The translations under genes were made by a program, and so were the position numbers. Below are positions 1-64,000 of a stretch of DNA of 64,000 nucleotides, one piece after another. The notes beneath the pieces were generated by a model. The model searched no databases. It saw only the letters and a program-made list of their open reading frames with translations, and was not told the origin of the DNA. The DNA is taken from the sequence record NC_054909.1; one strand, written 5' to 3'. The first letter of the stretch is position 1; each line of letters opens with the position of its first letter. The DNA comes from Escherichia phage EC121.

Positions 1-113
1 TTCCTAAGCATAGATTCAGTAACTATATGCTCTTCATTAGAAAAATTATTTCTCAGAATATATCGTTTTATTTCAGGAAAAGTTAATAGATGCTGTCCAG
101 TTGAATATTCCAT
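1..113 (-). CDS. hypothetical protein, N-terminal part only (gene runs off window start)
   Basis: ATG at 113..111 preceded by GGAGGA; frame open to position 1. Confidence 0.4.
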   Translation of the reverse strand, partial: MEYSTGQHLLTFPEIKRYILRNNFSNEEHIVTESMLR

Positions 114-168
114 GTTTTTCCTCCATAGAGATTATACTCTAATAAATTAAAGCATAATCTCTTATAAA

Positions 169-1851
169 TTAAACCATTACAGTAAATCGACCAACTTTCT
201 TCATTTGAAGATGCTGACCGTATTCTTGCGGGTCATGGTCTTTATGCGAAATTATAAAAACATTAGTGTTTTTCATTGAATTTATAATATTAGCTACACC
301 TTTAATACCTTCGGCATCAAATGACCCATCAAACACTTCATCGAGTATTAATGTACTAATACTAACACCAGATACAATAGAAGCAATATCACGCCAAGTA
401 AATAAAAGAGCAATATCAATTCTTGCTTTTTCACCTTCACTAAATGAAGCATAACTAAAATCTTCGCGACCACGGGATTTAATTGTCTCATTAAATTCTT
501 CATCTAATGTAAACACATAATCCGCTTCCATTATTTTAAGATAATGGTTAATCTGCTTATTAAATAATGGAATGTACTTTTTAATAATAGCACCTTTAAT
601 ACCAGAATCTTTGAGCATATCAGTCAAAATTCCTCGGTGGTATTTTTCCATTACTAAATTAGTTTTTGTCTTAACAATTTTATCAAGTTCTTCTTGAAGC
701 AGTGCTATTTCATCAGCATGGTCAATAAACTCAGAAGATGCTTTTTCTATAGCCGCTTTAACCTTTTTAGCTTTATCTACTGTCGTGATTAGAGATTGCT
801 TTTTATTGCGAATATCATTTGCCAACGACTGTTGGGTTTTAATATTATCTCGGTATTCATCAACAAGAACTTTTAAATTATCACGATGCGTTGAAAGCTG
901 CTCAAACGAATGCGTGCATTCAGAAACTTTATCTTTAATTTTAGAAACAACTTTATCACCGGAACTCAATTGTGACAAACAGGTTGGACATAATCCACCT
1001 TCGTGATACATATTAATGACTTTATTATACGAGTCAATTTTCGATTTAATTAAAAATGCTTCTTGGCCGATTTTATTAAATGCATCAGTCGGGTCTTCAT
1101 CCAAAACAATATTAACTAATCTTTCATTAGCTTCTTCTATTTCCGATTTTAGCGTTCTAGCTTCTTTTGCTAAATCATCATACATATTTTGCAGACGAGT
1201 AAGGTTGTCACCCGTTAATTTTTTCTGGCGTTCAACGTTATCATTATATATTTTAATTTGTTGGATAATATTATCTTTTTTAACATCAAGCACCTGGTTC
1301 TGCGAATTTAATTCACGTATTAGTGCTTTATTAAGCTTATCCATTTCAGCTAATGTTCCTACCTCAAGCAGGTCTTCCACAAGCTTTCTTCGCGCAGGGG
1401 TCGACAAACCCATGAAAGGGGTATACCCTGCTGTACCAAGGACAACAATCTGCTTGAAACTGGCATATGACATTCCGATAAGCTGTTCAAATTCTGCTTG
1501 GAAATCTTTACTGCTGGCAGATTCATTAAGACGTGTACCGTTAACGGTGATTTCGAAAACGTTTGGTTTTTGTCCTCTTTTGATATAGTACTTTTTCTCA
1601 TCATATTCCATCCACAGTTCAACTAAAAGTTCTTTCTTATTTGTGCTGTTTATTAATTGACCTTTCTTTACATCACGAAATGGCTTGCCAAAAAGCCCAA
1701 ATGTGATGGCTTCTAGCATAGTAGACTTACCACCGCCATTTCGTCCAGTAATAAGAGTTTTTTGAACCTTATCTAATTGAATGTCAACTCCATTTTGACC
1801 AACTGACATTATATTTTTATATTTTACTCTATTAAGTTTAAATGATTTCAT
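169..1851 (-). CDS. 46: recombination endonuclease subunit gp46 (Rad50/SbcC-like ATPase)
   Basis: 560 aa; Walker A GRNGGGKST near N-terminus, long coiled-coil, C-terminal ABC-type motifs; T4 gene order and length. Confidence 0.95.
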   Translation of the reverse strand: MKSFKLNRVKYKNIMSVGQNGVDIQLDKVQKTLITGRNGGGKSTMLEAITFGLFGKPFRDVKKGQLINSTNKKELLVELWMEYDEKKYYIKRGQKPNVFEITVNGTRLNESASSKDFQAEFEQLIGMSYASFKQIVVLGTAGYTPFMGLSTPARRKLVEDLLEVGTLAEMDKLNKALIRELNSQNQVLDVKKDNIIQQIKIYNDNVERQKKLTGDNLTRLQNMYDDLAKEARTLKSEIEEANERLVNIVLDEDPTDAFNKIGQEAFLIKSKIDSYNKVINMYHEGGLCPTCLSQLSSGDKVVSKIKDKVSECTHSFEQLSTHRDNLKVLVDEYRDNIKTQQSLANDIRNKKQSLITTVDKAKKVKAAIEKASSEFIDHADEIALLQEELDKIVKTKTNLVMEKYHRGILTDMLKDSGIKGAIIKKYIPLFNKQINHYLKIMEADYVFTLDEEFNETIKSRGREDFSYASFSEGEKARIDIALLFTWRDIASIVSGVSISTLILDEVFDGSFDAEGIKGVANIINSMKNTNVFIISHKDHDPQEYGQHLQMKKVGRFTVMV

Positions 1852-1866
1852 TTTGTATCCAATTGT

Positions 1867-2721
1867 TCACAATGAAGAAAATTCTTTAACTAAAGCCTGT
1901 AATGAAGCCTCTATTGGATATCCATTCTTAACTAACATTTTCCTAAACATTACATGTTTAGGACGATTATATGATATCCACAATTCATACAATTTATCTT
2001 TATTATCCCAATGATAGCCTTTTCGTCGAGATGCTATATGAGCTTTTCTAATCTCCGGATTTTTCCAACTAGCAGCTACTGAATTTGATATAGCTATTTT
2101 ATATTCAGGTTTTGATAAAGCAGCACGAACAGCCTTTTGGTGTTTAATTTTATTTTCTTCGTTATTAAACCATTCCCTTGAAGCCATTGAAATTTTTTGT
2201 TTTGTTTTAAAATTATTTAATCTTTCTTTATTATCTTTCCTATTTTTTGCTACTGAAAAATATTTTAATGCCCTTTCTCTAGCAGCATTTCTATTTTGCG
2301 GATTTGAATAATACTGTTGAAGCCTTTTTGATATTGTGTCACTTACATCTTGTTTTATAAAACTATATTCAGCAGCTATTAAATCAACTTCGGCTAAAGA
2401 TAAATTTTTATATGTTTTTCCTGACATCATTCTATTTAAAGCATTTAACATTTTTCCATTTTTACCTTTTGCTAATAAGAAGTGTGCTTTAAAATGATTA
2501 AAATGACTTAAATTAACTAAATTCCATGTAGATTTTAAATATTCAGGAAATATTGATTTAGGAAGCACGTGGTGTGCTTCCGTTTTACCTGGAGTTTTAA
2601 CAGTTGAATTCACAGAAATAAAATTAATGTAAGACTTGGCGTCTTCTTCACTCAACGCTAATTTTTCAACTAATTCCTTTATTAAAAATTCATCATTAAT
2701 GTCAAGTTTAAAATTCTTCAC
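1867..2721 (-). CDS. free-standing HNH-family homing endonuclease (mob-like)
   Basis: 284 aa; HH..N..H motif (AHHVLPKS...NLVNLSHFNHFKAH) followed by basic NUMOD-like repeats. Confidence 0.75.
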   Translation of the reverse strand: MKNFKLDINDEFLIKELVEKLALSEEDAKSYINFISVNSTVKTPGKTEAHHVLPKSIFPEYLKSTWNLVNLSHFNHFKAHFLLAKGKNGKMLNALNRMMSGKTYKNLSLAEVDLIAAEYSFIKQDVSDTISKRLQQYYSNPQNRNAARERALKYFSVAKNRKDNKERLNNFKTKQKISMASREWFNNEENKIKHQKAVRAALSKPEYKIAISNSVAASWKNPEIRKAHIASRRKGYHWDNKDKLYELWISYNRPKHVMFRKMLVKNGYPIEASLQALVKEFSSL

Positions 2722-2981
2722 AAAAGATTCCTTTTAATGTATCTTTTAGACCATTCTATCATATCATCATAATCTAAAAAGTATTCATCAAATTCAGCCA
2801 TGCAAACAACACCTTGTGCTGCTTTTGATGTGATATAAATTATTCCAACATATCTAGAATCTTCTTCGGTATAATCAATATTTGCTATGAATTCATCGTT
2901 AATGTCAAATGTCGAAAACTTCACAATATGCATCCTTAATACAAGATACAGCCATATCTTGTAATGATTTAGGTGTGTCAT
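2718..2981 (-). CDS. hypothetical small protein; true start probably internal
   Basis: ORF with stop overlapping HEG start; N-terminal segment shares DINDEF motif with the HEG. Confidence 0.45.
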   Translation of the reverse strand: MTHLNHYKIWLYLVLRMHIVKFSTFDINDEFIANIDYTEEDSRYVGIIYITSKAAQGVVCMAEFDEYFLDYDDMIEWSKRYIKRNLL

Positions 2982-3168
2982 TATCTAAAATGTTGAAGTT
3001 AAAAGATACAGCCCAGTCAGTGCAGACCGTAACCTTTTTAATACAATTATCTTCAACCTCTAGCGGTTCAAACCAATATTCAATAATTTCTTTATGCCCA
3101 ATATCATCTTTTACTTCGCATTCAAAATGCTGACTCATCATAACATTTTTAAATTCATCAAAAGTCAT
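2905..3168 (-). CDS. hypothetical protein (87 aa)
   Basis: ORF whose start overlaps gene 47 stop by 4 nt. Confidence 0.55.
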   Translation of the reverse strand: MTFDEFKNVMMSQHFECEVKDDIGHKEIIEYWFEPLEVEDNCIKKVTVCTDWAVSFNFNILDNDTPKSLQDMAVSCIKDAYCEVFDI

Positions 3169-4184
3169 TGTGTTGCCTCTACATATAGCTGATTCGCATA
3201 TTGAATAAGTGCTTCACGGTCAGAATCAGTGATGTCTGGAATTGCATTAATGTATTCTTCCATCAACGTCTGAAGAGATTGAACTTCAACTTCTTCACTG
3301 TCATCTGACTCGACAGAGTTATCAATCTTTGACACAACTCGTAACGAATGCACAACTTTTTCTAGTTCAGATTCGAACTTCGTCAGATTTTTGTCTACTT
3401 CAGTTACTATAACACGTACTGATAGATTTGTAAAATCTTTATAGTCAATTTTTCCCTTAAATGGATATTGAATTCGACGATGCCAGGTAGTGTTGTTTGG
3501 AATAAATTCCATTCGTTCTGTTTCTGTGTCAAACATCCAGAACCCACGAGGGTCATTCTCGTCACCTGCAGTTAGTGTCCATGGTGTCCCAATATATCTG
3601 ACGTTTGCAGCCTCAGAAATAGTATGGAAGTGACCAGACCACACTTCTTTATAAGTCTTAAGGAAATCAGGTTCAAGACCGTGAGATTTCATTCCTTTAT
3701 AAAAATAAAATCCATTCAGTTCCCAGTGACCAACACAAAAAGAAGCAGATGAAGTTTTGATGTGTTCAAGAATTTCACCAGTATTTTCTTCGCACATCCA
3801 AGGAATTAAATCAATCAAACACCCGTCAAAATCTACTGTTGTAGGCTTATCATATACTTTAACATTAGGATATTTAGCCAAAAGCTCAGTAGAGGCATTT
3901 GGATGCATTACATTTTTGTAGTGGAGATCGTGATTTCCTACAATAGTATGTAGGGTAATACCAGCACCATCAAGCATTTGAACTATTTCACGGGCAAACT
4001 CCATAGTTTTATGCGTGATCGCTTTTCGCACATCAAAAATATCACCGTATTGAATCCATACCGTAATTCCATTTTTCTTAGAATATTCTATCGCTTGCTT
4101 AATTCCATCAATTTGAATACCGCGAATCCACTCATCATCAGCTTTAACGCCTAAATGCCAATCACCTAAATTTAAAATTTTCAT
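3165..4184 (-). CDS. 47: recombination nuclease subunit gp47 (Mre11/SbcD-like phosphoesterase)
   Basis: 339 aa; calcineurin-like motifs GDWH, GDIFD, GNHD; adjacent to gene 46. Confidence 0.95.
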   Translation of the reverse strand: MKILNLGDWHLGVKADDEWIRGIQIDGIKQAIEYSKKNGITVWIQYGDIFDVRKAITHKTMEFAREIVQMLDGAGITLHTIVGNHDLHYKNVMHPNASTELLAKYPNVKVYDKPTTVDFDGCLIDLIPWMCEENTGEILEHIKTSSASFCVGHWELNGFYFYKGMKSHGLEPDFLKTYKEVWSGHFHTISEAANVRYIGTPWTLTAGDENDPRGFWMFDTETERMEFIPNNTTWHRRIQYPFKGKIDYKDFTNLSVRVIVTEVDKNLTKFESELEKVVHSLRVVSKIDNSVESDDSEEVEVQSLQTLMEEYINAIPDITDSDREALIQYANQLYVEATQ

Positions 4185-4345
4185 ATATCAAGAACCGTCA
4201 TTGAAATGCAAAATAAAATTATTGAAATAAATCCATCTGGAGTGCTAAAGAACCCAATCCAACATGCTCTAGTGAATAGATAAAATGCAAGAAAAAGTAT
4301 CACATATCCAAGAAATATCATTATATCAAACTCCGTATAAAGCTA

Positions 4346-4363
4346 AAGGGCCGAAGCCCTTTA
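4346..4363 (-). terminator. GC-rich hairpin (GGGCCGAAGCCC) at 3' end of a-gt
   Basis: perfect stem with CGAA-type loop overlapping stop codon; T-rich flank. Confidence 0.45.
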
Positions 4364-5563
4364 TTTTGTAATAATGTCAAACTGTTCTTTAAAGCAGAAG
4401 CTTGAATCTTGATGCTGATACAAAAATTCATAAGCTTTTTCACGTTCGCGGTCATAAAGAGTTCGGTCAGATGACAGTTCTTTAATACGTTCAAATGTTG
4501 ATTCCATGTCATTTTCATCAAACCAAACGATACCGCTATCATGAGAAATTAATGGAGTATTATCAACACGGAATTTTAAATTTTCGCCTGTAGATTTCCA
4601 AAATACCGGAATTGTTCCACATGCACCAAGCTCGAGATGAGTATATTCTAAAGAACGTTGTAGATATTTTTTATCCAACTTACTCAACTGATAACCAAAT
4701 CCGGATTTACTCATGCGTTCAAGCATTTCGCTATTTACATAACGGTCAAGAATTTGCGTTGGCAAATTAGGAGCAATTTTAATTTGGTCTACTTGATGAA
4801 GACGATAATACTCGTATGGAATTCCTTTTTCTTTAATAGGAATGAACGCTGGAGAACGTTCCAGACCTTCCATAATAGTACTTAGTCCTGCAGGTTTAAG
4901 ATGTTTTTCATGAAAATCAAACATCTGATAAAAACCTTTCCATGTAGTCGTACGACCAATCCAACGGTTAACATTCATGTTAACTTCAGAAACATCTTTC
5001 CAGTAGGTTGACCGAACCTTCGCAATATCCATAGGAGGCTGAAAGTTATATACGGTCGGTGCTTCTTCAATATCATCAAACAGAGAAACTGTTTCTGGAT
5101 ACCATTCTTTCATCAAAACTTTATTAAAATCGCCATTATCAGAATGACTAAAAATAACATCAGCTCGACGAACAGTTTCTTCTAATCCCAAATTTCGGCG
5201 CAAAGAAAGAGAAGAATGGTCATGTTGATAAACTACAACACGAACCGAAGGCTTAATGTTATCAATAATTTTTTTATAGTTATTAATAGTGTCTTCTTCG
5301 ACCGAAGTAGCAGGAACTGAATTGATAATTAGAATATCACAATCATTTACCAGCTTAAGTGTTTTATCGTATTCTTTTGCCAATAAAACCGGAATTGAAA
5401 ATGATTTATAATCATGCGCACAATTACGAGTAAATGATTTATCTTTAGCATAAACCAAAGTTACTTCATGACCATTTTTAATAAACCAATCACGTTGCTC
5501 AAGAGAAAATTTAGTTACACCACAACCTTCAAGACCTCGAGCCATAAAAATACATACTTTCAT
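4361..5563 (-). CDS. a-gt: DNA alpha-glucosyltransferase
   Basis: 400 aa, position after gene 47 as in T4; glycosyltransferase-like N-terminus. Confidence 0.8.
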   Translation of the reverse strand: MKVCIFMARGLEGCGVTKFSLEQRDWFIKNGHEVTLVYAKDKSFTRNCAHDYKSFSIPVLLAKEYDKTLKLVNDCDILIINSVPATSVEEDTINNYKKIIDNIKPSVRVVVYQHDHSSLSLRRNLGLEETVRRADVIFSHSDNGDFNKVLMKEWYPETVSLFDDIEEAPTVYNFQPPMDIAKVRSTYWKDVSEVNMNVNRWIGRTTTWKGFYQMFDFHEKHLKPAGLSTIMEGLERSPAFIPIKEKGIPYEYYRLHQVDQIKIAPNLPTQILDRYVNSEMLERMSKSGFGYQLSKLDKKYLQRSLEYTHLELGACGTIPVFWKSTGENLKFRVDNTPLISHDSGIVWFDENDMESTFERIKELSSDRTLYDREREKAYEFLYQHQDSSFCFKEQFDIITK

Positions 5564-5629
5564 TTAATATCCTCATTGTTTTGGTTTATTTTACCAAAAA
5601 TTTATAAAGCAATATAGGAGCCGAAGCTC

Positions 5630-5803
5630 CTATCCGCATAATACACCATACAGAGGCTCATTAGAGCTTCTAAATTTTATACGCTTATATGTTATAGTTC
5701 CTTCTGCTTTAGCTTTATCATGAGACTCTTTAAAGCGTCTCATCATTTCTGCTTTAGAGGAACGAATTTTATTATAATCTATTTCAGAAGTCTGGGTGTT
5801 CAT
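5630..5803 (-). CDS. small hypothetical protein (57 aa, below ORF-track cutoff)
   Basis: ATG 3 nt after stop of upstream gene; stop lies in hairpin 5615..5632. Confidence 0.3.
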   Translation of the reverse strand: MNTQTSEIDYNKIRSSKAEMMRRFKESHDKAKAEGTITYKRIKFRSSNEPLYGVLCG

Positions 5804-5806
5804 CTT

Positions 5807-6013
5807 TCACAGTTGCCACCATTTTTTGACTTGATAGGAATCAACCCACACTTTCATATTAGGGTCTGCTCTTACAATAGGAGGATTAACTTCTTTAATT
5901 GAACTATCATGGTATTCTTTTTCAGAAATTTTCACACAAAGATGACCGTTCAAAGATTCAGTAAATCCTGCATTAATTTTAAGACGCTTGAATTTTACGT
6001 TTGTAAGCATCAA
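5807..6013 (-). CDS. hypothetical protein (68 aa)
   Basis: minus-strand ORF in operon context. Confidence 0.45.
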   Translation of the reverse strand: MMLTNVKFKRLKINAGFTESLNGHLCVKISEKEYHDSSIKEVNPPIVRADPNMKVWVDSYQVKKWWQL

Positions 6014-6296
6014 TCATATCCTCAATCTGCGATCTAGTAGTCTTCCAAAGAATACTAATGAGTTCATCGTTATATGGCTGTTTTAGAATATCCCGACTTT
6101 TCTTGATAGCATATTCGTATTGAGCAAAATTATTGTTTTCAGCTGCAATCTGAGCGTGCTTATAAAGACGGTTCAGTTCGCGTTTGTTTTTAGACAATAA
6201 CTTATTTGCTTTTCTTTCTGCTTCAAGACGGTTCTTTTCTTCAATAGAAGAAATAAGCTTTTCCACTTCAGCATTAATTTCGGGTTTATCAGTCAT
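5979..6296 (-). CDS. hypothetical coiled-coil protein (105 aa)
   Basis: minus-strand ORF, lysine/glutamate-rich helical sequence. Confidence 0.55.
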   Translation of the reverse strand: MTDKPEINAEVEKLISSIEEKNRLEAERKANKLLSKNKRELNRLYKHAQIAAENNNFAQYEYAIKKSRDILKQPYNDELISILWKTTRSQIEDMIDAYKRKIQAS

Positions 6297-6297
6297 A

Positions 6298-6516
6298 TTA
6301 TTTCTCTAATATAAAATAAAAATCATCATCTGTTAAATGATACCGATAGTTTAATTCTACACCATTAGATTTAAAAGCGGTATCATACGGATTTTCTGGA
6401 TCAATATCAATGTCAAGAGCTAAAACTTCCCTGAGATACATTTTAAGTAAATAGGGAATAGCTTCAACTTCAGGTATTTCTTCCAGGAATCCGGAGAGGT
6501 TAATCGTTAGCCTCAT
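6298..6516 (-). CDS. hypothetical protein (72 aa)
   Basis: ORF immediately upstream of previous gene, overlaps gene 55 stop. Confidence 0.5.
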
Positions 6517-7057
6517 ATAAAAAATCCAAACTAGGAGAATCGTCTACAACACTTTTCTTTTCAGCCCCCGGTGTTCTATAGGTTGATTCTTCGTAATGCG
6601 TCATTTTATCGTAGATGTCTTGAATAAAAGTTTCATCTACTAACGCAACCATATCGTCGTCACGACTGTCATAGACATTGTGAACGAAGTAACTGTATTT
6701 CTTTGCAACTTCCTTACGTTCTTTTTTAATACGTTGGACGAATGCATTAAAACAAGCTTGAGTTATATATGCATGTGGGTTTTTATATTTCGTTTCATCA
6801 AAATTATGAAGCCCCTTAATAGAAGCTTCTATACCATCTGCAATCATTTCTTGTTTCCAGGATTGGGTGTATCCTGAAAAGTTGAAACGTTTAGATAAGC
6901 CTTCTGCAATAAGCATAATGGCTAATCCGATAGTATCATTCTGACGAACTACTTTATTTGGATCTTTATTATTTGCTAATTCTGTTTTCCAATCAATAAT
7001 AGCTTGTAAAAGCTCTTTATTGTTTACGTAATTATATTTAGGCTTAGTTTCTGACAT
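6500..7057 (-). CDS. 55: late-transcription sigma factor gp55
   Basis: 185 aa from ATG at 7057 with GAGGTG RBS; length and N-terminus MSETKPKY as T4 gp55. Confidence 0.9.
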
Positions 7058-7135
7058 TTTCACCTCTTAGCTCAATTCATAGATCTATTATATCATAATA
7101 TTTGAAGATCTATCTTAAAGCATAGAGGATATCAG

Positions 7136-7405
7136 TTATCTAAGTAAGCAGTATGCTTGGAACACTTTCTCCATCATCTTTTTAAATTCATGAATATCTA
7201 TGTAATGACTAGTTAAATCAGCGTGATATAAAAAGTCTAAAAACTTTTCATGCGTGCTAACATATTCACTTTCATTTAATTCAGAAACATGGCTTTCCCA
7301 ATATCCAACACCAGTCTTATTTGGGAAAAATGAAATTTTCATGTATTGATCAACATAGAAAATGCCATAATTTTCAATAGTAATAGAAATATTAATAAAT
7401 TTCAT
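7136..7405 (-). CDS. hypothetical protein (89 aa)
   Basis: ORF in tight minus-strand series. Confidence 0.55.
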   Translation of the reverse strand: MKFINISITIENYGIFYVDQYMKISFFPNKTGVGYWESHVSELNESEYVSTHEKFLDFLYHADLTSHYIDIHEFKKMMEKVFQAYCLLR

Positions 7406-7617
7406 ACATTCATCAACTTAGCCGCTTCAAGAGCTGCATCTAGTGAATCAAATTGGTCAACATATTCAATCAATTCGCCGTAATTAGCATATAACCACCA
7501 TTGGCTAAATTCATACTCAAGGATGAATCCGTTTCCTTCAATTTGAGTTAAACCAATGCCATTTGTATTTACTTCATATCCAGCAAGACGCAAATCGTTA
7601 ATAAGAGCTTCGTTCAT
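7402..7617 (-). CDS. hypothetical protein (71 aa)
   Basis: ORF with 4-nt start/stop overlap to neighbour. Confidence 0.55.
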   Translation of the reverse strand: MNEALINDLRLAGYEVNTNGIGLTQIEGNGFILEYEFSQWWLYANYGELIEYVDQFDSLDAALEAAKLMNV

Positions 7618-7619
7618 AA

Positions 7620-7946
7620 TTATACCTTAGTAATTTTCAGGTCTGCAAATTTTTTCTTGCGTTGATTTTTCATGCGACGAATAGTTTTATCGGAAATTTC
7701 ATGCTTTTGATAAGCTTTAGATTCTACACCAAAAGCTTTAACATCAAATTCTGACAAGATATATTGAACCAACAATTCACGGACAGTGTTGCGTCCAATC
7801 TTCTGATCATTCTGTTTCATCGTCTGATGAAGTTCTTTTTCCCATTTATCCAAAATTTGAGGAGTTACAATATCGCCTTTTTCTAGCAAAGAAACTACTT
7901 TATCATATGCGTAAGAATTGATGGCGTTTTTAATTTGAATAGTCAT
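7620..7946 (-). CDS. hypothetical protein (108 aa)
   Basis: ORF in tight minus-strand series. Confidence 0.55.
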   Translation of the reverse strand: MTIQIKNAINSYAYDKVVSLLEKGDIVTPQILDKWEKELHQTMKQNDQKIGRNTVRELLVQYILSEFDVKAFGVESKAYQKHEISDKTIRRMKNQRKKKFADLKITKV

Positions 7947-7980
7947 ACATTATCCTCAATTGCGTTAAAATTTTATTATC

Positions 7981-8000
7981 CAAAAAAGGGCCGAAGCCCT
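7981..8000 (-). terminator. intrinsic terminator hairpin (GGGCCGAAGCCC) with U-run
   Basis: A-run 7982..7986 then hairpin on plus strand = hairpin followed by T-run on minus. Confidence 0.5.
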
Positions 8001-8200
8001 TAGCTAAACTGTTTGGCACCCTTCCAGCCTTCGTACATCATTGCGGCTGATATTAATATTGCTCCTGAGCAACTTGAATATTTGTGATTCCAAAACCAGT
8101 TTAGAAAAACTTCGTCATCAATACCTTGAGCTATCATATTTTCAAAGAACTGACGACGAGCTTCAGCAATTCGTTGCGATAATTTAGATTCAGGATTCAT
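8000..8200 (-). CDS. hypothetical protein (66 aa)
   Basis: minus-strand ORF. Confidence 0.5.
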   Translation of the reverse strand: MNPESKLSQRIAEARRQFFENMIAQGIDDEVFLNWFWNHKYSSCSGAILISAAMMYEGWKGAKQFS

Positions 8201-8416
8201 TTAAATTTTCCAGTTACCATTTTCATCAATAAATTTAATCCAGTCATTTACTGACCACTTGGTCGTATCGCCCTTTGGAGCAACATTTAAAGTGTATAAT
8301 CCTTGTTTAAAAAGCATTCGTTTGATATTCATATTTTCCTCAGCTGTAACGATAGCACTCGTTTGATTTACGCTTAGCAACTCGTTGAGAAGTATTATAA
8401 TCAAAATCATCATCAA
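8201..8416 (-). CDS. hypothetical small protein; start uncertain (internal ATG near 8335 likely)
   Basis: ORF overlapping upstream gene by 77 nt unless internal start used. Confidence 0.35.
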   Translation of the reverse strand: MMMILIIILLNELLSVNQTSAIVTAEENMNIKRMLFKQGLYTLNVAPKGDTTKWSVNDWIKFIDENGNWKI

Positions 8417-8678
8417 TGTAAACTGATTTTTTCAACTTTCTTACTTCACCACGTAATTGGCGATTTAGCTCATCTTTAACTTCTGAATCAATGCCTTTCA
8501 TTCTACGCCATTTATCAGAGCGAAAAATGTTTTCGACAATATCTTTATGACTTACACCATCAGGAGCTTTACGCTTTCCGAAATAGTCATAATCACGAAC
8601 TTTCAAGTCTTTACGACGATACGTTTTACCCATGGAGTTTAATTTCCTTAGCAACTGAACTAAATACAGCACGGTCAC
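8340..8678 (-). CDS. hypothetical basic protein (about 100 aa)
   Basis: minus-strand ORF, lysine/arginine-rich. Confidence 0.5.
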   Translation of the reverse strand: MTVLYLVQLLRKLNSMGKTYRRKDLKVRDYDYFGKRKAPDGVSHKDIVENIFRSDKWRRMKGIDSEVKDELNRQLRGEVRKLKKSVYIDDDFDYNTSQRVAKRKSNECYRYS

Positions 8679-8814
8679 AAATCATCTGTTTATGTAACTT
8701 GAGTATAAGATAATAAACTTCAAAACCGTTTACATAAGTAACACGAACAACATTACCATTAATAAAATAATATTGTCCCTTTTTTAATTTCTTTATCAAC
8801 CACAACCATATCAA
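8626..8814 (-). CDS. hypothetical protein (62 aa)
   Basis: first ORF downstream of early promoter 8840..8868. Confidence 0.4.
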   Translation of the reverse strand: MIWLWLIKKLKKGQYYFINGNVVRVTYVNGFEVYYLILKLHKQMICDRAVFSSVAKEIKLHG

Positions 8815-8839
8815 ATCCTCAAAGGCAATTCATGTGTTA

Positions 8840-8868
8840 ATAATACCACAGTTTGAACTTCTTGTAAA
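8840..8868 (-). promoter_or_regulatory. sigma70-type early promoter (GTTTACA -35, 17-nt spacer, TATTAT -10)
   Basis: motif read on minus strand; upstream A/T-rich CACAAAGTTG element. Confidence 0.45.
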
Positions 8869-8933
8869 CAACTTTGTGAAAATTATTTTAGGGAATGATA
8901 AGAAGGGAACGATAATATACAGAATGTGAGAAA

Positions 8934-8951
8934 GAAAGGCCCAGAGGGCCC
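8934..8951 (-). terminator. intrinsic terminator hairpin downstream of nrdH-like gene
   Basis: GGCCC-AGA-GGGCC stem-loop preceded by A-rich run on plus strand. Confidence 0.5.
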
Positions 8952-8954
8952 GTC

Positions 8955-9278
8955 TTAGTCTTCTATGATATCTCTATCATATCCAAGTGAAATGAGAGTT
9001 TCTTTGAAGTGTTTAATGTTCTTTTGTCTAGAATCATTAATGAAAATGACTGGATAACGAATGTTAAGAGATGTAAATCCAGCGCGTTTAGCAAGAGATA
9101 CAATCAGTGGACGATCATACTCGATCTTACCATTATTTGTAAGAACTTTATAGAAAGTAAAAGGAGCATTGAGCTCCTTTAGAAGTTTTGTAACTGATTG
9201 ACATCCAGGACAACGACCAACTTCATCTGGAATTCCATAGACTTCAATCTTATTCTTTAAGTTCGAGTTTTGTTCCAC
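8955..9278 (-). CDS. NrdH/glutaredoxin-like redoxin (CPGC active site)
   Basis: thioredoxin-fold motif VYGIPDEVGRCPGCQ; no in-frame ATG after upstream stop, GTG at 9278 with AAGGAA RBS proposed. Confidence 0.55.
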   Translation of the reverse strand: MEQNSNLKNKIEVYGIPDEVGRCPGCQSVTKLLKELNAPFTFYKVLTNNGKIEYDRPLIVSLAKRAGFTSLNIRYPVIFINDSRQKNIKHFKETLISLGYDRDIIED

Positions 9279-9561
9279 GAGAAATAATTCCTTGATAAGC
9301 CCAATATGGCGGGTTAACAGAATCATCGCCAGAATTTTCTTCAGGAAAATAAACCTGGATAACAAATCCAGATTCATCAAAGGTAAAATAAACCGTAGGT
9401 AATTCACCTAACAATTCAGCACGATTATTAATTTCTTCGAGTTCTCGTTCACGTCCGGCCCAAAAACTAGGATTTAGACTACATTCATAGAAATAATAGT
9501 CATTACCGAACATATCAAAACCATTCCAACTCTCTACCACATACCGCTCAAAACTAATCAT
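9250..9561 (-). CDS. hypothetical acidic protein (103 aa)
   Basis: minus-strand ORF. Confidence 0.55.
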   Translation of the reverse strand: MISFERYVVESWNGFDMFGNDYYFYECSLNPSFWAGRERELEEINNRAELLGELPTVYFTFDESGFVIQVYFPEENSGDDSVNPPYWAYQGIISRGTKLELKE

Positions 9562-9563
9562 AA

Positions 9564-9779
9564 TTAAGCCTTTTTATCAAGAACAGCATTCAGTTTGCTA
9601 GTAATTTTATCCAGACGCTCATTGAACTCGCTAGAAGACAGTCCTTTTTCTGGAGAAATCAAACTAATCACGAAAAATATAGCAATAAAAGGAATAAGGA
9701 AAATAGCTCCAACTGCCATAAACAGAAAGAATGTTACAGTTGTAAGAAAATCAGCTAAACCTTTACGAAATTTATACAT
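9564..9779 (-). CDS. hypothetical small membrane protein (71 aa)
   Basis: single hydrophobic helix FLFMAVGAIFLIPFIAIFFVISLI. Confidence 0.55.
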   Translation of the reverse strand: MYKFRKGLADFLTTVTFFLFMAVGAIFLIPFIAIFFVISLISPEKGLSSSEFNERLDKITSKLNAVLDKKA

Positions 9780-9894
9780 ATTTTACCCTTAATTGATTAA
9801 CCAAGCATTGATAAGCACTAAACTATACTGTGAATAAAATTCTGGACCAAAATGAAAAATCATATCATTTATAGTATCCATAATATAATTCAAT

Positions 9895-10365
9895 TTAATC
9901 ATGTTTCCACACCCCATCGGTATTTGACCAAAGTCGCTGATTATCTGATCCTCGCCACAGCTTTTTAGTCGGAAGATTTTTCTCATACTTCCCATCAATA
10001 ATAACATCAACATATTTAAGCATTTCTAGTTGTTTAATATCTTCAAACTTATATCCTGTCCACAACCAAATGCTTTTATTTGGATAAAGATTTTTTACTG
10101 TTTGAACAATGCAATGAACAGCATCTCGGTTATCAGGATAGAGAGGGTCTCCTCCAGTTATAGTTAATCCTTCTATATAATCGTTATTCAAACATTCAAT
10201 TAATTGTTCCAGCGTTTCACCAGTGAATGGAACACCATTTCTAGCATTCCATGTTGATTTATTATAACACCCTTCGCATTTATGCAAACAACCTGTAACG
10301 AAAAGAACGACCCTGCAACCAGGGCCATTCACAAAGCAGCACGGGTATATTCTGTCATAATTCAT
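9895..10365 (-). CDS. nrdG: anaerobic ribonucleotide reductase activase NrdG (radical SAM)
   Basis: CxxxCxxC motif CLHKCEGC; 156 aa from ATG at 10365. Confidence 0.9.
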   Translation of the reverse strand: MNYDRIYPCCFVNGPGCRVVLFVTGCLHKCEGCYNKSTWNARNGVPFTGETLEQLIECLNNDYIEGLTITGGDPLYPDNRDAVHCIVQTVKNLYPNKSIWLWTGYKFEDIKQLEMLKYVDVIIDGKYEKNLPTKKLWRGSDNQRLWSNTDGVWKHD

Positions 10366-11192
10366 AATAATATCCAATTTTTCCAAGCTTCATCAGTAGA
10401 ATTACAGCGTTTTAGTATAAGATGTCTAGAAACTTTTATGGCATTTGAGCACTTTTTAATTGAATCATATTTAATACCGTCAACTGAAACGGTTTTGCTA
10501 GTTGGAGAAATTTTTCCATACATTGGATTTTTTGAACCAACTTGAAGTCCTTTTAAAGCTTTTGAAAGCTTTTGTCTAGATTCCAATGACATGGGAGAAT
10601 TCTTTTTACCTTCAATAATTCGCTTGCGATGAAGTTCGCGTTCTTCTTCACTCAAAGAATTGTAATATTTTTTAACACCGTTTGATATAGATAATTTATC
10701 TTTCTCAGACCGCTCTCCAGCTAATTTACTTCTAACATCTTTTCGCTTCATAGCTATGCTTACGGCTTTATTTAAATTTGCTTGATGCTCTGGCGTACGT
10801 TTATATTTCTTTAAAGCACGTGAAATAGCTATTTTAGTTTCTTCTGTTCTCTTTTTACCTTTATTTGCTAAACTATTTTTGCGGCGATGTTCAAGTGTCT
10901 GTTCATAGGCAGTTCCACCTTTTCCACCAGGTTTAATATTATATGTATTTTCTTTTAGACAATACTCTTCGGTTACAAGTTCAGCTTCTTTATCATACAT
11001 TTGTTTTTCATTATCAAAAACATGTAAAATTTCTTTATTAAAATTTTTTCTACCATATTTTAATAAAGCGGCACGAATCAATGTTCCTGACCCCATATAA
11101 CCGTCATTTATGTTATCGGTGCTATGCGCACCGATATATTCCTTTGAATTAATTATATTTGTTATTTTATAAATTATATAATACCTATGCAT
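10362..11192 (-). CDS. free-standing GIY-YIG homing endonuclease
   Basis: N-terminal YIIYKITN...KEYIGA GIY-YIG module, C-terminal NUMOD3-like basic repeats; overlaps nrdD stop and nrdG start. Confidence 0.8.
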   Translation of the reverse strand: MHRYYIIYKITNIINSKEYIGAHSTDNINDGYMGSGTLIRAALLKYGRKNFNKEILHVFDNEKQMYDKEAELVTEEYCLKENTYNIKPGGKGGTAYEQTLEHRRKNSLANKGKKRTEETKIAISRALKKYKRTPEHQANLNKAVSIAMKRKDVRSKLAGERSEKDKLSISNGVKKYYNSLSEEERELHRKRIIEGKKNSPMSLESRQKLSKALKGLQVGSKNPMYGKISPTSKTVSVDGIKYDSIKKCSNAIKVSRHLILKRCNSTDEAWKNWILL

Positions 11193-13002
11193 GTTTTACT
11201 CGTTTTACCATTTCTTTCATTTTACCTAAATTCCATGGAACAACGCTAGGAGTTCCAAGATATCCGCATGTTCTTCTTATTGTGTTCATCTTTTTAGGAT
11301 CAGTTTCTCCACAAATAGAACAAACAAACCCGTTTTCAGTAGGAGTCATTTCATGGGTACTTCCGCATGTAAAACACTTATCTACTGGCATGTTAACACC
11401 AAAATAATCTAAATGTTGTGCAGCATAATCCCACACGGCCTCAAGACCTTTTAAGTTATTTTTCATATCAGGAAGTTCAACATAAGAAATGTGACCACCT
11501 GTCGCAATGAAATGATATGGCGCTTCACGAGAAATCTTTTCAAACGGAGTAACATTTTCTTCTACTGAAACGTGGAAACTGTTAGTGTACCAGCCTTTAT
11601 CAGTAACATCCTTTACACTTCCATATTTTTCTGTATCAAGTTTACAGAAGCGATAGCAAAGGTTTTCAGCAGGAGTAGAATACAAGCTAAAAGCAAAACC
11701 AGTTCTTTCAGTCCACTGTTTAAGATGAGCATTCATTTTAGTTAAAATTTCTTGTCCAATATCACGACCGACAAGAATATTCAATTCGTGAATACCAATG
11801 TATCCCAAAGACACTGAACTTCTACCGTTTTTAAATAACTCAATTATGTCGTCATCAGGTTTAAGACGAACCCCAAATGCACCTTCTTGGTAAAGAATAG
11901 GAGCAACAGTAGCTTTAACTCCTTTTAAGGAACTAATTCTACACATCAAAGCTTCAAAACACAAATCCATTCGCTCATTGAATAATTCAGTAAATTTCTG
12001 TTCATTGAATTGTGTTCCAATATAAGAATCTAACGCAATACGAGGAAGATTCAGTGTTACAACACCAAGATTATTACGTCCATCAAGAATTTCATTACCA
12101 GTCGAATCTTTCCATACGCTCAAGAAACTACGGCAACCCATTGGAGAAACAGGAACAGATGAACCAGTGATAGCTTTATTGTTCTTAGCTGAAATAATAT
12201 CAGGATACATCCTTTTGCTTGCACACTCTAAAGCAAGCTGCTTAATATCATAGTTCGGATCGTCTTTATAAAGATTAACACCTTCTTCAACGAACATAAC
12301 AAGTTTAGGGAAAATAGGAGTTATCCCATCACGACCAAGACCTTTAATACGATTTTTCAGAATTGCTTTCTGAATCATTCGTTCAGTCCAGTCAGTTCCC
12401 GTACCAAATGTAATTGTTACAAAGGGTGTTTGTCCGTTTGAACTAAAGAGAGTATTTACTTCATATTCATAAGCTTGGAATGCATCGTATACATCTTTTT
12501 CTGTTTTAGATTGAGCATAATTCAATGCATCAGCGATTTGCCATTTTTCTGCATCCTCAATATGTTTTGCATAGGTGCGTTTAACATAAGGAGAAAGTAC
12601 TTTATCTACATTAGCAAAAGTCGTTCCGCCGTATTGGTGGGAAGCAACCTGTGCAGTAATTTGTGCCATAATTGCAGTAGCAACGCCAATTGATTTAGGA
12701 GTTTCAATCTGCGCATTACCTAGCTTAAATCCGTTCTCAAGCATTCCTTTTAAATCTACTAAACAACAATTAGTAAATGGAAGAGCAGGGGAATAATCAA
12801 TATCATGGAAATGAATAATTCCGCTTTCATGCGCTTTCATAATAAAAGACGGGACCATATTTTTGGCAATGTGTTTAGACACAATACCAGCCATAAGGTC
12901 CCGTTGAGTTGGAAAAACACGAGAATCTTTATTAGCATTCTCGTTCAAAAGGTCTTTATTAGTTTTATGAATCAATCCTTCAATTTCTTTTTCAATTGTC
13001 AT
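11185..13002 (-). CDS. nrdD: anaerobic ribonucleoside-triphosphate reductase NrdD (glycyl radical enzyme), uninterrupted
   Basis: 605 aa; C-terminal glycyl radical motif RRTCGYLG and Zn-ribbon CFTCG...CSIC. Confidence 0.95.
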   Translation of the reverse strand: MTIEKEIEGLIHKTNKDLLNENANKDSRVFPTQRDLMAGIVSKHIAKNMVPSFIMKAHESGIIHFHDIDYSPALPFTNCCLVDLKGMLENGFKLGNAQIETPKSIGVATAIMAQITAQVASHQYGGTTFANVDKVLSPYVKRTYAKHIEDAEKWQIADALNYAQSKTEKDVYDAFQAYEYEVNTLFSSNGQTPFVTITFGTGTDWTERMIQKAILKNRIKGLGRDGITPIFPKLVMFVEEGVNLYKDDPNYDIKQLALECASKRMYPDIISAKNNKAITGSSVPVSPMGCRSFLSVWKDSTGNEILDGRNNLGVVTLNLPRIALDSYIGTQFNEQKFTELFNERMDLCFEALMCRISSLKGVKATVAPILYQEGAFGVRLKPDDDIIELFKNGRSSVSLGYIGIHELNILVGRDIGQEILTKMNAHLKQWTERTGFAFSLYSTPAENLCYRFCKLDTEKYGSVKDVTDKGWYTNSFHVSVEENVTPFEKISREAPYHFIATGGHISYVELPDMKNNLKGLEAVWDYAAQHLDYFGVNMPVDKCFTCGSTHEMTPTENGFVCSICGETDPKKMNTIRRTCGYLGTPSVVPWNLGKMKEMVKRVKHA

Positions 13003-13472
13003 TTTAAACTCTTTCTAAGCTGCTTCTTGAATGAAGCTATTAATTGTGTTTTGGTGTCAGATTCATTATATTCAAATCCTCTTTGAAGCATCTCGGCCAT
13101 CATTTCCTCTTTTCCTAAACGAGAAAATTCCTTTGATTTATCTCCAACGAAGTTAGGGTGAATATTATTTTGGGTGTAATCGGATTTTAAATAAGTAAGT
13201 AAATTTTCTAACCATTCAAGATAATCAACACCTTGTCCCTTTAAGCCAGAACGATTAAATTTATGCTTCATTTGACCTTCTGCGGCATTGCAGAGATTAC
13301 AAAGCAATCCACGTACCTTTCCTGCTTTTGGTCCATTTAATTCATGGTCATGGTCGAGGTGATTAGCTTGAACGTCAGGATTTAGTTCTCGTTGGCAAAT
13401 TAAGCATTTACCATTTTGTGCATCATAAAATTTCTGTTTTTCTTCTTTGTATAATTTGCCAGTCAATAACAT
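12999..13472 (-). CDS. 49: recombination endonuclease VII (Holliday junction resolvase)
   Basis: 157 aa; Zn-binding CLIC...HLDHDHELNGPKAG...CNLCN. Confidence 0.9.
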   Translation of the reverse strand: MLLTGKLYKEEKQKFYDAQNGKCLICQRELNPDVQANHLDHDHELNGPKAGKVRGLLCNLCNAAEGQMKHKFNRSGLKGQGVDYLEWLENLLTYLKSDYTQNNIHPNFVGDKSKEFSRLGKEEMMAEMLQRGFEYNESDTKTQLIASFKKQLRKSLK

Positions 13473-13515
13473 AATAAAACCCTTACCTTAAATAGATAAG
13501 GGTATTTATTATTTT

Positions 13516-14019
13516 TCAAGTATTGTAAAACATTTGATGCAATCGCTTATATTGCTGAATCATTCGGTCAGAAAAAGAAATTTGAGTTTCAAGCCATTCA
13601 ATGTATTCTGCGGCAGCTTGCATCAGGTTACCTTCATAGCCATCGTTATTTTCTTGCGCAGCTAATTTAGCTAATGCGTATGAAATACGTTCACCTTGAA
13701 AATCGGCTTTAGGCTTCTGAACAACTTGATTAGTTCGCTCTACAACTTCTTCAATTTCGCCATTTTCGACTGATTCAGTATTCCATAAGCACCAATACGT
13801 AATTGACTTATCATAGATATTAATAATCTTTCCGTCGGAAAGTTCAATTTCAATAATTCCAGTATCAGGCTCTATATCATCTTCACATTCTTTTGCAAGT
13901 TCACGAACTTTAAAGACAGTACCTGCACTAAGTTCCGGCCAGTAATTACACAGCCCTGTATCAGCACGATTAATTCTAAACCACTTATCTACTGTAATCA
14001 TGTCCCATCTCCATATCAA
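13516..14019 (-). CDS. hypothetical protein (possibly Pin-like by position and length)
   Basis: 161-167 aa ORF following gene 49. Confidence 0.5.
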   Translation of the reverse strand: MIWRWDMITVDKWFRINRADTGLCNYWPELSAGTVFKVRELAKECEDDIEPDTGIIEIELSDGKIINIYDKSITYWCLWNTESVENGEIEEVVERTNQVVQKPKADFQGERISYALAKLAAQENNDGYEGNLMQAAAEYIEWLETQISFSDRMIQQYKRLHQMFYNT

Positions 14020-14124
14020 TTAAGTCATTTATCGTTGGTTCATTATATATTGTTTCTTCATCAGTGTAAACCGGTTCTTCCGGCTCTGGCTCTACAGTTT
14101 CCCATCTAGCCGCCCACCAAGGTT

Positions 14125-14445
14125 TTATAGCGTAATCCATTCTCGTACTGTCTGAGTTACTACACGTTCATGGGGCTCGACTAGTTCAACAGTCGGAACT
14201 GCATAATACCAGTCAGAATGATAAGAACCTGACCGAGATTCATTTACCGCTACATGTACGTTATGTTTTGGACTAAAATAAACACACTGACGATATTGAC
14301 ATTTGCCGTCTTGTACCCAGTCTTCTATTTCGACAGGTTTAAGATAATCGGAAAAATCGAAATCATAGTTTTCCGAAAATGCATCATGGTCTTCAATGAT
14401 TTCGCTCAGAACTGCATCAACATCTAATTTATTTTCAATAGTCAT
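14125..14445 (-). CDS. hypothetical acidic protein (106 aa)
   Basis: minus-strand ORF. Confidence 0.55.
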   Translation of the reverse strand: MTIENKLDVDAVLSEIIEDHDAFSENYDFDFSDYLKPVEIEDWVQDGKCQYRQCVYFSPKHNVHVAVNESRSGSYHSDWYYAVPTVELVEPHERVVTQTVREWITL

Positions 14446-14628
14446 TTTTCACCAATTAATTTCGCAATTTATTAAGTTCTTCATCATCAATCCAGGATTC
14501 TAGTCCTGATGGCAGGGCACATTCAATTTCCCAAAGAAGTTCTTCAATTTTCTGAAGACGTTCTAGTTCTTCGGCTGGAATAGCAACCATTGACGGAGCT
14601 CGTGATACATTAATATCGTAAATCATAT

Positions 14629-14844
14629 TTACCCCAATTTAACCACACAATCGCCGTATTTCCACTTAGAAATAGACTTTTCACCATTAGAATAATAAAC
14701 TTCGAGTTTAGCACGATTATTTTTAATTTGAATAACCTTTGCTGTCATCAAAGTTCCATACCCATAATAAACTGCAACTTCATCACCTACATATACCGCG
14801 CTTCCGCGGTAATCATGGATATAATCAGTTCCTTCGAGAATCAT
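14629..14844 (-). CDS. hypothetical protein (71 aa)
   Basis: ORF with start overlapping nrdC stop. Confidence 0.5.
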   Translation of the reverse strand: MILEGTDYIHDYRGSAVYVGDEVAVYYGYGTLMTAKVIQIKNNRAKLEVYYSNGEKSISKWKYGDCVVKLG

Positions 14845-15104
14845 TTAAAGTATTCCCGCAATTGGTCAAATCCACCAATATGACTTCCATCAGGAGCAAA
14901 TACCTGAGGCATCGTCAAACCAATTTGAGTATCACGACCTAGTTTCGTTAGAAGCTCAGCGATTTTCTCATCATCAAAAACACCTTTTTCCGGCATAATG
15001 TTGATAAATTCAAACGGCTGTTTCTTCACAGTCAAGAGACGTTTTGCATTATCGCAATACACACATTTATGGATGTTGCTATCATAACCATATACTTTAA
15101 ACAT
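14841..15104 (-). CDS. nrdC: thioredoxin/glutaredoxin NrdC
   Basis: 87 aa; CVYC redox motif. Confidence 0.9.
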   Translation of the reverse strand: MFKVYGYDSNIHKCVYCDNAKRLLTVKKQPFEFINIMPEKGVFDDEKIAELLTKLGRDTQIGLTMPQVFAPDGSHIGGFDQLREYFK

Positions 15105-15105
15105 A

Positions 15106-15348
15106 TTATTCCTTAATTCCTAGTACTTGTTTAAAAGTCTCGTCGTAATCAAGACTTTGACCTGTTTGTTCTTTATGTTTGTATATAATATCACTTACTT
15201 CTGATAGCATATTTTTATATGAACGAGTTAAAGCAGATTTAAGCACGCTGTATCTATCAGGAAATTTACCATGTTCATTATAATAAGCTATTGCTAATTC
15301 ACGGACTGCCTTTTCAGCAATCTCCATATATTCTTTACGCTTTGTCAT
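15106..15348 (-). CDS. hypothetical protein (80 aa from internal ATG)
   Basis: ATG at 15348 immediately after upstream stop. Confidence 0.45.
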
Positions 15349-15349
15349 T

Positions 15350-15739
15350 TTAATCCAAAATATTATTAGGCATTGGTTGAACACTCGCAAGTTCTTTAAA
15401 GAACTCAGTAGAGTCAGGTAATTTAACCATTTCCGGAGCATGCTTACTAAATTTATGTTTGCAATGACGGCATTTATATTCAAGTTCCGGTTTACGCCAG
15501 TTAATCAATTGAACTTGTTCAGTACCGCATTCAGGACAATTAGGAACGTTTTTAGAAGCCCTTTCGCGACGTTCAACCATAACCATAATAGCATCCCAGG
15601 CTGGAGGTTTAAAATCTAAATCATCACAACCATGAATCTTTCCGCGCATTTCCAGATCGTCTTCTTCACCAGCCATAATAATTTTAATTAGACTGGAATT
15701 ACTTGAAGCTGCAATATCTTCTAATAGACGCTTTTTCAT
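15350..15739 (-). CDS. hypothetical Zn-ribbon protein (129 aa)
   Basis: CPECG...CRHC four-cysteine motif. Confidence 0.55.
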
Positions 15740-16662
15740 TTCAATACCTCAATAGCATTACGTAAACCATTTGCTTTTGCATTAAGAGCTTTTAACAATT
15801 TAGTGTGTTCGGCAATCTGAGCTTCAACTTCAACCAGTCGAGATTTGAGATATTCACGTTCTTCACTCATGTTATCAATCTTTTCTACTTTAGGCTCTTT
15901 TACAACTGTCTTATATGTATTAGGATTCTTCAGTTTAATTAGAATACGTGAACTGTATAACATTGAACCATTATCTTCGATTTCGTCATACATTTCTACT
16001 ACGTCCATAATTTTTAACATCATGCGAAGTTTATAAGACAACGAACGAATAGTTTTGTTGTGCTTATTAATTTCTCTAGCTGTCATGGTGCCGAGATTAC
16101 GTGAGTAATAATAAGGAACCTGGATATTAATTAATACTGATGAACCACCTGGCTTGTGTGTTACTTCATCAGCAATAACCCAGTCCTTAACATGAACTGT
16201 ATTTGTACGGTCATCGCCTGCGGTAAATAGTTTGCGAGCATGCTTAAAAAGCATATTCACTTGGGTATTGAATTGACAAGCAAATTTATCAGCAAATTTA
16301 GTTTCAGGAATGGTAGATAACCAATCAGCTAAATGGGTCTTTTTAACATCGTTAACAATAGTAAATTCAACCAAATCGATTATAGATGTCGCAGATTTAA
16401 TGAAGCTTGGCTTCATAAAGTTTTTAATGTTATCGCGAGCTACAGTAGAAGATAACATACGAGAACGTTTAAACCATTCAAGCAAATTGCCTAACGAATG
16501 AGAATAAGCGTTTTGAGTATCTTTACAGATATGATTTTCCTGGCCAACATATTGAAGGAAATCACGAAGAATATTATTAATTACTGATCTGTGTCCGATC
16601 TGATAATTGCGGTGTTTAGTAATAAGACTGTCAAAATAATCAATATAATGTTTACGAGTCAT
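15736..16662 (-). CDS. hypothetical protein with C-terminal coiled coil (308 aa)
   Basis: ATG at 16662 with GAGG RBS, downstream of promoter 16691..16719. Confidence 0.6.
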   Translation of the reverse strand: MTRKHYIDYFDSLITKHRNYQIGHRSVINNILRDFLQYVGQENHICKDTQNAYSHSLGNLLEWFKRSRMLSSTVARDNIKNFMKPSFIKSATSIIDLVEFTIVNDVKKTHLADWLSTIPETKFADKFACQFNTQVNMLFKHARKLFTAGDDRTNTVHVKDWVIADEVTHKPGGSSVLINIQVPYYYSRNLGTMTAREINKHNKTIRSLSYKLRMMLKIMDVVEMYDEIEDNGSMLYSSRILIKLKNPNTYKTVVKEPKVEKIDNMSEEREYLKSRLVEVEAQIAEHTKLLKALNAKANGLRNAIEVLK

Positions 16663-16690
16663 ATTAATCTCCTCAGTAGAAAGTAAGAAC

Positions 16691-16719
16691 ATTATACCAC
16701 ATCCTTGTGGCGAAGTAAA
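16691..16719 (-). promoter_or_regulatory. sigma70-type early promoter
   Basis: GTTTACT -35 and TATAAT -10 with 17-nt spacer on minus strand. Confidence 0.45.
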
Positions 16720-17739
16720 CTAGTTTAGTGCATTTAGTGCATTGTTCAGTTTAGAACGTTGCTTCGTGAGATTTTTGACTTTTTCTTGAGCTTTTTCTAG
16801 CATCTTTTCAGCTTCTAACACTTCATTAGTTGCTTTAACGAGTTCATCATCTACTGCCTTAAGGGACTTCTCAATCGCATCCGCGTGCCATTTTTCAACA
16901 GGTTTAAGACTCGGATTTTCAACAGGAAGAAAATTCGCTTTATTGAATTTCCATGCATCCTTATTACCTGAACTATACATCCAAAATTTAGGATCGTTTG
17001 ATGAGTAATTGGATAAATTTAAGATATCTTGCACTTCCTGCTTTTTCTCTTGCGGGATTTCGTCCTTTCTCAAAAAATCGTATTTAAATGAAACGATCAT
17101 ATCAAGTTCATATATTGTTGTGTCTAATTTAAATCGCTCAAAACGAGGTAAAATCTTAGACTGAACAGCGGCAACAACATCCATATACTTAAATGCTTCT
17201 GCCAACTGCGATTTAAGGCATTCGCAAATTGAAAGAGAATTTTTTGTATTAGGTTTAAAGCTAATTCGTGCAGTTCTGTTATTTTCTTTTAATGGTCTTA
17301 CTTCCATCTGAAGAGTATAACCATCAAATTTCAGGTTCTTTAAGTTAATGTCAGAACCTTTTAATCGACTAGCCGTCGACAAAATTTGCTTTAATTGTTT
17401 ACGGAATAGAGCAATAAATCTCCATTCAATACGATAATGATTTGGATTAAAAAATCCAGATGATAAATCGACCTTACTCTGACCAACGCCTTGAACAAAT
17501 AGAGGATTTTTATAATCAATAGTTTTACAGAAATCGGTGAGCTGCTCACGAGCCGTCATTTGTGTAATATACCCCGCTTTACTAAAATGACGTAACCATT
17601 CACTGCTATTCATATATTTAAAGTGAATATCACGATTAACTTTATCAGGGTCTAAATTATTTTGGCACAAAAATGTCATAACATCACGAGTATAGCTGGC
17701 ATTACGAACCATATCTTCAATTTGAGAACGAGTTTTCAT
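16720..17739 (-). CDS. hypothetical protein with C-terminal coiled coil (339 aa)
   Basis: ATG with TAAGGAA RBS; heptad-like C-terminus. Confidence 0.6.
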   Translation of the reverse strand: MKTRSQIEDMVRNASYTRDVMTFLCQNNLDPDKVNRDIHFKYMNSSEWLRHFSKAGYITQMTAREQLTDFCKTIDYKNPLFVQGVGQSKVDLSSGFFNPNHYRIEWRFIALFRKQLKQILSTASRLKGSDINLKNLKFDGYTLQMEVRPLKENNRTARISFKPNTKNSLSICECLKSQLAEAFKYMDVVAAVQSKILPRFERFKLDTTIYELDMIVSFKYDFLRKDEIPQEKKQEVQDILNLSNYSSNDPKFWMYSSGNKDAWKFNKANFLPVENPSLKPVEKWHADAIEKSLKAVDDELVKATNEVLEAEKMLEKAQEKVKNLTKQRSKLNNALNALN

Positions 17740-17747
17740 GGTGTTCC

Positions 17748-18671
17748 TTAAGATTTAAGTAAATCGACAATTTTAATTAACTTTTCACGCTCAGATTTAG
17801 CTTTACTACTCAGTCCAGATAGTCTGAAAATTTCATCATCATATTGTTGAATAGAAATATTCAGCTCTTCAATCTGTTTATTAAAATAATCAATTTGTTC
17901 AGAATGTTTTTCGTTACTACGAACTGGTACAGGTTTCGTAGGCAATTTAGTTAAACTGGATTCATCCGGGCGATAAATTAAAATACAACTTGAACCAATC
18001 GGGCATTTTGCACCAGATGAATATTCTAATGTTCCAGCTTCTTTTAAAACTTCAAAAGCTAAACAGAGATGATGCCCCATATTAACATAATCTGTAGAGC
18101 GAGCTCTGATGTAATAATCATCTCCGCGAATACTAAATTTAAAGCATTTAAGGTCTTCTGTATTATTGGTCTTAAAAATCATTTGTTTATCTAGACCTTT
18201 AGCTAATCGAGCGCCTAATGCTAATAATCGTCGTTGATTTTTCCACAAATCCGCAATCATTTGATCGAATGATAATTTTGGCATTAGTCGACCATAAAGG
18301 TCATATCCTTTATTATAATTACGAAGGATTTCACTCGCATTAATGCGAGACAACGCTCCAATTTTATTAAGGGCTTTCATGATACGATTAGATAAACTCA
18401 TTCCAGACCCGTTTGTTCGCTGTAGATGTTTTTCTAATCCAAATCCAATATCAACTTTAAACTTATCTAAAATTTCTGCATGAACATCTTTGTCGATAAC
18501 ATTCAAATCCAAAGTTGGGTTAAATCTATGAAAAAATTTATCTGGCTCTCCACGGCGAAGTACAGTCCATTCATTCAATTTTTTATTAACTAAAGATTTA
18601 ATTACTGCATTGACATTATTAATTACTACTGACATATTTTCCTCACTCATTTTCAATTTTACTAAATACAC
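17748..18671 (-). CDS. hypothetical protein with C-terminal coiled coil (307 aa)
   Basis: minus-strand ORF. Confidence 0.6.
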   Translation of the reverse strand: MYLVKLKMSEENMSVVINNVNAVIKSLVNKKLNEWTVLRRGEPDKFFHRFNPTLDLNVIDKDVHAEILDKFKVDIGFGLEKHLQRTNGSGMSLSNRIMKALNKIGALSRINASEILRNYNKGYDLYGRLMPKLSFDQMIADLWKNQRRLLALGARLAKGLDKQMIFKTNNTEDLKCFKFSIRGDDYYIRARSTDYVNMGHHLCLAFEVLKEAGTLEYSSGAKCPIGSSCILIYRPDESSLTKLPTKPVPVRSNEKHSEQIDYFNKQIEELNISIQQYDDEIFRLSGLSSKAKSEREKLIKIVDLLKS

Positions 18672-19050
18672 AGAATATGATTGAACAGACTACATAAGCA
18701 CCACACACAGATTGAACTAATACCATTCCAAAGAACCAGACAATATTATCAAACCATGTCTGTTTTACGTCGAAAGGACGTAAACTTACAGTAATATTAT
18801 CACCTTTTTCTATTGAAGAATACATCTCTGGGGAAATATATTCACTAAATCTATAACCGTCTTTGAGTTCATATACAGCAATAAACGATAAACTAGACCC
18901 CTTTCCTTGAGTTCCTGTAAGGGTATTAACTACAGTAACATCATAATCTTTATAATGCATATAATCATTAATAGCATAATAACCATATGCAATTGCTATA
19001 CATAAACAACATATCAATAAATTCAATCTTTTAATTATCAACTGTTTCAT
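18643..19050 (-). CDS. hypothetical membrane protein (135 aa)
   Basis: N- and C-terminal hydrophobic helices. Confidence 0.5.
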   Translation of the reverse strand: MKQLIIKRLNLLICCLCIAIAYGYYAINDYMHYKDYDVTVVNTLTGTQGKGSSLSFIAVYELKDGYRFSEYISPEMYSSIEKGDNITVSLRPFDVKQTWFDNIVWFFGMVLVQSVCGAYVVCSIIFCVFSKIENE

Positions 19051-19105
19051 AATAATCTCAATTAAAAGGGCTTAGAACCATTATACCATCCTTGGTATAA
19101 AGCGG

Positions 19106-19633
19106 TTATGCGAGTACCGTCTTTAACCGTTCTTCAAACTTCCGAAGAGTATTTTGGCGTTCAGCTCTTTGCTTTTTGTAAGTTTCAATACGCTCTGAAA
19201 TGAGAGTGTATCGTTCATTTACTGATTCTTTCATAAAATCAGGAATTTCACGAGAAGCTTTAATCTCGTCAAATTTATCAATAACAGCTTGCTCTTCAGC
19301 AATTAAGTTATCATACATTAAAATATCTTTCTTGATGAACTCAATATCTTCTTGAGTTACACGAGATAATTTAGATGCTTTATCCTTTTTGTACTGTTCG
19401 TTAGTATCACGAGACCAGTGTAATGTACGATTTTTATTCGTATTTTTGTAAATTTCTACAATACCGATCTCATCAATAATAACGATCCAATTCCAACGCG
19501 ATTTGTAAATTTGTCCTCCATCAACAGTGATTTCACCTCCGATTGAGATGTCATTAAAGAACTTGCTTTGTGCTTCTGATTTAAATTTACCATCGTTGTA
19601 ATTTACCAGGTTGAAAATATCTTTAGCGTTCAT
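19106..19633 (-). CDS. hypothetical protein (175 aa)
   Basis: ATG with GGAGG RBS downstream of promoter 19662..19690. Confidence 0.6.
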   Translation of the reverse strand: MNAKDIFNLVNYNDGKFKSEAQSKFFNDISIGGEITVDGGQIYKSRWNWIVIIDEIGIVEIYKNTNKNRTLHWSRDTNEQYKKDKASKLSRVTQEDIEFIKKDILMYDNLIAEEQAVIDKFDEIKASREIPDFMKESVNERYTLISERIETYKKQRAERQNTLRKFEERLKTVLA

Positions 19634-19661
19634 TTTGTGTTCCTCCGTAGTTGATAGGGTA

Positions 19662-19690
19662 ATAATACCACAGAGGAACAGTCTTGTAAA
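19662..19690 (-). promoter_or_regulatory. sigma70-type early promoter
   Basis: GTTTACA -35, 17-nt spacer, TATTAT -10, conserved CTATCAACT box downstream. Confidence 0.45.
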
Positions 19691-19693
19691 CCA

Positions 19694-20008
19694 CTAAAAG
19701 AAACTTCTTTCACAATTTTTTCCACTGAACCATGCGCTCACTGCTTTCTTAGTCTCAGGAGCAGTGTTATCCATAAACCATTCAAAGGCAGCCTTTTTAT
19801 GATTCTGGAGGGCTTCTCGGGCTTTAATCTGCTCACGGTCTATTAACACTAACATATGAGCCTTTCTTGTCACCATGGGCTTCTTATGATTTTTTGAATA
19901 CTCCCAATCATTTGTCCATCGCATTGTTGTTGCGAACTGAAATACTGCTTCTTTAATTTTAGTTTCGTAAATTTCACGAGCCTTTGAGTATAACATCACT
20001 ACCTCCAT
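19694..20008 (-). CDS. hypothetical protein (104 aa)
   Basis: minus-strand ORF. Confidence 0.55.
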   Translation of the reverse strand: MEVVMLYSKAREIYETKIKEAVFQFATTMRWTNDWEYSKNHKKPMVTRKAHMLVLIDREQIKAREALQNHKKAAFEWFMDNTAPETKKAVSAWFSGKNCERSFF

Positions 20009-20097
20009 TCACCAGTTTAATTCTAGTCATCTTTTTAATGGCAGTCCATATAATCTATTTCTGAACTGCCTTTTTGTCATAGAAGTCCTCTTATGAA

Positions 20098-20841
20098 TTA
20101 TTTCAGAAGAGTAACCTCAGCGATTTCTTCCCAACCGTTTTTGTCGGTCATAATAAAGTCAGCAAGATAAAGAGCAGTACGCAGTGAAACATTGCGTAAA
20201 CGATTAACATTGACTTTCATCCATGATAATGCTTTATAAGTTTCTTCATCAGAAAGACCGCGCTTTTGCATCATGTCAGTTGAAAGAATAACATCTTCAA
20301 CCCTGACCATAATTTCTTCATTAGTGTGAACACCCAAATCCAAATAAACTGAGCGGGACACTAATGCTTGTAAATGTGGAGCAAGTTTAGTACCACGGTC
20401 TAATTCGCGGTCAATATCAACGTTTGTGATAAAAACAATAGTTCCTTTAAATTCAAACTCGCGCTCAATGCCTTTTTCTTCTAAGTAAGAAGATGCAGTG
20501 CTCCAGCAGACTTTACGGGTCTCTCCAGTGTCCAGAGCAGCTTTTAGAAGATTAAGAATGTCCATATCAGAGAAAACATCCACATCATCAATCAAAAGGA
20601 CAGAATTCTCTTCACGATTATTCCAAAGCTGTTCATAAAGACCAATACCAGAGATTTTACCATTAATGCTTTTATACTCAATGTATCCAATATCATTTGC
20701 TTTATTTAAAGCTTTATCTAAAGAATACGTTTTACCAATACCTGCTGCTCCCGAGATAATTAATGAACGAATGTTTCCGTTAATAATACCATTCGTCATC
20801 ATTCCCATAACATTAAATCTTTTATTAATGCGGGTTTTCAT
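20098..20841 (-). CDS. P-loop (AAA-like) ATPase, function unknown
   Basis: Walker A GAAGIGKT and Walker B LLIDDVD. Confidence 0.65.
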   Translation of the reverse strand: MKTRINKRFNVMGMMTNGIINGNIRSLIISGAAGIGKTYSLDKALNKANDIGYIEYKSINGKISGIGLYEQLWNNREENSVLLIDDVDVFSDMDILNLLKAALDTGETRKVCWSTASSYLEEKGIEREFEFKGTIVFITNVDIDRELDRGTKLAPHLQALVSRSVYLDLGVHTNEEIMVRVEDVILSTDMMQKRGLSDEETYKALSWMKVNVNRLRNVSLRTALYLADFIMTDKNGWEEIAEVTLLK

Positions 20842-21102
20842 ATCTTCATACGATTCTTTAACTTCTTCAACTTTTACACCATCATATGAAATGTCTGATT
20901 TGTAAACCCAAACACCGCGACGCTTACCGTCAATTTCAACAAAAACTTTACCATCTCCTTGTGCATCTACCGGAGCATTATCTGGGAACCATTCGCCTAA
21001 GAGTTCAAAAGTTCCAGAGATTTCTTTACCGAAGTAGATACCCTCTTATTGATAGTTACAGTTTTCATTTTATTCTCCAAATCTATATCAGTTGATAGTT
21101 GT

Positions 21103-21131
21103 ATAGTACCATAAAGCTTTATGCTTGTAAA
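21103..21131 (-). promoter_or_regulatory. sigma70-type early promoter
   Basis: GTTTACA -35, 17-nt spacer, TACTAT -10 on minus strand. Confidence 0.45.
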
Positions 21132-21154
21132 CAGTTTTGTGAAAAATTTTTGAA

Positions 21155-21180
21155 ATAAAAAAGGGAGCCCGAAGGCTCCC
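21155..21180 (-). terminator. intrinsic terminator downstream of nucleotidyltransferase-like gene
   Basis: hairpin GGGAGCC-CGAA-GGCTCCC followed by T-run on minus strand. Confidence 0.55.
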
Positions 21181-21182
21181 TA

Positions 21183-22196
21183 TCATTTATAATAACTTCT
21201 GTGGTTTTCAAGATAGACCTTCTCAAGGAAGTCATCCCAGAAACTCATGTCTACTGTTTTAGGCATACCGTTCTTAGAAGCTTCAGTAGATGCTGCTTCT
21301 ACTTGATCGACCACATCTTCTAAAAACTCTTGAACCGTTTTAAATGGATGCTTACCCAACTTCACGTCGAGAATAAATGGAGCGTCTTGAAGTGGATAAA
21401 TCAAGTCGCCAGTTTTGTAAATTTCCAATAGTTGGAGTCCACCACGACAAGCATGACTTAGTGCTTTCCAATCAATACCTTCATTAGCTTCGGCTTTACG
21501 AGCACGTTCACCATATTCAGCATCTAATTTGTTCAGTGACTGCTTAAGCTCAATAAGAGAAAGCGTTGTCTGATATTTACGACCCAGCACTGTATAGAAC
21601 GTTTGTGGACCTGTTTTCTCATGATTATGGAACACCCATTCACAGAATTCGTTCTCTGGAAGACGATGCTTAATATCTTCAATTTTAGTGCGACGTTGTC
21701 CTTGTGTTCCATCTTCTCGGTAAACATTCCGTTGATCAGGAATTTGATTAACTACTTTCAATACATCACGTAATGCAGCCAAACGAGAACCTTTAACACC
21801 ATATTTAGAGGCTTGTTTACGAACATATCCTAAATAGGATTTCATGTTAGTCGTATAAAAACGAGAACGGTTGTCTTGAATAAACTTCCACACATCAGGC
21901 AAATCAGATTTAACCACTAGTTCAGGTGGAGTGTGAAGCATATCCAATGCTACAGTTTCACCATCTGCTGCTAATTTAAAGAAATATTTAAGACTGTATA
22001 GTTCATGGTCAATATCATCTTTAGTGTTTTTAGATGATGTGTTGTTAGTGTTTTTACTCATGTGCTCTTTGACATTTCCGATAAGAATATCGCGAGCAGG
22101 AGGAACAAAGATTTCTTTAAAATCTACATCAGATTCTGGGGTAGAAGTTCCATAAAGATGACTACCGAAATAGCTTTTCATTACTGTTTTCATCAT
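21183..22196 (-). CDS. Pol-beta-superfamily nucleotidyltransferase-fold protein, function unknown
   Basis: N-terminal GS-x10-DVD motif (YFGSHLYGTSTPESDVDF). Confidence 0.6.
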   Translation of the reverse strand: MMKTVMKSYFGSHLYGTSTPESDVDFKEIFVPPARDILIGNVKEHMSKNTNNTSSKNTKDDIDHELYSLKYFFKLAADGETVALDMLHTPPELVVKSDLPDVWKFIQDNRSRFYTTNMKSYLGYVRKQASKYGVKGSRLAALRDVLKVVNQIPDQRNVYREDGTQGQRRTKIEDIKHRLPENEFCEWVFHNHEKTGPQTFYTVLGRKYQTTLSLIELKQSLNKLDAEYGERARKAEANEGIDWKALSHACRGGLQLLEIYKTGDLIYPLQDAPFILDVKLGKHPFKTVQEFLEDVVDQVEAASTEASKNGMPKTVDMSFWDDFLEKVYLENHRSYYK

Positions 22197-22654
22197 TCAG
22201 CCTTATATTCAATAACAGGACATACTTTAGCTTTACGAGCTTTTAAAAATTCAACGATAATCGATTTCTTGGGTTGAATAAGAGGTAAACCTTTATTTTT
22301 CCTATCAATGTTTTCTACGTGTAAAGCATAATCCTTTTTCCATTTATAATCTTTATATTTTTCACGCAAATGTACAGGAATAACAAATGAACCAATAATA
22401 AGTAAAACAACCAAAAGCGCAAGTATAAATGCTGATGGAAGCAAAGTCCATAAACTACCAAAAATAAGCCAGCGCTGTAAACTTTCTGCACAAATAATTG
22501 TCAGCCCTACGAGTATAGCACACCCAAAAATAGAAACGAAAAATGTAGGGATAACAATAGACCAAAAGTATGCACATAGCGTCTTAGGTCGTTGCCATTC
22601 GTCGTTAAACAATTTGAATAATTTATAATGCCAAGAGTTTTCATTAATAATCAT
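22193..22654 (-). CDS. hypothetical membrane protein (153 aa)
   Basis: two long hydrophobic segments. Confidence 0.55.
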   Translation of the reverse strand: MIINENSWHYKLFKLFNDEWQRPKTLCAYFWSIVIPTFFVSIFGCAILVGLTIICAESLQRWLIFGSLWTLLPSAFILALLVVLLIIGSFVIPVHLREKYKDYKWKKDYALHVENIDRKNKGLPLIQPKKSIIVEFLKARKAKVCPVIEYKAE

Positions 22655-22656
22655 AA

Positions 22657-23178
22657 TTATCCTTTCATTGGAGGCGTAACGGTTGTTAAATACTTAATCA
22701 TAGCTTCAGCTTCTGATTTTGATAATGAAATTTCTTCATTGTTTTGACGAATAGAAATAAAATCCGGATGACGGTCACCACCAGCTTTTAAAACACACAT
22801 ATAAGTATCAACTTCGCCTTCAATATTTGAAATGATTGAAGCAGTTCCACATGAATGCGGTTTTTGATAAATCAATACAGCTTTTCTTCCACCGTTTGAC
22901 TGTTCATAGGCTTTTAATACATCAAGCAAATCAGTTCTTTTATCAATAGCTAAAATATTATTTTCATCTTCAATGTTAAATCCTTCGGATACTTCATAAA
23001 GCGTTACCCATAAATCACCGATGTCAATAACAGCATTTACTTTTCCACGGCTTTCAAGAGTATGACAAATTTTCTTGATTTCGTCATAACTCATTTTAAT
23101 AATATCATCTCCTTGACTAAGAAAGATGTCATTTTTAAATTCAACACGAATTAAACCGCTTCCACTTGAAATAAACAT
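22657..23178 (-). CDS. hypothetical protein (173 aa), paralog of next gene
   Basis: shared C-terminal motif EAEAMIKYLTTVTPPM. Confidence 0.6.
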   Translation of the reverse strand: MFISSGSGLIRVEFKNDIFLSQGDDIIKMSYDEIKKICHTLESRGKVNAVIDIGDLWVTLYEVSEGFNIEDENNILAIDKRTDLLDVLKAYEQSNGGRKAVLIYQKPHSCGTASIISNIEGEVDTYMCVLKAGGDRHPDFISIRQNNEEISLSKSEAEAMIKYLTTVTPPMKG

Positions 23179-23184
23179 ATTTCC

Positions 23185-23739
23185 TCACTTTGAAATCATA
23201 GTTGGAATGACAGAATCAAGATAAGTCTTTAGTGCAATAGCTTCATCTTTGGTAAATGTGACAATATGTGCTCGAGAATCATCAATTTGGCGAACAAGTA
23301 CGACATCGCCATCTTCATAAGAAGTCTTGACATCCAAAGTCGTAGTATAATTTGCAGCTACTGGATTAATAATGCTAGCACCGCGATCTTTAGCCCATTG
23401 AAGTTTAGCCTTTTCGGGTGTTTCGATTGTTTCAGATTCCAAGAATTCTTTCACCTTGGTAACGAATGTTGCCCAATTGTTGATAGAAAGACACATAAAT
23501 TCAGTTTCAATATTACCGCCGTAAAGGCCACGATAAAAACGAACTTGGAGGTCGCCTGTAATATTAGTTACACCGGTAACTCCTGAGGGAGCATAAGATA
23601 AAATCGCAGCCAGTTCCATAGGAAGAATAGTAATATTATCGTCTTCCTGCGTCAGAACGTATACATTATCACGTTTTTCGATAACCAGGTCACCGAACAA
23701 ATCAGTTGTTTCAATTACAGCTTTCATATTATTTACCAA
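23185..23739 (-). CDS. hypothetical protein (184 aa), paralog of previous gene
   Basis: shared C-terminal motif DEAIALKTYLDSVIPTM. Confidence 0.6.
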   Translation of the reverse strand: MVNNMKAVIETTDLFGDLVIEKRDNVYVLTQEDDNITILPMELAAILSYAPSGVTGVTNITGDLQVRFYRGLYGGNIETEFMCLSINNWATFVTKVKEFLESETIETPEKAKLQWAKDRGASIINPVAANYTTTLDVKTSYEDGDVVLVRQIDDSRAHIVTFTKDEAIALKTYLDSVIPTMISK

Positions 23740-23914
23740 TTAAAGTTTCAATATAAGAATCAAGATTTACTTTAGCTTCTTCCATAAGAGTTTTGTATTT
23801 AATCTTGTTAGCATGTCCGGAGAAAGCTGATTCATCAATAATTGTTGATGTATGAACAGCTCTACTATACGTCTCAATTAATTCTCTTAATTTAAAAGCC
23901 TGCTCACTTGTCAT
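23729..23914 (-). CDS. small helical protein (61 aa), S/T-x-EQ family
   Basis: N-terminal MTSEQAFKL, C-terminal YIETL. Confidence 0.5.
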   Translation of the reverse strand: MTSEQAFKLRELIETYSRAVHTSTIIDESAFSGHANKIKYKTLMEEAKVNLDSYIETLIGK

Positions 23915-24046
23915 TACATACTCCTTTGAATAATATCAATAATGTTGTTCACCAAATTATACGTAAACATTGGGTAATTATATTGAATCATCACATACAC
24001 AACAAACAAAACTTTCATTCTCTTCTCCTTGGCAGTTGACAAGATT

Positions 24047-24075
24047 ACTATACCATAACCTTGCCAACTTGTAAA
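24047..24075 (-). promoter_or_regulatory. sigma70-type early promoter
   Basis: GTTTACA -35 and TATAGT -10, 17-nt spacer. Confidence 0.4.
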
Positions 24076-24078
24076 CCA

Positions 24079-24252
24079 TTAAATGACGTTTTCGATAAAA
24101 TTCTGAAGCTTTGTATGAGCATCAACCATGATTTTCATTTCTTCCTTTGCGAAAGCTGTGCCTCTTTCACGAGAAGAACATTCATAGTCAGAAACTGCAT
24201 TAGCATATTCTTCAATTAGCTTCATTAAAAACATCTGCTTTTCAGTTTTCAT
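24079..24252 (-). CDS. small helical protein (57 aa, below ORF-track cutoff), S/T-x-EQ family
   Basis: MKTEKQMFL... ending NFIENVI; ATG overlaps upstream stop region. Confidence 0.4.
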   Translation of the reverse strand: MKTEKQMFLMKLIEEYANAVSDYECSSRERGTAFAKEEMKIMVDAHTKLQNFIENVI

Positions 24253-24436
24253 TATTCCACCTAATCATTTCAAGATATTGAACTAACTTAGCTTTGGATT
24301 TATCCAAATCCTTTTTAGCTGTTTCTATACCGTCGTATGAATATCCTTCACAATGCTCAACTGCTAATTGATATGAATCTATTTCAACATCACGTGCTAA
24401 TTTAATGATTTTTTCAAACTGTTCGTGTGTTAGCAT
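24242..24436 (-). CDS. small helical protein (64 aa), S/T-x-EQ family
   Basis: N-terminal MLTHEQFEKI, C-terminal YLEMI. Confidence 0.5.
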   Translation of the reverse strand: MLTHEQFEKIIKLARDVEIDSYQLAVEHCEGYSYDGIETAKKDLDKSKAKLVQYLEMIRWNNEN

Positions 24437-24438
24437 AC

Positions 24439-24642
24439 TTAAACTCTCGTATTATGATCGATAATTTCATCAAGAAACATATCTAACGCTTCTAAAGCAT
24501 TATCAACTTTAGTTTCAAAGTCTTTAATGCCTTTATTCGAAATACCCGATGAATACCAAGCAAAGTCAATCAGCTCTTCATCTGCTTTACGAATTGAAGC
24601 CACTAATTCCTTGATTTTATCTGCTTGCTCTATACTAATCAT
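24439..24642 (-). CDS. small helical protein (67 aa from internal ATG), S/T-x-EQ family
   Basis: [10 protein letters not shown]; ATG overlaps upstream stop by 1 nt. Confidence 0.5.
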   Translation of the reverse strand: MISIEQADKIKELVASIRKADEELIDFAWYSSGISNKGIKDFETKVDNALEALDMFLDEIIDHNTRV

Positions 24643-24830
24643 TATTCCACCACATATGACAGAGAGAATATTGCACACGCCATGTGAGTTGCAACTTCAT
24701 CACACATATTATAACGTTTCTTAAGAAGTTCTACCAGTTCTTCACTAGTAACTTCATCCATGTCGACGAAAAAATCACCATTAATGATGACGTAGATATT
24801 TCCTTCTTGATTGAGTGCTTCAATTTTCAT
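24642..24830 (-). CDS. hypothetical protein (62 aa from internal ATG)
   Basis: ATG at 24830 with GGAG RBS downstream of promoter 24859..24887. Confidence 0.5.
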
Positions 24831-24858
24831 GATGTTCTCCTCTTTATCCGATAGTTGT

Positions 24859-24887
24859 ATAGTATCACAGCTCAAACGGAAAGTAAA
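24859..24887 (-). promoter_or_regulatory. sigma70-type early promoter
   Basis: GTTTACT -35, TACTAT -10, conserved CTATC box downstream. Confidence 0.45.
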
Positions 24888-24898
24888 CCGGTAAAATG

Positions 24899-24920
24899 AA
24901 AAAAGTCTCCCGAAGGAGAC
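24899..24920 (-). terminator. intrinsic terminator downstream of 24926..25312 gene
   Basis: hairpin GTCTCC-CGAA-GGAGAC followed by T-run on minus strand. Confidence 0.5.
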
Positions 24921-24925
24921 TAATG

Positions 24926-25312
24926 TTATTCGAGGGAAAGAAGATACTTACTCTGGTAAAACATCCCAGTAATATCATCTATCGTGCTTTGAATGGCTGG
25001 AGGCATTTCTTTATAAATGCTGTTAGATTGGTCTAGTATGCGATCAATCATTTTAATTGTGTCGGTAGGAAGTTTACTGGCATCTGGAATTGAAGGTGTG
25101 TATTTTCTACCAGAATACCCCAAATATTGCTCACCAAATTTATCAATCAAATCTGGCAATTCGGAGAAAATAAAATCGTATGCTTTGTGTCTAGCATAAC
25201 TTTTAGTTTCAAAATGTGCAGAATGAAAATAAGCTTGTGCAGCCATTAATAAACCTAAGTATTCATCTGCCTTTGAAGGTTTTCCACTTTGTGAAAAGTC
25301 GCTGAATTTCAT
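24926..25312 (-). CDS. hypothetical protein (128 aa)
   Basis: ORF whose start overlaps rI stop. Confidence 0.6.
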
Positions 25313-25602
25313 TCAGTCTCCAATTTAATGTTCATAATTCTAGCGTATGATTGTGCCATCTCCGCGCCTCGTTCTATACATTCGAAATCAGAAGAGCACG
25401 GGTCATTTTTATAGGTCGTTCTCATAAAACTATAGAATTGTTCAGATGATTCTACGCTTTTATTTTCAAAAAGCATATAAACATGTCTAATACCAGATTC
25501 CATAAATTTATCAAAATGAGGATCGACATTCGCTTCAATCGATGGAGATAAAACAAATGACAATCCTAGCATGGCAAATAGTGCCGTTGCTTTTAAGGCC
25601 AT
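25309..25602 (-). CDS. rI: lysis inhibition regulator rI (membrane-anchored periplasmic protein)
   Basis: 97 aa, N-terminal signal anchor, location beside tk as in T4. Confidence 0.8.
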   Translation of the reverse strand: MALKATALFAMLGLSFVLSPSIEANVDPHFDKFMESGIRHVYMLFENKSVESSEQFYSFMRTTYKNDPCSSDFECIERGAEMAQSYARIMNIKLETE

Positions 25603-25614
25603 AAAGGCCTCCTA

Positions 25615-25827
25615 TCATTTTTGTCCTGTATTTACTTTATGCCGATGCACGGCCTTAACTTTATCAAGGTATTTTTCAAAATTTCGCAATCTAGTATAGT
25701 CTGCCGGAGATTGGTTGAGTGATACTTCTCGACGCAAAGCTGAAATGATATTTCCAACTTCCCTACGAATTTCATCTAATTGAAGCACAGTAAGATTGCG
25801 AAGTTGCTTTTCAGTTAATTGTAGCAT
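25615..25827 (-). CDS. small helical protein (70 aa)
   Basis: [12 protein letters not shown]..., resembles S/T-x-EQ family. Confidence 0.5.
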
Positions 25828-25869
25828 ATATACCCCTTTAGTTAGATAAACCTATTTATAACTTTTGCA

Positions 25870-26451
25870 CTAACCGAGCTTTTTAGTTAATTCGTTCCAG
25901 TGTTTTCTACACAAAGAAACATAAATTTCATCACCAATACAGATTTGATTACCTTCTTTAACTGGTGTTCCATCTTCCATTAATCGAGCTGTCATAATCG
26001 CTTTTTTGCCGCAATGACAAACTGCCTTTAGTTCAATAAGTTTATCTGCAATCGCTAAAAGTTCTTTAGAACCTTCAAACAATTTTCCAGCGAAATCAGT
26101 CCTTAATCCATAAGCCATAACAGGAACATTATATGTATCAACAATTCGGCTTAATTGGTGCACCTGTTCAGTTTTTAAAAACTGAGCTTCATCTACAAAT
26201 ACGCAATGAATATCTTTTTGTGCTTCAGCCCATTTATAGAACTCGAAAATATCCATATCATCTGTAATAATATTCGCTTCCTGTTTAATTCCAATGCGAG
26301 AAACGACTTCGCAGACAGAATCGCGAGTATCAATAGCAGGCTTAAGAACTAATACACCCATTCCACGTTCTTTATAATTATGTGCAGCAGTCAAAAGAGA
26401 AGCAGATTTTCCAGCATTCATTGCTGCATAAGTAAAAATTAAACTCGCCAT
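25870..26451 (-). CDS. tk: thymidine kinase
   Basis: 193 aa; P-loop MNAGKS, VDEAQF, Zn-finger CHCG...C..C. Confidence 0.95.
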   Translation of the reverse strand: MASLIFTYAAMNAGKSASLLTAAHNYKERGMGVLVLKPAIDTRDSVCEVVSRIGIKQEANIITDDMDIFEFYKWAEAQKDIHCVFVDEAQFLKTEQVHQLSRIVDTYNVPVMAYGLRTDFAGKLFEGSKELLAIADKLIELKAVCHCGKKAIMTARLMEDGTPVKEGNQICIGDEIYVSLCRKHWNELTKKLG

Positions 26452-26452
26452 C

Positions 26453-26641
26453 TTAGTCCTTAGTTAAATTTTCTAAATATGTTTCTAAATCATTTTCAGC
26501 TTTATCGATAGATTTTACTAATTCGTAATATGTTTCGGCATCTCCATATTCAGAAGATATTTCAAAAGACAAATCCTTTTCTAAACTAACAATTTCACTA
26601 ACTAAAAATAATATTTCGTTCTTTTGTTCGCGAGTAATCAT
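26453..26641 (-). CDS. small helical protein (62 aa), S/T-x-EQ family
   Basis: MITREQKNEI, C-terminal YLENL. Confidence 0.5.
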   Translation of the reverse strand: MITREQKNEILFLVSEIVSLEKDLSFEISSEYGDAETYYELVKSIDKAENDLETYLENLTKD

Positions 26642-26823
26642 AATGAATTTATATAATCAATGAGTTCTTGTTCTTTATTATCGAATTCTTTAGAAAGTTC
26701 TTCGTACTCGTTTGCACTAAAAGGACCGCATTCATTACAAACTTTTTCCAATTCGCTATTTTTATCCATAACTTCGTGGATAAGAGAAAAGAGTTTGTCT
26801 TTTTGTTCTTTACTCAGACTCAT
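26638..26823 (-). CDS. small helical protein (61 aa), S/T-x-EQ family
   Basis: MSLSKEQKDKL, C-terminal YINSL. Confidence 0.5.
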   Translation of the reverse strand: MSLSKEQKDKLFSLIHEVMDKNSELEKVCNECGPFSANEYEELSKEFDNKEQELIDYINSL

Positions 26824-26993
26824 ATATTAAATCCTAGAAGTTTTAAGATAATTCGCTTTTGCTTAAATATTTCCATCGTTAAATGATCAGTATCTTTTTG
26901 ACCAATTCCAATAGCAAAACCCTTATTTACGGCAAGTTCAATTAAATTATCAATATTGCGTAAAACTTCATAGCGTAACTCAAAATTATTCAT
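26820..26993 (-). CDS. small hypothetical protein (57 aa, below ORF-track cutoff)
   Basis: ATGA start/stop overlaps at both ends link it into the gene chain. Confidence 0.4.
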   Translation of the reverse strand: MNNFELRYEVLRNIDNLIELAVNKGFAIGIGQKDTDHLTMEIFKQKRIILKLLGFNI

Positions 26994-27217
26994 TTTGGTT
27001 CACCTTCTTTAACGAAATCCGGATAAGGATTAAATCCAGAATAAAATCCTTCACCTTTATGATTGCTACAACCCTTGTTCGAGCAATAGCACCAATAATC
27101 GAAATCACAAGCCATTTCATCGTTGCATAAAGCAAAAACAACCGGCCACTTACACTTTTCACAGTGGGCATTTTTAAGAATACTAGTTTGGCTCATAACC
27201 ATGTAACCTTTAAGCAA
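26990..27217 (-). CDS. hypothetical Cys-rich protein (75 aa)
   Basis: ten cysteines incl. CEKC, CSNKGC. Confidence 0.5.
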   Translation of the reverse strand: MLKGYMVMSQTSILKNAHCEKCKWPVVFALCNDEMACDFDYWCYCSNKGCSNHKGEGFYSGFNPYPDFVKEGEPK

Positions 27218-27405
27218 TATTCTTCTACATGTTGTTTACGACCTTTCTTATCAATAAAGGTATATTCAACGAATGTTCCAATGTAGTCTTTATCTACATC
27301 ATGTGGACTATTAATTGGACATTTAGTACGGCAAATGCGTTCCCATTGACGAATAATTACTGCTTTGTTTTTAGGATCAAACGGATGCGGGTAATGTACT
27401 TTCAT
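27193..27405 (-). CDS. hypothetical protein (70 aa)
   Basis: minus-strand ORF. Confidence 0.45.
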   Translation of the reverse strand: MKVHYPHPFDPKNKAVIIRQWERICRTKCPINSPHDVDKDYIGTFVEYTFIDKKGRKQHVEEYCLKVTWL

Positions 27406-27856
27406 AATCCACCACTATTAAATCAATATCAGGAGTAAACATGTCGATTAATTTAGAAACCTTATCCCAATCGCCGCCAGCAATACCACAACCTATACGC
27501 GGAATGTAAATTACTGGTTTAAACAAAAGGGTTTCTGCCTGTAGATTTAATTCTATCATGCAGTTTACTAAAGCACCATAATCAAGATTAGGACCTGGTT
27601 CGTATTGCGTATACAGGTTATAGCATATGCCAAAACCATTAGGTTTATGTTTAAAAACAATAGACATATCGCCTAATTTATCACGAGAACCGTACTCAGT
27701 AGTGGTTTTATCTATTTCTAAAATTTTGGGATAGGCTCTTGCTAATTGACCCGCTACGCCTGAACCCATAGTATGAAAACAATTGCACCCGTGCGCAATA
27801 ATATTACCTTGAAGAAATAGGGCGACAATATCGCCCTTGATATATTTTACAATCAT
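27377..27856 (-). CDS. macro-domain-like protein (putative ADP-ribose binding/hydrolase)
   Basis: GDIV...IAHGCNC...MGSGVAGQLARAY and IPRIGCGIAGGD resemble macro-domain signature blocks. Confidence 0.6.
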   Translation of the reverse strand: MIVKYIKGDIVALFLQGNIIAHGCNCFHTMGSGVAGQLARAYPKILEIDKTTTEYGSRDKLGDMSIVFKHKPNGFGICYNLYTQYEPGPNLDYGALVNCMIELNLQAETLLFKPVIYIPRIGCGIAGGDWDKVSKLIDMFTPDIDLIVVDYESTLPASV

Positions 27857-28200
27857 CTAGTACTCAATCCTCGATTATAAGAATCTACTAAACGGTCAAC
27901 CATTGAATGACAAGCGGCTTTATCTTTCTCCTCCGCAACTGAACATTCTAAGGTATTCCACTTTTTAGCATATCGTTTTAACAATGTATCATTTTTGTAT
28001 CTGCTTGATTTATCTCTTTCTCCGTCTTTATATGCATATATTAATTTCTGCGCAAATTCAGCTTGGCATGCTTTATTTTTCCCACAATAATCCGCGGCAG
28101 TACGGTTTACATACTCTCTAATTTCAGTATATGATGTATCTGCTGATGCAGAAGCAGAAAATGAAATTAATCCTATACATAAAACCAAAATTTTAGTCAT
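27853..28200 (-). CDS. hypothetical secreted protein (115 aa)
   Basis: N-terminal signal peptide MTKILVLCIGLISFSASASA. Confidence 0.55.
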   Translation of the reverse strand: MTKILVLCIGLISFSASASADTSYTEIREYVNRTAADYCGKNKACQAEFAQKLIYAYKDGERDKSSRYKNDTLLKRYAKKWNTLECSVAEEKDKAACHSMVDRLVDSYNRGLSTR

Positions 28201-28738
28201 TTACTATTTCCAAAAGTTTATTATTTTTAAGGTAATTAGCCTTTTCTAGGACTTCAGAAGCATATTTAGAACCTGCTTTAACATTCCATCCCGAATTATA
28301 AGAGGATATCGCCTTTCTTATATCGCCCTTATGTATATTTAACCAATAAGAAAGTTCAATGTACGCCCAGGAAGCTGAATTGGACCGTTTATTCAACATT
28401 CTTTTTATTTCAGCATCGGTCATATTATAACCAAGTTCCTTAACTCTTGCTCGCATGGTCGGCAAATAATTTTGGAACATTCCATAGGCATGATGCTTTG
28501 GTTTAGATTTTAAATTAACTCCGGCAGAGCTTTCTTGCCATAAAATAGCAGCCATTATATGACCCAATCCGCTCTTGTGGATATTTTTGTGTGTTTTATA
28601 TTTTCCATCCTTAGAAAATTGTTCCCCGAATTGATATGCGTAACGCATGTTATCGAGTTGGACATTACTGAAAGTATGCTCGGAGCTATGTGCCATCATT
28701 GAAATGGCCAATAGACCAGCGAGTAGTGCTTTTCTCAT
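28193..28738 (-). CDS. secreted lytic transglycosylase-like protein
   Basis: signal peptide plus SLT-type motifs WQESSAG and YGMFQ. Confidence 0.6.
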   Translation of the reverse strand: MRKALLAGLLAISMMAHSSEHTFSNVQLDNMRYAYQFGEQFSKDGKYKTHKNIHKSGLGHIMAAILWQESSAGVNLKSKPKHHAYGMFQNYLPTMRARVKELGYNMTDAEIKRMLNKRSNSASWAYIELSYWLNIHKGDIRKAISSYNSGWNVKAGSKYASEVLEKANYLKNNKLLEIVND

Positions 28739-28745
28739 GCTTACC

Positions 28746-29207
28746 TCATTGAGTTTTAATTACTGCTTTAGAAGCCTTTCCTGGTAAACGACGACTGTTG
28801 ATAATTGCCATCCTGCACTGAAGCGACGGGTCTTTGAACTTTGCATTAGGTTTACAAACTGTAAATCCAAGCCAAAGATTTCCATCTGTGATTTCTAAAC
28901 GCCCAGGGCGATATTCAACCCCATCAATAAAATCCTCATCAATGTCAGGACGCGGAGGCATACTCAGGAATTCATTAACTTCTAAAACATGGTCTTTTAT
29001 TTTGTGGAATAATTCAAAAACATATGTCTCATCAATCTCCCGTTGAATTGCACGATCAAGAAGATGCTGAGAATATTTTAGATGAAACGATGAGACTCCT
29101 GCTGCTTTTGATGCCTCACGAATCTCATTGTTAATTTGACGAAACTCCGACTCAAAGTGACGACGGAGCTTATTTCGACGGATAAAAACTTCTGTGTTGA
29201 TAGTCAT
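28746..29207 (-). CDS. regB: RegB-like sequence-specific endoribonuclease
   Basis: 153 aa, position between tk/vs region and internal protein genes, matches recalled T4 RegB. Confidence 0.7.
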   Translation of the reverse strand: MTINTEVFIRRNKLRRHFESEFRQINNEIREASKAAGVSSFHLKYSQHLLDRAIQREIDETYVFELFHKIKDHVLEVNEFLSMPPRPDIDEDFIDGVEYRPGRLEITDGNLWLGFTVCKPNAKFKDPSLQCRMAIINSRRLPGKASKAVIKTQ

Positions 29208-29234
29208 GTTATTCTCCTCTTAACTGATAGAAAA

Positions 29235-29263
29235 ATTATACCACAGTCAAGAGGAAAAGTAAA
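29235..29263 (-). promoter_or_regulatory. sigma70-type early promoter upstream of regB
   Basis: GTTTACT -35, 17-nt spacer, TATAAT -10. Confidence 0.45.
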
Positions 29264-29266
29264 CAG

Positions 29267-29545
29267 TTATTCTTTAAATCTAATCAATTTATTCATAGAC
29301 TTTGAAACTTCTTCACGAACCTCATGTAGATTTTTAAGCTGTTCAAGACGCTGCTCATAGTAAGCAATTTCATCTTCTTCGAGACAGTCCTGTGAATCTT
29401 CTTTAAGATAACGTGCGTAGTCCTGGAAAGCTTTACGGACTACTTCTTGGAAGTCATCAAGACTTTGAATTTTCTTAGGAGCAACAGATACACGACGAGG
29501 GGCAGTATAATACTCGTAACCAAACCCTGCGCTTAATTGAGCCAT
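29267..29545 (-). CDS. hypothetical protein (about 92 aa)
   Basis: internal ATG abutting upstream stop. Confidence 0.5.
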
Positions 29546-29847
29546 TAATATTTTTCCTCTGGTTGGAACACTGCGCGACAAGCCCACATACTAGCTTCTT
29601 TGAGTTTCGTTTTAGCAATAGTTAACTGATCGAGGCTTTCAGCATAATTCTTCGCGAGTTCATCATCTTCACAGCTATCGAATGCTTCCCAGAATTCATC
29701 GTATAAAGCATCAAAGATAAGTCCTAAACGAACTTCAGCGTCTTTGATAGCATTCACTTTACCGATTTTCTCTTCAGTATGCGGCTTATAACCTTTAATG
29801 TCTTCAATCATATTTGACTTCCTCACCAGTACATAAATCATATTCAA
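29545..29847 (-). CDS. hypothetical acidic helical protein (start uncertain)
   Basis: minus-strand ORF. Confidence 0.5.
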
Positions 29848-30025
29848 CTAAACGAATAGGTTCATGAATGCCATATCCTTGAACAGAAATTTCTGTCGTA
29901 GGATAAATTCCATCAATATCACCCATATTCCAGGCTTCATTAAATTGTTGTTCGCCTGAATTACTAAACCACTCGGCGAAAGCATTTAGCACATCTTTAG
30001 AACCTTCAATAATTATCTTTGCCAT
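29804..30025 (-). CDS. hypothetical protein (73 aa)
   Basis: ATG overlaps stop of GrcA-like gene. Confidence 0.5.
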   Translation of the reverse strand: MAKIIIEGSKDVLNAFAEWFSNSGEQQFNEAWNMGDIDGIYPTTEISVQGYGIHEPIRLVEYDLCTGEEVKYD

Positions 30026-30387
30026 TACAAACTCTCAGTAAAGGTACGAGCGATAACGTCGCGCTGCTGTTCCGGAGTCAGAGAGTTAAAGCGAACTGCA
30101 TAACCGGATACACGGATGGTCAGCTGCGGATATTTTTCCGGATGCTTAACTGCATCTTCCAGAGTTTCACGACGCAGAACGTTTACGTTCAGGTGTTGAC
30201 CACCTTCAATTTTAACTGTAGGTTGTGTTTCAATTTCAATTTCACGGGCATGCAAACCGTAGAAAATTTCTGGGTCTACAAAAGAGTCCTCTTTAAAGGT
30301 TTTAGAGACAATAATTCGTGCTTGAATACCATCTTCAAAATAAATAGTACCTTTATGTGTGCCTTCAAGAATTTGATATGCTTTCAT
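30025..30387 (-). CDS. autonomous glycyl radical cofactor (GrcA/YfiD-like)
   Basis: C-terminal 60 aa incl. glycyl radical motif RVSGYAVRF and ending TFTESL as recalled for E. coli GrcA; N-terminus MKAYQILEG. Confidence 0.8.
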
Positions 30388-30394
30388 ATAAACC

Positions 30395-30724
30395 TCAATT
30401 AGAAAATAAATTTATCCAAGATTGTTCTTTAATTAAAAATGGCTCAGAATCATATGCCATTAAACTTTGGGTGATTAGTCCTTTAAAAGGTCCATCAATA
30501 AATTCCATGGTAAAATATGGAATTTTATTCATTAACTGCGCGTTAGGAGCAGTGCACAAAACTCTGCATCCTTTGAATACGCCTTTTTGTAATTTGTATT
30601 GCTTGGGATAAAATTCGCTCAAAATGTTATTATTTGCCAAAATTTCAAAATGATTCACCAATTTATTTTTAATAGTTTTTGGCGAAAAATAAAGATATTC
30701 GAAAAGCTGTGTGTCTGTCATCAT
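30395..30724 (-). CDS. hypothetical protein (109 aa)
   Basis: minus-strand ORF. Confidence 0.5.
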
Positions 30725-31311
30725 TGCATTCCAATCACAAAAAATTGAGGACGAACTGTTTCACCTGTTTCAGCATTATAGCTTCGACAACAGTGTTGTA
30801 CCGTTTTAATATGGATATTGTAAATCTTATCCATATCAGGAGCTTTAATAGGTTCGTCAATTATGTACAAGATACGAGAAAGCGATAACCCACGGAATTT
30901 ATGACCTTCATTACCGATAAAACTACGGACAGAATCAGTAAATAAACGGAATCGAATATCATCATTAGAATAACGCGAAAATTCCTTTTTAATGTTATTT
31001 GCAGAAATTTTAGCGTAAGCTGAAGTATTAGAAAGAACAATAACTGTTCCGCCATCATACAACCAATTAGCAGCAAAGTTAGTCACAGCAATTGATTTAC
31101 CGGATTGACGTCCACCATCTAGTCGAAGTGTACAATACTGTTTAAGTAAGTCTTCAAATGGCGGGATATATTCGTTTTTACAAATTTCTTCTACTCTAGC
31201 ATCAGAATGGTGTGTAAAAGCATTCATCAGGGATAGATAAGGACCGGTTAAAAATGTTCTCATTTTATTCTCTCTAAGTTTGGGCCATTCCGTGGCGCAT
31301 GAATTGTCCAT
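30721..31311 (-). CDS. P-loop NTPase-like protein (196 aa)
   Basis: Walker A GGRQSGKS and Walker B ILYIIDEP. Confidence 0.55.
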   Translation of the reverse strand: MDNSCATEWPKLRENKMRTFLTGPYLSLMNAFTHHSDARVEEICKNEYIPPFEDLLKQYCTLRLDGGRQSGKSIAVTNFAANWLYDGGTVIVLSNTSAYAKISANNIKKEFSRYSNDDIRFRLFTDSVRSFIGNEGHKFRGLSLSRILYIIDEPIKAPDMDKIYNIHIKTVQHCCRSYNAETGETVRPQFFVIGMQ

Positions 31312-31404
31312 TTCTGCATTTACCCATTACCGCACTTGGGCTCGACCTTATCACAGGTTGGCGGGAATCCCTCACAGAATCATGAGGTCCAGGTTGTTCC
31401 CATA

Positions 31405-31878
31405 TTATTTGAACGATTTAACGTACTGAATAGAACCCTTACTATTCACGAAAGCGATTTTACCATTTTTGTTATACATGGTAGCAGTACGTTGATAACC
31501 ATAAGTTTGTTTACCAGATTGATAACCAACTAATGCAAAATTATCTTCACCCATTTTATTCTGCTTAGCGCGAATGCGTTCATGGCCATGTGCCATAAGA
31601 ACCTTAGCATCACCCGTTGCAATGGATCTACGAGTTTTTTCATCTTCAACTGTATTAACAAAGTCGTCAAATGAATCAAATTTAGCATGAGATTTATTAT
31701 ACAGTTTTCCATCTACTGCATAATTATATCCTTGTACATCCATCTCAACTTCTGTACCGTCATCCAATACAGCAGTGATTTTCTGTCCTTTTTTAAATTT
31801 CAAAAGATCAGTAAAAGATTCAGCAATAATTTGAGAATTAATAGCTGCTTCAGTAATAAATTCTTGATATGTTTTCAT
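31405..31878 (-). CDS. capsid internal protein (IPIII-like)
   Basis: N-terminal capsid targeting sequence MKTYQEFITE. Confidence 0.65.
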   Translation of the reverse strand: MKTYQEFITEAAINSQIIAESFTDLLKFKKGQKITAVLDDGTEVEMDVQGYNYAVDGKLYNKSHAKFDSFDDFVNTVEDEKTRRSIATGDAKVLMAHGHERIRAKQNKMGEDNFALVGYQSGKQTYGYQRTATMYNKNGKIAFVNSKGSIQYVKSFK

Positions 31879-31894
31879 GTGTATCCTTTAATTT

Positions 31895-32212
31895 TTATTC
31901 TTTAGGGAAGTTTTTAGAATATGCATCATAAAGCTTATTTCCAATACGGCGGAAAACTCTAGCCGCAAAACGATTTTCTGGGTTTTTAATCATGATTTGC
32001 ATCATATAAGTACCCGCGTCAGAAAGAGCTTCTTCATAGTACCCGTTAATTTCTTTAAGAGTCCTACGTTTACCACCAGGACCATCAACAGTGATTTTCC
32101 ATTTACCTGTAGAAGTGCGACTTGGCGGCTCAACTTGTTCAATCCAGATATAACCGCCTTCTACACGTTGTCCTGCAGCAGATTCTGCAATAAATTCTTT
32201 ATACGTTTTCAT
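31895..32212 (-). CDS. capsid internal protein (IPII-like)
   Basis: N-terminal capsid targeting sequence MKTYKEFIAE. Confidence 0.65.
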   Translation of the reverse strand: MKTYKEFIAESAAGQRVEGGYIWIEQVEPPSRTSTGKWKITVDGPGGKRRTLKEINGYYEEALSDAGTYMMQIMIKNPENRFAARVFRRIGNKLYDAYSKNFPKE

Positions 32213-32249
32213 GTGTTTCCTTTAAATATTTTAATTAGTAACTGTGAAT

Positions 32250-32278
32250 ATACTATCACAGTTCTAGGAGAAAGTAAA
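32250..32278 (-). promoter_or_regulatory. sigma70-type early promoter
   Basis: GTTTACT -35, TAGTAT -10. Confidence 0.4.
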
Positions 32279-32283
32279 CAACT

Positions 32284-32814
<531 letters not shown>

Positions 32815-33270
32815 TTAAAAGAGGTTGTTCATTATTCGGTAAAGTGAAGGACCCATCACATATTGCCACTGAGTGCGAGGAATAAGAGCAAAAGCATCCA
32901 TCTCTGGAATCATAACGCCATCTTTATTTTCAAAATAAGACTCGCAATGGCAATTTCTGAACATCTCATGCTCTACTGGAATCGTATAATAAAACAACTG
33001 TAGGTCTTTATTACTAGAATATTTAAATACACCTAGGTCTTCTAGAAGGTCTGGATTATAATTGCTAAAACCGGTCTCTTCTAAGCATTCTCTTCGTGCT
33101 GCATCTAATGCGCTTAAATCAGAATTTTCTACACGGCCCTTTGGAATATCCCAACGATGTGCCATCATTCCAGGCTTACGAGAACCAGTAACCCGACCCA
33201 TAAATAAATCTTTATCTTCTGTCATAAAAATAATACCAGCTGATAATGTTTTCATTTTAATTTCCTGCAT
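32815..33270 (-). CDS. nudE: Nudix hydrolase NudE
   Basis: Nudix box GRVENSDLSALDAARRECLEETGF. Confidence 0.85.
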   Translation of the reverse strand: MQEIKMKTLSAGIIFMTEDKDLFMGRVTGSRKPGMMAHRWDIPKGRVENSDLSALDAARRECLEETGFSNYNPDLLEDLGVFKYSSNKDLQLFYYTIPVEHEMFRNCHCESYFENKDGVMIPEMDAFALIPRTQWQYVMGPSLYRIMNNLF

Positions 33271-33740
33271 TCAGTGATAAAGTTATTTAAATTTTGAGTA
33301 TATTTCTTTTCATCAAAAATCTTTTGCTGCCTACGTAACCGCCATGGCATTTCAATGAACACGCACCATATTCCTGATAGTACTGCTGCTGTAAAAATAT
33401 TAACAAGTATAATTAAAAGAATCCAATCTTCCGTTCTGCCTACTGGACTTTCTCCAAAGAAGCAAAATACAAATGATGTCACAGGAAAACTAATAATATA
33501 CCACAGAATAACCTTCTTATCTGTGAACCAATCAGCGTTCGTTAACTTAGCACGACCATTTTGAATACACACGAATTTATCATCTGTTACAGTAGATGGC
33601 TTAACTGCTTGATATCCCATTCTAAACTCCCTAATTAATCGTTTCTTTGTATCTTCAGAACAGCCGCTCCAGTCAACTCTATCGACTGAAATGCCATCGT
33701 CCCCATCATCTAAATCATACCAGCGAGTTTTTAAAATCAT
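33252..33740 (-). CDS. membrane protein, FVxxCRK-tail family member 1
   Basis: two hydrophobic helices, C-terminal NFITECRKLK. Confidence 0.55.
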   Translation of the reverse strand: MILKTRWYDLDDGDDGISVDRVDWSGCSEDTKKRLIREFRMGYQAVKPSTVTDDKFVCIQNGRAKLTNADWFTDKKVILWYIISFPVTSFVFCFFGESPVGRTEDWILLIILVNIFTAAVLSGIWCVFIEMPWRLRRQQKIFDEKKYTQNLNNFITECRKLK

Positions 33741-34111
33741 TTGATTTTCCTACAATCATTCACGAATTCTTTCATTGATTCATTTTCAATATAAGACATG
33801 TAGTTATTATATTCTTTTAATTGTATTTTGTAATCCTTTTTTCTTTGCCAATTTATTTTAAAATTATCATAATGAAAATATAAAATGATACTAAAGAATG
33901 AAAATAATGAAATTGCTATAGTATAATGAAGTTCACTCCAAACTTCTATTATATCTACTATACCGCTGACGTTACTGCGGATGTTTAAAATAATACAGTC
34001 AATCATTAATCCAATAAGACTACCAGCAAGAGCTGCAGCCAACGCCACAGCAAAAATTAAAAATGACTCAGAAAAAGAATATTTGACTTTATTTAGTTTT
34101 GGCTTTTGCAT
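33737..34111 (-). CDS. membrane protein, FVxxCRK-tail family member 2
   Basis: two hydrophobic helices, C-terminal EFVNDCRKIK. Confidence 0.55.
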   Translation of the reverse strand: MQKPKLNKVKYSFSESFLIFAVALAAALAGSLIGLMIDCIILNIRSNVSGIVDIIEVWSELHYTIAISLFSFFSIILYFHYDNFKINWQRKKDYKIQLKEYNNYMSYIENESMKEFVNDCRKIK

Positions 34112-34506
34112 CGTGATTCCTTAACAAATTTCATAATTTCATTAAATTCATACATATTTAGTTTAAGCTGGTGTTCCTTTTTAATCTTTTTACACTGAGC
34201 TTTCCATTCGCGTACGCGTTTACGATAATGTCTTCCTTGATACCAGTATCCTACCCAATTTACAGGTACTAATAAAAGTGGAACTATTAATGGAAGAATT
34301 AGCATTAACACAAGTATTTCGCCAGAATCAATATCAGTCATAACATCTAAAACACCTCCAATAATCAATAGAATTACAAATGATATAAGTATAACAGGAC
34401 CTATTAATACATCAGTAGAAATTATCTGACGCTTTAATTCATACTTCAAAGGTTTACTTGGAAGGTATAGTGATGGCTTTGACATATTCTCTACATTCCT
34501 TAACAA
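34093..34506 (-). CDS. membrane protein, FVxxCRK-tail family member 3
   Basis: two hydrophobic helices, C-terminal KFVKESRCK. Confidence 0.55.
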   Translation of the reverse strand: MLRNVENMSKPSLYLPSKPLKYELKRQIISTDVLIGPVILISFVILLIIGGVLDVMTDIDSGEILVLMLILPLIVPLLLVPVNWVGYWYQGRHYRKRVREWKAQCKKIKKEHQLKLNMYEFNEIMKFVKESRCKSQN

Positions 34507-35062
34507 ATTTTTCTAGTAATAAATCGCTTTCAAAATTGGGATTTTCCACTAATTTATCAAAAAGATCATCAACAATAGTCAAAATATTCTTTTTACTAAG
34601 AATACGCTTATTTTCATGCTTCGTTTCAGAATCAACTATAAGAGTAAAGAAATATTTCTTTCCCTGAAATTTTACCGTAGTATCAATATAGAATAAATTT
34701 GACTTTTGTAAATTACGTTTAAACCATGCGTCACTTAAACTATAAACACCGAGATAATCAAAATCGTCGTTTAAATAACAAACTGACCATTCAGGAGAAA
34801 TGAAATCAGTAAATTCAACATCAAAATCACATGTCAATGAATAAATTGATTCAATATTGTTAATAAGTATTCCAGGACGTATTAAAGACTTTTTACCTCT
34901 AGAAAATCTTCCAGAAAGACTTTCATCAGTTTCATATGAAGAACCCCAATAATAATTACGTCCTTCTGCCATACGTTTAAGAGCATTTAATAATTGGTCT
35001 GGAACATCAACTTGTCTTTGGAATTCTTCAAACATTGAATTGAAATCACTTTGCATTTTCAT
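34454..35062 (-). CDS. hypothetical soluble protein with FVxxCRE tail (202 aa)
   Basis: C-terminal EKFVKECREYVK. Confidence 0.55.
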   Translation of the reverse strand: MKMQSDFNSMFEEFQRQVDVPDQLLNALKRMAEGRNYYWGSSYETDESLSGRFSRGKKSLIRPGILINNIESIYSLTCDFDVEFTDFISPEWSVCYLNDDFDYLGVYSLSDAWFKRNLQKSNLFYIDTTVKFQGKKYFFTLIVDSETKHENKRILSKKNILTIVDDLFDKLVENPNFESDLLLEKFVKECREYVKAITIPSK

Positions 35063-35082
35063 TCCTATTTACTCCAAGTAAT

Positions 35083-35098
35083 AGGGGCCGAAGCCCCT
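35083..35098. terminator. GC hairpin (GGGGCCGAAGCCCC), terminator-like, orientation unclear
   Basis: perfect 5-bp GC stem with CGAA loop between two minus-strand genes. Confidence 0.35.
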
Positions 35099-35104
35099 TT
35101 ATCA

Positions 35105-35698
35105 TTATTTCAGAGAATTAATGTATTCCTGAACATCAGCAGAGGTAGTTTCAACCCCAGAAATATTGCCATTAAAGGTTTCAACTCGGGCAAGAGTATC
35201 TTCAATATCAACCTTAGTCAGCGCTGCAATTTCAACTACATCATCAGCAGTACTAATTCCGAGGGCATTCGCGGCGCGAGTTTCACGGATATATTCCAAT
35301 TTAACTGCAAGTTCTTGGCGAGCATCATCTAACTCAACTACTTTCTTGGCGATTTCAATTCGCATTTCAGCATAACCATCAGCTTTAGTAGTCAACTGCT
35401 CAGCTGTTCGACGATATAGTAAACCAAGTTTAGCATGCATTGTTACATCTTGACCTTCCGAAAGAAGCTTGCGAATTTCACGCTCTTTTGATTCGGCCTG
35501 CTTATTCTTTTCGACAATAAGTTCACGAATACGTTTTTCTTCATTAATAGATTTAATAGAAGCAGTTTTTAGATCTTTAATTTTATCAAGTAGTTTTGCT
35601 GCTGCGGCAGTATACTGTTCTTCAACAGATAGATTTTTAGCCATAGCAGAACCAAGTTTAGTGCGAATAAACTCAACAATTTTCTTCAGTGTGTTCAT
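35105..35698 (-). CDS. coiled-coil protein (197 aa), PspA-like architecture (tentative)
   Basis: continuous helical heptad pattern; no catalytic motif. Confidence 0.55.
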
Positions 35699-35805
35699 AG
35701 TATTTCCTTAGGTTGATTAAGATTTAAAATCCGTGAGAGTATTAGTATTATACTCTATCTTCAAGTTATGGGCTCATAATATCTCAATCATGAGCCTATG
35801 TAAAC

Positions 35806-36081
35806 TTATTTCATATTATTGAAATATTCTTCTGCGATTTCGTCGTTATCATGGTAAACTTTAGAAGACAATTTAACATAACCTTCAGCAGTGAACATGT
35901 TAATCACAACCTTTACAGTATACCACTGACCGTCTTCATTGCCCATTACCGCATAAGTTTCAAACATCGGATGATCAGGACCGATAACTTTAATATCATT
36001 CACTGTACGACCGAAATCTTCTGAAACACATTTCATAAAGAAGTTGAACAGTTCGCCGTAATTATCCATTTCGTTCTCCAA
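35806..36081 (-). CDS. hypothetical acidic protein (91 aa)
   Basis: ORF downstream of promoter 36113..36141. Confidence 0.55.
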   Translation of the reverse strand: MENEMDNYGELFNFFMKCVSEDFGRTVNDIKVIGPDHPMFETYAVMGNEDGQWYTVKVVINMFTAEGYVKLSSKVYHDNDEIAEEYFNNMK

Positions 36082-36112
36082 GTTGTTTTCTGTATCAGTA
36101 GTTGATAGTTGT

Positions 36113-36141
36113 ATAGTACCATGGAAGAACAGGGATGTAAA
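36113..36141 (-). promoter_or_regulatory. sigma70-type early promoter
   Basis: GTTTACA -35, 17-nt spacer, TACTAT -10, CTATCAACT box. Confidence 0.45.
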
Positions 36142-36273
36142 CAGTTTTGTGAAAAAATTTTTAAAAAGTTTTGGGGAATTCTAGGGCAGGGAGGGGAAAT
36201 CAAAGGATAGGATAATATATTATAAAGGGTAGAAACTAAATGATGTCTAGAGAGGCCTGGAAAGGCCTAGATA

Positions 36274-36303
36274 CCAAAAAGCCCCAACCTTTCGGCTGGG
36301 GCT
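36274..36303 (-). terminator. intrinsic terminator downstream of 36311..36784 gene
   Basis: hairpin AGCCCCAACC..GGCTGGGGCT followed by TTTTTGG on minus strand. Confidence 0.55.
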
Positions 36304-36310
36304 AAGAATG

Positions 36311-36784
36311 TTATTTGATTTGTTTAGCAGACCAAATGCGGTCTTTAATAATTTTTTGGATGTCTTCAACATACCCAAGAGAGTGAGCATGTGGGTTATC
36401 TTTGAAACTATAAGCACGAGCCAGTTTTTGGCCTTCAGTTTTGATTACTAAAAGCTCTTTAAGAATAGCTTCATATTTGGAGATAATTCCTTTAACAATA
36501 TTTTTCTCTTGTGCGACTTTAGGATCTGCTTTAGGAGCAGGTTTACCTGAAGCCTTTGCAAAAGCAGCGCCAGTAGCAACTAAACTTTTCCAGGCCATAC
36601 TAACTGCATTTCCCGTAAATCCTTCCGCTTTCATGTCGCGTGCGAACTGGAATCGCGATTCATCAGAAGCATCTTTGTAAGAATATTTACCCGCTGCAAT
36701 GGCTGCTTTTGCGACAGCTTGAATTTCGGTGCTAGATGCTTCATTTAACACCGCTTCATTTAAAAATTGAGTATATGATTTCAT
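36311..36784 (-). CDS. putative capsid-targeted internal protein (157 aa)
   Basis: N-terminus MKSYTQFLNE resembles capsid targeting sequence with LxE cleavage motif; own late promoter. Confidence 0.6.
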   Translation of the reverse strand: MKSYTQFLNEAVLNEASSTEIQAVAKAAIAAGKYSYKDASDESRFQFARDMKAEGFTGNAVSMAWKSLVATGAAFAKASGKPAPKADPKVAQEKNIVKGIISKYEAILKELLVIKTEGQKLARAYSFKDNPHAHSLGYVEDIQKIIKDRIWSAKQIK

Positions 36785-36824
36785 CTTATTTCCTGTTTTA
36801 ATTCGTGGTTTTAATATACTACTA

Positions 36825-36832
36825 TATTTATA
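36825..36832 (-). promoter_or_regulatory. late promoter box TATAAATA
   Basis: plus-strand TATTTATA about 40 nt upstream of ATG at 36784. Confidence 0.45.
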
Positions 36833-36862
36833 CCAAAAAGCCCCAACCTTTCAGTCGGGGCT
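36833..36862 (-). terminator. intrinsic terminator, near-identical copy of 36274..36303
   Basis: hairpin GCCCCAACC..GTCGGGGC followed by TTTTTGG on minus strand. Confidence 0.55.
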
Positions 36863-37169
36863 AAGCCTTGCGGCAACCTTGTCGGGGTTCCACCTGCTAA
36901 GGCAAGTGTTTGTACGAAACGCCGGGATTCGAACCCGGTTATTAAGCAGTTGACGCTACTCAATATTTTTAAAAGGCCATATCTCGACCATATCCGAACG
37001 TTCCGTCAAAAACGCTACTCGGTTTACGGCAAAGATATTTCCTCGAATCGATAATTCGGTGCGCCGTTTCTGCTGTGATAGTAAAGAGCCAGAACACAGT
37101 AAAACTGTGGGAGGAAACTATACTCCAGGGAACATCAGTCCGACGACTTACCGGTAGCGACCCGGTTTC

Positions 37170-37520
37170 TTAGTATTCTTTTAAAGCATCAACCTGTTCA
37201 CGACGTTTACGCCATAAATCAATTACTTCATACGCAGATTCAGCATTTCGAATTGGACGGCATTTATATAAAGACTTGTGATTTTGATATTGTGTAGATA
37301 ACGGAATTTTATCTAAAAGGTCTTTACGTTCAAAATATTCGTAACCATCTAAACCAAATGAACGATTTTTGAGAAATTGCCAATGACCAAATTCGTTTTC
37401 GACATAAACATAATCTGCATGCTGATAAAGCAAATTAATTACACGTTCAGAAATAACAGTATCATTATGATTAAAATAGAATGTTAAATCATGAACTACT
37501 AAATAAACATTACCTTTCAT
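37170..37520 (-). CDS. hypothetical protein (116 aa) inside tRNA region
   Basis: ATG 18 nt downstream of tRNA-Arg with GAGG RBS. Confidence 0.55.
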   Translation of the reverse strand: MKGNVYLVVHDLTFYFNHNDTVISERVINLLYQHADYVYVENEFGHWQFLKNRSFGLDGYEYFERKDLLDKIPLSTQYQNHKSLYKCRPIRNAESAYEVIDLWRKRREQVDALKEY

Positions 37521-37538
37521 ATTTTCCTCACTTATAAT

Positions 37539-37614
37539 TGGTCGAGGCAGTAGGGATCGAACCTACGACCCAGGACTTAGAAGGTCCTTGCTCTTCCTTC
37601 TGAGCTATGCCCCG
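37539..37614 (-). tRNA. tRNA-Arg (anticodon TCT), CCA encoded
   Basis: manual cloverleaf: acceptor CGGGGCA/TGCCTCG, anticodon loop CTTCTAA, T-arm GTAGG-TTCGATC-CCTAC. Confidence 0.75.
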
Positions 37615-37618
37615 TAAT

Positions 37619-37694
37619 TGGGGTGACCGATGGGAGTCGAACCCATGACTACGAGAATCACAATCTCGAGTTCTACCAACTGAACTACGGCCAC
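37619..37694 (-). tRNA. tRNA-His (anticodon GTG), CCA encoded, no encoded G-1
   Basis: acceptor GTGGCCG/CGGTCAC, discriminator C, anticodon stem CGAGA/TCTCG loop TTGTGAT. Confidence 0.65.
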
Positions 37695-37808
37695 ATTAAT
37701 ACCTACTCCAACAATCATGATGTCTTCACACGAAATTAAGAGAAGAGTGATCAGTTCAACCCCTATAATCGCGTCAAGTAGATATTAATGTGACAGTTGT
37801 CACAAATT

Positions 37809-37883
37809 TGGCGGACGTGATAGGATTCGAACCTATAACCAATCGCTTAACAGGCGATCGCTCTGCCATTGAGCTACACATCC
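37809..37883 (-). tRNA. tRNA-Asn (anticodon GTT), CCA encoded
   Basis: acceptor GGATGTG/CACGTCC, anticodon loop CTGTTAA, T-loop TTCGAAT. Confidence 0.7.
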
Positions 37884-37887
37884 AAAT

Positions 37888-37974
37888 TGGTGGGGAGTGA
37901 TGGAGTCGAACCACCCGAGTCGCAATGACAATGAATTTACAGTCCACACCGCTACCTCTACGGGATAACTCCCC
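37888..37974 (-). tRNA. tRNA-Tyr (anticodon GTA), long variable arm, CCA encoded
   Basis: acceptor GGGGAGT/ACTCCCC, anticodon loop CTGTAAA, 87 nt type II. Confidence 0.6.
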
Positions 37975-37981
37975 CTTAATT

Positions 37982-38056
37982 TGGTGGCCCTGGGTGGAAT
38001 TGAACCACCATCTGGCGATTATGAGTCGCTTGCTTGAACCTTCCAGCTACAGGGCC
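37982..38056 (-). tRNA. tRNA with CAT anticodon (Ile-lysidine type or Met), CCA encoded
   Basis: acceptor GGCCCTG/CAGGGCC, anticodon arm CGACTCATAATCGC as in Ile2-type tRNAs. Confidence 0.7.
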
Positions 38057-38057
38057 T

Positions 38058-38133
38058 TGGTGCTGATTGACGGAATCGAACCGCCGACATCCTCATTACA
38101 AGTGAGGTGCTCTACCTACTGAGCTAAATCAGC
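38058..38133 (-). tRNA. tRNA-Thr (anticodon TGT), CCA encoded
   Basis: acceptor GCTGATT/AATCAGC, anticodon stem CCTCA/TGAGG loop CTTGTAA. Confidence 0.75.
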
Positions 38134-38138
38134 AAAAC

Positions 38139-38228
38139 TGGCGGAGGCGATAGGATTTGAACCTATGAGTCGCCGGAGCGACTGCCGGTTTTCAAGACCG
38201 GTGCATTAAACCACTCTGCCACGCCTCC
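38139..38228 (-). tRNA. tRNA-Ser (anticodon TGA), long variable arm, CCA encoded
   Basis: acceptor GGAGGCG/CGCCTCC, anticodon stem CCGGT/ACCGG loop CTTGAAA, 90 nt. Confidence 0.75.
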
Positions 38229-38230
38229 AG

Positions 38231-38304
38231 TCTCCATACAAGGATTTGAACCTACGACATTCTGCTCCCAAAGCAGACGCTCTACCAAACTGAGCTACAC
38301 GGAG
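38231..38304 (-). tRNA. tRNA-Pro (anticodon TGG), no encoded CCA, 2 nt from tRNA-Ser
   Basis: anticodon stem TCTGC/GCAGA loop TTTGGGA; acceptor CTCCGTG/TATGGAG with wobble pairs. Confidence 0.65.
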
Positions 38305-38314
38305 TAAATTAAAT

Positions 38315-38388
<74 letters not shown>

Positions 38389-38393
38389 AAATT

Positions 38394-38480
38394 TGGTGCG
38401 AGAAGTGGGACTCGAACCCACAAGGAAATAATTCCGCAGCATTTTAAGTGCTGTGCCTTTACCAATTTGACCATTCTCGC
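38394..38480 (-). tRNA. tRNA-Leu (anticodon TAA), long variable arm, CCA encoded
   Basis: acceptor GCGAGAA/TTCTCGC, anticodon stem CAGCA/TGCTG loop CTTAAAA. Confidence 0.75.
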
Positions 38481-38481
38481 G

Positions 38482-38554
38482 CTGGGAATAAAGGACTCGA
38501 ACCTTTGCATCTAGCAGTCAAAGTGCTATGCCTTACCAACTTGGCTAATTCCCA
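38482..38554 (-). tRNA. tRNA-Gln (anticodon TTG), no encoded CCA, 1 nt from tRNA-Leu
   Basis: acceptor TGGGAAT/ATTCCCA, anticodon stem TAGCA/TGCTA loop CTTTGAC. Confidence 0.7.
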
Positions 38555-38651
38555 ATTATTAACAAAGGCTCTCTAACAAGAACCCTTGATGATAGAGGGT
38601 ATTAATCAGTGCGGTATGAGTTAATAATAACAAATAATTCTTAAAGCATAT

Positions 38652-38939
38652 TTACCATTTATGATAATACATATTTACGATGCATTCAAGGCCCAAAGGA
38701 TTCTTGAAAATATCATATTCAAGAGGACCTTTTTCTGTTTCAATAAAGAAATCAAAATTTACTGTATTAAATTTACGGTCTTCCTTCACTAATTTAACTT
38801 GAGAAGATGAACGGTCAACATAAACCTTTTCAACTTCAAAACATGTTAAAACGCCATAATCATCAATCAAGGCTTTAGCTGCTTCTTGATCATATTTATA
38901 TCCATTTTCAATGGATGATACTTTCGCATAAAGAATCAT
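38652..38939 (-). CDS. hypothetical protein (95 aa)
   Basis: ORF in variable ipI-locus. Confidence 0.5.
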   Translation of the reverse strand: MILYAKVSSIENGYKYDQEAAKALIDDYGVLTCFEVEKVYVDRSSSQVKLVKEDRKFNTVNFDFFIETEKGPLEYDIFKNPLGLECIVNMYYHKW

Positions 38940-38941
38940 TA

Positions 38942-39346
38942 TTAACCTTTATCAACAATAGTATGTGTATGGGCATTTACGATTTGCCACCAGTCAAAAC
39001 TATCGCCAAATCGTTTTGATTTATTGTCTTCAATAATTTGGCGTAATTCATCTTCTGTTTCAGCATACGCAATCAAATCATCATATCCACCGCAAGGATA
39101 GTAATTATCGCCTGCGAACAAAAGAAAATTTACTTTAGATGGGTCTACATAATAATGCTCTTTAGGATATTTAGTTCCTTTCCAATCAGTTACTTCAACA
39201 TAACAATAAGAAAATCCATTTTTACTTTCAACCCAACTCCACGCTTCAAAAGGAGTATTAAAAACTCTATCAGGTATTAAATTACCTTCAAAATGAGAAG
39301 GATTTGCATAATCCCCAGCATAAACATAATATTCGTTAATATTCAT
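38942..39346 (-). CDS. hypothetical aromatic-rich protein (134 aa)
   Basis: ORF in variable ipI-locus. Confidence 0.55.
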   Translation of the reverse strand: MNINEYYVYAGDYANPSHFEGNLIPDRVFNTPFEAWSWVESKNGFSYCYVEVTDWKGTKYPKEHYYVDPSKVNFLLFAGDNYYPCGGYDDLIAYAETEDELRQIIEDNKSKRFGDSFDWWQIVNAHTHTIVDKG

Positions 39347-39532
39347 TTATTCACCTTTAGAAATTTTATCCATAACAATAGCGATTAAACCAATTAAAAA
39401 TGCTACTACAAGTGAAAAAACATTTTCTGCTGTAGTCAATAATCCGCATATAAATCCAACAAACATTGAAAAACTAAATGCAGAAGCAGAAATTGCAATA
39501 GCAACATTTCGAATTAATTCACAGCGTTTCAT
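39347..39532 (-). CDS. hypothetical small membrane protein (61 aa)
   Basis: two hydrophobic helices; downstream of promoter 39561..39589. Confidence 0.5.
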   Translation of the reverse strand: MKRCELIRNVAIAISASAFSFSMFVGFICGLLTTAENVFSLVVAFLIGLIAIVMDKISKGE

Positions 39533-39560
39533 TTTATTCTCCTCAGTAGTTGATAGGGTA

Positions 39561-39589
39561 ATAGTATCACAACTAAAACCCTATGTAAA
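39561..39589 (-). promoter_or_regulatory. sigma70-type early promoter
   Basis: GTTTACA -35, 17-nt spacer, TACTAT -10, CTATCAACT box. Confidence 0.45.
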
Positions 39590-39608
39590 CAACTTTGTGA
39601 AAAATTTA

Positions 39609-39893
39609 TTACAAAAGATTTTTAGCAATAATTTTAAGCTGAGCTACTGAAATATGCTTGGCTTTAAACAAAGCAGTTTCTTCAGCAGGGGAGATAATGA
39701 TTGTGGCACCATCTTTCTTAGCGGACCATCCATCACCCAGGTAAACAGTACCTTTAACTTCTTCACCATCAACCAGGCTAATCATCGGTTTACCTTCACG
39801 TCCTTTGTTTGCTTTAATAACTTCAGAAGTAAGGGTCGCTTCAGTCAAAGTAGAAGCGTTAGTGGTTGAAGTGAATTCTTGATAAGTTTTCAT
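39609..39893 (-). CDS. ipI: internal protein I (capsid-packaged, injected)
   Basis: 94 aa; capsid targeting sequence MKTYQEF; position between tRNAs and 57B as in T4. Confidence 0.75.
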   Translation of the reverse strand: MKTYQEFTSTTNASTLTEATLTSEVIKANKGREGKPMISLVDGEEVKGTVYLGDGWSAKKDGATIIISPAEETALFKAKHISVAQLKIIAKNLL

Positions 39894-39923
39894 TTTATTT
39901 TCCTAATTAATTTTGACGAGGTA

Positions 39924-39952
39924 ATAGTATCACTACCTCATCAGCATGTAAA
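39924..39952 (-). promoter_or_regulatory. sigma70-type early promoter upstream of ipI
   Basis: GTTTACA -35, 17-nt spacer, TACTAT -10. Confidence 0.45.
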
Positions 39953-39965
39953 CAACTTTGTGAAA

Positions 39966-40662
<697 letters not shown>

Positions 40663-40663
<1 letters not shown>

Positions 40664-41376
40664 TATAGTACCTTTAGTGTATTTTTAATTTTAGAAAAAA
40701 GTTCTTCAAGAGAACCATCGTTTGTAATTACTAAATCGCCATCACGAATTGGCAATCCAGCTTCTGTAATATGTGTATCATTGGATTTTTGACCAGGACG
40801 AACTACATGAATTACTGTAGCACCCATCGCCCTAGCCGCATCCATTTCATGATCTTGACGGGTATCAGGAACGATATAATAATCATAACCTGAGTTAAAT
40901 TTATCAAGATAATCTAAAGCAAATAATTTTACCCAGTACATGCGGTCGAAGTTATTAACAATCAAATCCGTACCTAGGGCTTGCATCAGACGACGGACTG
41001 ACCATTGATCTTCAATATTATTTATAACGTCAGCAATCTTGTTAAATGCTACGAAATTAACTGCGTCATCAAAAACAAACACACCTTTAATTGGGCTTTT
41101 ACTATTAAGATAGCAAAATGCTTGTTCCATAATCGTAATTACTTCTAATTTAGTCAGATTTAAATTAGTCTCACGATCATAGTCAATTCCTTCAAACTCT
41201 TTACGAGTTAAGCAAGGATAGTCAGTGTTTGCTGCAAATACACCCCATGCATAAGCCAATGCATCCTTAATAGGACCAGCAAGTTGATATTTAACTGCAG
41301 AATAATTATTCATAATAAAATCTGCAGTAGTATCTTTTCCACTACGCTTTACACCACTTAAAAAGATTAGTTTCAT
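40663..41376 (-). CDS. 1: deoxynucleoside monophosphate kinase gp1
   Basis: P-loop GVKRSGKDT; 237 aa; T4 gene order 57A-1-3-2-4. Confidence 0.9.
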
Positions 41377-41425
41377 ATGTTTCTCCTCAAATTTAGTTAA
41401 GATTATAACACATGAAACTGAAGCA

Positions 41426-41956
41426 TTAAACTTCTGCTATAATTTTGCCATCTTTTTCTACTTGAAAATACGTATAAGGAATCGTTGCTGTGCATACTAA
41501 GGCTGGGTCTGAATCTTCCGTGTAGCTAAATTCTACTTCAGACAGGTCAGAAACCCAAGGCTTATAAAAATTTATTGACATCACGATTTCAGTTTTACTA
41601 TTATCTAAAATGTAAAGCGTAATGTATTCAGGACCTGTTTTTTGGGCAGTATTTTCGCCTGTAAGATAGTTACTAGTTCCTAGCATCCATTCATACATTC
41701 CTATCCACGACTTAAGCTCTTCATCAACTATAAATCTCACGATGAGTGGGTCGTACTCAAATGTAACACCTGGACGTTGCGCTCGGCCTAGTCCAAATGG
41801 CCCAGTCACGGTATCAGTAACAGGTATTCTAATTCCTGGAATAGGAACTGACTGAGCATTTAAAGTAAAAGCAGATGTAGTATTACTATGTGGTATTGAT
41901 ACTACAAAGTTAGTTGTATTTGCTTGGTTAAAAATTTGTTGCAGAGCTTGCGACAT
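41426..41956 (-). CDS. 3: tail sheath stabiliser / tail completion protein gp3
   Basis: 176 aa from ATG at 41956; gene order. Confidence 0.8.
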   Translation of the reverse strand: MSQALQQIFNQANTTNFVVSIPHSNTTSAFTLNAQSVPIPGIRIPVTDTVTGPFGLGRAQRPGVTFEYDPLIVRFIVDEELKSWIGMYEWMLGTSNYLTGENTAQKTGPEYITLYILDNSKTEIVMSINFYKPWVSDLSEVEFSYTEDSDPALVCTATIPYTYFQVEKDGKIIAEV

Positions 41957-42062
41957 ATATTCCTCATAATGCTTTATAGCTGTTGGTGGTATAATGGGTC
42001 TAAGTCCCTTCCATTCAATTCCATTTAGAACAAACAACAGAAAAGAATGGAAGATAATAGAA

Positions 42063-42887
42063 TTAGATATTTGACCAGACTTTGTTTGCAGAGAAACGTT
42101 TTCCTTTTGAAACGAACTGCTGAAGTGGCATTAACACAACGTTCGCCCAGTCTTTCGGGGCGATTTCAACTAGGCTACCCATAATATTACCAGGTATATA
42201 TGCCTTAATCATTTGGTCTGCACCCCTAAATCCTTTCACTTGACTCCAATCAATTTTTAATTTCGTTTTATTAGTAATAGTAGGTGTATTTGCATATTGC
42301 TTTAAAAGCTCTTCTAGAAATTGCTGACGAGCTTTAGGTGGAATATAGTGCAAGTTTAATCCGTACATTAAATTATGCTTACCTAAACCAAGGTAAATTA
42401 TCAAAGGAAATTTATCCCAATAAGGAAGAGTTTCTTTGTGTTTAGCATCGTAAGCAAAAGCATATATTCGTCCCGGCTGAGGGCGAACAACTTTATGTCC
42501 TTTTACTTGCTTAATAGTTTCAGCAAACCATTTTCTGGTTTTATTATTAATTGCTGCACCTTCATTACGAATTTTATCGCGCAATGTTTGTCTGAATGAA
42601 TTTATCATAAGCAGTTGTCTTTCTTGCTTATTGAGCTTATTCATTGGTTTTGATTCAAGCTTTTGAATCTTTTCAGCTGTTTTAATTCCTGAAGCATATT
42701 TTGACATTGCCGAAGTAAACGTAGAGTATTTGATTCCTCTTTCTTCAGCAAATTGTTTTCCTGTCATTCCTTTTGCTTTGGCCTTTTTATATTCAAGACC
42801 TATTTGAATCCATTTCTTTTCGTTTAATGATTGCTTAACCTTTGGAACTTGGGGAGTGCTTTCATTAATTATTTGAAAAATAGCCAT
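42063..42887 (-). CDS. 2: DNA end-protector protein gp2
   Basis: 274 aa; gene order and length. Confidence 0.85.
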
Positions 42888-43339
42888 TATGCCCCCTTAA
42901 AGCCAAGAGCTCGTAATCCATCTTCTGTTAGAATTCTAAATTTTATTCCACGCTTTTCAGCTAAAGATTGTGCTGCTTTCCATTTGTCAGTGTTCACAGA
43001 CCAGGTATAAATTTCATTCATAAATCTTTTCTTCGCTGCGGTTGTTAGATGTGCTGGTTTAACTGGTGGTTGTGTTTCTTTTTTAGGTTTTATTTCAATA
43101 AAAAATTCTTGTCCAGAAGAATCTTTCATCCAAATATCCATGAAGTATCTACGTTTTTTCCCTTCTGCATTACAAAAATAAGGAATTACTGCTGTTTCAC
43201 TACCCCATGCAATAATTTCTGGATTTTTATCTAACCATTCAAAAAAGAATTTTTCCCAATTTGATCTATACGTAATTTTTTTAGGGTCACCTCTATATTT
43301 TGATATATTTTTAGGAACCCATTTTCCAGAATATGCCAT
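42887..43339 (-). CDS. 4: head completion protein gp4
   Basis: 150 aa; gene order and length; late promoter upstream. Confidence 0.85.
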
Positions 43340-43350
43340 TGGATTCTCCT

Positions 43351-43358
43351 TATAAATA
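43351..43358 (+). promoter_or_regulatory. late promoter box TATAAATA for gene 53
   Basis: exact TATAAATA 29 nt upstream of gp53 ATG. Confidence 0.55.
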
Positions 43359-43365
43359 GATAATA

Positions 43366-43373
43366 TATTTATA
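43366..43373 (-). promoter_or_regulatory. late promoter box TATAAATA for gene 4
   Basis: exact TATAAATA on minus strand 27 nt upstream of gp4 ATG. Confidence 0.55.
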
Positions 43374-43386
43374 AACAGGAGGGCCC

Positions 43387-43977
43387 ATGCTCTTTACATT
43401 TTTTGATCCGATTGAATATGCGGCCAAAACGGTGAATAAAAACGCGCCGACTATTCCTATGACAGATATTTTTAGAAACTATAAAGACTATTTTAAACGC
43501 GCTCTTGCGGGATACCGCTTACGTACTTATTATATTAAAGGTTCACCACGCCCGGAAGAATTAGCAAATACTATATATGGAAATCCGCAGTTGTATTGGG
43601 TTTTATTGATGTGTAATGATAATTATGACCCGTACTATGGATGGATTACTTCGCAAGAAGCTGCTTATCAAGCATCTATACAAAAATACAAAAACGTAGG
43701 TGGAGACCAAATAGTATATCATGTGAATGAGAACGGTGAAAAATTTTATAATTTAATATCATACGATGATAATCCATATGTTTGGTATGACAAAGGCGAT
43801 AAAGCTAGAAAATATCCTCAATATGAAGGAGCGCTTGCTGCGGTCGATACGTATGAAGCTGCTGTTCTTGAAAATGAAAAACTTCGTCAAATAAAAATAA
43901 TAGCAAAATCAGACATCAATTCATTTATGAACGACCTTATACGTATAATGGAGAAATCTTATGGAAATGATAAGTAA
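43387..43977 (+). CDS. 53: baseplate wedge protein gp53
   Basis: 196 aa; GGAGGG RBS; gene order. Confidence 0.85.
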   Translation: MLFTFFDPIEYAAKTVNKNAPTIPMTDIFRNYKDYFKRALAGYRLRTYYIKGSPRPEELANTIYGNPQLYWVLLMCNDNYDPYYGWITSQEAAYQASIQKYKNVGGDQIVYHVNENGEKFYNLISYDDNPYVWYDKGDKARKYPQYEGALAAVDTYEAAVLENEKLRQIKIIAKSDINSFMNDLIRIMEKSYGNDK

Positions 43978-45688
43978 TAACCTTAATTGGTTTGTTGGTG
44001 TTGTTGAAGATAGAATGGACCCATTAAAATTAGGTCGTGTTCGTGTTCGTGTGGTTGGTCTGCATCCACCCCAAAGAGCGCAAGGCGATGTAATGGGTAT
44101 TCCAACCGATAAATTACCATGGATGTCAGTTATTCAACCTATAACTTCTGCAGCAATGTCTGGAATTGGAGGTTCTGTTACAGGACCAGTAGAAGGAACT
44201 AGAGTTTATGGTCATTTTTTAGACAAATGGAAAACTAACGGAATTGTCCTTGGCACGTATGGTGGGATAGTTCGCGAAAAACCTAATAGACTTGAAGGAT
44301 TTTCTGACCCAACTGGGCAGTATCCTAGACGTTTAGGAAATGATACTAACGTATTAAACCAAGGCGGAGAAGTAGGATATGATTCGTCTTCTAATATTAT
44401 CCAAGATAGCAATCTAGACACTGCGATAAATCCTGATGATAGACCGCTATCAGAGATTCCAACCGATGATAATCCAAATATGTCAATGGCTGAAATGCTT
44501 CGCCGTGATGAAGGATTAAGACTAAAAGTTTATTGGGATACCGAAGGATATCCGACAATTGGTATTGGTCATCTTATCATGAAGCAGCCAGTTCGTGATA
44601 TGACCCAAATTAATAAAGTTTTATCAAAACAAGTTGGTCGTGAAATTACAGGAAATCCAGGTTCTATTACAATGGAAGAGGCGACGACTTTATTTGAGCG
44701 TGATTTGGCTGATATGCAACGTGACATTAAATCACATTCTAAAGTTGGCCCAGTTTGGCAAGCAGTTAATCGTTCTCGTCAAATGGCGTTAGAAAATATG
44801 GCATTCCAAATGGGCGTTGGTGGCGTAGCTAAATTTAACACAATGTTAACTGCTATGTTAGCAGGAGATTGGGAAAAAGCATATAAAGCCGGTCGTGATT
44901 CATTGTGGTATCAACAAACAAAAGGCCGTGCATCCCGTGTTACCATGATTATTCTTACGGGGAATTTGGAATCATATGGTGTTGAAGTGAAAACACCGGC
45001 TAGGTCTTTGTCAGCAATGGCTGCTACTGTGGCGAAGTCTTCTGACCCAGCTGATCCTCCTATTCCGAATGATTCGAGAATTTTATTTAAAGAACCTGTT
45101 TCTTCATATAAAGGCGAATATCCATATGTTCACACAATGGAAACTGAAAGCGGTCATATTCAGGAATTTGATGATACCCCAGGGCAAGAACGATACAGAT
45201 TAGTTCATCCGACTGGAACATATGAGGAAGTGTCACCATCAGGAAGAAGAACAAGAAAAACTGTTGATAATTTGTATGATATAACAAATGCTGATGGTAA
45301 TTTTTTGGTTGCTGGAGATAAAAAGACCAATGTTGGCGGATCTGAAATTTATTACAACATGGATAATCGTCTCCACCAAATAGATGGAAGCAATACGATA
45401 TTTGTTCGAGGCGATGAAACTAAGACGGTTGAAGGTAATGGAACTATCCTAGTCAAAGGTAATGTTACTATTGTAGTTGAAGGTAATGCTGACATTACAG
45501 TTAAAGGAGATGCTACCACTTTAGTTGAAGGAAATCAAACTAATACAGTAAATGGAAATCTTTCTTGGAAAGTTGCTGGGACAGTTGATTGGGACGTTGG
45601 CGGTGATTGGACAGAAAAAATGGCATCTATGAGTTCTATTTCATCTGGTCAATACACAATTGATGGATCGAGGATTGACATTGGCTAA
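43961..45688 (+). CDS. 5: baseplate hub / tail lysozyme gp5
   Basis: 575 aa; central lysozyme domain (MLRRDEGLRLKVYWDTEGYPTIGIGH) and C-terminal VxGxxxV beta-helix repeats. Confidence 0.95.
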   Translation: MEMISNNLNWFVGVVEDRMDPLKLGRVRVRVVGLHPPQRAQGDVMGIPTDKLPWMSVIQPITSAAMSGIGGSVTGPVEGTRVYGHFLDKWKTNGIVLGTYGGIVREKPNRLEGFSDPTGQYPRRLGNDTNVLNQGGEVGYDSSSNIIQDSNLDTAINPDDRPLSEIPTDDNPNMSMAEMLRRDEGLRLKVYWDTEGYPTIGIGHLIMKQPVRDMTQINKVLSKQVGREITGNPGSITMEEATTLFERDLADMQRDIKSHSKVGPVWQAVNRSRQMALENMAFQMGVGGVAKFNTMLTAMLAGDWEKAYKAGRDSLWYQQTKGRASRVTMIILTGNLESYGVEVKTPARSLSAMAATVAKSSDPADPPIPNDSRILFKEPVSSYKGEYPYVHTMETESGHIQEFDDTPGQERYRLVHPTGTYEEVSPSGRRTRKTVDNLYDITNADGNFLVAGDKKTNVGGSEIYYNMDNRLHQIDGSNTIFVRGDETKTVEGNGTILVKGNVTIVVEGNADITVKGDATTLVEGNQTNTVNGNLSWKVAGTVDWDVGGDWTEKMASMSSISSGQYTIDGSRIDIG

Positions 45689-45698
45689 TATACTTCCA

Positions 45699-46217
45699 AT
45701 GAGCGCTGATTTAGGAGAATCCATGGAAGGTTCTTCTATCGACGTCACCTTTACCGCTCAATTAGAAACAGGTGAAACGTTAGTATCTATAAATATAACT
45801 AGTTACGAAGAAACTCCTGGGGTTTTAGTAGAAGAAAGTCGCTTATACGGAACATATGAATCTGTGTTTGGATTTGGAAATGACGCGTTGAAATATCGTT
45901 TAGGTGATGAATTTAAAACTGCTGCTTCATGGGAAGAACTTCCTACTGATTCTGACACTCAGTTGTATTTGTGGAAAGCTCCTCAGAATCTCCAGAAGAC
46001 ATTCACTTACGAAGTAACATTAATATATGACTACCAAGAACAAAGTGAATCTGGAGGTTCTGGCAGTAATTCTAGGTCATCTTCTGATACTACTGAACCG
46101 ACAGATCCTCCTGCTCCAGTAAGAAAAACTCTCGTTAAAAATTATACTAAAACTATAGTTGGAAATTGGAGTCGTTGGGCTAATAAATTAAGAAGCTATG
46201 TGTATGAGAGGTCATAG
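45699..46217 (+). CDS. 5.1: baseplate-associated protein gp5.1 (start uncertain)
   Basis: ORF between genes 5 and 5.4. Confidence 0.5.
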
Positions 46218-46511
46218 ATGTCAGGATTAAGTTATGATAAATGTGTTACTGCTGGTCATGAAGCATGGCCTCCAACAGTTGTGAATGCTACACAAAGTAA
46301 AGTATTCACTGGAGGAATTGCTGTTCTCGTAGCAGGTGATCCAATTACAGAACATACAGAAATTAAAAAGCCATATGAAACACATGGCGGAGTGACACAA
46401 CCTAGAACTTCTAAGGTATATGTCACAGGAAAGAAAGCTGTCCAAATGGCTGATCCAATATCATGCGGTGATACTGTGGCTCAGGCATCATCTAAAGTAT
46501 TCATTAAATAG
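46218..46511 (+). CDS. 5.4: PAAR-repeat spike tip protein gp5.4
   Basis: 97 aa; PAAR-like motifs. Confidence 0.8.
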
Positions 46512-46519
46512 GATTTAAA

Positions 46520-48502
46520 ATGGCAAATACCCCTGTAAATTATCAATTAACAAGAACAGCAAATGCTATTCCCGAGATATTCGTCGGGGGTACGTTTGCT
46601 GAAATAAAACAAAACCTCATTGAATGGCTTAATGGCCAAAATGAATTTTTGGATTATGATTTTGAAGGCTCAAGATTAAACGTTCTGTGCGACCTTTTAG
46701 CTTATAATACATTGTACATTCAGCAGTTTGGTAATGCTGCCGTGTATGAAAGCTTTATGCGTACTGCTAACTTACGAAGTTCAGTTGTTCAGGCTGCACA
46801 AGATAATGGATATTTACCTACTTCAAAATCCGCTGCACAGACCGAAATTATGTTAACGTGTACAGATGCATTGAATAGAAATTACATTACTATTCCTCGC
46901 GGTACTCGCTTTTTAGCATATGCAAAGGATACTTCTGTTAATCCATATAACTTCGTTTCTACCGAAGACGTTATTGCTATTCGTGATAAAAATAACCAAT
47001 ATTTTCCACGATTAAAATTAGCCCAGGGACGTATAGTAAGAACTGAAATCATTTATGATAAATTAACACCTATTATCATTTATGACAAAAACATAGATAG
47101 AAACCAAGTTAAACTATACGTTGATGGAGCAGAATGGATTAACTGGACAAGAAAGTCAATGGTTCATGCTGGTTCTACATCAACAATTTACTACATGCGT
47201 GAAACTATTGATGGAAACACTGAATTCTATTTTGGCGAAGGTGAAATTTCTGTTAATGCGGCAGAAGGAGCTCTAACTGCTAACTATATTGGAGGTCTTA
47301 AACCTACCCAGAACTCTACTATTGTTATTGAGTACATCAGTACTAACGGTGCAGATGCGAACGGTGCAGTCGGATTTTCATACGCAGATACATTAACAAA
47401 TATAACTGTCATCAATATTAACGAAAATCCAAATGATGACCCAGATTTTGTTGGGGCAGATGGCGGTGGCGATCCAGAAGATATTGAGCGTATTCGCGAA
47501 TTGGGTACTATTAAACGCGAAACCCAGCAACGCTGCGTAACTGCGACCGACTATGATACATTCGTTTCAGAGAGATTTGGTTCTATTATTCAAGCTGTGC
47601 AGACTTTCACTGATTCTACTAAACCTGGGTATGCATTTATTGCTGCTAAACCTAAATCAGGATTGTATTTAACTACTGTGCAACGTGAAGATATTAAAAA
47701 TTATCTCAAAGACTATAATTTAGCGCCTATTACACCGTCAATTATTTCTCCTAATTATCTTTTTATTAAGACTAATTTAAAAGTCACATATGCTTTAAAT
47801 AAACTACAAGAATCCGAACAGTGGCTTGAAGGTCAAATAATTGATAAAATTGATCGCTATTATACCGAAGATGTAGAAATTTTTAACTCATCTTTTGCCA
47901 AGTCTAAGATGTTAACTTACGTAGATGATGCAGATCATTCTATCATTGGTTCATCAGCGACTATTCAAATTGTTCGTGAAGTACAAAACTTCTATAAAAC
48001 GCCTGAAGCAGGTATTAAATACAATAATCAAATAAAAGATCGTTCTATGGAATCTAATACGTTTTCATTTAATTCTGGACGAAAGGTTGTAAATCCTGAT
48101 ACCGGTTTAGAAGAAGATGTATTATATGACGTTCGTATAGTATCAACAGACCGAGATTCTAAAGGAATTGGTAAAGTTATTATTGGTCCATTTGCTTCTG
48201 GCGATGTTACAGAAAATGAAAACATTCAGCCGTATACAGGCAACGATTTTAACAAATTAGCAAATTCTGATGGACGCGACAAATACTATGTTATCGGTGA
48301 AATAAATTATCCAGCTGACATGATTTATTGGAATATCGCTAAAATTAATTTAACATCTGAAAAATTTGAAGTTCAGACTATTGAATTATATTCTGACCCA
48401 ACCGATGATGTTATCTTTACTCGCGATGGTTCACTGATTGTATTTGAAAATGACTTACGTCCACAATACTTAACTATCGATTTGGAGCCTATATCACAAT
48501 GA
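46520..48502 (+). CDS. 6: baseplate wedge protein gp6
   Basis: 660 aa; gene order and length. Confidence 0.9.
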   Translation: MANTPVNYQLTRTANAIPEIFVGGTFAEIKQNLIEWLNGQNEFLDYDFEGSRLNVLCDLLAYNTLYIQQFGNAAVYESFMRTANLRSSVVQAAQDNGYLPTSKSAAQTEIMLTCTDALNRNYITIPRGTRFLAYAKDTSVNPYNFVSTEDVIAIRDKNNQYFPRLKLAQGRIVRTEIIYDKLTPIIIYDKNIDRNQVKLYVDGAEWINWTRKSMVHAGSTSTIYYMRETIDGNTEFYFGEGEISVNAAEGALTANYIGGLKPTQNSTIVIEYISTNGADANGAVGFSYADTLTNITVININENPNDDPDFVGADGGGDPEDIERIRELGTIKRETQQRCVTATDYDTFVSERFGSIIQAVQTFTDSTKPGYAFIAAKPKSGLYLTTVQREDIKNYLKDYNLAPITPSIISPNYLFIKTNLKVTYALNKLQESEQWLEGQIIDKIDRYYTEDVEIFNSSFAKSKMLTYVDDADHSIIGSSATIQIVREVQNFYKTPEAGIKYNNQIKDRSMESNTFSFNSGRKVVNPDTGLEEDVLYDVRIVSTDRDSKGIGKVIIGPFASGDVTENENIQPYTGNDFNKLANSDGRDKYYVIGEINYPADMIYWNIAKINLTSEKFEVQTIELYSDPTDDVIFTRDGSLIVFENDLRPQYLTIDLEPISQ

Positions 48503-51500
48503 CAGTAAAAGCACCTTCAGTCACTAGTCTCAGAATTTCCAAGTTATCCGCTAATCAGGTGCAAGTACGCTGGGATGACGTTGGTGCTAATTTCTACTAT
48601 TTTGTAGAAATCGCTGAGACAAAATCAAACTCGGGAAAAAATCTCCCGAGTAATCAATATCGTTGGATTAATTTAGGATATACAGCAAATAATAGTTTCT
48701 TTTTTGATGATGCTGATCCATTGACATCATATGTTATTAGAGTAGCTACAGCTGCACAAGATTTTGAGCAGTCTGATTGGATTTATACCGAAGAGTTTGA
48801 AACTTTTGCTACAAATGCTTATACATTTCAAAACATGATTGAAATGCAATTAGCTAATAAATTCATTCAGGAAAAATTTACTCTTAATAATTCTAACTAT
48901 GTTAATTTTAATAATGACACTATAATGGCTGCATTGATGAATGAATCGTTCCAATTCAGCCCATCATACGTTGACGTTTCATCAATAAGTAATTTTATTA
49001 TTGGTGAAAATGAATATCATGAAATACAAGGTTCTATTCAGCAAGTATGTAAGGATATTAACCGAGTTTATTTGATGGAATCAGAAGGGATTCTATATCT
49101 TTTTGAGCGCTATCAGCCTGTAGTTAAAGTATCCAATGATAAAGGACAAACATGGAAAGCTGTAAAGCTCTTCAATGACCGCGTAGGATATCCTTTATCT
49201 AAGACGGTATATTACCAATCTGCAAACACAACATACGTTCTAGGATACGATAAGATTTTCTATGGCCGTAAATCGACTGATGTTAGATGGTCAGCAGATG
49301 ATGTCAGATTCAGTTCACAGGATATAACATTTGCTAAATTAGGAGACCAACTTCATTTAGGATTCGATGTTGAAATCTTCGCTACTTATGCGACTTTACC
49401 AGCGAATGTATATCGTATAGCTGAAGCCATTACTTGTACGGATGATTATATCTATGTTGTTGCCAGAGATAAAGTTAGATATATAAAAACGAGTAATGCA
49501 CCTATAGATTCTGACCCGTTATCACCAACATACTCGGAAAGACTTTTTGAACCTGACACAATGACTATAACCGGAAATCCTAAAGCAGTATGCTATAAAA
49601 TGGATTCTGTTGGTGATAAAGTTTTTGCTCTTATTATTGGTGAAGTTGAAACATTAAATGCTAATCCTAGAACTTCAAAAATAATTGATTCTGCTGATAA
49701 AGGAATATATGTTTTAAATCATGACACAAAAACATGGAAAAGAGTTTTTGGCAACACTGAAGAAGAAAGAAGACGTATTCAACCGGGGTATGCGAATATG
49801 TCAACTGATGGTAAATTAGTTTCGCTATCTTCGAGTAATTTTAAATTTTTAAGTGATAATATTGTTAATGACTCTGAAACTGCAGCAAAGTATCAGTTAA
49901 TTGGTGCCGTTAAATATGAATTTCCTCGTGAATGGTTAGCTGATAAGCATTATCATATGATGGCATTTATAGCAGATGAAAAATCTGATTGGGAAACTTT
50001 TACGCCTCAGCCAATAAAATACTATGCAGAACCATTCTTTAACTGGTCTAAAAAATCTAACACACGATGTTGGATAAACAACTCTGATAGAGCTGTAGTG
50101 GTTTATGCTGATTTAAAATACACTAAAGTTATTGAAAATTTTCCAGAAACATCTCCAGACAGATTAGTTCATGAATACTGGGATGACGGCGATTGCACTA
50201 TAGTAATGCCAAATGTTAAATTCACTGGATTTAAAAAATATGCATCTGGGATGCTTTTTTATAAATCCTCCGGTGAAATAATTTCTTACTATGATTTTAA
50301 TTATCGTGTTAGAGATACAGTAGAAATTATTTGGAAGCCAACTGGAGTATTTTTAAAGGCATTTTTACAAAACCAAGAACATGAAACTCCTTGGTCGCCT
50401 GAAGAAGAGCGTGGATTAGCTGACCCTGATTTAAGACCATTAATTGGCACAATGATGCCTGATTCTTATTTGTTGCAGGATTCGAATTTTGAAGCATTTT
50501 GCGAAGCATATATTCAATATCTTTCTGATGGATATGGAACTCAGTATAACAATTTACGAAATTTAATTCGTAACAAATATCCACGAGAAGAGCATGCGTG
50601 GGAGTATTTGTGGTCAGAGATATATAAAAGAAACATTTATTTAAATGCTGACAAACGTGATGCTGTTGCAAGATTTTTCGAATCACGTAGCTATGATTTT
50701 TATTCTACTAAAGGAATTGAAGCATCATACAAATTTCTTTTTAAAGTTCTTTATAATGAAGAAGTTGAAATTGAAATTGAATCTGGGGCTGGTACTGAAT
50801 ATGACATAATCGTTCAATCTGATTCTTTGACTGAAGATTTAGTAGGACAAACGATTTATACAGCCACAGGAAGATGTAATGTTACTTATATAGAAAGAAG
50901 TTATTCTAATGGTAAATTGCAATGGACCGTAACTATTCATAATCTTTTGGGAAGATTGATTGCCGGTCAAGAAGTTAAAGCAGAAAGACTTCCTAGTTTT
51001 GAAGGCGAAATTATTCGTGGGGTTAAAGGAAAGGATTTGCTTCAAAATAATATAGACTATATTAATAGAAGTCGATCATATTATGTAATGAAAATTAAAT
51101 CCAATTTACCTTCTTCCCGCTGGAAATCTGACGTTATTCGTTTTGTTCATCCAGTAGGATTTGGATTTATAGCAATTACCCTTTTAACTATGTTTATTAA
51201 TGTTGGTTTAACTCTTAAACATACAGAGACCATAATTAATAAATACAAAAACTACAAATGGGATTCTGGATTGCCTACTGAATATGCTGATAGAGTAGCT
51301 AAATTGACTCCGACTGGTGAAATTGAGCATGATTCGGTAACAGGCGAAGCAATTTATGAACCTGGCCCAATGGCTGGCGTAGAATATCCTCTTCCTGATG
51401 ACTATAATACTGAAAATAACAATTCAATATTTCAAGGTCAATTGCCGTCTGAACGACGCAAATTAATGAGTCCTCTATTTGATGCATCTGGAACAACATT

Positions 51501-51597
51501 TGCACAATTTAGGGATTTAGTTAATAAACGTCTAAAAGATAATATAGGAAATCCAAGAGACCCTGAAAATCCAACACAGGTTAAAATAGATGAATGA
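48499..51597 (+). CDS. 7: baseplate wedge protein gp7
   Basis: 1032 aa; gene order and length. Confidence 0.9.
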   Translation: MTVKAPSVTSLRISKLSANQVQVRWDDVGANFYYFVEIAETKSNSGKNLPSNQYRWINLGYTANNSFFFDDADPLTSYVIRVATAAQDFEQSDWIYTEEFETFATNAYTFQNMIEMQLANKFIQEKFTLNNSNYVNFNNDTIMAALMNESFQFSPSYVDVSSISNFIIGENEYHEIQGSIQQVCKDINRVYLMESEGILYLFERYQPVVKVSNDKGQTWKAVKLFNDRVGYPLSKTVYYQSANTTYVLGYDKIFYGRKSTDVRWSADDVRFSSQDITFAKLGDQLHLGFDVEIFATYATLPANVYRIAEAITCTDDYIYVVARDKVRYIKTSNAPIDSDPLSPTYSERLFEPDTMTITGNPKAVCYKMDSVGDKVFALIIGEVETLNANPRTSKIIDSADKGIYVLNHDTKTWKRVFGNTEEERRRIQPGYANMSTDGKLVSLSSSNFKFLSDNIVNDSETAAKYQLIGAVKYEFPREWLADKHYHMMAFIADEKSDWETFTPQPIKYYAEPFFNWSKKSNTRCWINNSDRAVVVYADLKYTKVIENFPETSPDRLVHEYWDDGDCTIVMPNVKFTGFKKYASGMLFYKSSGEIISYYDFNYRVRDTVEIIWKPTGVFLKAFLQNQEHETPWSPEEERGLADPDLRPLIGTMMPDSYLLQDSNFEAFCEAYIQYLSDGYGTQYNNLRNLIRNKYPREEHAWEYLWSEIYKRNIYLNADKRDAVARFFESRSYDFYSTKGIEASYKFLFKVLYNEEVEIEIESGAGTEYDIIVQSDSLTEDLVGQTIYTATGRCNVTYIERSYSNGKLQWTVTIHNLLGRLIAGQEVKAERLPSFEGEIIRGVKGKDLLQNNIDYINRSRSYYVMKIKSNLPSSRWKSDVIRFVHPVGFGFIAITLLTMFINVGLTLKHTETIINKYKNYKWDSGLPTEYADRVAKLTPTGEIEHDSVTGEAIYEPGPMAGVEYPLPDDYNTENNNSIFQGQLPSERRKLMSPLFDASGTTFAQFRDLVNKRLKDNIGNPRDPENPTQVKIDE

Positions 51598-52594
51598 TTC
51601 AAGTGTTATCTATCGTGCGATAGTTACTTCAAAATTTAGAACAGAAAAAATGTTGAATTTTTATAATTCAATTGGAAGTGGTCCGGATAAAAACACTATC
51701 TTTATCACATTTGGAAGATCAGAACCGTGGTCATCAAATGAAAATGAGGTGGGCTTTGCTCCACCTTATCCAACTGATTCTGTATTGGGTGTAACTGACA
51801 TGTGGACTCATATGATGGGAACTGTAAAGGTTCTTCCATCTATGCTTGATGCAGTTATTCCTCGTAGAGATTGGGGAGATACTAGATATCCGGATCCATA
51901 CACATTTAGAATTAACGATATTGTAGTGTGTAACTCAGCTCCTTACAATGCTACTGAATCAGGCGCAGGCTGGTTAGTATATCGTTGTTTAGATGTTCCT
52001 GATACCGGAACGTGTTCAATAGCATCTTTAACTAATAAGGATGAATGTCTTAAGTTAGGTGGAAAATGGACTCCTTCTGTTAGGTCAATGACTCCTCCTG
52101 AAGGTCGAGGAGACGCTGAAGGAACAATCGAACCCGGCGACGGTTATGTTTGGGAATATCTTTTTGAGATTCCGCCTGATGTATCTATAAATAGATGCAC
52201 GAATGAATATATCGTAGTTCCTTGGCCTGAGGAATTAAAAGAAGACCCTGCTAGATGGGGGTATGAAGATAATCTCACTTGGCAACAAGATGATTTTGGA
52301 TTAATTTACCGTGTTAAGGCAAATACTATCCGTTTTAAAGCATATTTAGATTCAGTTTACTTTCCTGATGCTGCATTACCGGGAAATAAAGGATTTAGAC
52401 AAATATCAATAATCACCAATCCTCTTGAAGCTAAAGTTCATCCAAATGACCCAAACGTTAAAGCTGAAAAGGATTATTATGATCCGGAAGATTTAATGAG
52501 GCATTCGGGCGAAATGATTTATATGGAAAATAGGCCACCTATTATCATGGCAATGGATCAAACAGAAGAAATCAATATTCTGTTTACATTTTAA
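51590..52594 (+). CDS. 8: baseplate wedge protein gp8
   Basis: 334 aa; gene order and length. Confidence 0.9.
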   Translation: MNDSSVIYRAIVTSKFRTEKMLNFYNSIGSGPDKNTIFITFGRSEPWSSNENEVGFAPPYPTDSVLGVTDMWTHMMGTVKVLPSMLDAVIPRRDWGDTRYPDPYTFRINDIVVCNSAPYNATESGAGWLVYRCLDVPDTGTCSIASLTNKDECLKLGGKWTPSVRSMTPPEGRGDAEGTIEPGDGYVWEYLFEIPPDVSINRCTNEYIVVPWPEELKEDPARWGYEDNLTWQQDDFGLIYRVKANTIRFKAYLDSVYFPDAALPGNKGFRQISIITNPLEAKVHPNDPNVKAEKDYYDPEDLMRHSGEMIYMENRPPIIMAMDQTEEINILFTF

Positions 52595-52597
52595 ATT

Positions 52598-52625
52598 AAG
52601 GGAGCCCATGGGCTCCCTTTTTCTT
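52598..52625 (+). terminator. intrinsic terminator after gene 8
   Basis: hairpin GGGAGCC-CATG-GGCTCCC followed by TTTTTCTTT. Confidence 0.6.
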
Positions 52626-52633
52626 TATAAATA
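52626..52633 (+). promoter_or_regulatory. late promoter box TATAAATA for gene 9
   Basis: exact TATAAATA 25 nt upstream of gp9 ATG. Confidence 0.55.
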
Positions 52634-52657
52634 CTATAAACTCATAAGGAAACCGCT

Positions 52658-53524
52658 ATGTTCATTCAAGAACCAAAGAAATTGATTGATACCGGCGAAA
52701 TTGGTAACGCTTCTACTGGTGATATCTTATTCGACGGTGGTAATAAAATTAATAGTGATTTTAACGCAATTTATAATGCGTTTGGCGATCAGCGCAAAAT
52801 GGCAGTAGCAAATGGCACTGGAGCAGATGGCCAAATTATTCATGCTACTGGATATTATCAAAAACACTCTATTGCAGAGTACGCAACTCCAGTAAAAGTT
52901 GGCACTAGGCATGATATTGATACCTCTACTGTAGGTGTTAAAGTTATCATTGAAAGAGGCGAACTTGGTGACTGCGTTGAATTTATTAACTCAAATGGAT
53001 CTATATCAGTTACTAATCCTTTAACGATTCAAGCAATTGATTCAATTAAAGGTGTTTCAGGCAATTTAGTAGTAACTAGCCCATATAGTAAAGTAACTTT
53101 ACGCTGTATTTCATCTGATAATTCTACATCGGTTTGGAATTATTCTATTGAAAGTATGTTTGGACAAAAGGAATCACCAGCTGAAGGTACATGGAATATT
53201 TCTACATCCGGATCAGTTGATATTCCATTATTTCATCGTACTGAATACAATATGGCTAAATTGCTAGTTACATGCCAGTCAGTAGATGGAAGAAAAATTA
53301 AAACAGCAGAAATAAATATTCTTGTGGATACTGTTAATTCAGAGGTCATTTCTTCTGAATATGCTGTCATGCGAGTTGGGAATGAAACCGAAGAAGACGA
53401 AATCGCTAATATTGCATTTAGTGTTAAAGAAAATTATGTAACGGCGACTATAAGTTCTTCAACTGTCGGTATGAGAGCAGCAGTTAAAGTTATCGCTACG
53501 CAGAAAATCGGGGTGGCTCAATAA
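52658..53524 (+). CDS. 9: baseplate protein gp9 (long tail fibre socket)
   Basis: 288 aa; gene order and length. Confidence 0.9.
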   Translation: MFIQEPKKLIDTGEIGNASTGDILFDGGNKINSDFNAIYNAFGDQRKMAVANGTGADGQIIHATGYYQKHSIAEYATPVKVGTRHDIDTSTVGVKVIIERGELGDCVEFINSNGSISVTNPLTIQAIDSIKGVSGNLVVTSPYSKVTLRCISSDNSTSVWNYSIESMFGQKESPAEGTWNISTSGSVDIPLFHRTEYNMAKLLVTCQSVDGRKIKTAEINILVDTVNSEVISSEYAVMRVGNETEEDEIANIAFSVKENYVTATISSSTVGMRAAVKVIATQKIGVAQ

Positions 53525-55329
53525 TGAAACAAAATATTAATATCGGTAATGTTGTAGATGATGGTACCGGTGACTACCTGCGTAAAGGTGGTATAAAAAT
53601 AAATGAAAACTTTGATGAGCTTTATTATGAACTCGGTGATGGTAATGTTCCATATTCAGCCGGTGCTTGGAAAACTTATAATGCTTCATCTGGGCAAACA
53701 TTAAAAGCTGAATGGGGAAAATCATACGCTATTAATACTTCGTCTGGAAGAGTAACACTGCAACTTCCTAAAGGAACTGTTAATGATTATAATAAAGTAA
53801 TTAGAGCTAGGGATGTATTTGCAACATGGAATGTTAATCCAGTTACTTTAGTAGCCGCTTCTGGTGATACTATCAAAGGATCATCGTCATCGGTTGAAAT
53901 TAACGTTCAATTTAGTGATTTAGAGCTAGTTTATTGCGCTCCGGGCCGTTGGGAATATGTCAAAAATAAACAAATTGACAAAATTATTAGTTCAGACATT
54001 AGCAATGTAGCTCGTAAAGAATTTTTAGTCGAAGTTCAAGGACAAACAGACTTTTTAGATATTTTCCGTGGAACTAGTTATAATGTTAATAACATCAGAG
54101 TAAAACACCGCGGTAATGAATTGTATTACGGCGATGTTTTTAGCGAAAATAGCGACTTTGGTTCTCCTGGAGAAAATGAAGGCGAATTAGTTCCTCTTGA
54201 TGGATTTAATATTCGATTAAGACAGCCTTGTAATATTGGTGACACTGTTCAAATTGAAACATTTATGGATGGTGTATCACAATGGAGAAGTTCATATACA
54301 AGACGCCAAATAAAAGTACTGGATTCAAAACTAACATCAAAGACTTCTTTAGAAGGAAGTATTTACGTTACTGATTTATCGACGATGAAATCAATTCCAT
54401 TTTCCGCATTTGGATTAATTCCAGGAGAACCTATTAATCCTAATTCTCTTGAAGTTCGTTTTAATGGAATTTTACAACAACAAGCTGGAACAGCTGGATA
54501 TCCTCTGTTTTTGTGTGAAGGCGCTAGTTCAGATACGCAAGAAGGATGTATATCTCTTGGTGGTGAATGGAAAGAATCAAACACAGATTATTCTATAGAA
54601 TATGAAGATGGAAAACCTACCAGTCTTTTATTTGATAGAAAATTTGAATCAGGCGATATAATCGTTATAACGTGGTTCAATAATGATTTAGGAACTCTTT
54701 TAGAAAAAGATGACATCATTGAATTGACTGATGACCGTTATGTTAGCAAAGGATCATCTACCGAAGTTACTGGTGATGTAGCCTTAACAGATTTTGATAA
54801 AATCGGTTGGCCAAATGTTGAAAAAGTTGATTCTTATACTAGAACGTATAATTCAATATCATCTATTTTCGATAGCATTTATCCTGTAGGTTCAATTTAT
54901 GAAAATGCTATAAACCCAAATAATCCAGTAACTTATATGGGATTTGGTTCATGGAAATTATTTGGTAAAGGGCAGGTTTTAGTAGGATGGAATGATGATG
55001 TCACAGATCCAAACTTTGCATTAAACAATAATGATTTAGATTCTAGCGGAAATCCTTCACATACCGCCGGTGGAACAGTTGGTACAACATCAGTAACGCT
55101 TGAAAACGCAAATCTTCCTGCGACTAAAACTGATGAAAGAGTTTTAATTGAAGACGAAAATGGATCAGTTATTATTGGAGGATGTCAATATGACCCAGAC
55201 GAAACTGGTCCTATATATACAAAATATCGTGAAGACTACGCAACAACAAACTCTTCACATACTCCTCCTGCTAATATTAGTAATATTCAACCGTCTATTA
55301 CTGTATACCGTTGGATAAGGATTGCATAA
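53524..55329 (+). CDS. 10: baseplate wedge protein gp10
   Basis: 601 aa; gene order and length. Confidence 0.9.
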
Positions 55330-55988
55330 TGAGTTTACTTAATAATAAAGCGGGAGTTATTTCCCGCTTAGCAGATTTTCTTGGTTTTAGAACTAAGAAA
55401 AATGATATTTCGGTTATGAATAATCAGCCAGTAGGTGCTGTAACAATTTCACAAATAGCAAAAGGTTTTTATGACCCAAATGTAGAATCTGCTATCAATG
55501 ATGTTAGAAATATGGCAGAGCAACAGGTTGGAGCTGTATTAGTTAATATAAGTGGCGTATCTCCTACTGGCGTGCAGCAAACAGACTATTGGTCATTTGA
55601 AGGAACTGTTACTGATACTTCAGCCAAACCAGGTGACACAGTTATTGTTAATATGTTTGGCATTCCTGTTAAAGCTACTAATGGAATGACTTCAATCGAA
55701 TTTACCAGTGCCGTTAGAACAGCTCTGCAGGAAATGGTTGCAAAATTTATTGCAATTGATTCATTTGAAGACCATCCTACCATAGGAAATAAAATACAAG
55801 TTAAGTATTTAGATAACCAAGAACATATCTTAGAACAATACTCTGATAAAGGAATTACTTTCAAACAAGAAATAATTTCTCCTTCTAAACCTGGATACGG
55901 AACTTGGCAATTATTAGGTGCGCAAACTGTCACGCTAGATAGTCACACACAACCTACGGTATTTTATTATTTTGAGAGAATAGCATGA
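55329..55988 (+). CDS. 11: baseplate wedge protein gp11 (short tail fibre attachment)
   Basis: 219 aa from ATG overlapping gp10 stop (TAATG). Confidence 0.85.
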
Positions 55989-57541
55989 GTAACAATACAT
56001 ATCAGCACGTATCAAATGAATCAAAATATGTTAAATTCGATCCAGTAGGATCGAATTTTCCTGACACTGTCACGACAGTGCAGTCTGCATTATCAAAAAT
56101 AAGTAATATCGGCGTAAATGGTATTCCTGATGCAACTATGGAAGTTAAAGGAATAGCAATGATTGCGTCAGAGCAAGAGGTTTTAGATGGAACTAATAAT
56201 TCTAAAATCGTTACACCAGCTACATTAGCAACAAGATTATTGTATCCAAATGCTACTGAAACTAAGTATGGTTTAACGCGCTATTCAACAAATGAAGAAA
56301 CATTAGAAGGCTCAGATAATAATTCATCAATAACGCCGCAAAAACTGAAATACCATACTGACGATGTGTTCCAAAATAGATATTCGTCTGAGTCATCAAA
56401 CGGGGTTATTAAAATATCATCTACACCTGCAGCTTTAGCTGGAGTTGATGATACTACGGCAATGACTCCATTAAAAACGCAAAAACTTGCAATAAAATTA
56501 ATTTCACAAATAGCTCCTTCCGAAGATACTGCATCAGAATCTGTGAGAGGTGTAGTTCAATTATCTACTGTTGCGCAAACTCGTCAAGGAACTCTCCGCG
56601 AAGGATATGCAATTTCTCCGTATACCTTTATGAATTCTGTTGCAACACAAGAATATAAGGGTGTTATACGTTTAGGAACACAATCGGAAATTAACAGTAA
56701 TTTGGGAGATGTTGCAGTAACGGGTGAAACGCTAAATGGTCGAGGAGCTACTGGTTCTATGCGTGGAGTAGTTAAATTAACGACGCAAGCCGGTATTGCC
56801 CCTGAAGGTGATAGCTCTGGTGCATTAGCATGGAACGCAGATGTAATTAATACTCGTGGTGGACAAACTATTAATGGTTCTTTAAATTTAGACCATCTTA
56901 CAGCAAACGGAATTTGGTCGCGCGGCGGAATGTGGAAAAATGGCGATCAACCTGTTGCCACTGAAAGATACGCGTCCGAAAGGGTTCCAGTTGGAACTAT
57001 TATGATGTTTGCTGGAGATTCAGCACCTCCGGGTTGGATTATGTGCCACGGCGGAACCGTGTCAGGAGATCAATATCCTGATTATAGAAACACAGTTGGA
57101 ACGAGATTTGGTGGCGATTGGAATAATCCTGGCATTCCTGATATGCGAGGTCTTTTTGTTAGAGGAGCGGGCACCGGCGGTCATATTTTAAATCAACGAG
57201 GACAAGATGGTTATGGGAAGGATAGACTTGGTGTAGGATGTGATGGAATGCATGTTGGTGGTGTTCAAGCACAACAAATATCATACCATAAACATGCTGG
57301 TGCCTGGGGGGAAAATGGAAATAACAGAGGTTATGCACCGTTTGGCGCATCTAATGGCAATGGATATTTGGGCAATGGTAAAAGCGCCGACTGGGACAAC
57401 CATTTGTTCTTTACTAATGACGGATTTGAAATGGGTGGTCCTCGTGACTCGTTTGGCACGTTAAATCGCGAAGGATTAATTGGTTATGAAACTAGACCAT
57501 GGAATATATCATTAAACTATATTATTAAAATTCATTACTAA
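55985..57541 (+). CDS. 12: short tail fibre protein gp12
   Basis: 518 aa; gene order. Confidence 0.9.
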
Positions 57542-57550
57542 GGATTACAA

Positions 57551-59008
57551 ATGATTGAATTAAAAGAGTTACCTTTTGTTGATAGCGTTCCTGGCGAAGG
57601 TCAGGAACGTATTTCATGGATTAAAAATGGTGAAGAAATACTAGGAGCTAGTACTAAGTATGGAAACGATGGATCAATGAATAGACCAACTGTTTCCGTG
57701 TTTAAAAACGTCGAAGTTCTTGATGAAAATGTGGGAATTCTTAAAACTGCTGTTGAAACATCACAGGAAGATATTAAAACAATTCAAGGCATTTTAGATG
57801 TATCAGGAGATATAGAAGCGCTATCACAAATCAGCGTTAATAAAAATGACATATCAAATTTAAAAACGCTTACGAGTGAACATACTGATATATTAAATGG
57901 TACAAATACTACGGTTGATAATATTCTTTCTGATATTGGTCCATTTAATTCGCAAGCAAATTCAGTTTATAGAACGATTAGAAATGATTTGTTATGGATT
58001 AAAAGGGAATTAGGACAATATGCTGGGCAAGATATTAATGGTCTTCCTGTTGTAGGAAATAGCAGCACGGGGATGAAGCACCGTATCATTAATAATACAG
58101 ATGCTATAACTTCCCAAGGAATACGTCTAAGTGATTTGGAAGAAAAATTTATTGAATCTGATGTAGGTTCACTGACAATTGAAGTCGGAAATCTTAGACA
58201 AGAACTTGGACAAAGACCATCTTCATTTAGTGAAAGCATATATTCACGTGTGCATAATTTAGATCAATCACAGATTAATCTTAGTTCCGAAATTAAATCT
58301 ATCAAAACTTCTATTGGATATCCAGGAAATACTTCAATAATCACAGATGTCAATGTCAACAGTCAAGAAATTTCAGCTTTAAATGATGAACTAAATAAAA
58401 GTGGCGGCGTTAAACAGCGATTAACTGTTATTGAAACATCGATTGGTTCAGATGATATTCCTTCTAGTATTAAAGGTCAAATTAAAGATAATACCACTTC
58501 TATTGAATCTTTAAATGGAATTGTAGGTGAAAACACCTCGTCCGGTTTAAGAGCTAACGTTTCATGGCTAAATCAGATAGTTGGAACTGATTCTAGCGGA
58601 GGTCAACCTTCTCCTCCGGGGTCTCTTTTAAATAGAGTTTCAACTGTTGAAACCTCTGTTAATAGACTTAACAATGATGTTCAAAACTTACAGGTTGAAA
58701 TTGGTAATAACAGTTCCGGAATTAAAGGGCAAGTTGTAACACTAAATAAATTAGTAAGTGGAACAAATCCGAATGGTTCAACTGTCGAAGAACGCGGATT
58801 GACTAATTCAATAAAAGCTAATGAGACTAACATTTCTTCAATTAATCAAGAGATTCGTAGTATTAAAGGTAATGTGTCCTCATTGCAGAGGGATGTCCAG
58901 ACTTTACAAGAAGCTGGTTATATTCCTGAAGCTCCAAAAGATGGTCAAGCTTACGTTCGTAAAGACGGCGAATGGGTATTGCTTTCTACCTTTTTATCAC
59001 CAGCATAA
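57551..59008 (+). CDS. wac: fibritin (whisker antigen control)
   Basis: 485 aa coiled-coil with C-terminal foldon [27 protein letters not shown]. Confidence 0.95.
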
Positions 59009-59012
59009 CATG

Positions 59013-59026
59013 GGGCCGCAAGGCCC
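59013..59026 (+). terminator. GC hairpin after wac (weak terminator candidate)
   Basis: GGGCC-GCAA-GGCCC stem-loop; no strong T-run. Confidence 0.4.
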
Positions 59027-59039
59027 TAAAGGATTTTAA

Positions 59040-60741
<1,702 letters not shown>

Positions 60742-60748
60742 TAAATAC

Positions 60749-60756
60749 TATAAATT
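60749..60756 (+). promoter_or_regulatory. late-promoter-like box TATAAATT upstream of gene 15
   Basis: 7/8 match to TATAAATA. Confidence 0.3.
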
Positions 60757-60782
60757 AATTAAAGCCCAGATTAGGAGAAATC

Positions 60783-63920
<3,138 letters not shown>

Positions 63921-63951
63921 ATATATTAAAGCATATTAAAGAGGATTAAAA

Positions 63952-64000
63952 ATGACTTTATTATCTCCGGGCATTGAGCTCAAAGAAACTACGGTTCAAA
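63952..64000 (+). CDS. 18: tail sheath protein gp18, first 16 codons only
   Basis: GAGGA RBS then MTLLSPGIELKETTVQ; runs off window end. Confidence 0.8.
   Translation, partial: MTLLSPGIELKETTVQ

Follow-up and report, generated by a model that had tools for sequence, protein, structure and literature searches.

Gene layout of the 46–47 interval

The window, by which we mean the whole 64,000-nucleotide stretch of Escherichia phage EC121 analysed here, is from a Tequatrovirus of the T2/T6/PP01/RB51 type, and the stretch is 98–99% identical to those phages. On the minus strand, the gene order is 47, 46.2, 46.1, a 284-aa ORF and 46. Gene 47 (3165..4184), which encodes an SbcD/Mre11-like recombination nuclease subunit, is a 339-aa ORF that matches the annotated gp47 of T4, T2 and T6. 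It is followed by gene 46.2 (2905..3168; Pfam T4_Y03C, E 1e-43), so named in the T4 annotation. Gene 46 (169..1851) encodes the SbcC/Rad50-like subunit of the recombination nuclease; it starts at ATG 1851 and is 560 aa long as in T4. An earlier note on this DNA had placed the 284-aa ORF between genes 46 and 47, which is correct and can be made more precise: it lies between 46.1 and 46, at 1867..2721, with a GTG start that overlaps the stop of 46.1 (GTGA).

The small gene 46.1 (2718..2924) encodes a DUF5487 protein. Pfam PF17589 matched with an E-value of 2.1e-48, its profile positions 1–66 corresponding to residues 20–85 of an 87-aa ORF that is the ATG-extended reading of 46.1. Since the match begins at residue 20, which is the GTG of the T4 annotation (207 nt), the start of 46.1 is most likely GTG 2924 (2924-2922, with a Shine-Dalgarno sequence AAGGA at 2937-2933) and not ATG 2981. 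Orthologs are present in RB69 and S16, and all 35 clusters of the DUF5487 (gp46.1) family come from T-even relatives (at least 59% identity).

The 284-aa ORF encodes a putative Mob-class homing endonuclease

The 284-aa protein matched PHROG 655 ("homing endonuclease") with an E-value of 7.8e-45 over residues 1–282 and PHROG 12434 ("HNH endonuclease") at 4e-15. In tblastn, the ORF matched genes annotated mobD (3e-13 to 2e-11) and MobE-like genes (2e-7). The protein is 100% identical to a cluster of 85 member sequences, and the RefSeq label of the ORF is "homing endonuclease". As part of the explanation favoured below, we regard the ORF as probably an intact member of the T4 Mob (HNH) class of free-standing homing endonuclease genes, MobD-like in character.

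In an HNH motif, a His (or His-His) ends the first strand, an Asn lies in the hairpin and a His in the helix that follows. In the catalytic motif EAHHVLPKS...WNLVNLSHFNHFKAH, residues H50, H51, N67, H76 and H80 are invariant in 10 family members, and the AF2 model of residues 1–120 (pLDDT 83) has strands at 47–51 and 68–72 and a helix at 73–86 that bear these residues. Family alignment and AF2 together predict a beta-beta-alpha (HNH) core at residues 47–84 (EAHHVLPKS...WNLVNLSHFNHFKAHFLL; 2470..2583, minus strand). Fold searches with the full model and the N-domain model returned no HNH match, phmmer against PDB sequences matched no chain, and searches of Pfam and NCBIfam gave no HNH or NUMOD model at E ≤ 1; the curated HNH profiles (Pfam HNH, HNH_3 and similar; NCBIfam) did not reach E ≤ 1 in nine relatives either. 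Atypical phage HNH endonucleases diverge from profiles (PMC10448857), which weakens a profile-based claim but not a motif-based one. The description of the protein as HNH in the earlier note is thus borne out by the invariant motif and by family membership, on which the putative assignment rests, but not by the profiles.

The C-terminal half of the protein is predicted, at low confidence, to be helical. It holds three degenerate repeats, IS-x5-[YW]-x-N-[PE]-[QE]-x-[RK], at residues ~130, 177 and 210 (pairwise E 0.005), so that the NUMOD-like repeats of the earlier note survive as three weak internal repeats but without a NUMOD profile match at E ≤ 1. Relatives P0038-40 stay below the gathering score in their matches to I-HmuI_NUMOD-like and NUMOD1, and the NUMOD3 threshold is passed only by the paralog of Acinetobacter phage ZZ1. 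I-HmuI is an intron-encoded HNH nicking endonuclease with NUMOD-type DNA-binding modules. The window protein may resemble it in general architecture, with a modelled N-terminal HNH core followed by helical repeats that would bind DNA. With respect to the I-HmuI modules, relatives at 29–35% identity give sub-threshold Pfam matches whereas the window protein gives none; also unlike I-HmuI, its gene is free-standing, and it matches no PDB sequence and nothing in the fold searches.

The insert interrupts the first codons of gene 46 and appears to swap translation starts

Alignment with T4, which does not have the ORF, revealed an 870-bp insert (1901 versus 1031 bp) at 1834..2703, in keeping with the insertion junction that had been suspected here. 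A 9-bp perfect direct repeat, TTTAAACTT, flanks the insert at 2712-2704 and 1842-1834 (minus strand), and the boundary is ambiguous within this repeat. Over the whole of gene 46 codons 1–6, the two copies flanking the insert are 13/18 identical.

In T4, gene 46 begins with GTGAAGAATTTTAAACTT joined directly to AATAGAGTA. An AAGGA Shine-Dalgarno sequence precedes its GTG, which shares bases with the stop of 46.1 (GTGA), and T4 record M10160 states "g46 (gtg start codon)". In the window, this resident gene 46 start (2704..2733) heads the endonuclease ORF: the Shine-Dalgarno sequence AAGGA is at 2733-2729, the GTG at 2721-2719, and codons 1–6 read MKNFKL. The head of the ORF, AAGGA-N8-GTGAAGAATTTTAAACTT, agrees base for base with T4 gene 46 as far as AAACTT. 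The order in the window is therefore resident gene 46 bases 2733-2704, then a 19-mer discussed below, then the endonuclease body. The comparison with insert-free phages that the earlier note had proposed gave the same boundary in a phage collection: with a query across the left junction, 446 endonuclease-free records align to 2705 or 2704 and end there. All 70 endonuclease-positive records match at least 80% of the query length, and none of the relatives carried the arrangement in an unduplicated form.

At the other end, the ORF stop at 1867 is followed by a 15-nt spacer, ACAATTGGATACAAA (1852..1866), after which gene 46 resumes as ATGAAATCATTTAAACTT joined to AATAGAGTA. The spacer, which was probably brought by the inserted cassette, supplies a replacement Shine-Dalgarno sequence for gene 46 (GGA, 1860-1858), so that the current arrangement of the gene 46 start is GGA-N6-ATGAAATCATTTAAACTT. 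Codons 1–6 (1834..1851) are recoded relative to the resident GTGAAGAATTTTAAACTT (MKSFKL versus MKNFKL), and the first 15 nt of the recoded codons equal the gene 46 start of RB69. When the spacer start region was aligned with other gene 46 start regions, the resident tequatrovirus one scored lowest (−2) and the endonuclease-linked one of Salmonella phage Melville highest (17), with RB69 at 11. This likeness to the Melville start region and not to the resident one indicates that the new gene 46 start, including the recoded codons, came with the insert. The endonuclease appears to have taken the resident gene 46 start while gp46 received a new one, so the two translation starts would have been swapped: the endonuclease would be translated from the former gene 46 start and gp46 from a start region delivered by the element.

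Our main reading, to which we assign a probability of roughly 80% as a whole, is that gene 46 in a tequatrovirus of the T2/T6 type took up a Mob-class homing endonuclease gene within its first codons. The mobile cassette would consist of the endonuclease body, a substitute Shine-Dalgarno/ATG for gene 46 and variant gene 46 codons 1–22. At its left end it joins, in frame, the initiation region (AAGGA-N8-GTG) and codons 1–6 of the resident gene 46, which are followed by a 19-nt filler from codons 6–12 of 46.1.

The 12-codon leader of the endonuclease is a probable mosaic of two resident genes

Within the 64 kb of the window, the pattern TTGACATTAAYGATGAATT has exactly two matches (minus strand, 2908-2890 and 2705-2687), where 0.05 would be expected by chance; none of 100 shuffles gave two. 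Start-region DNA is thus indeed shared with the upstream small ORF. Copy 1, TTGACATTAACGATGAATT (2890..2908), runs from the end of codon 6 to codon 12 of 46.1 (F-DINDEF) and copy 2, TTGACATTAATGATGAATT (2687..2705), over the same codons of the endonuclease (L-DINDEF); counted from the GTG-AAG start, both begin with the final two bases of codon 6. Within the window the copies are 18/19 identical, and the endonuclease copy matches 46.1 of T4 and T6 at 19/19. That such a resemblance arose by chance might be entertained, given AT-rich DNA and a peptide made of common residues (D, I, N, E and F), but the shuffles, the full identity to T4 and T6 and the common codon register leave this explanation with a negligible probability, and we rejected it. 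Past codon 12, in-register DNA identity drops to 24/84, against a background of 23.5 ± 4.3.

The earlier note had compared KNFKLDINDEF of the endonuclease with KFSTFDINDEF of the small ORF and proposed that the 5′ end of a resident gene had been recruited or duplicated by the endonuclease gene at an insertion junction. Read as recruitment from 46.1 alone, this is half right. The 19-mer and DINDEF (codons 7–12) are common to both genes in register, and there is a precedent in that the paralog of Escherichia phage G2469 (Mosigvirus) replaces 46.1 yet truly begins with the first 7 codons of the local 46.1, MTKTDYE. However, the Shine-Dalgarno sequence, the GTG and codons 1–6 belong to the downstream gene 46 in every endonuclease-free tequatrovirus (18/18 identical, versus 12/18 for 46.1). 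Moreover, 46.1 is intact and is not a target duplication flanking the insert; the direct repeat that does so is the TTTAAACTT of the gene 46 start. The resident 5′ end used by the endonuclease therefore appears to be that of gene 46, and recruitment from 46.1 as a complete account is already contradicted by the T4 alignment; we consider it quite improbable.

The converse possibility is that DIN(DEF) was native to the endonuclease, and that 46.1 either gained it by short-patch gene conversion or is itself a relic endonuclease gene. Two distant paralogs of the Mob class, in Shigella phage GT and Acinetobacter phage ZZ1, begin M/V-DIN, so part of DINDEF could be endonuclease-native, and a diverged lineage (L014) has NLD in place of DIN at these codons of 46.1. 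Against this, the 46.1 orthologs align residue by residue (T4-type ..TFDINDEFIA.., RB69 ..EFSIGDGYIG.., S16 ..EFNLGNGWYG..), with the pattern F-x-[IL]-x-[DN]-x-aromatic kept in RB69 and S16. This position-by-position alignment of DINDEF with SIGDGY and NLGNGW argues that the segment is native to 46.1. The closest paralogs of the endonuclease (44% identical) do not have the leader and, counting to the invariant Tyr31, the window protein has ~10 extra N-terminal residues relative to its paralogs. Beyond residue 12, BLASTP similarity to 46.1 is weak, and the endonuclease matches members of its own family instead. Independent SNPs in the two 19-mer copies (T2, SYGD1 and the window) also rule out ongoing gene conversion between them. 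We treated the M/V-DIN starts of the two distant paralogs as coincidence, and regard an endonuclease origin of DINDEF as no likelier than recruitment from 46.1 alone.

A third alternative is that the 19-mer is a functional element kept twice, whether promoter, translational operator, RNA structure or conserved protein motif. It begins with TTGACA and lies at an equal distance from two GTG starts, each of which overlaps an upstream stop. Nevertheless, the RNA folds of all three start regions were no more stable than shuffles (z −0.48, +1.28 and −0.37), and promoter-like sites occurred at chance frequency, with none called at either copy. The gene 46 start of T4 works without the 19-mer, which is also absent from the new gene 46 start region and from the paralogs. 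A functional element thus seems very unlikely, more so than either of the two preceding alternatives. The absence of DINDEF from paralogs likewise rejects the 19-mer as a conserved protein domain, including one of an unrelated family. The rejected ALTERNATIVES for the 19-mer were, in all, RNA structure, promoter, conserved protein domain, ongoing gene conversion and chance. An extended homology between 46.1 and the endonuclease ("EED..Y", BLASTP E 4e-4) was dismissed as well; the first 12 residues drive its score.

We conclude that the 12-codon leader is a probable mosaic of two resident genes, with codons 1–6 from gene 46 and codons 7–12 (DINDEF) apparently copied from 46.1. Copy 1, which lies at positions that 46.1 orthologs conserve in three genera, is the likely source, and copy 2, which is absent from endonuclease paralogs, is best seen as junction filler derived from 46.1. 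The alignments in this way show the insert with its boundaries and where each piece of the leader originated.

How the pieces came together can be envisaged in more than one way. The GTG-AAG start regions of 46.1 and gene 46 are similar (GTGAAG plus 6 of the 12 following bases), which makes microhomology available for an illegitimate join, and the chimeric leader may be the scar of such a join between the two starts. Along one route, the element would first have replaced the body of 46.1, like the Mosigvirus paralog, and would later have recombined with the gene 46 start. Along the other, 19 nt would have been copied from 46.1, 203 bp upstream, as templated filler during break repair. Both possible routes fit the data. 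Searches of IMG/VR, JGI metagenomes and GTDB genomes with exact patterns gave 0 matches to an intermediate that joins 46.1 codons 1–12 to the endonuclease without the 46.1 body, and 0 matches to the 5′ end of the endonuclease gene in any other setting. In the phage collection, the 70 close copies are all found in a single context. Scanning IMG/VR for the family recovered distant Mob relatives only, and a word-indexed protein search found six relatives, none at 35%–99% identity, so that this search gave no intermediate lineage.

The insert is patchily distributed and has moved between backbones

The insert is present in 70 of ~516–519 tequatrovirus records, which are otherwise collinear, and always at one site with the same junctions. 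Such patchy presence and absence at a single site is the distribution that a homing gene would have. Frameshifts disrupt the copies in T2, RB51 and RB68, and decay of this kind is expected late in the homing cycle.

A metagenomic contig (L017) carries the element in another background. It is 95–100% identical to Mosigvirus G2469 except for a 1.04-kb patch that is 98–100% identical to window positions 2785-1772, with partial identity back to ~2845. The patch takes in ~100 bp at the end of 46.1, the endonuclease gene with the new start region after it, and ~80 bp at the beginning of gene 46; as it enters 46.1, the 46.1 of L017 is a chimera. The contig shows transfer into a Mosigvirus backbone with flanks of ~100 bp and ~80 bp. 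Together with the decayed copies in T2, RB51 and RB68, it supports mobility of the element. Phage Ac3 was considered as a carrier of an older copy and set aside: its 90% protein identity reflects codon-optimised-looking DNA and not natural divergence.

The closest paralogs, 44% identical over residues 16/24–281, lie directly 5′ of gene 46. Such gene 46-adjacent paralogs occur in 10 of 163 Mosigvirus genomes and 5 of 16 Gelderlandvirus genomes.

A likely target and immunity site lies in a variable patch of gene 46

Just downstream of the insert, a 47-nt patch of gene 46 varies among tequatroviruses whose surrounding sequence is at least 98% identical. The endonuclease-linked variant begins at the third base of codon 6 and ends with codon 22 (1786..1834, minus strand), and three alleles were distinguished. 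Allele B (RB3 type, NRVRYQNIMSVGGNPID) is found in ~351–366 records, all without the endonuclease gene, and allele A (T4 type, NRVKYKNIMSVGQNGID) in ~68 records, also without it. Allele C (..QNGVD) is found in 69/69 natural endonuclease-positive records. The same division extends beyond the genus: endonuclease-free RB69, S16 and STML-198 read YQNIMSVGG(N/S)P, and endonuclease-positive G2469 and Melville read Y(K/S)NIMSVGQ... Four nucleotide positions, in codons 12, 17 and 19, fully split positive from negative genomes in three genera, and patch differences within a genus end at codon 22.

Codons 6–22 of gene 46 are thus a likely target and immunity site, although the argument is from linkage and the patch could be a mere hitch-hiker. 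The enzyme would recognise the conserved B-type sequence and nick or cut endonuclease-free gene 46 alleles within codons ~11–21 (TAYCARAAYATNATGTCRGTRGGYGG), and recombinational repair would then copy in the endonuclease gene along with the resistant patch carried by the cassette. T4 carries an endonuclease-linked variant (allele A) without the endonuclease gene. It might owe this allele to an insert later lost between the 9-bp repeats, or else to conversion over a short tract. Alleles A and C differ by two SNPs, so allele A is not a simple recent deletion derivative.

Taken together, these patterns allow a broader but tentative reading, to which we give somewhat less than an even chance: the 5′ end of gene 46 would be a cross-genus homing site used by two diverged Mob-type lineages. 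The enzyme would target codons ~11–21 of the common allele (YQNIMSVGG[NS]P), and the cassette would bring a resistant allele (Y[KS]NIMSVGQ..) together with a spare start region for the essential gene. The resistant allele of T4 would be the footprint of a past invasion or of partial co-conversion, and the 12-codon leader the fossil of a microhomology-guided or templated join between neighbouring translation starts. If this reading is true, L017 documents homing between phage genera, for which convincing evidence has been lacking (Petrov et al, 2010; PMC2993671).

Relation to known homing systems

Free-standing homing endonucleases shape the mosaicism of T-even phages and partial exclusion between them. 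To our knowledge, MobE is the only Mob-class member that has been studied. The T4 genes mobA–E are free-standing HNH homing endonuclease genes (Edgell et al, 2010, PMC2988022; Wilson & Edgell, 2009, PMC2790892). The window endonuclease resembles them in class, with tblastn matches of the mobD and mobE type and an HH..N..H core, and in being free-standing, beside or inside a conserved essential gene and sporadic among T-even phages. Here as for mobE, the start codon overlaps the upstream stop (GTGA here, UAAUGA for mobE; PMC2988022), which suggests translational coupling. The loci differ, however (46.1/46 here, nrdA/nrdB for mobE and nrdC.11/mobD.1 for mobD), and the window endonuclease is only ~30% identical to MobD. 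Unlike the T4 Mob genes, it appears to have drawn its first 12 codons from two resident genes and to have given its neighbour a new start region.

Intronless homing in T4 is exemplified by SegF (genes 56/69) and SegG (gene 32) (PMC2988022, PMC2993671). As with these, a free-standing gene adjoins its presumed target gene and would spread with co-conversion of flanking markers. Target differences protect the host allele in SegF and SegG; gene 46 codons 6–22 may serve the same purpose here. The Seg enzymes are of the GIY-YIG and not the HNH type, and their cleavage sites and marker exclusion have been shown experimentally, whereas ours are inferred from comparative genomics.

The nearest known systems are the paralogs of Salmonella phage Melville (Gelderlandvirus) and Escherichia phage G2469, which also have gene 46 as their neighbour and a variant patch of this kind at its codons ~10–22. 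The G2469 type likewise starts with resident codons (46.1 codons 1–7). The differences lie at the junctions. The 3′ ends of the Melville and G2469 genes overlap the gene 46 start by 14 nt, in contrast to the 15-nt spacer of the window, and their left junctions also differ from the one described here. G2469 replaces 46.1 and Melville both 46.2 and 46.1, whereas the window keeps both small genes.

Petrov et al (2010) count one "other HNH" each in T2, T6 and RB51 (PMC2993671), and our literature search found no paper on the endonuclease element beyond this count. The element is thus already annotated but uncharacterised, and it is of a known and ordinary mobile kind; the junction is instructive, its insertion scar being unusually easy to read, and involves no new principle. 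The useful details are the start-region swap, the probable two-gene mosaic leader, the three-genus pattern of putative target and immunity, and the possible footprint in T4, by which the reference phage carries an element-linked allele without the element. They predict precisely where, within an essential Rad50-like gene, a Mob enzyme would have its target and immunity site. They also offer what would be a clear natural example of a selfish gene within the first codons of an essential gene that is rendered harmless through a swap of translation starts.

The insertion also bears on the annotation of the gene 46 and 46.1 starts. Both are annotated inconsistently between records, and in T2-type genomes the annotated "gene 46 start" is that of the endonuclease.

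Gene 46 alleles and the state of the endonuclease gene

Codons 6-22 of gene 46 (window 1786-1834) occur as three alleles with sharp bounds among approximately 516 tequatroviruses, and the DNA flanking this patch is at least 98% identical. The RB3 type accounts for about 70% of these phages and the T4 and endonuclease-linked types for 13% each. The endonuclease-linked type is also present in the reference phage T4 (L001), which has no endonuclease gene. The intact 284-aa endonuclease gene is found in T6, PP01 and the window. In T2 it is split by a frameshift into two ORFs of 615 and 258 nt, and in the RB51 and RB68 records the match to it is broken into two pieces; these classical strains therefore carry decayed copies.

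Mosaic boundaries in other lineages

L017, a 45-kb metagenomic contig (Logan ERR10686928; region 3001-4200), is a Mosigvirus genome in which 46.1 is chimeric, with an N-terminal half of RB69 type and a C-terminal half of T4 type; the endonuclease gene of tequatroviruses comes directly after it. This arrangement is apparent cross-genus homing. L014 (IMG/VR UViG_2706795408, 2900-3300) belongs to a diverged T-even lineage whose genes 47 and 46.2 are very different and whose 46.1 has a different N-terminus (MMKTFEFNLDDEF). It is ~100% T4-like between 46.1 codon ~10 and the start region of gene 46 and diverges again within gene 46, a further mosaic boundary at this locus.

Phage Ac3 (L027, GenBank OK040907.1) differs from the window at 328 of 1371 columns, at nearly each third base, yet protein identity is 90% despite these DNA changes. 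The altered stretch (about 1201-2300 and beyond) starts at codon 1 of the endonuclease gene, which is GTT in place of GTG, spans that gene and extends into gene 46, whereas the sequence upstream of it is ordinary T4-type. Nearly all changes are towards the C/G-ending codons preferred by E. coli, including at least eight serine switches from TCN to AGC. The stretch looks like a synthetic codon-optimised sequence, which would make Ac3 either a chimeric assembly or a phage that was engineered.

Start annotation and minor features

Public records (L018, L020, L021, L022 and L023 against L001 and L019) are inconsistent in the start of gene 46, given as GTG codon 1 or as an internal ATG at codon 15, and in that of 46.1 (207, 216 or 264 nt). 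The conservation of MK(N/S/T)FKLNRV between genera that use differing codons for it supports the upstream start of gene 46. In the endonuclease-free phage EH2 (L023), the 46.2/46.1 region has about 79 additional bases (about 776-899); BLAST returns the match as three pieces spanning 1110 rather than 1031 bp, and the annotation gives 46.2 as truncated.

Within the endonuclease gene, an inverted repeat with a perfect 9-bp stem (GGAAGCAC GTG GTGTGCTTCC, window 2561-2581) coincides exactly with the codons of the catalytic EAHHVLP motif. A scan rated it terminator-like for the non-coding (plus) strand, and it may be due to chance.

Follow-up and report, generated by a model that had tools for sequence, protein, structure and literature searches.

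The ORF between nrdD and nrdG of an intron-less Tequatrovirus is very probably segH, which encodes a free-standing GIY-YIG homing endonuclease

What is the 276-aa open reading frame (ORF) that lies between nrdD and nrdG in the 64,000-nt stretch of DNA analyzed here (the window): a product of an intron in nrdD, a decaying remnant, or a free-standing mobile gene that may carry parts of its neighbors with it? The best explanation, which we regard as highly probable, is that the ORF is segH, a GIY-YIG homing gene of a Tequatrovirus without the nrdD intron, and that it would spread between phages by homing into the nrdD/nrdG boundary. No evidence against the identification as segH was met in this analysis. 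The gene in the window is not new, as segH is already known, named, and annotated in many sequenced phages. It was reportedly described in 2005 by Sandegren, Nord, and Sjöberg as a free-standing GIY-YIG homing endonuclease gene; in the literature that we searched, discussion of SegH consists of reference-list entries and a one-sentence summary in the Edgell review.

The ORF between nrdD and nrdG

The features of the locus are as follows, with the basis of each assignment in parentheses.

9895..10365, minus strand: nrdG, anaerobic reductase activase (radical SAM), 156 aa from the ATG at 10365 (Pfam, annotated homologs)
10336..10365, minus strand: recoded nrdG codons 1 to 10, travelling with segH (T2 mismatch map, comparison of N termini)
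10362..11192, minus strand: segH, predicted free-standing GIY-YIG homing endonuclease gene, 276 aa, 831 nt (ORF, homology, profiles)
11185..11269, minus strand: segH-associated variant nrdD 3' end (megablast break, T2 mismatch map, tail comparison)
11185..13002, minus strand: nrdD, class III (anaerobic) ribonucleotide reductase large subunit, 605 aa (one ORF, Pfam)
12464..12467, minus strand: empty site matching the insertion point of the T4 nrdD group I intron (I-TevII) (BLAST split against T4)
12999..13472, minus strand: gene 49, endonuclease VII, upstream neighbor of nrdD (Pfam Endonuclease_7 and Endonuc-dimeris)
13065..13090, minus strand: MotA-box and -10 motif, inside the 3' end of gene 49 (pattern search)

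The gene order 49-nrdD-segH-nrdG is identical in T6 and RB3; in the window, all four genes lie on the minus strand. The segH ATG (11192-11190) starts 8 nt inside nrdD, whose TAG stop codon lies at 11187-11185; this junction reads aaacATGCATAGgt, and the overlap of the nrdD stop with the segH start is ATGCATAG, which confirms the 8-nt overlap given in a preliminary description of this DNA. At the other end, the segH stop codon TGA (10364-10362) and the nrdG ATG (10365-10363) have the bases TG in common, and the junction reads ttattATGAattatgac. The same description gave a 2-nt overlap with nrdG; the figure stands for the bases common to the stop and start codons, but counted by CDS coordinates the two genes share 4 nt (ATGA), as in the T6 annotation. 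The nrdG product matches Pfam Fer4_12 (E = 1.4e-48) and Radical_SAM. In the ORF listing, nrdG is extended to an upstream TTG at 10386; all homologous records begin at the ATG.

The protein encoded in the window is 100% identical in amino acid sequence to RB3 SegH (ABI48949.1, AY262138.2), and its match to the homing endonuclease family phrog_314 has an E value of 2.4e-60. At the DNA level, segH of the window is 100% identical to that of F2, EC128, SP21535, CE1, and N2, 99.9% identical to that of RB3, 99.8% to that of LZ2, and 99.0% to that of T6, whose record annotates the counterpart as segH; PP01 segH also falls within 99 to 100%. In RB3, LZ2, and T6 (AY262138.2, AY262139.2, and MH550421.1), the same gene occupies the same site and overlaps its two neighbors in the same way (8 nt and ATGA), and we found no substantive difference from the window other than the surrounding genome, which is that of a different Tequatrovirus isolate (over its first 25 kb, the window has its best match at approximately 97% identity and 96% coverage). 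Counterparts of segH are mislabelled “segD” in the records of RB3 and RB5 to RB10 and “hypothetical protein” in others. No SegH paralogs were found elsewhere in the window by tblastn.

The junction is polymorphic at one exact site, which is empty in T2, holds mobC in T4, and holds segH in the window; segH takes the place of the T4 HNH gene mobC. Of the approximately 890 nrdD-carrying phage records, 71 have segH and 32 have mobC at this site. Like SegH, MobC is encoded at the nrdD/nrdG junction by a gene overlapping both neighbors; unlike SegH, it is a 210-aa putative member of the HNH family without detectable similarity to SegH. The Edgell review gives the activity of T4 MobC as not determined. 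HNH/Mob membership was also considered for SegH itself and rejected, with no Pfam HNH match and a BLASTP E value of 0.55 against T4 MobC.

nrdD and the empty intron site

That nrdD of the window is a single continuous 605-aa ORF, as described previously, is borne out by the ORF listing and by a match of NrdD to the whole Pfam NRDD profile (1-562/562, E = 2.6e-171); Gly_radical was matched as well. The gene is 97 to 98% identical to nrdD of T6, RB3, and T2. The earlier statement that T4 differs in this respect was correct, as T4 nrdD is annotated as a two-piece join around a 1,033-nt group I intron that holds I-TevII. BLAST against T4 splits at 12464-12467, with 1,033 nt extra in T4, and over 66 nt around the insertion point the window equals intron-less T2 base for base, so that alignment to the T4 exon junction reveals an empty site and no cryptic intron. 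Rfam searches found no group I intron in 9000-14000 (E ≤ 1) and none anywhere in the 64,000 nt at the gathering score, whereas the same search recovered the T4 nrdD intron as a positive control (105.3 bits, E = 1.3e-27).

The 276-aa ORF is not intron-encoded, as no Rfam intron is present and both flanking coding regions are overlapped. The Rfam results, the identity to T2, and the intact segH together support the earlier proposal of an intron-less allele with a free-standing endonuclease at the junction. With the nrdD intron in only 27 of the approximately 890 records, intron-less nrdD is the norm. Further, EC128, F2, and SP21535 carry both the intron and a segH 100% identical to that of the window; hence, the intron and segH are independent of each other rather than alternatives.

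Domain layout and relatives of SegH

As judged from its sequence, SegH is predicted to have three parts: a GIY-YIG domain at the N terminus, helical repeats of the NUMOD3 type in the linker, and, at the C terminus, a helix-turn-helix DNA-binding domain like that of I-TevI. The GIY-YIG assignment made previously is upheld by the N-terminal 98 aa, which on their own pass PF19835 SegE_GIY-YIG (31.1 bits, cutoff 25, E = 3.1e-7), although the full-length protein stays under the Pfam GIY-YIG cutoff (18.6 versus 25) and the score of the N-terminal 98 aa against PF01541 (16.6 bits) is below the cutoff of 22.6. The motifs IIY (6-8) and YIG (19-21) are visible in the sequence. The NUMOD-like repeats noticed earlier are also real, comprising one NUMOD3 copy that Pfam scores as significant (residues 200-228; 33.8 bits against a cutoff of 20.4) and approximately four degenerate [ST]xE....[ILN][SN] repeats recognized by eye at residues 99-107, 116-124, 133-141, and 162-170. 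A profile of four sequences (A1) searched against the PDB matched 1I3J, the I-TevI DNA-binding domain (E = 2.6e-7), and did not reach the I-TevI catalytic domain; a phmmer search with SegH returned no more than chance-level matches from the PDB sequences. Against PF20987, SegH of the window scored 21.1 (below 27) and a 47 to 50%-identical KLB3 homolog scored 41.3. With 50.2 bits over residues 7-274 (E = 3.3e-13) against a cutoff of 56.05, SegH is related to TIGR01453 (group I intron endonuclease) and, by the NCBI cutoff rule, is not a member. E69 and N85 do not vary among the members of alignment A1, and R40 is K in the other members of A1 and Q or H in the KM16/LH2 alleles; no conserved catalytic Arg was identified in A1 or in these alleles. 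A single-sequence AlphaFold2 model was unusable (mean pLDDT 43.1, pTM 0.19).

Compared with I-TevI, I-TevII, and the Seg proteins, SegH of the window is identical to SegH of RB3 and shares features with each of the others. I-TevII is likewise a GIY-YIG enzyme of the same host gene (30% identity over 128 aa, pairwise E = 4e-6), but it is intron-encoded and located at nrdD nt ~536 instead of the 3' end. I-TevI, encoded by the td intron (DNA-binding domain structures 1I3J and 1T2T), has a layout like that of SegH, with GIY-YIG domain, NUMOD3 linker, and helix-turn-helix; it differs in being intron-encoded, the SegH linker is longer and has several NUMOD3-like repeats, and the catalytic domains of the two were not matched to each other by sequence search. 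In tblastn, free-standing T-even GIY-YIG enzymes of the SegD/SegB/SegC type have N-terminal domains 40 to 60% identical to that of SegH, and SegD of phage PST is 29.5% identical to SegH over 91% of the length. However, SegD, SegB, and SegC belong to other loci and have other presumed targets, with the true segD lying between genes 23 and 24.

All five segH alleles compared are 831 nt long with a single terminal stop, and dN/dS is 0.11 for LH2 and 0.17 for KM16, which shows that segH is intact and under purifying selection. A degenerate pseudogene had been considered at the outset, and the full-length window copy and these ratios speak against it. In PD112, by contrast, segH has decayed, with an internal deletion of approximately 577 nt and an out-of-frame remnant of approximately 242 nt.

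Conserved sequence around segH and its maintenance

Conservation does not stop at the ends of the ORF. Blocks without mismatch to the window extend over 11280-10319 in EC128 and 11328-10331 in F2; identity over 11200-10401 is 100% to F2 and 99 to 100% to FL18, a Mosigvirus whose flanks are only 80 to 95% identical. Overall, the cassette occurs in three genera, with 99 to 100% identity in Tequatrovirus and in Mosigvirus and 92% in Moonvirus, and its conservation above that of its flanks in these genera fits recent homing.

On the nrdD side, the conserved block replaces the last 22 NrdD codons directly after the glycyl-radical motif: the TCGYLG codons are silently recoded, and a different 22-aa tail follows, which is TPSVVPWNLGKMKEMVKRVKHA in the window versus NPNERGFNLGKNKEIMHRVKHQ in T2 and T4. 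The tail of T4, a mobC carrier, is accordingly of the T2 type, unlike that of the window. The longer motif preceding the replaced tail is RRTCGYLG, its codons silently recoded. Megablast matches to segH-less phages end at nrdD nt 1754 of 1818, and nrdD differences from T2 are concentrated at 11269-11218, with homology ending at 11210. On the other side, the first 30 nt of nrdG contain eight differences from T2, D10C among them. The segH-type NrdD tail occurs at ≥99% identity in 75 records, approximately the number of segH carriers, and seven records carry a tail between 80 and 99% identical. Outside segH carriers, the closest tails among the matches listed are 79.5% identical, and no donor lineage is found among these matches, in a search ranked by coverage that hid segH-less Moonvirus relatives from view.

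It is possible, and we suggest it tentatively, that the mobile unit is a cassette of approximately 930 to 1,000 bp that overwrites the last 22 NrdD and first 10 NrdG codons, rather than the segH ORF alone, and that the site recognized by SegH lies within the recoded flanks. The cassette would then be partly protected against SegH, and each homing event would put a chimeric C terminus on the essential radical enzyme NrdD. SegH is reported also to cut DNA of segH-carrying phages, in which case the recoded flanks would not confer full self-immunity. The cassette reading may in large part already stand in the 2005 paper.

How segH is expressed can be outlined from sequence motifs. A MotA-box/-10 pattern of the T4 middle-promoter type has 19 matches in the window versus 4.5 expected and none in segH; the match at 13065-13090, which precedes the nrdD start codon by 63 nt, is a candidate promoter for an nrdD-segH-nrdG transcript. 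No late-promoter TATAAATA was found in the locus, and a sigma-70 promoter scan, which returned fewer sites than expected, was uninformative. As segH lacks a promoter motif of its own, it is probably cotranscribed with nrdD. Ribosomes that re-initiate at the 8-nt overlap would probably translate segH weakly, and nrdG translation may re-initiate at the ATGA overlap; in T2, the same coupling would join nrdD directly to nrdG. In a mixed infection, SegH would cut the nrdD/nrdG region of a segH-less coinfecting phage, and recombinational repair templated by the segH-carrying genome would copy in segH and flanking sequence, so that the converted tract would comprise the variant last 22 nrdD codons and first 10 nrdG codons together with segH.

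Such spread need not be purely selfish. Alternatively, segH may be kept mainly because it benefits the phage, by cutting the nrdD/nrdG region of competitors, excluding their markers, and spreading its own neighboring genes. Purifying selection on segH, its persistence at one site in three genera, and a 47%-identical SegH homolog encoded immediately after nrdD in a Slopekvirus would all agree with this, and a 2026 paper reports that T6 SegB aids immune evasion, which shows that Seg enzymes can be useful to a phage. However, carriage by just 71 of the records with nrdD and the decay in PD112 fit a selfish cycle of gain, decay, and loss. We therefore consider a main role in phage benefit unlikely, and it supplements homing instead of replacing it.

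The two remaining explanations deny that segH is a functioning free-standing gene. An inactive, decaying remnant, or pseudogene in the making, has a known precedent at this very locus in PD112, but it is very improbable for the window, where the copy is full length and encodes a protein identical to RB3 SegH, and divergent alleles stay in frame with dN/dS well below 1. We give almost no credence to a cryptic intron in nrdD or to segH as an ORF left behind by an intron once located at the nrdD end: the T4 nrdD intron does encode a GIY-YIG enzyme, I-TevII, that is distantly SegH-like, but neither locus nor window gives a group I intron signal in a search that works on T4, NrdD is collinear with its T2 counterpart and matches the Pfam model over its full extent, and the overlap of segH with both neighboring coding regions leaves no room for an intron RNA structure.

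With segH named and characterized in 2005, and with this allele encoding an identical protein, the gene carries little weight as a discovery, and the “segD” and “hypothetical protein” labels on segH records can be corrected. The locus is nevertheless a clear textbook case in which unrelated selfish elements, the I-TevII intron, the HNH gene mobC, and the GIY-YIG gene segH, compete for one gene pair. All stages of the life cycle of segH are present in public genomes, from the empty site in T2, through the intact gene in the window, T6, and RB3 and its cross-genus occurrence in FL18 and KM16, to decay in PD112.

The nrdD-nrdG junction and the identity of its ORF

Gene 49, nrdD, a 276-aa ORF, and nrdG follow one another in that order in the window, all on the minus strand:

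12999-13472, minus strand: gene 49, endonuclease VII, with Pfam Endonuclease_7 and Endonuc-dimeris (T4 endonuclease VII dimerisation) matches
11185-13002, minus strand: nrdD, 605 aa, matching the complete Pfam NRDD model (1-562/562, E 2.6e-171) and carrying a glycyl-radical domain
10362-11192, minus strand: segH, the 276-aa ORF, named from its identity to annotated segH genes
ATG at 10365, end at 9895, minus strand: nrdG, with Pfam Fer4_12 and Radical_SAM matches

The start ATG of the ORF lies 8 nt within nrdD, read as aaacATGCATAGgt, and its TGA stop has two bases in common with the nrdG ATG, read as ttattATGAatt. (ORF calling extends nrdG up to a TTG at 10386; annotated homologs all use the ATG.) These coordinates and the two overlaps confirm the preliminary description, which had placed the ORF between nrdD and nrdG and overlapping both.

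No group I intron was found with Rfam in positions 9000-14000 at a permissive threshold or across the whole 64-kb window at the gathering score, and the same search of the T4 locus, used as a positive control, recovered the nrdD intron (105.3 bits, E 1.3e-27). Aligned to the window, T4 has 1033 extra nt, I-TevII included, between window positions 12467 and 12464, and over the 66 nt spanning the T4 insertion point the window is identical to the intron-less phage T2. The preliminary statement that T4 nrdD carries an intron with an endonuclease ORF is right, and the proposal of an intron-less allele here is borne out: no cryptic intron is seen in the alignment to the T4 junction.

By sequence identity, the 276-aa gene is segH. 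Over the 3.6 kb that run from gene 49 through nrdG, the window is ~98% identical to T-even phages, and the annotation of the middle gene reads "segH: SegH homing endonuclease" in PP01 and "segH" in T6. The 831-nt gene is 100% identical to that of F2, EC128, SP21535, CE1, and N2, 99.9% to AY262138.2 (phage RB3, "SegH, homing endonuclease"), 99.8% to AY262139.2 (LZ2), and 99.0% to T6, and its protein is 100% identical to RB3 SegH. The interpretation as a free-standing endonuclease beside an intron-less nrdD is supported, and the element is not new but the previously described and widely annotated segH. SegH reportedly has endonuclease activity near its own locus, is said to cut the DNA of carriers and non-carriers alike, and is also said to home in mixed infections. 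The RB3 and RB5-RB10 records (KM606994-KM606999, NC_025419) label the nrdD/nrdG gene "segD" despite 99.9% identity to segH; the gene properly called segD sits between genes 23 and 24, and the label is an annotation error spread through databases.

Extent, intactness, and proposed expression of the cassette

The conserved cassette reaches beyond the segH ORF. Matches to segH-less phages end at nrdD nt 1754 of 1818. Against T2, a mismatch cluster at 11269-11218 precedes the loss of homology at 11210, and homology returns exactly at the nrdG ATG, with 8 further differences within nt 1 to 30 of nrdG and a D10C substitution in NrdG. NrdD retains RRTCGYLG with silently recoded codons and ends in TPSVVPWNLGKMKEMVKRVKHA in place of NPNERGFNLGKNKEIMHRVKHQ. 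This segH-type tail occurs at an identity of at least 99% in 75 records, close to the count of segH carriers; among the matches listed, the tails that come next reach no more than 80% identity, so that no donor lineage is visible among them.

In 200-nt bins, positions 11200-10401 are 100% identical to F2 and 99 to 100% identical to FL18 (Mosigvirus), and identity drops to 80 to 95% in the flanking bins, a pattern read as a signature of mobility. Zero-mismatch blocks span 11280-10319 against EC128 and 11328-10331 against F2. In KM16 (Moonvirus), segH is 91.9% identical and the whole locus 80%. A terminator-like hairpin at 10305-10330 (minus strand; 11 pairs, 6 of them G-C, then a T-rich run) lies 35 to 60 nt within nrdG, where the zero-mismatch block has its right-hand edge; it is probably native to nrdG, since T2 shares the opening 12 nt of the stem.

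All full-length segH alleles examined have 831 nt and one terminal stop, and dN/dS values of 0.11 (versus LH2) and 0.17 (versus KM16) indicate that SegH is under purifying selection. We therefore reject the possibility that segH is a degenerate pseudogene. One decayed copy was found, in Escherichia phage PD112:

PD112 locus, about 2501-2743: out-of-frame segH remnant of ~242 nt, left by an internal deletion

The deletion removes ~577 nt, equal to window positions 11053-10477. In PD112 the NrdD tail is still of the segH type and the start of nrdG is intact; in its record nrdG is annotated too short, the gap carries no label, and a "homing endonuclease" is annotated directly upstream of nrdD, the expected place of gene 49.

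No T4 late-promoter motif was found in the locus and no MotA-type middle-promoter motif within segH; a MotA-type motif does occur 63 nt upstream of nrdD (13065-13090), and the window holds more matches to this pattern than expected (19 versus 4.5). On these grounds segH looks like a promoter-less cassette that would share the transcript of nrdD and depend on re-initiation for its translation, an arrangement described for several T4 free-standing endonucleases in Edgell's review.

Domains and relatives of SegH

Residues 1 to 98 alone match PF19835 (SegE-type GIY-YIG) at 31.1 bits (cutoff 25; E 3.1e-7), a match diluted to 18.6 bits with the full-length protein; IIY (6 to 8) and YIG (19 to 21) are visible. 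Of the candidate catalytic residues, E69 and N85 do not vary in an alignment that joins SegH with a Klebsiella-phage homolog, SegD, and I-TevII; R40 is replaced by K in the other members and is not conserved among segH alleles. The NUMOD-like repeats noted previously were recovered mid-protein as one significant NUMOD3 (33.8 bits) and several degenerate copies. The profile of this alignment matches the I-TevI DNA-binding domain (1I3J; E 2.6e-7), and SegH matches phrog_314 (homing endonuclease; E 2.4e-60) and, over residues 7 to 274 and just below the NCBI cutoff, TIGR01453 (group I intron endonuclease; E 3.3e-13). Similarity to I-TevII is weak (30% over 128 aa), and T4 MobC, an HNH protein, shows none. 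A single-sequence AlphaFold2 model had a pLDDT of 43.

Genomic surroundings and distribution

Three further features belong to the FL18 locus and the wider window:

Escherichia phage FL18 locus, 2409-3077: 669-nt ORF in which Pfam detects NUMOD3 motifs (30.3 bits)
9250-9561, minus strand: 103-aa ORF between gene 55.8 and nrdH, with no Pfam match
37542-38554, minus strand: 10 clustered tRNA genes, each exceeding the Rfam gathering score

FL18 has no nrdD between gene 49 and segH. The 669-nt ORF found there instead has a GIY-YIG-like N terminus (..VYKLSF..YYYIGSKT..) and forms an in-frame fusion with the final 22 codons of the segH-type nrdD tail; at this position nrdD seems to have given way to a second endonuclease-like gene, with nrdG still present. 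Small ORFs around the locus are mosaic in presence and absence: positions 9201-9600 are present in EC128, F2, SP21535, FL18, and PD112 and absent from T4, T2, and T6, and positions 14201-14400 are present in T4 and T2 and absent from T6, EC128, and SP21535. As T4 has 8 tRNA genes, the tRNA cluster may be expanded here. A weak ohsC_RNA match (Rfam) at 13471-13544 (minus strand; 28.4 bits versus a gathering score of 50, E 0.28) is most likely due to chance; it lies immediately upstream of gene 49 and overlaps a terminator-like hairpin (13479-13503).

Among 892 phage-collection records with an nrdD match, 71 carry segH, 32 mobC, and 27 the nrdD intron. In T2 the junction is empty, and nrdD and nrdG overlap directly in ATGA. 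The intron and segH are independent, since EC128, F2, and SP21535 have both, with a segH 100% identical to that of the window. A more distant homolog (47 to 50% identical) occurs in a Klebsiella Slopekvirus:

Klebsiella phage vB_KM5a1-KLB3 locus, 2959-3810: SegH homolog, 283 aa, with a ribosome-binding site of its own

Between this gene and nrdG lie two small ORFs. The homolog sits directly downstream of nrdD, so that in distant genera too SegH-like genes are associated with the 3' end of nrdD.

Follow-up and report, generated by a model that had tools for sequence, protein, structure and literature searches.

Six small early-region genes of a T4-like phage encode diverged DUF7438 paralogues predicted to fold as two-helix hairpins

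The window analyzed here, a stretch of 64 kb from Escherichia phage EC121, is a Tequatrovirus (T4-like) early region carrying mobD.x, rI.-1, rI, rI.1, tk, tk.1-tk.4, and vs. Seven small ORFs of 57-70 aa, all on the minus strand, had been grouped by the original prediction as a family of at least seven paralogous small helical proteins, and all seven were found in the sequence where it had placed them, with the N-termini and C-terminal tails it had quoted. These ORFs and the sites discussed with them are as follows, the mobD.4 orthologue being counted from the ATG at 24642 and not from a longer GTG ORF:

26638..26823, minus strand: tk.2 orthologue (61 aa, net charge -8; Pfam PF24219 E 6.2e-19, 68.6 bits; phrog_653)
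26453..26641, minus strand: tk.1 orthologue (62 aa, net charge -10; Pfam E 3.2e-15; phrog_653)
25615..25827, minus strand: rI.1 (70 aa, pI 10.2, net charge +6; precomputed Pfam PF26904; phrog_1826)
24904..24921, minus strand: terminator-like hairpin after rI.-1 (7-pair stem, then a T run)
24859..24888, minus strand: putative T4-type early promoter (GTTTAC, 18 nt, TGaTACTAT; read directly from the sequence)
24439..24642, minus strand: mobD.4 orthologue (67 aa, net charge -7; Pfam E 6.5e-16; phrog_653)
24242..24436, minus strand: mobD.3 orthologue (64 aa, net charge -4; Pfam E 1.1e-16; phrog_653)
24079..24252, minus strand: mobD.2a orthologue (57 aa, net charge -2; Pfam E 3.7e-15; phrog_2758, cross-hit to phrog_4859)
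24047..24075, minus strand: promoter-like site (TTTACA, 17 nt, TG-extended TATAGT; 10/12, consensus match only)
23729..23914, minus strand: RB14ncORF103c-like gene, here ORF103c (61 aa, net charge -1; Pfam E 2.6e-15; phrog_4859)

True ATGA overlaps were found at two junctions: at 26823-26820, where the start of tk.2 overlaps the stop of the upstream ORF110c, and at 26641-26638, between tk.2 and tk.1. The remaining junctions consisted of 1-nt overlaps, one 11-nt overlap, or gaps of 1-2 nt. Thus, the genes are joined by ATGA overlaps as predicted, but 'often' was too strong a word, because just two junctions are of this kind. For tk.1 itself, no obvious Shine-Dalgarno sequence was seen, and its stop lies 1 nt ahead of the tk start codon. 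The terminator-like hairpin at 24904..24921, for which a matching terminator is annotated in phage G4507, sets the transcription unit of tk-rI apart from the block mobD.5-mobD.2a. The putative promoter at 24859..24888 lies upstream of mobD.5, mobD.4, mobD.3, and mobD.2a and scores under the threshold of the promoter scan; we take it to be of the T4 early type from the T4 early-promoter consensus. The promoter-like site at 24047..24075, upstream of mobD.2 and ORF103c, had the top scan score in the region.

Six of the seven ORFs matched the Pfam profile PF24219 (DUF7438) over profile positions 1-57, with E-values of 3.7e-15 to 6.2e-19 and scores of 56.5-68.6 bits, the gathering cut-off of this profile being 25 bits. 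Leave-one-out HMMs, each built from the other five, recovered every member among the 905 ORFs of the window with E-values of 1e-6 to 2.4e-4 (tk.2, 3.4e-5; tk.1, 3.7e-5; mobD.4, 1.1e-6; mobD.3, 8.3e-5; mobD.2a, 2.4e-4; ORF103c, 1.8e-5), while the top non-member reached 0.025-1.1. Furthermore, none of 2000 composition-preserving shuffles attained the real score for any of the six (17-26 bits compared to shuffle maxima of 12-17); asked by alignment and profile search, the question of whether the motif exceeds composition is thus answered positively for these six. Profile-profile comparison (hhalign) interlinked five groups at 80-98% probability: tk.1 matched the tk.2 group at 98.3%, mobD.3 matched tk.1 at 96.3% and mobD.4 at 94.9%, mobD.4 matched the mobD.3, tk.1, and ORF103c groups at 92-95%, and ORF103c matched mobD.4 at 92%. 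mobD.2a was the weakest link of the six, with a group-level match to ORF103c only (9.6%, E 3e-3). ORF103c also gave PHROG cross-hits to phrog_653 and phrog_2758. Of the 220 ORFs that start with ATG and have 40 aa or more, 6 carried the motif [ST]xEQ within their first 9 residues (0.3 expected), and the extended N-terminal motif and the tail motif together selected exactly the six members in a motif scan. No further member was found among the window ORFs with a profile from 39 family sequences.

Could all seven ORFs nevertheless form one family, with rI.1 as its basic, highly diverged member? The protein has T-E-K-Q-L at its N-terminal end and Y-L-D-K-V further on, is likewise predicted to form a long helical hairpin, and its gene has a cluster of true members on either side. 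However, rI.1 gave no match to Pfam DUF7438, its leave-one-out E-value was 23, and 136 of 2000 shuffles equalled or exceeded its real score. Its hhalign probabilities against the family were at most 4.6%, and the aligned residues (12-31) were out of register with its 'LTEKQL' motif. In the AF2 model it has three helices (H6-10, H14-38, and H41-67) and thus an additional N-terminal helix, its net charge of +6 contrasts with -1 to -11 in the family, and it is curated elsewhere, in another Pfam family and a different PHROG. Its structural neighbours in BFVD were its own orthologues, a set distinct from the phage proteins matched by the tk.2 model, and the protein accumulates late, whereas the family appears early or in mid-infection (PMC9697503). 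We therefore rejected rI.1 as a DUF7438 member and regard a seven-member family as highly improbable. Since rI.1 fails these tests and the 39-sequence profile adds no member, the count is six rather than 'at least seven', with the grouping upheld for these six by Pfam, leave-one-out HMMs, shuffles, hhalign, and AF2. A merely compositional resemblance, in which small, Glu/Lys-rich helices encoded by AT-rich DNA look alike by chance, could appeal to the pairwise identities of just 19-32% between the six paralogues and to pairwise phmmer E-values mostly above 0.01, but it is refuted by the shuffles, the leave-one-out HMMs, the full-length, in-register hhalign matches of up to 98%, and the match to an independently curated Pfam model at 56-69 bits, and we give it practically no credence.

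The AF2 monomer model of tk.2, which alone among the six was modelled, is a two-helix hairpin (H5-30/H37-60) with a pLDDT of 91.7; the fold of the five other members is taken from the alignment, and on this footing the structure prediction agrees with the earlier description of small helical proteins. In the 39-sequence alignment, family members are about 57-67 aa long; their N-terminus reads M-[IL]-[TS]-x-E-Q, and their C-terminus carries [YF]-[IL]-[ED]-x-[ILV]. Model and alignment together place the conserved M-[IL]-[TS]-x-E-Q at the start of predicted helix 1, where its T/S can be read as a helix N-cap, and the conserved L-x-x-[YF]-[IL]-[ED]-x-[IL] at the final hydrophobic turn of helix 2, packing on helix 1. 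Altogether, we put at about 95% the probability that the six genes are diverged DUF7438 paralogues, each encoding a single antiparallel two-helix hairpin. Net charge ranges from -1 to -11 across the family, and the sequences are without a signal-peptide-like or membrane-spanning hydrophobic stretch, which argues that the proteins are probably soluble and do not bind nucleic acids.

DUF7438 is already known as a catalogued family, to which T4 Tk.1, Tk.2, MobD.3, MobD.4, and MobD.2a belong (PF24219; phrog_653, phrog_2758, and phrog_4859). The six window proteins are orthologues of these catalogued proteins, equal to them in length, motifs, and genomic slots, and within this family EC121 differs from T4 only in copy number: six intact genes compared to four intact ones and a truncated mobD.2a (38 aa), ORF103c being missing from T4. 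The family is small, with 43 clusters among 1.84 billion proteins, and all members that could be placed are from enterobacterial Tevenvirinae, the T4-like phages of Enterobacterales. Syntenic copies occur in Moonvirus, Gelderlandvirus, and Gaprivervirus; other genera have three copies compared to six in EC121, and in all four genera examined tk is preceded by two copies. Distant homologues sit in unrelated gene contexts, and in one metagenomic protein, P0129, from a single 1.1-kb contig, two DUF7438 hairpins are fused seamlessly in tandem. Two database labels were considered and rejected. ORF103c is labelled 'helicase loader' (phrog_4859; RefSeq YP_010070478), yet it is a 61-aa hairpin whose only above-threshold Pfam match is DUF7438; besides this there was one weak, unrelated sub-threshold Pfam match, with no matches in NCBIfam and nothing under an E-value of about 1 among PDB sequences. 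These searches thus showed neither a likeness to known loaders (DnaC/DnaI AAA+, T4 gp59, or lambda P) nor a domain of loader size. mobD.4 orthologues are labelled in RefSeq as MobD 'molybdopterin-guanine dinucleotide biosynthesis protein', yet the only Pfam match is DUF7438, the NCBIfam matches are weak and unrelated, and no resemblance to Mob-type molybdenum cofactor enzymes emerged. This label looks like a collision of gene symbols with mobD.4, because mobD itself is a homing endonuclease in the T4 record.

The T4 orthologues give rise to early RNA, and their proteins were detected by MS, those of mobD.3 and mobD.4 early and those of tk.1 and tk.2 in the middle period (PMC9697503), which bears out the assignment of these genes to an early region. 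Within Tequatrovirus, dN/dS was 0.04-0.22, indicating purifying selection, for the four members covered, pS being below 0.01 for tk.1 and ORF103c. Values were 0.22 for mobD.3, 0.08 for mobD.2a, and 0.13 for mobD.4, the paralogue with the greatest variation (49 clusters at 90% identity, with loop indels). Together with the MS detection and early RNA in T4 and the syntenic copies in other genera, these values indicate real proteins under selection. Knock-down of the genes in T4 caused no fitness defect (PMC11879866), and the nrdC.11-mobD.3 block, including mobD.2a and mobD.3, can be deleted in T4 (PMC9825161). By the published T4 data, each of the genes can thus be spared in laboratory E. coli. 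That knock-down gave no phenotype is compatible with an accessory role, and equally with redundancy or no role in the laboratory.

No informative match to the tk.2 model was found among solved structures with Foldseek (best E 0.41, generic). Its nearest structural analogues, none of them significant, were the designed heterodimer DHD127, ZraP, CsoR/FrmR, and Rop. Like the tk.2 model, Rop, DHD heterodimers, ZraP, and CsoR/FrmR are antiparallel hairpins of about 60 residues in which each helix bears one a/d stripe (TM-score 0.7-0.86 to this model), and they function as hairpin dimers or oligomers that build helical bundles; the similarity is not significant in sequence or in Foldseek (E 0.4-4). 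The tk.2 monomer is compatible with the Rop fold (TM 0.83, E 4.1), but the ligands of Rop are RNA loop-loop complexes, whereas the DUF7438 proteins, being acidic, are unlikely nucleic-acid binders. WXG100 proteins, such as the ESAT-6-CFP-10 pair, are likewise helical hairpins from adjacent paralogous genes and form heterodimeric four-helix bundles, and some DUF7438 members carry W and G in the loop, recalling WXG100. However, WXG100 proteins are about 100 aa long and have a defined W-x-G turn and a type VII secretion context, none of which is found in DUF7438, and the likeness is an analogy of architecture only; membership was rejected for these proteins of 57-67 aa from a phage early region, with no conserved WxG and no Pfam WXG100 match.

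As the likeliest mechanism, though at less than even odds, we propose that two hairpins associate into a four-helix bundle, which would bind proteins of the host or the phage. With a single a/d hydrophobic stripe on each helix, a hairpin of 60 residues would be too small for stability alone and therefore most likely pairs with a second one. The partner could be an identical copy or a co-expressed paralogue, such as in the translationally coupled tk.2/tk.1. The four-helix bundle thus formed would be soluble and accessory, binding or inhibiting a protein of the host (or the phage), with each paralogue showing a different surface. Under host-specific selection, copy number would drift between three and six, as it does in other accessory genes with which T4 takes over its host or counters defence. 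For pairing, we counted the tandem fusion in P0129, the tk.2/tk.1 ATGA overlap, and the paired copies upstream of tk in four genera; against it, that P0129 is a single contig, that the fold matches are generic, and that the confident model is a monomer. For an accessory role, we counted the absent knock-down effect (PMC11879866), the deletable block (PMC9825161), and the losses in T4. Adjacency to tk and rI is functionally little informative, because T4-like synteny is so conserved. Small helical early inhibitors are known in lambda Kil and T7 Gp0.4, which inhibit FtsZ, and in T4 AsiA. Like DUF7438, these are small, soluble, helical, early, and dispensable in the laboratory, and they work by binding one host protein. 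Structure and sequence searches with the members did not indicate a known binder, and no homology of DUF7438 to solved or annotated proteins was detected in Pfam, NCBIfam, or PDB searches. The earlier generalization that such repeated small paralogues are host-factor binders is a reasonable hypothesis and not a result.

The hairpins might instead be anti-defence decoys or DNA mimics, acidic helical proteins that imitate nucleic acid or sequester an immune sensor and were multiplied in an arms race, which we consider unlikely. A strongly acidic character is common to most members (net -6 to -11 per about 60 residues), copies vary from three to six between genera, with two lost or truncated in T4, and the best PDB sequence match was an anti-CRISPR protein (E 0.065). 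Known counter-defence genes (vs.4/Acb2) also lie in the surrounding T4 region, with the macro-domain protein tk.4 as a candidate. However, that PDB match is non-significant and spans just part of the profile, two of the six proteins are near neutral (ORF103c and mobD.2a), and the measurable paralogues are under purifying and not diversifying selection within Tequatrovirus; furthermore, a defence-system phenotype is not reported for DUF7438.

Still less probable, in our judgement, is that the ORFs act in cis, as translated spacers with functionless products that keep ribosomes on early polycistronic mRNAs, couple translation into tk and downstream genes, and protect from Rho or RegB. The tight junctions (ATGA and 1-nt overlaps, and the 1-nt gap ahead of tk) and the knock-down without fitness effect (PMC11879866) would agree with this. 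In contrast, protein sequence is kept between genera while codons differ, four genes have dN/dS well below 1, the fold is predicted with high confidence and has conserved capping and core positions, distant homologues occur in other contexts, and the proteins reach amounts detectable by MS (PMC9697503).

The family assignment itself establishes no new biology. It corrects three propagating database errors, namely 'helicase loader', the 'MobD molybdopterin' annotation, and the grouping of rI.1 with DUF7438. T4 is the best-studied virulent phage, with many small early genes unassigned, and six such genes now make up one hairpin family. That its members are conserved and expressed, evolve under purifying selection as far as this was measurable, and are individually dispensable suggests that redundancy may hide a phenotype. 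More speculatively, and in our view improbably, the co-expressed paralogues would form a combinatorial set of homo- and heterodimeric bundles, each surface neutralizing a different host factor or immune sensor, and the rise in Tequatrovirus from three copies to six would be the trace of an arms race with Escherichia and Shigella hosts. If true, phage inhibitors built on such a minimal scaffold would form a new class.

The region 23500-27000 was matched by 540 phage records in a megablast search, nearly all of them Tequatrovirus, with ECP52 and G4507 being the closest at 98% identity. Gene order was taken from the annotation of the corresponding regions in G4507, T6, and T4. All genes of the region lie on the minus strand and are transcribed from high to low coordinates in the order regB, vs.1, vs, tk.4, tk.3, (RB32ORF111c), RB32ORF110c, tk.2, tk.1, tk, rI.1, rI, rI.-1, followed, after a terminator that is visible in the sequence behind rI.-1, by mobD.5, mobD.4, mobD.3, mobD.2a, mobD.2, RB14ncORF103c, and mobD.1. 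Two early-promoter-like sites were read from the sequence, one before mobD.5 and one before mobD.2. The original prediction had described a family of small helical paralogues with an S/T-x-EQ N-terminus and a Y/F-L/I-E-x-L tail, and all seven ORFs with these N-termini and tails were found:

Seven small ORFs considered as family members
23729-23914, minus strand, RB14ncORF103c-like gene (ORF103c)
24079-24252, minus strand, mobD.2a
24242-24436, minus strand, mobD.3
24439-24642, minus strand, mobD.4
25615-25827, minus strand, rI.1
26453-26641, minus strand, tk.1
26638-26823, minus strand, tk.2

The ATGA start/stop overlaps said to join these genes were present at two junctions, ORF110c/tk.2 and tk.2/tk.1, and elsewhere we found 1-nt overlaps, an 11-nt overlap, or gaps of 1-2 nt. 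An identical 13-nt junction, GGTGGAATAATGA, comprising a Shine-Dalgarno sequence and start codon, lies ahead of both mobD.4 (24651-24639) and mobD.2a (24261-24249) on the minus strand; duplication or recombination could have left this shared stretch behind, or both sites could simply be under the same ribosome-binding-site constraints. Within the same block, rI.-1 (24926-25312, minus strand) has a Pfam DUF5856 match (E 5e-33), and RefSeq names it 'starvation-inducible transcriptional regulator'. It is the block's most constrained gene, with zero amino-acid change across eight Tequatrovirus genomes (pN 0, pS 0.049).

Six of the seven ORFs form one family, and rI.1 does not belong to it. ORF103c, mobD.2a, mobD.3, mobD.4, tk.1, and tk.2 each matched PF24219 (DUF7438) over the whole length, with scores of 56-69 bits (cut-off 25 bits). 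Since the curated Pfam model may include these very sequences, membership was retested independently of Pfam. A leave-one-out HMM of five members recovered the sixth among 905 window ORFs at E 1e-6 to 2.4e-4, whereas the best non-member reached E 0.025-1.1. Furthermore, every one of the six outscored all 2000 of its own composition-preserving shuffles (17-26 bits against shuffle maxima of 12-17 bits). We also compared profiles of the orthologue groups, each made from database matches, using hhalign. Full-length, in-register matches joined five of the groups (tk.1-tk.2, 98.3%; mobD.3-tk.1, 96.3%; mobD.3-mobD.4, 94.9%; mobD.4-tk.1, 92.6%; ORF103c-mobD.4, 92.0%; ORF103c-tk.1, 84.7%; mobD.3-tk.2, 79.6%). 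The weakest group-level link was that of mobD.2a, to ORF103c only (9.6%, E 3e-3); its membership is backed by Pfam, the leave-one-out search, the shuffles, and PHROG cross-hits. HMMs of six and of 39 sequences recovered no further DUF7438 member among the 905 window ORFs of at least 30 codons, the top non-member scoring E 0.2-0.5. An ORF at 40421-40663 (MSEQTIEQ...) carries the N-terminal motif by chance (E 1.3), and RB32ORF110c (26820-26993), tested because its counterpart in Citrobacter phage Merlin scored E 0.0065 and because its position made it suspect, proved unrelated (hhalign 0.4%).

The seventh ORF, rI.1, was ruled out by the leave-one-out HMM (E 23), by the shuffles (1.8 bits, equalled or bettered by 136 of 2000), and by hhalign (at most 4.6% to any family group, with the aligned part being residues 12-31 and not the N-terminal 'LTEKQL'). 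It has no Pfam DUF7438 match and is placed in a separate PHROG and a separate Pfam family, PF26904. Its product is basic (pI 10.2, net charge +6, versus -1 to -11 in the DUF7438 family) and was modeled as a short N-terminal helix followed by a long hairpin. UniProt names the rI.1 orthologue of Serratia phage X20 '50S ribosomal protein L29'. Against three uL29 sequences, rI.1 aligned full-length and in register in hhalign, but at no better than P=0.005 and a probability of 7%, and no L29 match was found in Pfam, NCBIfam, or PDB sequence searches; the possible resemblance to uL29 is no more than a weak lead.

The prediction of small helical proteins was supported by a structure model of one member. 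The AlphaFold2 model of tk.2, computed from the six-sequence alignment, consists of two helices (residues 5-30 and 37-60) separated by a loop, with a mean pLDDT of 91.7. The family alignment gives the consensus M-I-T-x-E-Q-a-x-k-[IL]-x-x-L-[IV] ... e-x-x-G ... S ... A-x-x-x-L-x-x-[YF]-[IL]-E-x-[IL]. The conserved T/S directly precedes the first helical residue and, by general helix-capping rules, is read as the helix N-cap, with E-Q occupying the first turn, and the conserved tail, which packs on the start of helix 1, forms the final a/d/e turn of helix 2. Thus, the two motifs originally noted are the two ends of one hairpin. The N-terminal codons differ among paralogues, showing that conservation acts at the protein level. 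Foldseek searches of PDB returned generic hairpins alone, none at E <=0.001 (best E 0.41), among them the designed heterodimer DHD127, ZraP, CsoR/FrmR, and Rop; those of BFVD returned uncharacterised phage proteins alone, likewise none at E <=0.001.

When 1.84 billion cluster representatives were searched exhaustively with the HMM, only 43 matched at E <=0.001, nearly all of them 57-70 aa long, and a word-indexed search gave 113 clusters at 90% identity, every one from T4-like coliphage or Shigella-phage contigs. HMM scans of homologous loci gave six copies in G4507 and T6, the same number as within the 64-kb window of EC121, and three each in Merlin (Moonvirus; three clear copies), STML-198 (Gelderlandvirus), and P896 (Gaprivervirus). 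The scanned loci carry two copies upstream of tk and at least one downstream of rI.-1. In T4, four copies are intact and mobD.2a, which is whole (57 aa) in the window (24079-24252), T6, RB18, and others, is cut to 38 aa and has another tail (P0104; T4 locus L009, 850-966). T4 also lacks ORF103c and RB32ORF110c, so the reference phage holds a decayed set. The T4 gene table assigns phrog_653 to mobD.3, mobD.4, tk.1, and tk.2 only (PMC11879866), which speaks against extra copies elsewhere in that genome. The RefSeq record of Merlin misses one gene: between CPT_Merlin119 and CPT_Merlin118, where nothing is annotated, there is a clear DUF7438 ORF (L006 7358-7552, plus strand; E 4.6e-18). A few distant metagenomic members occur singly within arrays of anonymous small ORFs, and two such arrays (L003 and L004) had no match among sequenced phages. 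One metagenomic protein of 119 aa (P0129; L014 98-457, plus strand), known from one short metagenome contig (Ga0643777_0346107), consists of two DUF7438 hairpins head to tail without a linker.

Pooled Nei-Gojobori dN/dS over 7-8 Tequatrovirus genomes was 0.04 for tk.2, 0.08 for mobD.2a, 0.13 for mobD.4, and 0.22 for mobD.3, with the controls tk and rI at 0.02 and 0.12; the values for tk.1 and ORF103c were uninformative because substitutions were too few. The most variable paralogue was mobD.4 (49 clusters at 90% identity, loop indels, pS 0.26), whose variability suggests mosaic exchange between lineages. Its orthologues occur in forms of 60, 63, 67, and 70 aa that differ in loop length, including a GIK duplication.

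In T4, multi-omics data class mobD.3 and mobD.4 as early RNA and early protein, tk.1 and tk.2 as early RNA and middle protein, and rI.1 as early RNA and late protein (PMC9697503). All listed CRISPRi-ART guides for mobD.2a, mobD.3, mobD.4, tk.1, tk.2, and rI.1 were scored 'Not Fit' (PMC11879866), and the nrdC.11-mobD.3 block can be deleted in genome-reduction experiments (PMC9825161). The best hit of a PDB profile search was a partial, non-significant match to an anti-CRISPR protein (E 0.065); NCBIfam gave no match with the family, no Pfam domain was found in the C-terminal extensions of the compared proteins P0134 and P0142, and in the literature library searched we found no published work on DUF7438, the mobD.x genes, or their UniProt accessions beyond genome-wide tables. 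Neither sequence nor fold space names a function, and the mechanism proposed here is therefore inferred. A 60-residue hairpin with one hydrophobic stripe per helix would normally need a second hairpin to complete its core. Three observations also point to pairing: a tandem fusion exists in nature, tk.2 and tk.1 are coupled, and the structural analogues are all dimeric. For an acidic, soluble, early protein that is dispensable and of variable copy number in T4, the simplest role would be an accessory one, binding a protein of the host or the phage. We tentatively propose, with a probability of roughly 0.35, that paired hairpins act in this way. A specifically anti-defence or DNA-mimic role is unlikely, though less so than a purely cis role through translational coupling, which is very improbable given that conservation acts on the protein and that the proteins are detected by MS.

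Two database labels were without support: 'helicase loader' for the ORF103c orthologue (RefSeq, from phrog_4859) in Pfam, NCBIfam, and PDB sequence searches, and RefSeq 'molybdopterin-guanine dinucleotide biosynthesis protein MobD' for mobD.4, apparently through confusion with the gene symbol. Both are spreading, with instances at comparison locus L001 (2730-2915 and 3440-3643) and in T4 (L009 1153-1335). The family is already catalogued as Pfam DUF7438 and PHROGs 653, 2758, and 4859, and the window proteins are almost identical to database entries. Our contribution is to exclude rI.1, to join three PHROGs explicitly as a single family, to count six copies here versus three to four intact elsewhere, to read both motifs structurally, and to flag annotation errors. 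The six-gene set is a real but ordinary feature.

Follow-up and report, generated by a model that had tools for sequence, protein, structure and literature searches.

What use does a T4-like phage make of a macro domain of its own? The question is raised by a small gene of Escherichia phage EC121 that lies in the stretch of DNA analysed here (64,000 nucleotides of record NC_054909.1, hereafter the window). An original prediction, made from the sequence alone, had read positions 27377-27856 as a macro-domain-like protein that could be regulatory or directed against a host defence, with DarT-type systems among the candidates.

Genomic position of the gene

The list of open reading frames, confirmed on the raw sequence, gives at 27377..27856 on the minus strand an ATG-to-stop frame of 159 amino acids, and the window belongs to a T4-like phage (Tequatrovirus). 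In a nucleotide comparison, the 1.4 kb around the frame proved 98% identical to numerous T4-like phages of Escherichia and Shigella, and in some of these records the gene is entered as "Macro domain protein" or "phosphatase". As in T4, the genes follow one another in the order rI, rI.1, tk, tk.1, tk.2, an insert, tk.3, tk.4, vs, vs.1 and regB; in the T4 reference genome, tk.4 (NP_049723, "phosphatase; contains A1pp phosphatase motif") is found between vs and tk.3. The frame in the window lies between the same two genes, which makes it the orthologue of T4 tk.4 by position. The features of the locus are the following:

27377..27856, minus strand: tk.4/adfM coding sequence, 159 aa, a stand-alone single macro domain
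27853..27856, minus strand: ATGA overlap of the vs stop and the tk.4 start, read from the sequence; T4 has the same 4-nt overlap
27377..27405, minus strand: 3' end of tk.4 overlapping the tk.3 start by 29 nt, from the ORF coordinates
29235..29263, minus strand: candidate sigma-70-like promoter (TTTACT-17-TATAAT, TG-extended) upstream of regB, from a consensus scan only

The minus-strand run regB-vs.1-vs-tk.4-tk.3 is tightly packed, with overlapping stops and starts, and the ATGA overlap between vs and tk.4 suggests that the translation of the two may be coupled. At the other end of the gene the overlap with tk.3 spans 29 nt, compared with only 4 nt in T4; it encodes the C-terminal tail of Tk.4, which has four extra C-terminal residues relative to T4 Tk.4. 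The site at 29235..29263, a strong consensus match just upstream of regB, could serve the regB-vs.1-vs-tk.4 run as an early promoter; it is a lead and not a proof. In the consensus scan, the total of promoter-like sites across the region was not above the expectation from shuffled sequence, so the timing of tk.4 expression rests on the analogy with T4, by which this would be an early region.

Sequence and predicted fold

Profile and structure searches agree on the nature of the protein. Residues 22-136 align with positions 2-117/118 of the Pfam model PF01661 (Macro; E=6.2e-8), and the score of 33.1 bits lies above the gathering cutoff of 22. PHROG 335 ("phosphatase") matches the protein at 1.8e-71. 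When the protein was searched against the sequences of the PDB, the only entries with significant E-values were macrodomains: BT1257 (2AFC/2FG1; 1.7e-10) and SCO6735 (5E3B; 8e-8), as well as Poa1p (6LFQ-6LFU), M. tuberculosis DarG (5M3I) and human TARG1. SCO6735 (5E3B) matched the profile of the Tk.4 family at 7e-15.

An alignment of 68 homologues, obtained from a large-database search, served as input for AlphaFold2. The resulting model has a mean pLDDT of 93.5 and a pTM of 0.88, with disorder limited to the last four residues (156-159, pLDDT below 50). A Foldseek search with this model against the PDB returned 167 matches at E<=0.001, led by TARG1 (E=5e-10, TM up to 0.82), with BT1257, Poa1p and the DarG macrodomains next, at a probability of 1.0 for each of these four; the best 50 of the 167 consisted entirely of macrodomains and of designed serine hydrolases built on the macro-fold scaffold TTHA0132. 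Model and fold search together predict a three-layer alpha/beta/alpha macro fold. The macro-domain reading of 27377-27856 is therefore corroborated by the Pfam score above cutoff, by the confident model and by the fold search, and the absence of a macro fold from structure prediction, which would have spoken against that reading, was not what we found.

The sequence blocks on which the reading had been built are all present in the translation, namely KGDIV (with D9), IAHGCNC (H22-C26), MGSGVAGQLARAY (M30-Y42) and IPRIGCGIAGGD (I118-D129). Their assignment to macro-domain motifs was also correct: HGCN takes the place of NAAN, MGSGVAG that of GGGVxGA, and the second diphosphate loop is PRIGCGIAGG; the first motif, rightly described as a variant, retains its key asparagine (N25). 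The frame almost certainly encodes a macro-domain protein orthologous to T4 tk.4, with which it shares the locus, the ATGA overlap, the single domain, PHROG 335 and very nearly the length.

Active-site residues

The residues discussed below are encoded at the following positions:

27830..27832, minus strand: Asp9 codon (KGD motif), nearly invariant; aligns with the Asp of the TARG1 KGD motif
27782..27793, minus strand: His22-Gly23-Cys24-Asn25 codons, first motif (NAAN equivalent), from family conservation
27758..27766, minus strand: Gly31-Ser32-Gly33 codons, GxG phosphate-binding loop 1, from alignment
27605..27607, minus strand: Gln84 codon, at the catalytic-Lys position of TARG1 (K84), DarG (K80) and PhiKZ AdfM
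27473..27502, minus strand: Pro119-Gly128 codons (PRIGCGIAGG), diphosphate-binding loop 2, with P119, G122 and G124 invariant

In alignments with solved macrodomains that have ADP-ribose bound, the ADP-ribose-binding elements D9, G31-S32-G33 and G122-C-G124-I-A-G-G128 are conserved. Asp9 corresponds to Asp20 of TARG1, counted along the PDB-verified TARG1 sequence, and we take it to be the conserved macrodomain Asp in contact with the adenine of ADP-ribose. Asn25 occupies the position of the conserved catalytic-site Asn and aligns with N27 of SCO6735 and with N23 of PhiKZ gp104. Fourteen residues are invariant in the 68 family members (H22, G23, N25, C26, G33, A35, D49, N80, Y82, Q84, P119, G122, G124 and W130), and the alleles of the window and of T4 each carry all of them; C24 is nearly invariant (at least 90%). 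G31 and G33 are invariant across the phage, DarG, TARG1 and BT1257 sequences, GxG being a well-conserved motif of the macro fold (PMC9503650).

The key position is Gln84, whose context is LYTQ in the window protein and FPTK in DarG and PhiKZ gp104; BT1257 and SCO6735 also carry Gln there. A MAFFT alignment and two HMM alignments concur on this placement. A further, seven-sequence MAFFT L-INS-i alignment had put the "NMIGQ" strand of SCO6735 and BT1257 in a gap, and it was set aside in favour of the other three because these agree with one another and match the structure-based alignment described in PMC9411070. For these comparisons the human TARG1 sequence was one identical to PDB 2LGR/2L8R, the DarG and SCO6735 sequences came from PDB alignments and that of PhiKZ gp104 from the methods of the paper on it. 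The alignments also place Ala126 where TARG1 has Asp125 ("PRIGCGLD125"), so that the TARG1 catalytic dyad K84/D125 reads Q84/A126 in the window protein.

Relation to other macrodomains

The best solved sequence relatives of the window protein are SCO6735 (5E3B) and BT1257 (2FG1/2AFC; about 27% identity), both ALC1-like macrodomains of the Gln type. They share with it the Gln at the catalytic-lysine position, its partner Asn (Q85 and N27 in SCO6735 for Q84 and N25 here), H-x-C-N and PRIGCG(L/I)AGG. SCO6735 is also a stand-alone protein, although bacterial where Tk.4 is phage-encoded. The top structural match is human TARG1/OARD1 (4J5R, 4J5S; TM 0.72-0.82), which has the KGD, PRIGCG and W motifs in common with the window protein. 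Tk.4 of the window is a stand-alone macrodomain of the TARG1/ALC1-like class, and its family has no catalytic lysine of the DarG kind and is closer in this to SCO6735.

The likeness to SCO6735 has its limits. Compared with BT1257 and SCO6735, the loop after Gln84 is missing about six residues, the lysines K34 and K89 of SCO6735 are missing (Ser32 stands at the K34 position), Gly23 takes the place of Val25, and the window protein is acidic (pI 5.25; Tk.4 family median 5.7) whereas SCO6735 is strongly basic (pI 9.85). The extended mobile loop and basic DNA-binding surface that mark the SCO6735 subclass are thus not found in the window protein. The shorter loop, the lost Lys34 and Lys89, the missing DarG/TARG1 catalytic lysine and the low pI count against the hydrolysis of DNA-linked ADP-ribose that we propose below; yet the AdfM of PhiKZ, which is active on DNA, has a pI of 5.05.

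The DarG macrodomains (M. tuberculosis 5M3I, T. aquaticus 5M31) are of the same fold class (TM about 0.73), and both DarG and PhiKZ gp104 share the conserved Asn and the Gly loops with the window protein. They differ from it in the catalytic lysine, which lies in FPTK where the window protein has YTQ. The two phage proteins that bear the name AdfM, those of T4 and PhiKZ, are thus members of distinct macrodomain subfamilies, with about 20% identity. DarT2 would be an opponent common to the window protein, DarG and PhiKZ gp104, by experiment for PhiKZ gp104 and by extension from T4 for Tk.4 of the window. Membership in the DarG family itself was considered and rejected: the protein reaches 27.7 bits on the NCBIfam model NF048014, whose cutoff is 250; the catalytic K80 position is the family-invariant Gln84; the protein has one domain of 159 aa, compared with a model of 338 positions, and is without the C-terminal DarT-binding domain; and its neighbours in the window are vs and tk.3, with no adjacent darT. 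With score, lysine, architecture and context all failing, Tk.4 is not a macrodomain of the DarG type.

Poa1p (6LFQ-6LFU) resembles the window protein strongly at the N-terminus, where its "HSCNC...GGGIAYQLALRYPK" faces "HGCNC...GSGVAGQLARAYPK", and its active-site residues His23 and Ser30 align with H22 and T29. These residues are named from the mutants in PDB 6LFS and 6LFT; a third, F152, could not be placed, and the C-terminal half aligns weakly, with little sequence similarity past residue 80. The similarity to Poa1p accounts for the "phosphatase" annotation. A deacetylase of the MacroD/YmdB type, the name given by JGI to some homologues, was rejected on its NCBIfam score: the O-acetyl-ADP-ribose deacetylase model NF001661 gives 16.5 bits where the cutoff is 291. 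In a comparison by eye, A35 and A39 of the window protein presumably stand where the MacroD motif "GGGVDGAIH" has its Asp and His.

Proposed function in counter-defence

The gene is already known and annotated, and its function was assigned in T4 in 2025. Orthologues of tk.4 had been matched to the A1pp (macro) domain in work published in 2006 (PMC1524935). A T4 transposon library grown on E. coli with DarTG2 yielded a single significant hit, tk.4, and a clean tk.4 knockout rendered T4 sensitive to DarTG2, for which reason the November 2025 preprint renamed the gene adfM, for anti-DarT factor Macrodomain (bioRxiv 10.1101/2025.11.20.689424). Its authors go no further than saying that removal of ADP-ribose from DNA by the enzyme "seems likely" (bioRxiv 10.1101/2025.11.20.689424), and in the literature on tk.4 and ADP-ribosylation we found no enzyme assay for any Tk.4-type protein. 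PhiKZ gp104, likewise named AdfM in Cell Reports, removes ADP-ribose from DarT2-modified DNA in vitro, and its N23A variant has reduced activity (PMC13309987). The original prediction had not recognised the gene as the long-annotated tk.4 of T4-like phages.

For a macrodomain without the lysine, the relevant chemistry is that of SCO6735. This protein cleaves the ADP-ribosyl-thymidine made by DarT and saves E. coli from the toxicity of DarT; the Q85A variant is inactive and N27S nearly so; the mechanism proposed is water-mediated, with the Gln holding the distal ribose in position; and thymidine de-ADP-ribosylation has been called a unifying function of this macrodomain class (PMC9411070). These activity data provide a credible chemical route for the lysine-less Tk.4.

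We hypothesise that Tk.4, made early, probably hydrolyses the ADP-ribosyl-thymidine that DarT2 forms on phage DNA, by way of Asn25, Gln84 and a water molecule. Tk.4 would be expressed together with its early neighbours regB, vs.1 and vs, and the host DarT2 would ADP-ribosylate thymidines in single-stranded phage DNA. The macrodomain would bind the DNA-linked ADP-ribose and hydrolyse the bond between thymine and ribose, so that ADP-ribose is released, normal DNA is restored and replication of the repaired phage DNA can go on. Catalysis would follow the route of SCO6735 and not that of DarG: Gln84, fixed by Asn25, would position the distal ribose and water would do the chemistry, with no need of a catalytic lysine. 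The anti-DarTG2 phenotype is known from the T4 allele, and we infer by analogy that the 57%-identical allele of the window does the same job and uses this mechanism. The DarT-type link suggested from the sequence fits the published genetics of the T4 orthologue (bioRxiv 10.1101/2025.11.20.689424). Of the two general roles suggested with it, the anti-defence one has gained support from the DarTG2 sensitivity of the T4 tk.4 knockout, and a regulatory one, by reversal of the phage's own ADP-ribosylation, is unsupported.

Other activities of a macrodomain could be considered. Tk.4 may act on soluble ADP-ribose derivatives instead of modified DNA, as an ADP-ribose-1''-phosphate phosphatase like Poa1p, as an O-acetyl-ADP-ribose deacetylase or as a degrader of NAD-derived immune signals. 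The T4 annotation ("A1pp phosphatase motif") is compatible with such a role, as are the place of Poa1p among the best sequence and fold matches, with H23/S30 facing H22/T29, and a survey which argues that phage macro domains mostly target small ADP-ribose derivatives (PMC9503650). We nevertheless consider it unlikely, since DarTG2 sensitivity is the sole known phenotype of the T4 orthologue and DarT2 modifies DNA, since the deacetylase score falls far below its cutoff and since the "phosphatase" label derives from the name of a domain and not from an assay. Appr-1''-p is not a known product of T4 RNA repair. A protein without the canonical catalytic lysine might also be no enzyme at all and mimic an antitoxin, binding and inhibiting DarT2 or shielding ADP-ribosylated DNA; indeed, the dead variants SCO6735 Q85A, DarG K80A and TARG1 K84A inhibit DarT in vitro, that of SCO6735 most strongly (PMC9411070). 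However, H22, N25, Q84 and both Gly loops are invariant in 68 diverse homologues from many phage groups and some bacteria, a pattern more in keeping with a conserved catalytic pocket than with a surface for binding one toxin, and the single domain of 159 aa has no counterpart of the C-terminal DarT-binding domain of DarG. We therefore regard the mimic as very unlikely.

Improbable to much the same degree is the reversal of ADP-ribosylation on RNA or protein, whether made by the phage's own Alt, ModA and ModB or by other ADP-ribosyltransferases of host defence. Macrodomains of the TARG1 class, SCO6735 included, do remove ADP-ribose from uracil in RNA (PMC13036486, PMC9411070), SCO6735 also strips it from proteins (PMC9411070), and T-even phages encode three ADP-ribosyltransferases (also PMC9503650). 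Against this, no phenotype or assay ties Tk.4 to RNA or protein, and the T4 screen linked tk.4 specifically to DarTG2. Alt, ModA and ModB modify arginine, and cleavage of arginine-linked ADP-ribose is not known for this macrodomain class. Hydrolysis of DarT2-made ADP-ribosyl-thymidine is thus the reading we prefer. Hundreds of T4-like phage genomes carry this gene under the routine misnomers "phosphatase" and "hypothetical protein", and the reading gives it a likely role in neutralising the DNA ADP-ribosylation defence DarTG2. The reading is supported but not novel, since the assignment of T4 tk.4 predates it; what our analysis adds to the existing annotation is the detail of a mosaic allele and a Gln-type active site, not a new kind of system.

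A mosaic allele and its distribution

Tk.4 of the window is only 57% identical to T4 Tk.4 in amino acid sequence (over 155 aa, E=1e-69) and 66% in nucleotides, whereas identity to T4 is 96-100% for the flanking proteins regB, vs.1, vs, tk.3, tk.2, tk.1, tk, rI.1 and rI. Along the DNA, identity to T4 is 93-100% through vs, falls to 82-88% in the first ~130 nt of tk.4 and to 45-73% over the remainder, and recovers to 90-100% within tk.3. The reverse holds for Gaprivervirus PSD2001: its Tk.4 is 93% identical to that of the window, but identity is as low as 46-74% for regB, vs.1, vs, tk.3 and tk. Tequatrovirus G8 combines T4-like flanks with a T4-like tk.4 allele. A divergent tk.4 amid near-identical flanks, and the opposite pattern in PSD2001, show that tk.4 has passed between phage genera as one unit, and the allele of the window may be a cassette acquired from a Gaprivervirus-like lineage. 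T4-like phages carry at least two very different tk.4 alleles, which move between genera against an unchanging background of flanking genes.

A gene-sized replacement of this kind is typical of accessory, conflict-related genes and fits a gene engaged in an arms race, and it does not by itself prove a difference in function. With only 57% identity to the T4 allele, the specificity of the window allele could differ. We find it doubtful that Tk.4 of the window is a specificity variant instead of a neutral substitute, directed at ADP-ribosyltransferase defences unlike those countered by the T4 allele, in a family that would throughout use the lysine-independent Gln/Asn/water chemistry and so differ from DarG and the unrelated AdfM of PhiKZ; if so, its targets may be other DarT2 variants or toxins directed at RNA or protein.

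Beyond the phages, one bacterial homologue (Pelagimonas) stands alone amid unrelated housekeeping genes, and a second homologue lies on a phage-like contig, close to genes of nucleotide metabolism. No darT was found near the homologues at these two loci, a small sample. With a stand-alone bacterial homologue that has no DarT neighbour, genomic context neither supports nor opposes the link to DarT. Among phages the gene is widespread: tblastn found relatives in 2772 phage records, many more than chance could account for, and proteins at least 95% identical in 277. The allele of the window type is present in roughly 270-280 of the ~720 records that share this locus, and Shigella phage ESh17 encodes an identical Tk.4 protein.

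Allele boundaries of tk.4

Nucleotide identity between the window and T4 is 45-73% across most of the macrodomain gene tk.4 (compared region 27374..27780); directly outside the gene, in the flanks 27194..27373 and 27841..28200, it is 90-100%. As judged from this sequence comparison, tk.4 is bounded by sharp recombination boundaries. The allele closest to the window Tk.4 is that of a Gaprivervirus, with 93% amino acid identity, and the flanking genes of the same Gaprivervirus are only 46-74% identical to those of the window. The tk.4 stop lies 29 nt into tk.3 (27377..27405), whereas the two genes overlap by 4 nt in T4, and for the extended C-terminal tail of the window protein disorder is predicted for the final four residues.

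The tk.2-tk.3 interval carries additional sequence with two small ORFs, and a pair of small ORFs likewise occupies this position in phage G8:

26825..27191, extra segment of 367 bp, absent from T4
26820..26993, minus strand, small ORF of 57 aa, phrog_3452
26990..27217, minus strand, small ORF of 75 aa, Cys-rich, phrog_2306

Candidate transcription signals

Immediately upstream of regB we found one promoter-like match:

29235..29263, minus strand, sigma-70-like promoter match, TG-extended, TTTACT-17-TATAAT, 10/12 matches

Going by its sequence, this candidate may be the early promoter for regB-vs.1-vs-tk.4. Within the N-terminal coding part of tk.4, the scan flagged as terminator-like, on both strands, a hairpin at 27819..27837 whose 8-bp stem is perfectly paired (AGGGCGATATTGTCGCCCT); this hairpin probably arises incidentally from the codons that specify G-D-I-V-A-L.

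Two phage macrodomains named AdfM

The literature and alignment A1, our macrodomain alignment including phage, DarG and TARG1 sequences, show that the name AdfM is now common to two unrelated phage macrodomains, T4 Tk.4 and PhiKZ gp104. At the catalytic-Lys position T4 Tk.4 is of the Gln type (YTQ), whereas PhiKZ gp104 is of the DarG type (FPTK); their identity is only about 20%, and their catalytic mechanisms are probably different.

Follow-up and report, generated by a model that had tools for sequence, protein, structure and literature searches.

Two proteins have been validated as spare parts for oxygen-cleaved PFL, YfiD (GrcA) of Escherichia coli and Y06I of phage T4, and both form a complex with the cleaved enzyme, according to the review PMC8683613. 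By the account that PMC8683613 gives of Wagner et al. 2001, PFL-AE reportedly activates Y06I, which then reconstitutes oxygen-cleaved PFL. Residues 61-127 of YfiD are a copy of residues 693-759 of PFL, and its residues 1-60 are required for binding cleaved PFL and for efficient activation; this N-terminal half, needed for the binding, is described as disordered in the free protein (PMC8683613). Y06I is the product of T4 gene vs.6 (UniProt P13316). The gene itself is thus nothing new, the T4 homolog of GrcA having been biochemically characterised in 2001 and annotated in hundreds of phage records. Here we describe vs.6 in a stretch of 64,000 nucleotides from Escherichia phage EC121 (NC_054909.1), referred to below as the window, where the two halves of the gene differ in origin.

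Gene vs.6 and its glycyl radical domain

The gene lies on the minus strand at 30025..30387 and is an open reading frame of 120 aa, running from ATG to TAA, whose translation contains RVSGYAVRF and ends in TFTESL. A preliminary description of this DNA had correctly reported the reading frame with both motifs, leaving the strand unstated, and had rightly noted that its start, MKAYQILEG, is unlike the N-terminus of E. coli GrcA. A Shine-Dalgarno sequence read from the DNA, GAGG (30393..30396, minus strand), is situated 5 nt upstream of the ATG and overlaps the stop codon of vs.7, and the ATG of the next gene overlaps the TAA of vs.6 (TAATG). The neighbours are unrelated small genes and vs.6 has its own Shine-Dalgarno and stop, so it is a stand-alone reading frame; its product is a small protein without the catalytic barrel of glycyl radical enzymes, as in GrcA/YfiD. 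The radical motif RVSGYAVRF occupies residues 92-100 (30088..30114, minus strand), as placed by the sequence and by alignments to 6OWR and 1CM5/1H16, and the codon of the radical glycine G95, equivalent to G102 of GrcA and G734 of PFL, is found at 30103-30105.

PHROG 1209 matched vs.6 over its full length (E=5e-63). The closest DNA matches were Tequatroviruses (wV7, 98.8%), annotated vs.6/grcA; RB51 names the ortholog vs.6, and many phage records name it grcA. At the protein level vs.6 is 99.2% identical to its counterparts in T4 and T2. T4 Y06I occupies the same position in the vs.3-vs.8 array, is likewise 120 aa long and shares the mosaic structure described below, and the two proteins agree at 119/120 residues, T4 having Pro54 where the window has Thr54. 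We are confident that the reading frame is the Tequatrovirus ortholog of T4 vs.6/Y06I, a mosaic gene that very probably encodes a cytoplasmic GrcA-type spare part for PFL, that is, a phage-borne autonomous glycyl radical cofactor.

The likeness to GrcA held up strongly on alignment. PDB 6OWR, E. coli GrcA, matched vs.6 with E=4.6e-42, and residues 58-120 aligned end to end with the PFL C-terminus (residues 697-759, E=4.8e-26), RVSGYAVRF included, while Pfam Gly_radical (PF01228) was matched with E=2.2e-18. Residues 61-120 are 100% identical in protein to residues 68-127 of E. coli GrcA and ~78% identical to the PFL C-terminus, and a direct BLASTP comparison with E. coli GrcA gave 74/100 identities in an alignment that reaches back to residue 22. 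The protein thus has a PFL-type radical domain, with the RVSGYAVRF loop and the C-terminal helix, of the kind that characterises GrcA/YfiD. Against NCBIfam TIGR04365 (spare_glycyl, the GrcA equivalog) vs.6 scored 154.6 bits over residues 20-120 only, and since this falls below the curated cutoff of 170 we regard it as a member of a diverged phage subfamily (PHROG 1209) and not as a strict equivalog. Like vs.6, E. coli GrcA/YfiD is a stand-alone glycyl radical protein of ~14 kDa, and the mechanism of the two is presumed to be the same; however, vs.6 is seven residues shorter, its N-terminal half is AT-rich and only ~30% identical, and its gene belongs to a lytic phage, where early/middle transcripts give rise to the protein. 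The C-terminal glycyl radical domain of PflB (residues 693-759; PDB 1H16, 2PFL) aligns with vs.6 over residues 697-759, but the whole 10-stranded barrel and the catalytic pair Cys418/Cys419 of PflB are absent from it, and the label 'pyruvate formate-lyase', common in phage records of vs.6, is a misnomer.

Host DNA in the 3′ half of vs.6

Gene nt 179-353 of vs.6 (residues 60-118; 30035..30209, minus strand), a patch of 175 nt covering the structured radical domain, showed 100% DNA identity to E. coli grcA. The 5′ half (codons 1-59; 30211..30387, minus strand) is of phage type, has 33% GC and agrees with E. coli grcA at ~50% of its DNA; the GC content accordingly changes from 0.33 in the 5′ half to 0.49 in the patch. 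Two conserved blocks, GAAGGNGGTCA on the 5′ side and CAGCGCGACGTTATCGCTCGTAC on the 3′ side, bound the tract. Over the same stretch E. coli grcA is ~85% identical to that of Salmonella, 88% to that of K. pneumoniae and 92% to that of Citrobacter; the K. pneumoniae gene was taken from a PLSDB entry that is labelled a plasmid but is really a chromosome, the genome-contig scan containing no K. pneumoniae, and K. aerogenes was left out for its frameshifted record.

The same structure recurs widely. In 635 phage records the identity to E. coli grcA was 95% or more, and in each of them it was confined to query nt 200-384. The tail of K. pneumoniae grcA was matched at 95-99% by 106 phage records, mostly of Klebsiella phages. 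Those that we examined include Jiaodavirus phages, which infect Klebsiella and have, at the very junction seen in vs.6, a patch resembling K. pneumoniae (97-98%). In Slopekvirus-like phages the protein encoded by the tail is identical although the DNA identity is only 83%, and protein constraint therefore cannot explain the DNA match. Between Tequatrovirus and Mosigvirus we counted 10 fixed differences in the head and 0 in the patch (p=0.0017). Within Jiaodavirus the heads are 95.5-98.9% identical to one another and the patches only 88.7-93.2%, in a comparison limited to in-register segments, as indels in the flanks invalidate an ungapped one. E. coli is polymorphic at nt 204, and each of its two alleles is present among the phages, in a distribution incongruent with head relatedness; the T4 patch has T at this position and that of the window has A, corresponding to different E. 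coli grcA alleles. Codon 118 is GAG in the window and GAA in T4 and E. coli, and the exact match of T4 runs 3 nt further. The best match of the KP179 and PKO111 patches was K. pneumoniae at 88-90%, and donors were not found for these two. Further genomes were added individually from the phage records of GenBank, and a search of IMG/VR with a degenerate junction pattern returned only six Tequatro/Mosig contigs that were already in the set.

Judged by its sequence, the 3′ half of vs.6 is host E. coli DNA, which has apparently been copied from the host repeatedly. The exact E. coli patch, the Klebsiella-like patch at the same junction and the occurrence of both alleles in phages together point to recurrent gene conversion from host to phage, and we consider it probable that T-even phages keep their copy of the GrcA radical domain matched to their current host by such conversion from its chromosome. 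The 5′ half would be old AT-rich phage sequence, and the 3′ half, encoding the plug for which a fit to both host PFL and PflA is essential, would have been overwritten by host grcA through homologous recombination between the two conserved blocks, repeatedly so in T-even genera infecting E. coli and in those infecting Klebsiella. The phage-specific N-terminal recognition half, on this account of recurrent conversion, would never have been replaced. This would imply at least four or five independent events, to account for two alleles of E. coli within Tequatrovirus, for Mosigvirus and for three or more patch types within Jiaodavirus. A single acquisition that was then spread by recombination between phages could explain part of the Tequatrovirus/Mosigvirus pattern.

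An assembly or contamination artefact was ruled out as the origin of the patch, the same junction being present in >600 independent phage genomes. Transfer from phage to host was ruled out as well, because E. coli grcA stands 85-92% from other enterobacterial grcA genes, Citrobacter being closest, a divergence which fits a vertically inherited host gene, and the GC content of the patch is host-like. A search of the literature for yfiD together with T4 and horizontal transfer returned nothing relevant.

Spare-part function and its alternatives

The analogy with T4 suggests how vs.6 may act. Host PflB would be cut by oxygen at its radical glycine G734, the N-terminal half of vs.6 would bind the cleaved enzyme, and its C-terminal domain (residues ~54-120, with radical glycine G95) would fill the place of the lost PFL C-terminus. 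Host PflA, the PFL activase, would then turn vs.6 to its radical form, and conversion of pyruvate to acetyl-CoA and formate would be restored. What is reported for T4 Y06I, that PFL-AE activates it and that it rescues cleaved PFL, should carry over to the 99.2%-identical vs.6 of the window; the homology, the domain type, the N-terminal alignment and the mosaic structure of vs.6 come directly from the present analysis. As for the benefit to the phage, we infer that T4-type phages, which shut off host gene expression, may bring a spare part of their own, and that fermentative energy and the supply of acetyl-CoA would thereby be kept up under oxygen-fluctuating, gut-like conditions. How the conversions come about and what selective value they have is likewise inferred. 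The spare-part reading of the preliminary description, in short, stands for the GrcA/YfiD likeness, already established for T4 Y06I, and finds no support for the two additions made to it, a capsid tag and a link with NrdD, which are taken up below.

It might be argued that vs.6 is instead a decoy or regulator that competes for PflA with host GrcA or PFL, or caps cleaved PFL, with the outcome that pyruvate/formate metabolism is redirected or shut down and not restored. The half that recognises cleaved PFL is indeed strongly diverged from that of the host, at ~30% identity, the score of vs.6 lies below the GrcA equivalog cutoff, and the searchable literature yielded no in vivo data on vs.6 mutants, a deletion phenotype included. 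However, the radical glycine and the entire catalytic plug are identical to those of the host, the opposite of what a dead decoy would lead one to expect, and Y06I is reported to restore PFL function (PMC8683613). We thus hold a decoy role to be very improbable.

The other partner that suggests itself is encoded by the phage. The window contains NrdD, the anaerobic RNR (11185..13002, minus strand; Pfam NRDD, E=2.6e-171), with the tail RRTCGYLG, and its activase NrdG (9895..10365, minus strand; CxxxCxxC, Pfam Fer4_12 with E=1.2e-48, and Radical_SAM), both mentioned here for context only. Pfam thus confirmed the presence of the two genes, from which the preliminary description had gone on to suggest that the radical domain of vs.6 might serve NrdD; vs.6 would then stand in for the C-terminus that NrdD loses to oxygen, and its activase would be phage NrdG. 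The two genes are ~17-20 kb from vs.6 in the window, both NrdD and vs.6 match Pfam Gly_radical, a part for vs.6 in nucleotide metabolism has been the subject of speculation in earlier comparative work (PMC1524935), and the review deems it conceivable that other glycyl radical enzymes have spare parts as well (PMC8683613). The C-terminal radical domain of T4 NrdD (G580) is, moreover, of the same Pfam class and has the same kind of oxygen sensitivity as vs.6. But pairwise similarity between the two was not detectable: BLASTP of vs.6 against the NrdD of the window gave E=6, with the aligned bits away from the NrdD radical site, the motif is RVSGYAVRF of the PFL/GrcA type in vs.6 and RRTCGYLG in NrdD, the activase of NrdD is NrdG, and the structure matches of vs.6 at E<=1e-3 included no NrdD chain. 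By sequence vs.6 is not a duplicate of the C-terminal radical domain of NrdD, and the implied link of vs.6 with NrdD/NrdG is not supported. The 100% identity of residues 61-120 to E. coli GrcA, with ~78% to the PFL C-terminus, speaks for a different partner, as does the reported action of T4 Y06I with PFL and PFL-AE (PMC8683613), and repeated replacement of the radical domain by host grcA DNA makes sense only with a host-protein partner. A spare part for NrdD is accordingly very unlikely.

The N-terminal half of vs.6 and the capsid-targeting reading

T4 internal proteins (IPI, IPII and IPIII) reportedly carry a capsid targeting sequence (CTS; Mullaney and Black, 1996). The window encodes three proteins of this kind, all on the minus strand: an Ip4-like protein with the CTS MKTYQEFITE (31405..31878; Pfam DUF7412, E=5.7e-96; PHROG 3155, 'internal virion protein'; annotated Ip4 in RB51), an internal-protein-like product of 105 aa with the CTS MKTYKEFIAE (31895..32212; PHROG 3966; 5′ DNA common to other ip genes) and IPI, with the N-terminus MKTYQEFTST (39609..39893; Pfam IPI_T4, PF11634, E=3.5e-51). 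The first eight codons of vs.6, MKAYQILE (30364..30387, minus strand), had been read in the preliminary description as resembling such a targeting tag. If they were a T4-type CTS, vs.6 would enter the prohead core, be cut by gp21 after Glu8, packaged and injected, and the spare part would be available from the first seconds of infection. The resemblance is real as a string match, because of the 220 window ORFs with 40 aa or more only four start with MK.Y[QK], namely vs.6 and the three genuine internal-protein genes. Residues M1, K2, Y4 and Q5 are common to vs.6 and the consensus MKTYQEFIAE, and I6-L7-E8 conforms to the (L/I)-x-E gp21 site, so that vs.6, like T4 IPI/IPII/IPIII, has MK-x-Y-Q with (I/L)-x-E in its first 10 residues; an [LI]xE within residues 4-20 occurs in 20/90 window ORFs of at least 80 aa, hence is uninformative. 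The determinants of the CTS are mainly residues 4 and 7, which in vs.6 are Tyr and a hydrophobic Leu, and MKAYQILEG is invariant across Tequatro-, Mosig- and Jiaodavirus. Furthermore, vs.6 lies 1-2 kb from ip genes, downstream of them on the same strand, without a strong promoter-like site between: scans for late promoters (TATAAATA), sigma-70-like sites, MotA boxes and terminators found no site parting vs.6 from the ip transcription unit, and they do not for that reason discriminate between the hypotheses.

Descent nevertheless accounts for the same residues. We aligned 21 phage and 9 bacterial GrcA proteins with MAFFT, and five N-terminal motifs of vs.6, KAYQIL, GTIYF, ARIIVSK, EDS.V and REIEIE, aligned with KGIQIT, NSFWLL, ARC.VAKA, AEDEVV and YREVPVE of bacteria, so codons 1-59 are homologous to the N-terminal recognition half of GrcA. 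In the columns of MKAYQILE bacteria have MI[TK]GIQIT, jumbo phages MTIKAIQIL, the RB49 group MEFKAIQIM and T5-like phages MKAYQNLK, which explains K2, Q5 and I6 by descent. T5-like phages share MKAYQ, followed by NLKSG without a cleavage motif, and they are not known to have a T4-type internal-protein system. I6-L7-E8 is kept in Tequatro-, Mosig-, Jiaoda- and Slopek-like phages, but at residue 8 Karamvirus has Asn, the RB49 group Lys and others Ser or Arg, though gp21 is core to T4-like phages. Matching vs.6 to a propeptide of the MKTYQEFIAE type requires a 2-residue deletion, and Leu stands in place of Phe7. The three ip genes resemble one another in a 5′ DNA stretch (AAAGGA.ACACATGAAAAC.TAT.AAGAATT), the recombination cassette of polymorphic IP loci; the 5′ DNA of vs.6 and its upstream region are unrelated to it, sharing the M-K-x-Y codons only. 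The kinetics differ too, for published T4 omics class vs.6, which is expressed during infection, as 'early RNA / middle protein' and ipI-III as 'early RNA / late protein'. A summary of mass spectrometry and N-terminal sequencing of T4 heads (13 sites, 9 head proteins) makes no mention of vs.6, and the searchable literature on virion proteomes yielded no paper linking GrcA or vs.6 to virions. A cut at Glu8 would also strip a conserved motif from the half needed for binding cleaved PFL.

On the strength of this alignment, we interpret MKAYQILE as the conserved N-terminal motif of the GrcA family, with no more than a likeness to a capsid tag, and the best explanation has the vs.6 protein cytoplasmic and not a packaged internal protein. 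With the motif derived from GrcA, Glu8 variable, the 5′ DNA unrelated and the kinetics of the middle class, the capsid-targeting N-terminus was not substantiated; packaging as capsid cargo is highly unlikely, and additional packaging through the CTS-like start is far less likely than recurrent conversion.

Neither the attractive idea that a radical cofactor is packaged and injected nor the supposed connection with NrdD is thus supported, and the 3′ half of vs.6 is documented as host DNA, host-specific in genera infecting E. coli and Klebsiella. Recurrent conversion, if true, would let one see directly, as is rarely possible, homologous recombination still under way from host to lytic phage on a metabolic gene. 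If recurrent conversion holds, vs.6 would be a natural reporter of the rate of recombination with the host chromosome in strictly lytic phages that degrade host DNA, and would show which region of a spare part must fit host enzyme and activase together.

Identity of vs.6 as a PFL-type spare part

The vs.6 ORF, read from the sequence at 30025-30387 on the minus strand, encodes 120 residues, is preceded by a Shine-Dalgarno GAGG 5 nt 5' of its start (30393-30396, minus strand) and has a TAA stop that overlaps with the start codon of the gene that follows (TAATG). The strings RVSGYAVRF, TFTESL and MKAYQILEG, which the preliminary description quoted for this interval, are all found in it. The phage is a Tequatrovirus with phage wV7 as its closest DNA relative (98.8%); the 1.9-kb vs.6 neighbourhood is matched in 837 phage records, and the colinear gene of RB51 is annotated as vs.6 inside the array regB, vs.3-vs.8, Ip4, denV, e. 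The protein is 99.2% identical to those of T4 and T2, the T4 ortholog being Y06I (UniProt P13316). It matched Pfam Gly_radical far above chance (E=2.2e-18) and, in the PDB sequence search, both E. coli GrcA (6OWR, E=4.6e-42) and residues 697-759 of pyruvate formate-lyase (PFL; E=4.8e-26), so that the likeness to GrcA/YfiD was confirmed by alignment. PHROG 1209 spans its full length, while the NCBIfam equivalog TIGR04365 aligns with residues 20-120 only and scores 154.6 bits, just below the cutoff of 170, because the N-terminal half has diverged. The GrcA reading is correct and already in the literature; as first stated, the finding was known. Many phage GenBank records call the 120-aa protein 'pyruvate formate-lyase', 'formate acetyltransferase' or '2-ketobutyrate formate-lyase', enzymes of which it represents only the last ~63 residues, and one record names the neighbours of vs.6 'endoribonuclease'.

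As recounted in PMC8683613 with reference to Wagner et al. 2001 (pmid 11444864), E. coli YfiD and T4 Y06I are the two validated 'spare part' proteins; the PFL activase installs their glycyl radical, and in complex with oxygen-cleaved PFL they make the enzyme functional again. YfiD residues 61-127 duplicate PFL residues 693-759, and tight binding to cleaved PFL as well as efficient activation require the first 60 residues, which show no order while the protein is free (PMC8683613).

NrdD (11185-13002) and NrdG (9895-10365) are indeed encoded in the window, both on the minus strand, as had been reported, but the link drawn from them to vs.6 found no support. BLASTP of vs.6 against the window's NrdD gave E=6, with aligned fragments away from the radical site, no NrdD chain occurs among its 33 PDB sequence matches, and the NrdD tail reads RRTCGYLG where vs.6 carries the PFL/GrcA loop RVSGYAVRF; a spare part for NrdD is unsupported. 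The two genes lie ~17-20 kb from vs.6, a closeness that just reflects the gene order of T4. The space between nrdG and nrdD is filled by a 276-aa ORF (10362-11192, minus strand) that overlaps each of them by a few bases. It is a free-standing homing-endonuclease-like gene with a NUMOD3 motif, and the I-TevI DNA-binding domain matched it at 21.1 bits, below the cutoff of 27.

The N-terminus and the internal-protein genes

The preliminary description had likened the N-terminus to the targeting tag of internal proteins, the capsid targeting sequence (CTS), and considered packaging and injection possible. As a string match the likeness is real: among 220 window ORFs of at least 40 aa only four start with MK.Y[QK], namely vs.6 and three true internal-protein genes (the Ip4-like gene at 31405-31878, PHROG 'internal virion protein'; 31895-32212; and the IPI gene at 39609-39893, by Pfam). 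When 21 phage and 9 bacterial proteins were aligned, however, MKAYQILE fell in register with the N-termini of other GrcA proteins, which read MITGIQITK in Enterobacteria, MIKGIQITQ/K in Pasteurellaceae and Edwardsiella, MTIKAIQILR/S in ~350-kb jumbo phages, MEFKAIQIMK in the RB49 group, MKAIQIIE/D in metagenomic ~152-kb phages and MKAYQNLKSG in T5-like phages. The N-terminal half is thus homologous to that of GrcA, and K2, Q5 and I6 are inherited from a GrcA motif, [KT]-[AG]-[IY]-Q-I-x.

That vs.6 is packaged by way of a CTS is very improbable. The same MKAYQ begins the protein of T5-like phages, where no (L/I)xE is present; these phages are not known to have an internal-protein system of the T4 type. 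Glu8, the putative P1 residue of the gp21 protease, gives way to Asn in Karamvirus (MNAYQILNG), to Lys in the RB49 group and to Ser, Arg or Asp in other sequences, although gp21 belongs to the T4-like core genome (review of Black's work). Targeting depends on CTS residues 4 and 7 and processing on residues 8 and 10 (same review); vs.6 has Tyr4, as the T4 internal proteins do, but differs from them in Leu7 and in an I-L-E two residues out of register. The three ip genes have a common Shine-Dalgarno sequence and first codons, AAAGGA.ACACATGAAAAC.TAT.AAGAATT, of which the 5' DNA of vs.6 has only what M-K-x-Y dictates. In time-resolved omics of T4, vs.6 is 'early RNA / middle protein', grouped with vs.1, vs.3, vs.4 and nudE, unlike ipI, ipII and ipIII, which are 'early RNA / late protein'. 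A mass spectrometry summary of T4 heads (13 cleavage sites in 9 proteins) makes no mention of vs.6, and the searchable literature yielded no report of vs.6 or GrcA in virions. Loss of residues 1-8 would, moreover, take out a conserved motif in the half that recognises cleaved PFL.

A 157-aa ORF at 36311-36784 (minus strand) starts MKSYTQFLNE, which fits the CTS pattern (Y4, F7, L8-N-E10) more closely than vs.6 does, and has the late-promoter consensus TATAAATA just upstream (36825-36832, minus strand); it has no Pfam match and no similarity to the Ip4-like protein, and is a candidate for a further internal protein. The interval 31405-32284, which lies between vs.8 and lysozyme e, is the known hyperplastic internal-protein locus. 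RB51 has Ip4-denV-e there; this phage carries a 105-aa IP-like gene (MKTYKEFIAE) besides the Ip4-like one, and neither the locus nor the set of window ORFs of at least 100 aa showed a denV ORF. A GC-rich stretch (~31264-31404, about 0.44-0.52 GC in surroundings of roughly 35%) lies between the Ip4-like gene and the start of vs.8, a start that is only probable as the PHROG match begins at residue 19; Rfam at gathering threshold gave no match there. MotA-box-like WWTGCTTYA occurs 32 times in the window against 11.6 expected, a count reached in 0 of 100 shuffles and in keeping with a large number of T4 middle promoters; going upstream from vs.6 on the same strand, the first one is found at 32414-32422, ahead of the ip genes. 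Ten tRNA genes cluster at 37542-38554 (minus strand), the T4-type tRNA region.

Host DNA in the 3' half of vs.6

All of 5,426 complete E. coli genomes matched the vs.6 gene in blastn at 95-99% identity (best 98.4%), and the matches covered gene nt 179-363 only. In pairwise alignment with E. coli grcA, identity is ~50% at first and then complete over 175 nt (gene nt 179-353; window 30035-30209, minus strand); past this run, the final three codons hold three synonymous differences. GC rises from 0.33 in the 5' half of the gene to 0.49 in the 3' half. In YfiD numbering the patch covers residues 67-125, in essence the structured plug domain. Protein constraint as the cause of the identity was ruled out by Slopekvirus-like phages, whose tail protein is identical while their DNA is only 83% identical to that of E. 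coli. In this interval E. coli grcA shares only 85%, 88% and 92% identity with its counterparts in Salmonella, K. pneumoniae and Citrobacter, against 100% with the patch, which is therefore E. coli DNA gained after these lineages split. Since E. coli grcA sits at 85-92% from its enterobacterial relatives, as would be expected of a vertically inherited host gene, and the GC of the patch is host-like, the transfer ran from host to phage.

Probable recurrent replacement by the resident host's grcA

Among phage GenBank records, E. coli grcA found 635 at 95% identity or more, in Tequatrovirus and Mosigvirus and always over query nt 200-384 only. The K. pneumoniae grcA tail found 106 at 95-99%, the top matches being almost all Klebsiella phages and those examined (KPV15, Nispero) Jiaodavirus; KPV15, KP17 and Nispero are 97-98% identical to it. 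The Salmonella tail found nothing above 90%. Both patch groups share the 5' junction AAAATT|GAAGG, and the tract is flanked by two blocks conserved in all sequences. The 3' boundary varies; in Shfl2 identity to E. coli resumes past a single G (nt 354) up to the stop codon.

Tequatrovirus and Mosigvirus differ by 10 fixed differences in the 177-nt head, the phage-type 5' half, and by none in the 177-nt patch (Fisher p=0.0017). Jiaodavirus has the opposite pattern: between Nispero, KP179 and PKO111, identity is 95.5-98.9% in the head but only 88.7-93.2% in the patch, although all three encode the same protein there. Comparing head with patch pair by pair gave p values between 0.096 and 0.01, and a value of 0.0004 for PKO111 and Nispero once the in-register upstream flank is joined to the head. 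For the KP179 and PKO111 patches no donor was found (best match 88-90%). In KPV15 (NC_055715.1, 69233-70399) the 5' half is out of frame beside an intact K. pneumoniae-like patch, either a pseudogene or a sequencing error, and RefSeq annotates GrcA as a 51-aa C-terminal fragment only. At the site that corresponds to gene nt 204, E. coli itself has two alleles (A in strain FDAARGOS_497, T in strain SK1144). T4 agrees with SK1144 at every base over 178 nt, and the A allele is found in the window phage and in Shfl2, although the window head is closer to that of T4 (98.3%) than to that of Shfl2 (95.5%).

One acquisition spread by phage-phage recombination could explain part of the Tequatrovirus/Mosigvirus pattern. 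Taken together, the junctions, the host-specific patches, the head/patch contrasts, the variable 3' boundary and the two E. coli alleles favour the view that the grcA of the resident host has replaced the radical domain repeatedly, through homologous recombination. No mention of a vs.6 mosaic was found in the searchable literature, which leaves out key older papers; this host-specific patch is the sole part that a specialist might follow up.

Once host gene expression has been shut off in the T4 manner, the phage would make its own spare part, from early/middle transcripts, and conversion of pyruvate to acetyl-CoA could thereby outlast oxygen pulses while the phage infects fermenting cells. 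The C-terminal plug would have to fit host PFL and its activase, PflA, and may be kept identical to the host's or simply end up so, the recognition half meanwhile evolving, presumably, on the phage side. The patterns described here suggest recurrent host-to-phage gene conversion of the 3' half of vs.6.
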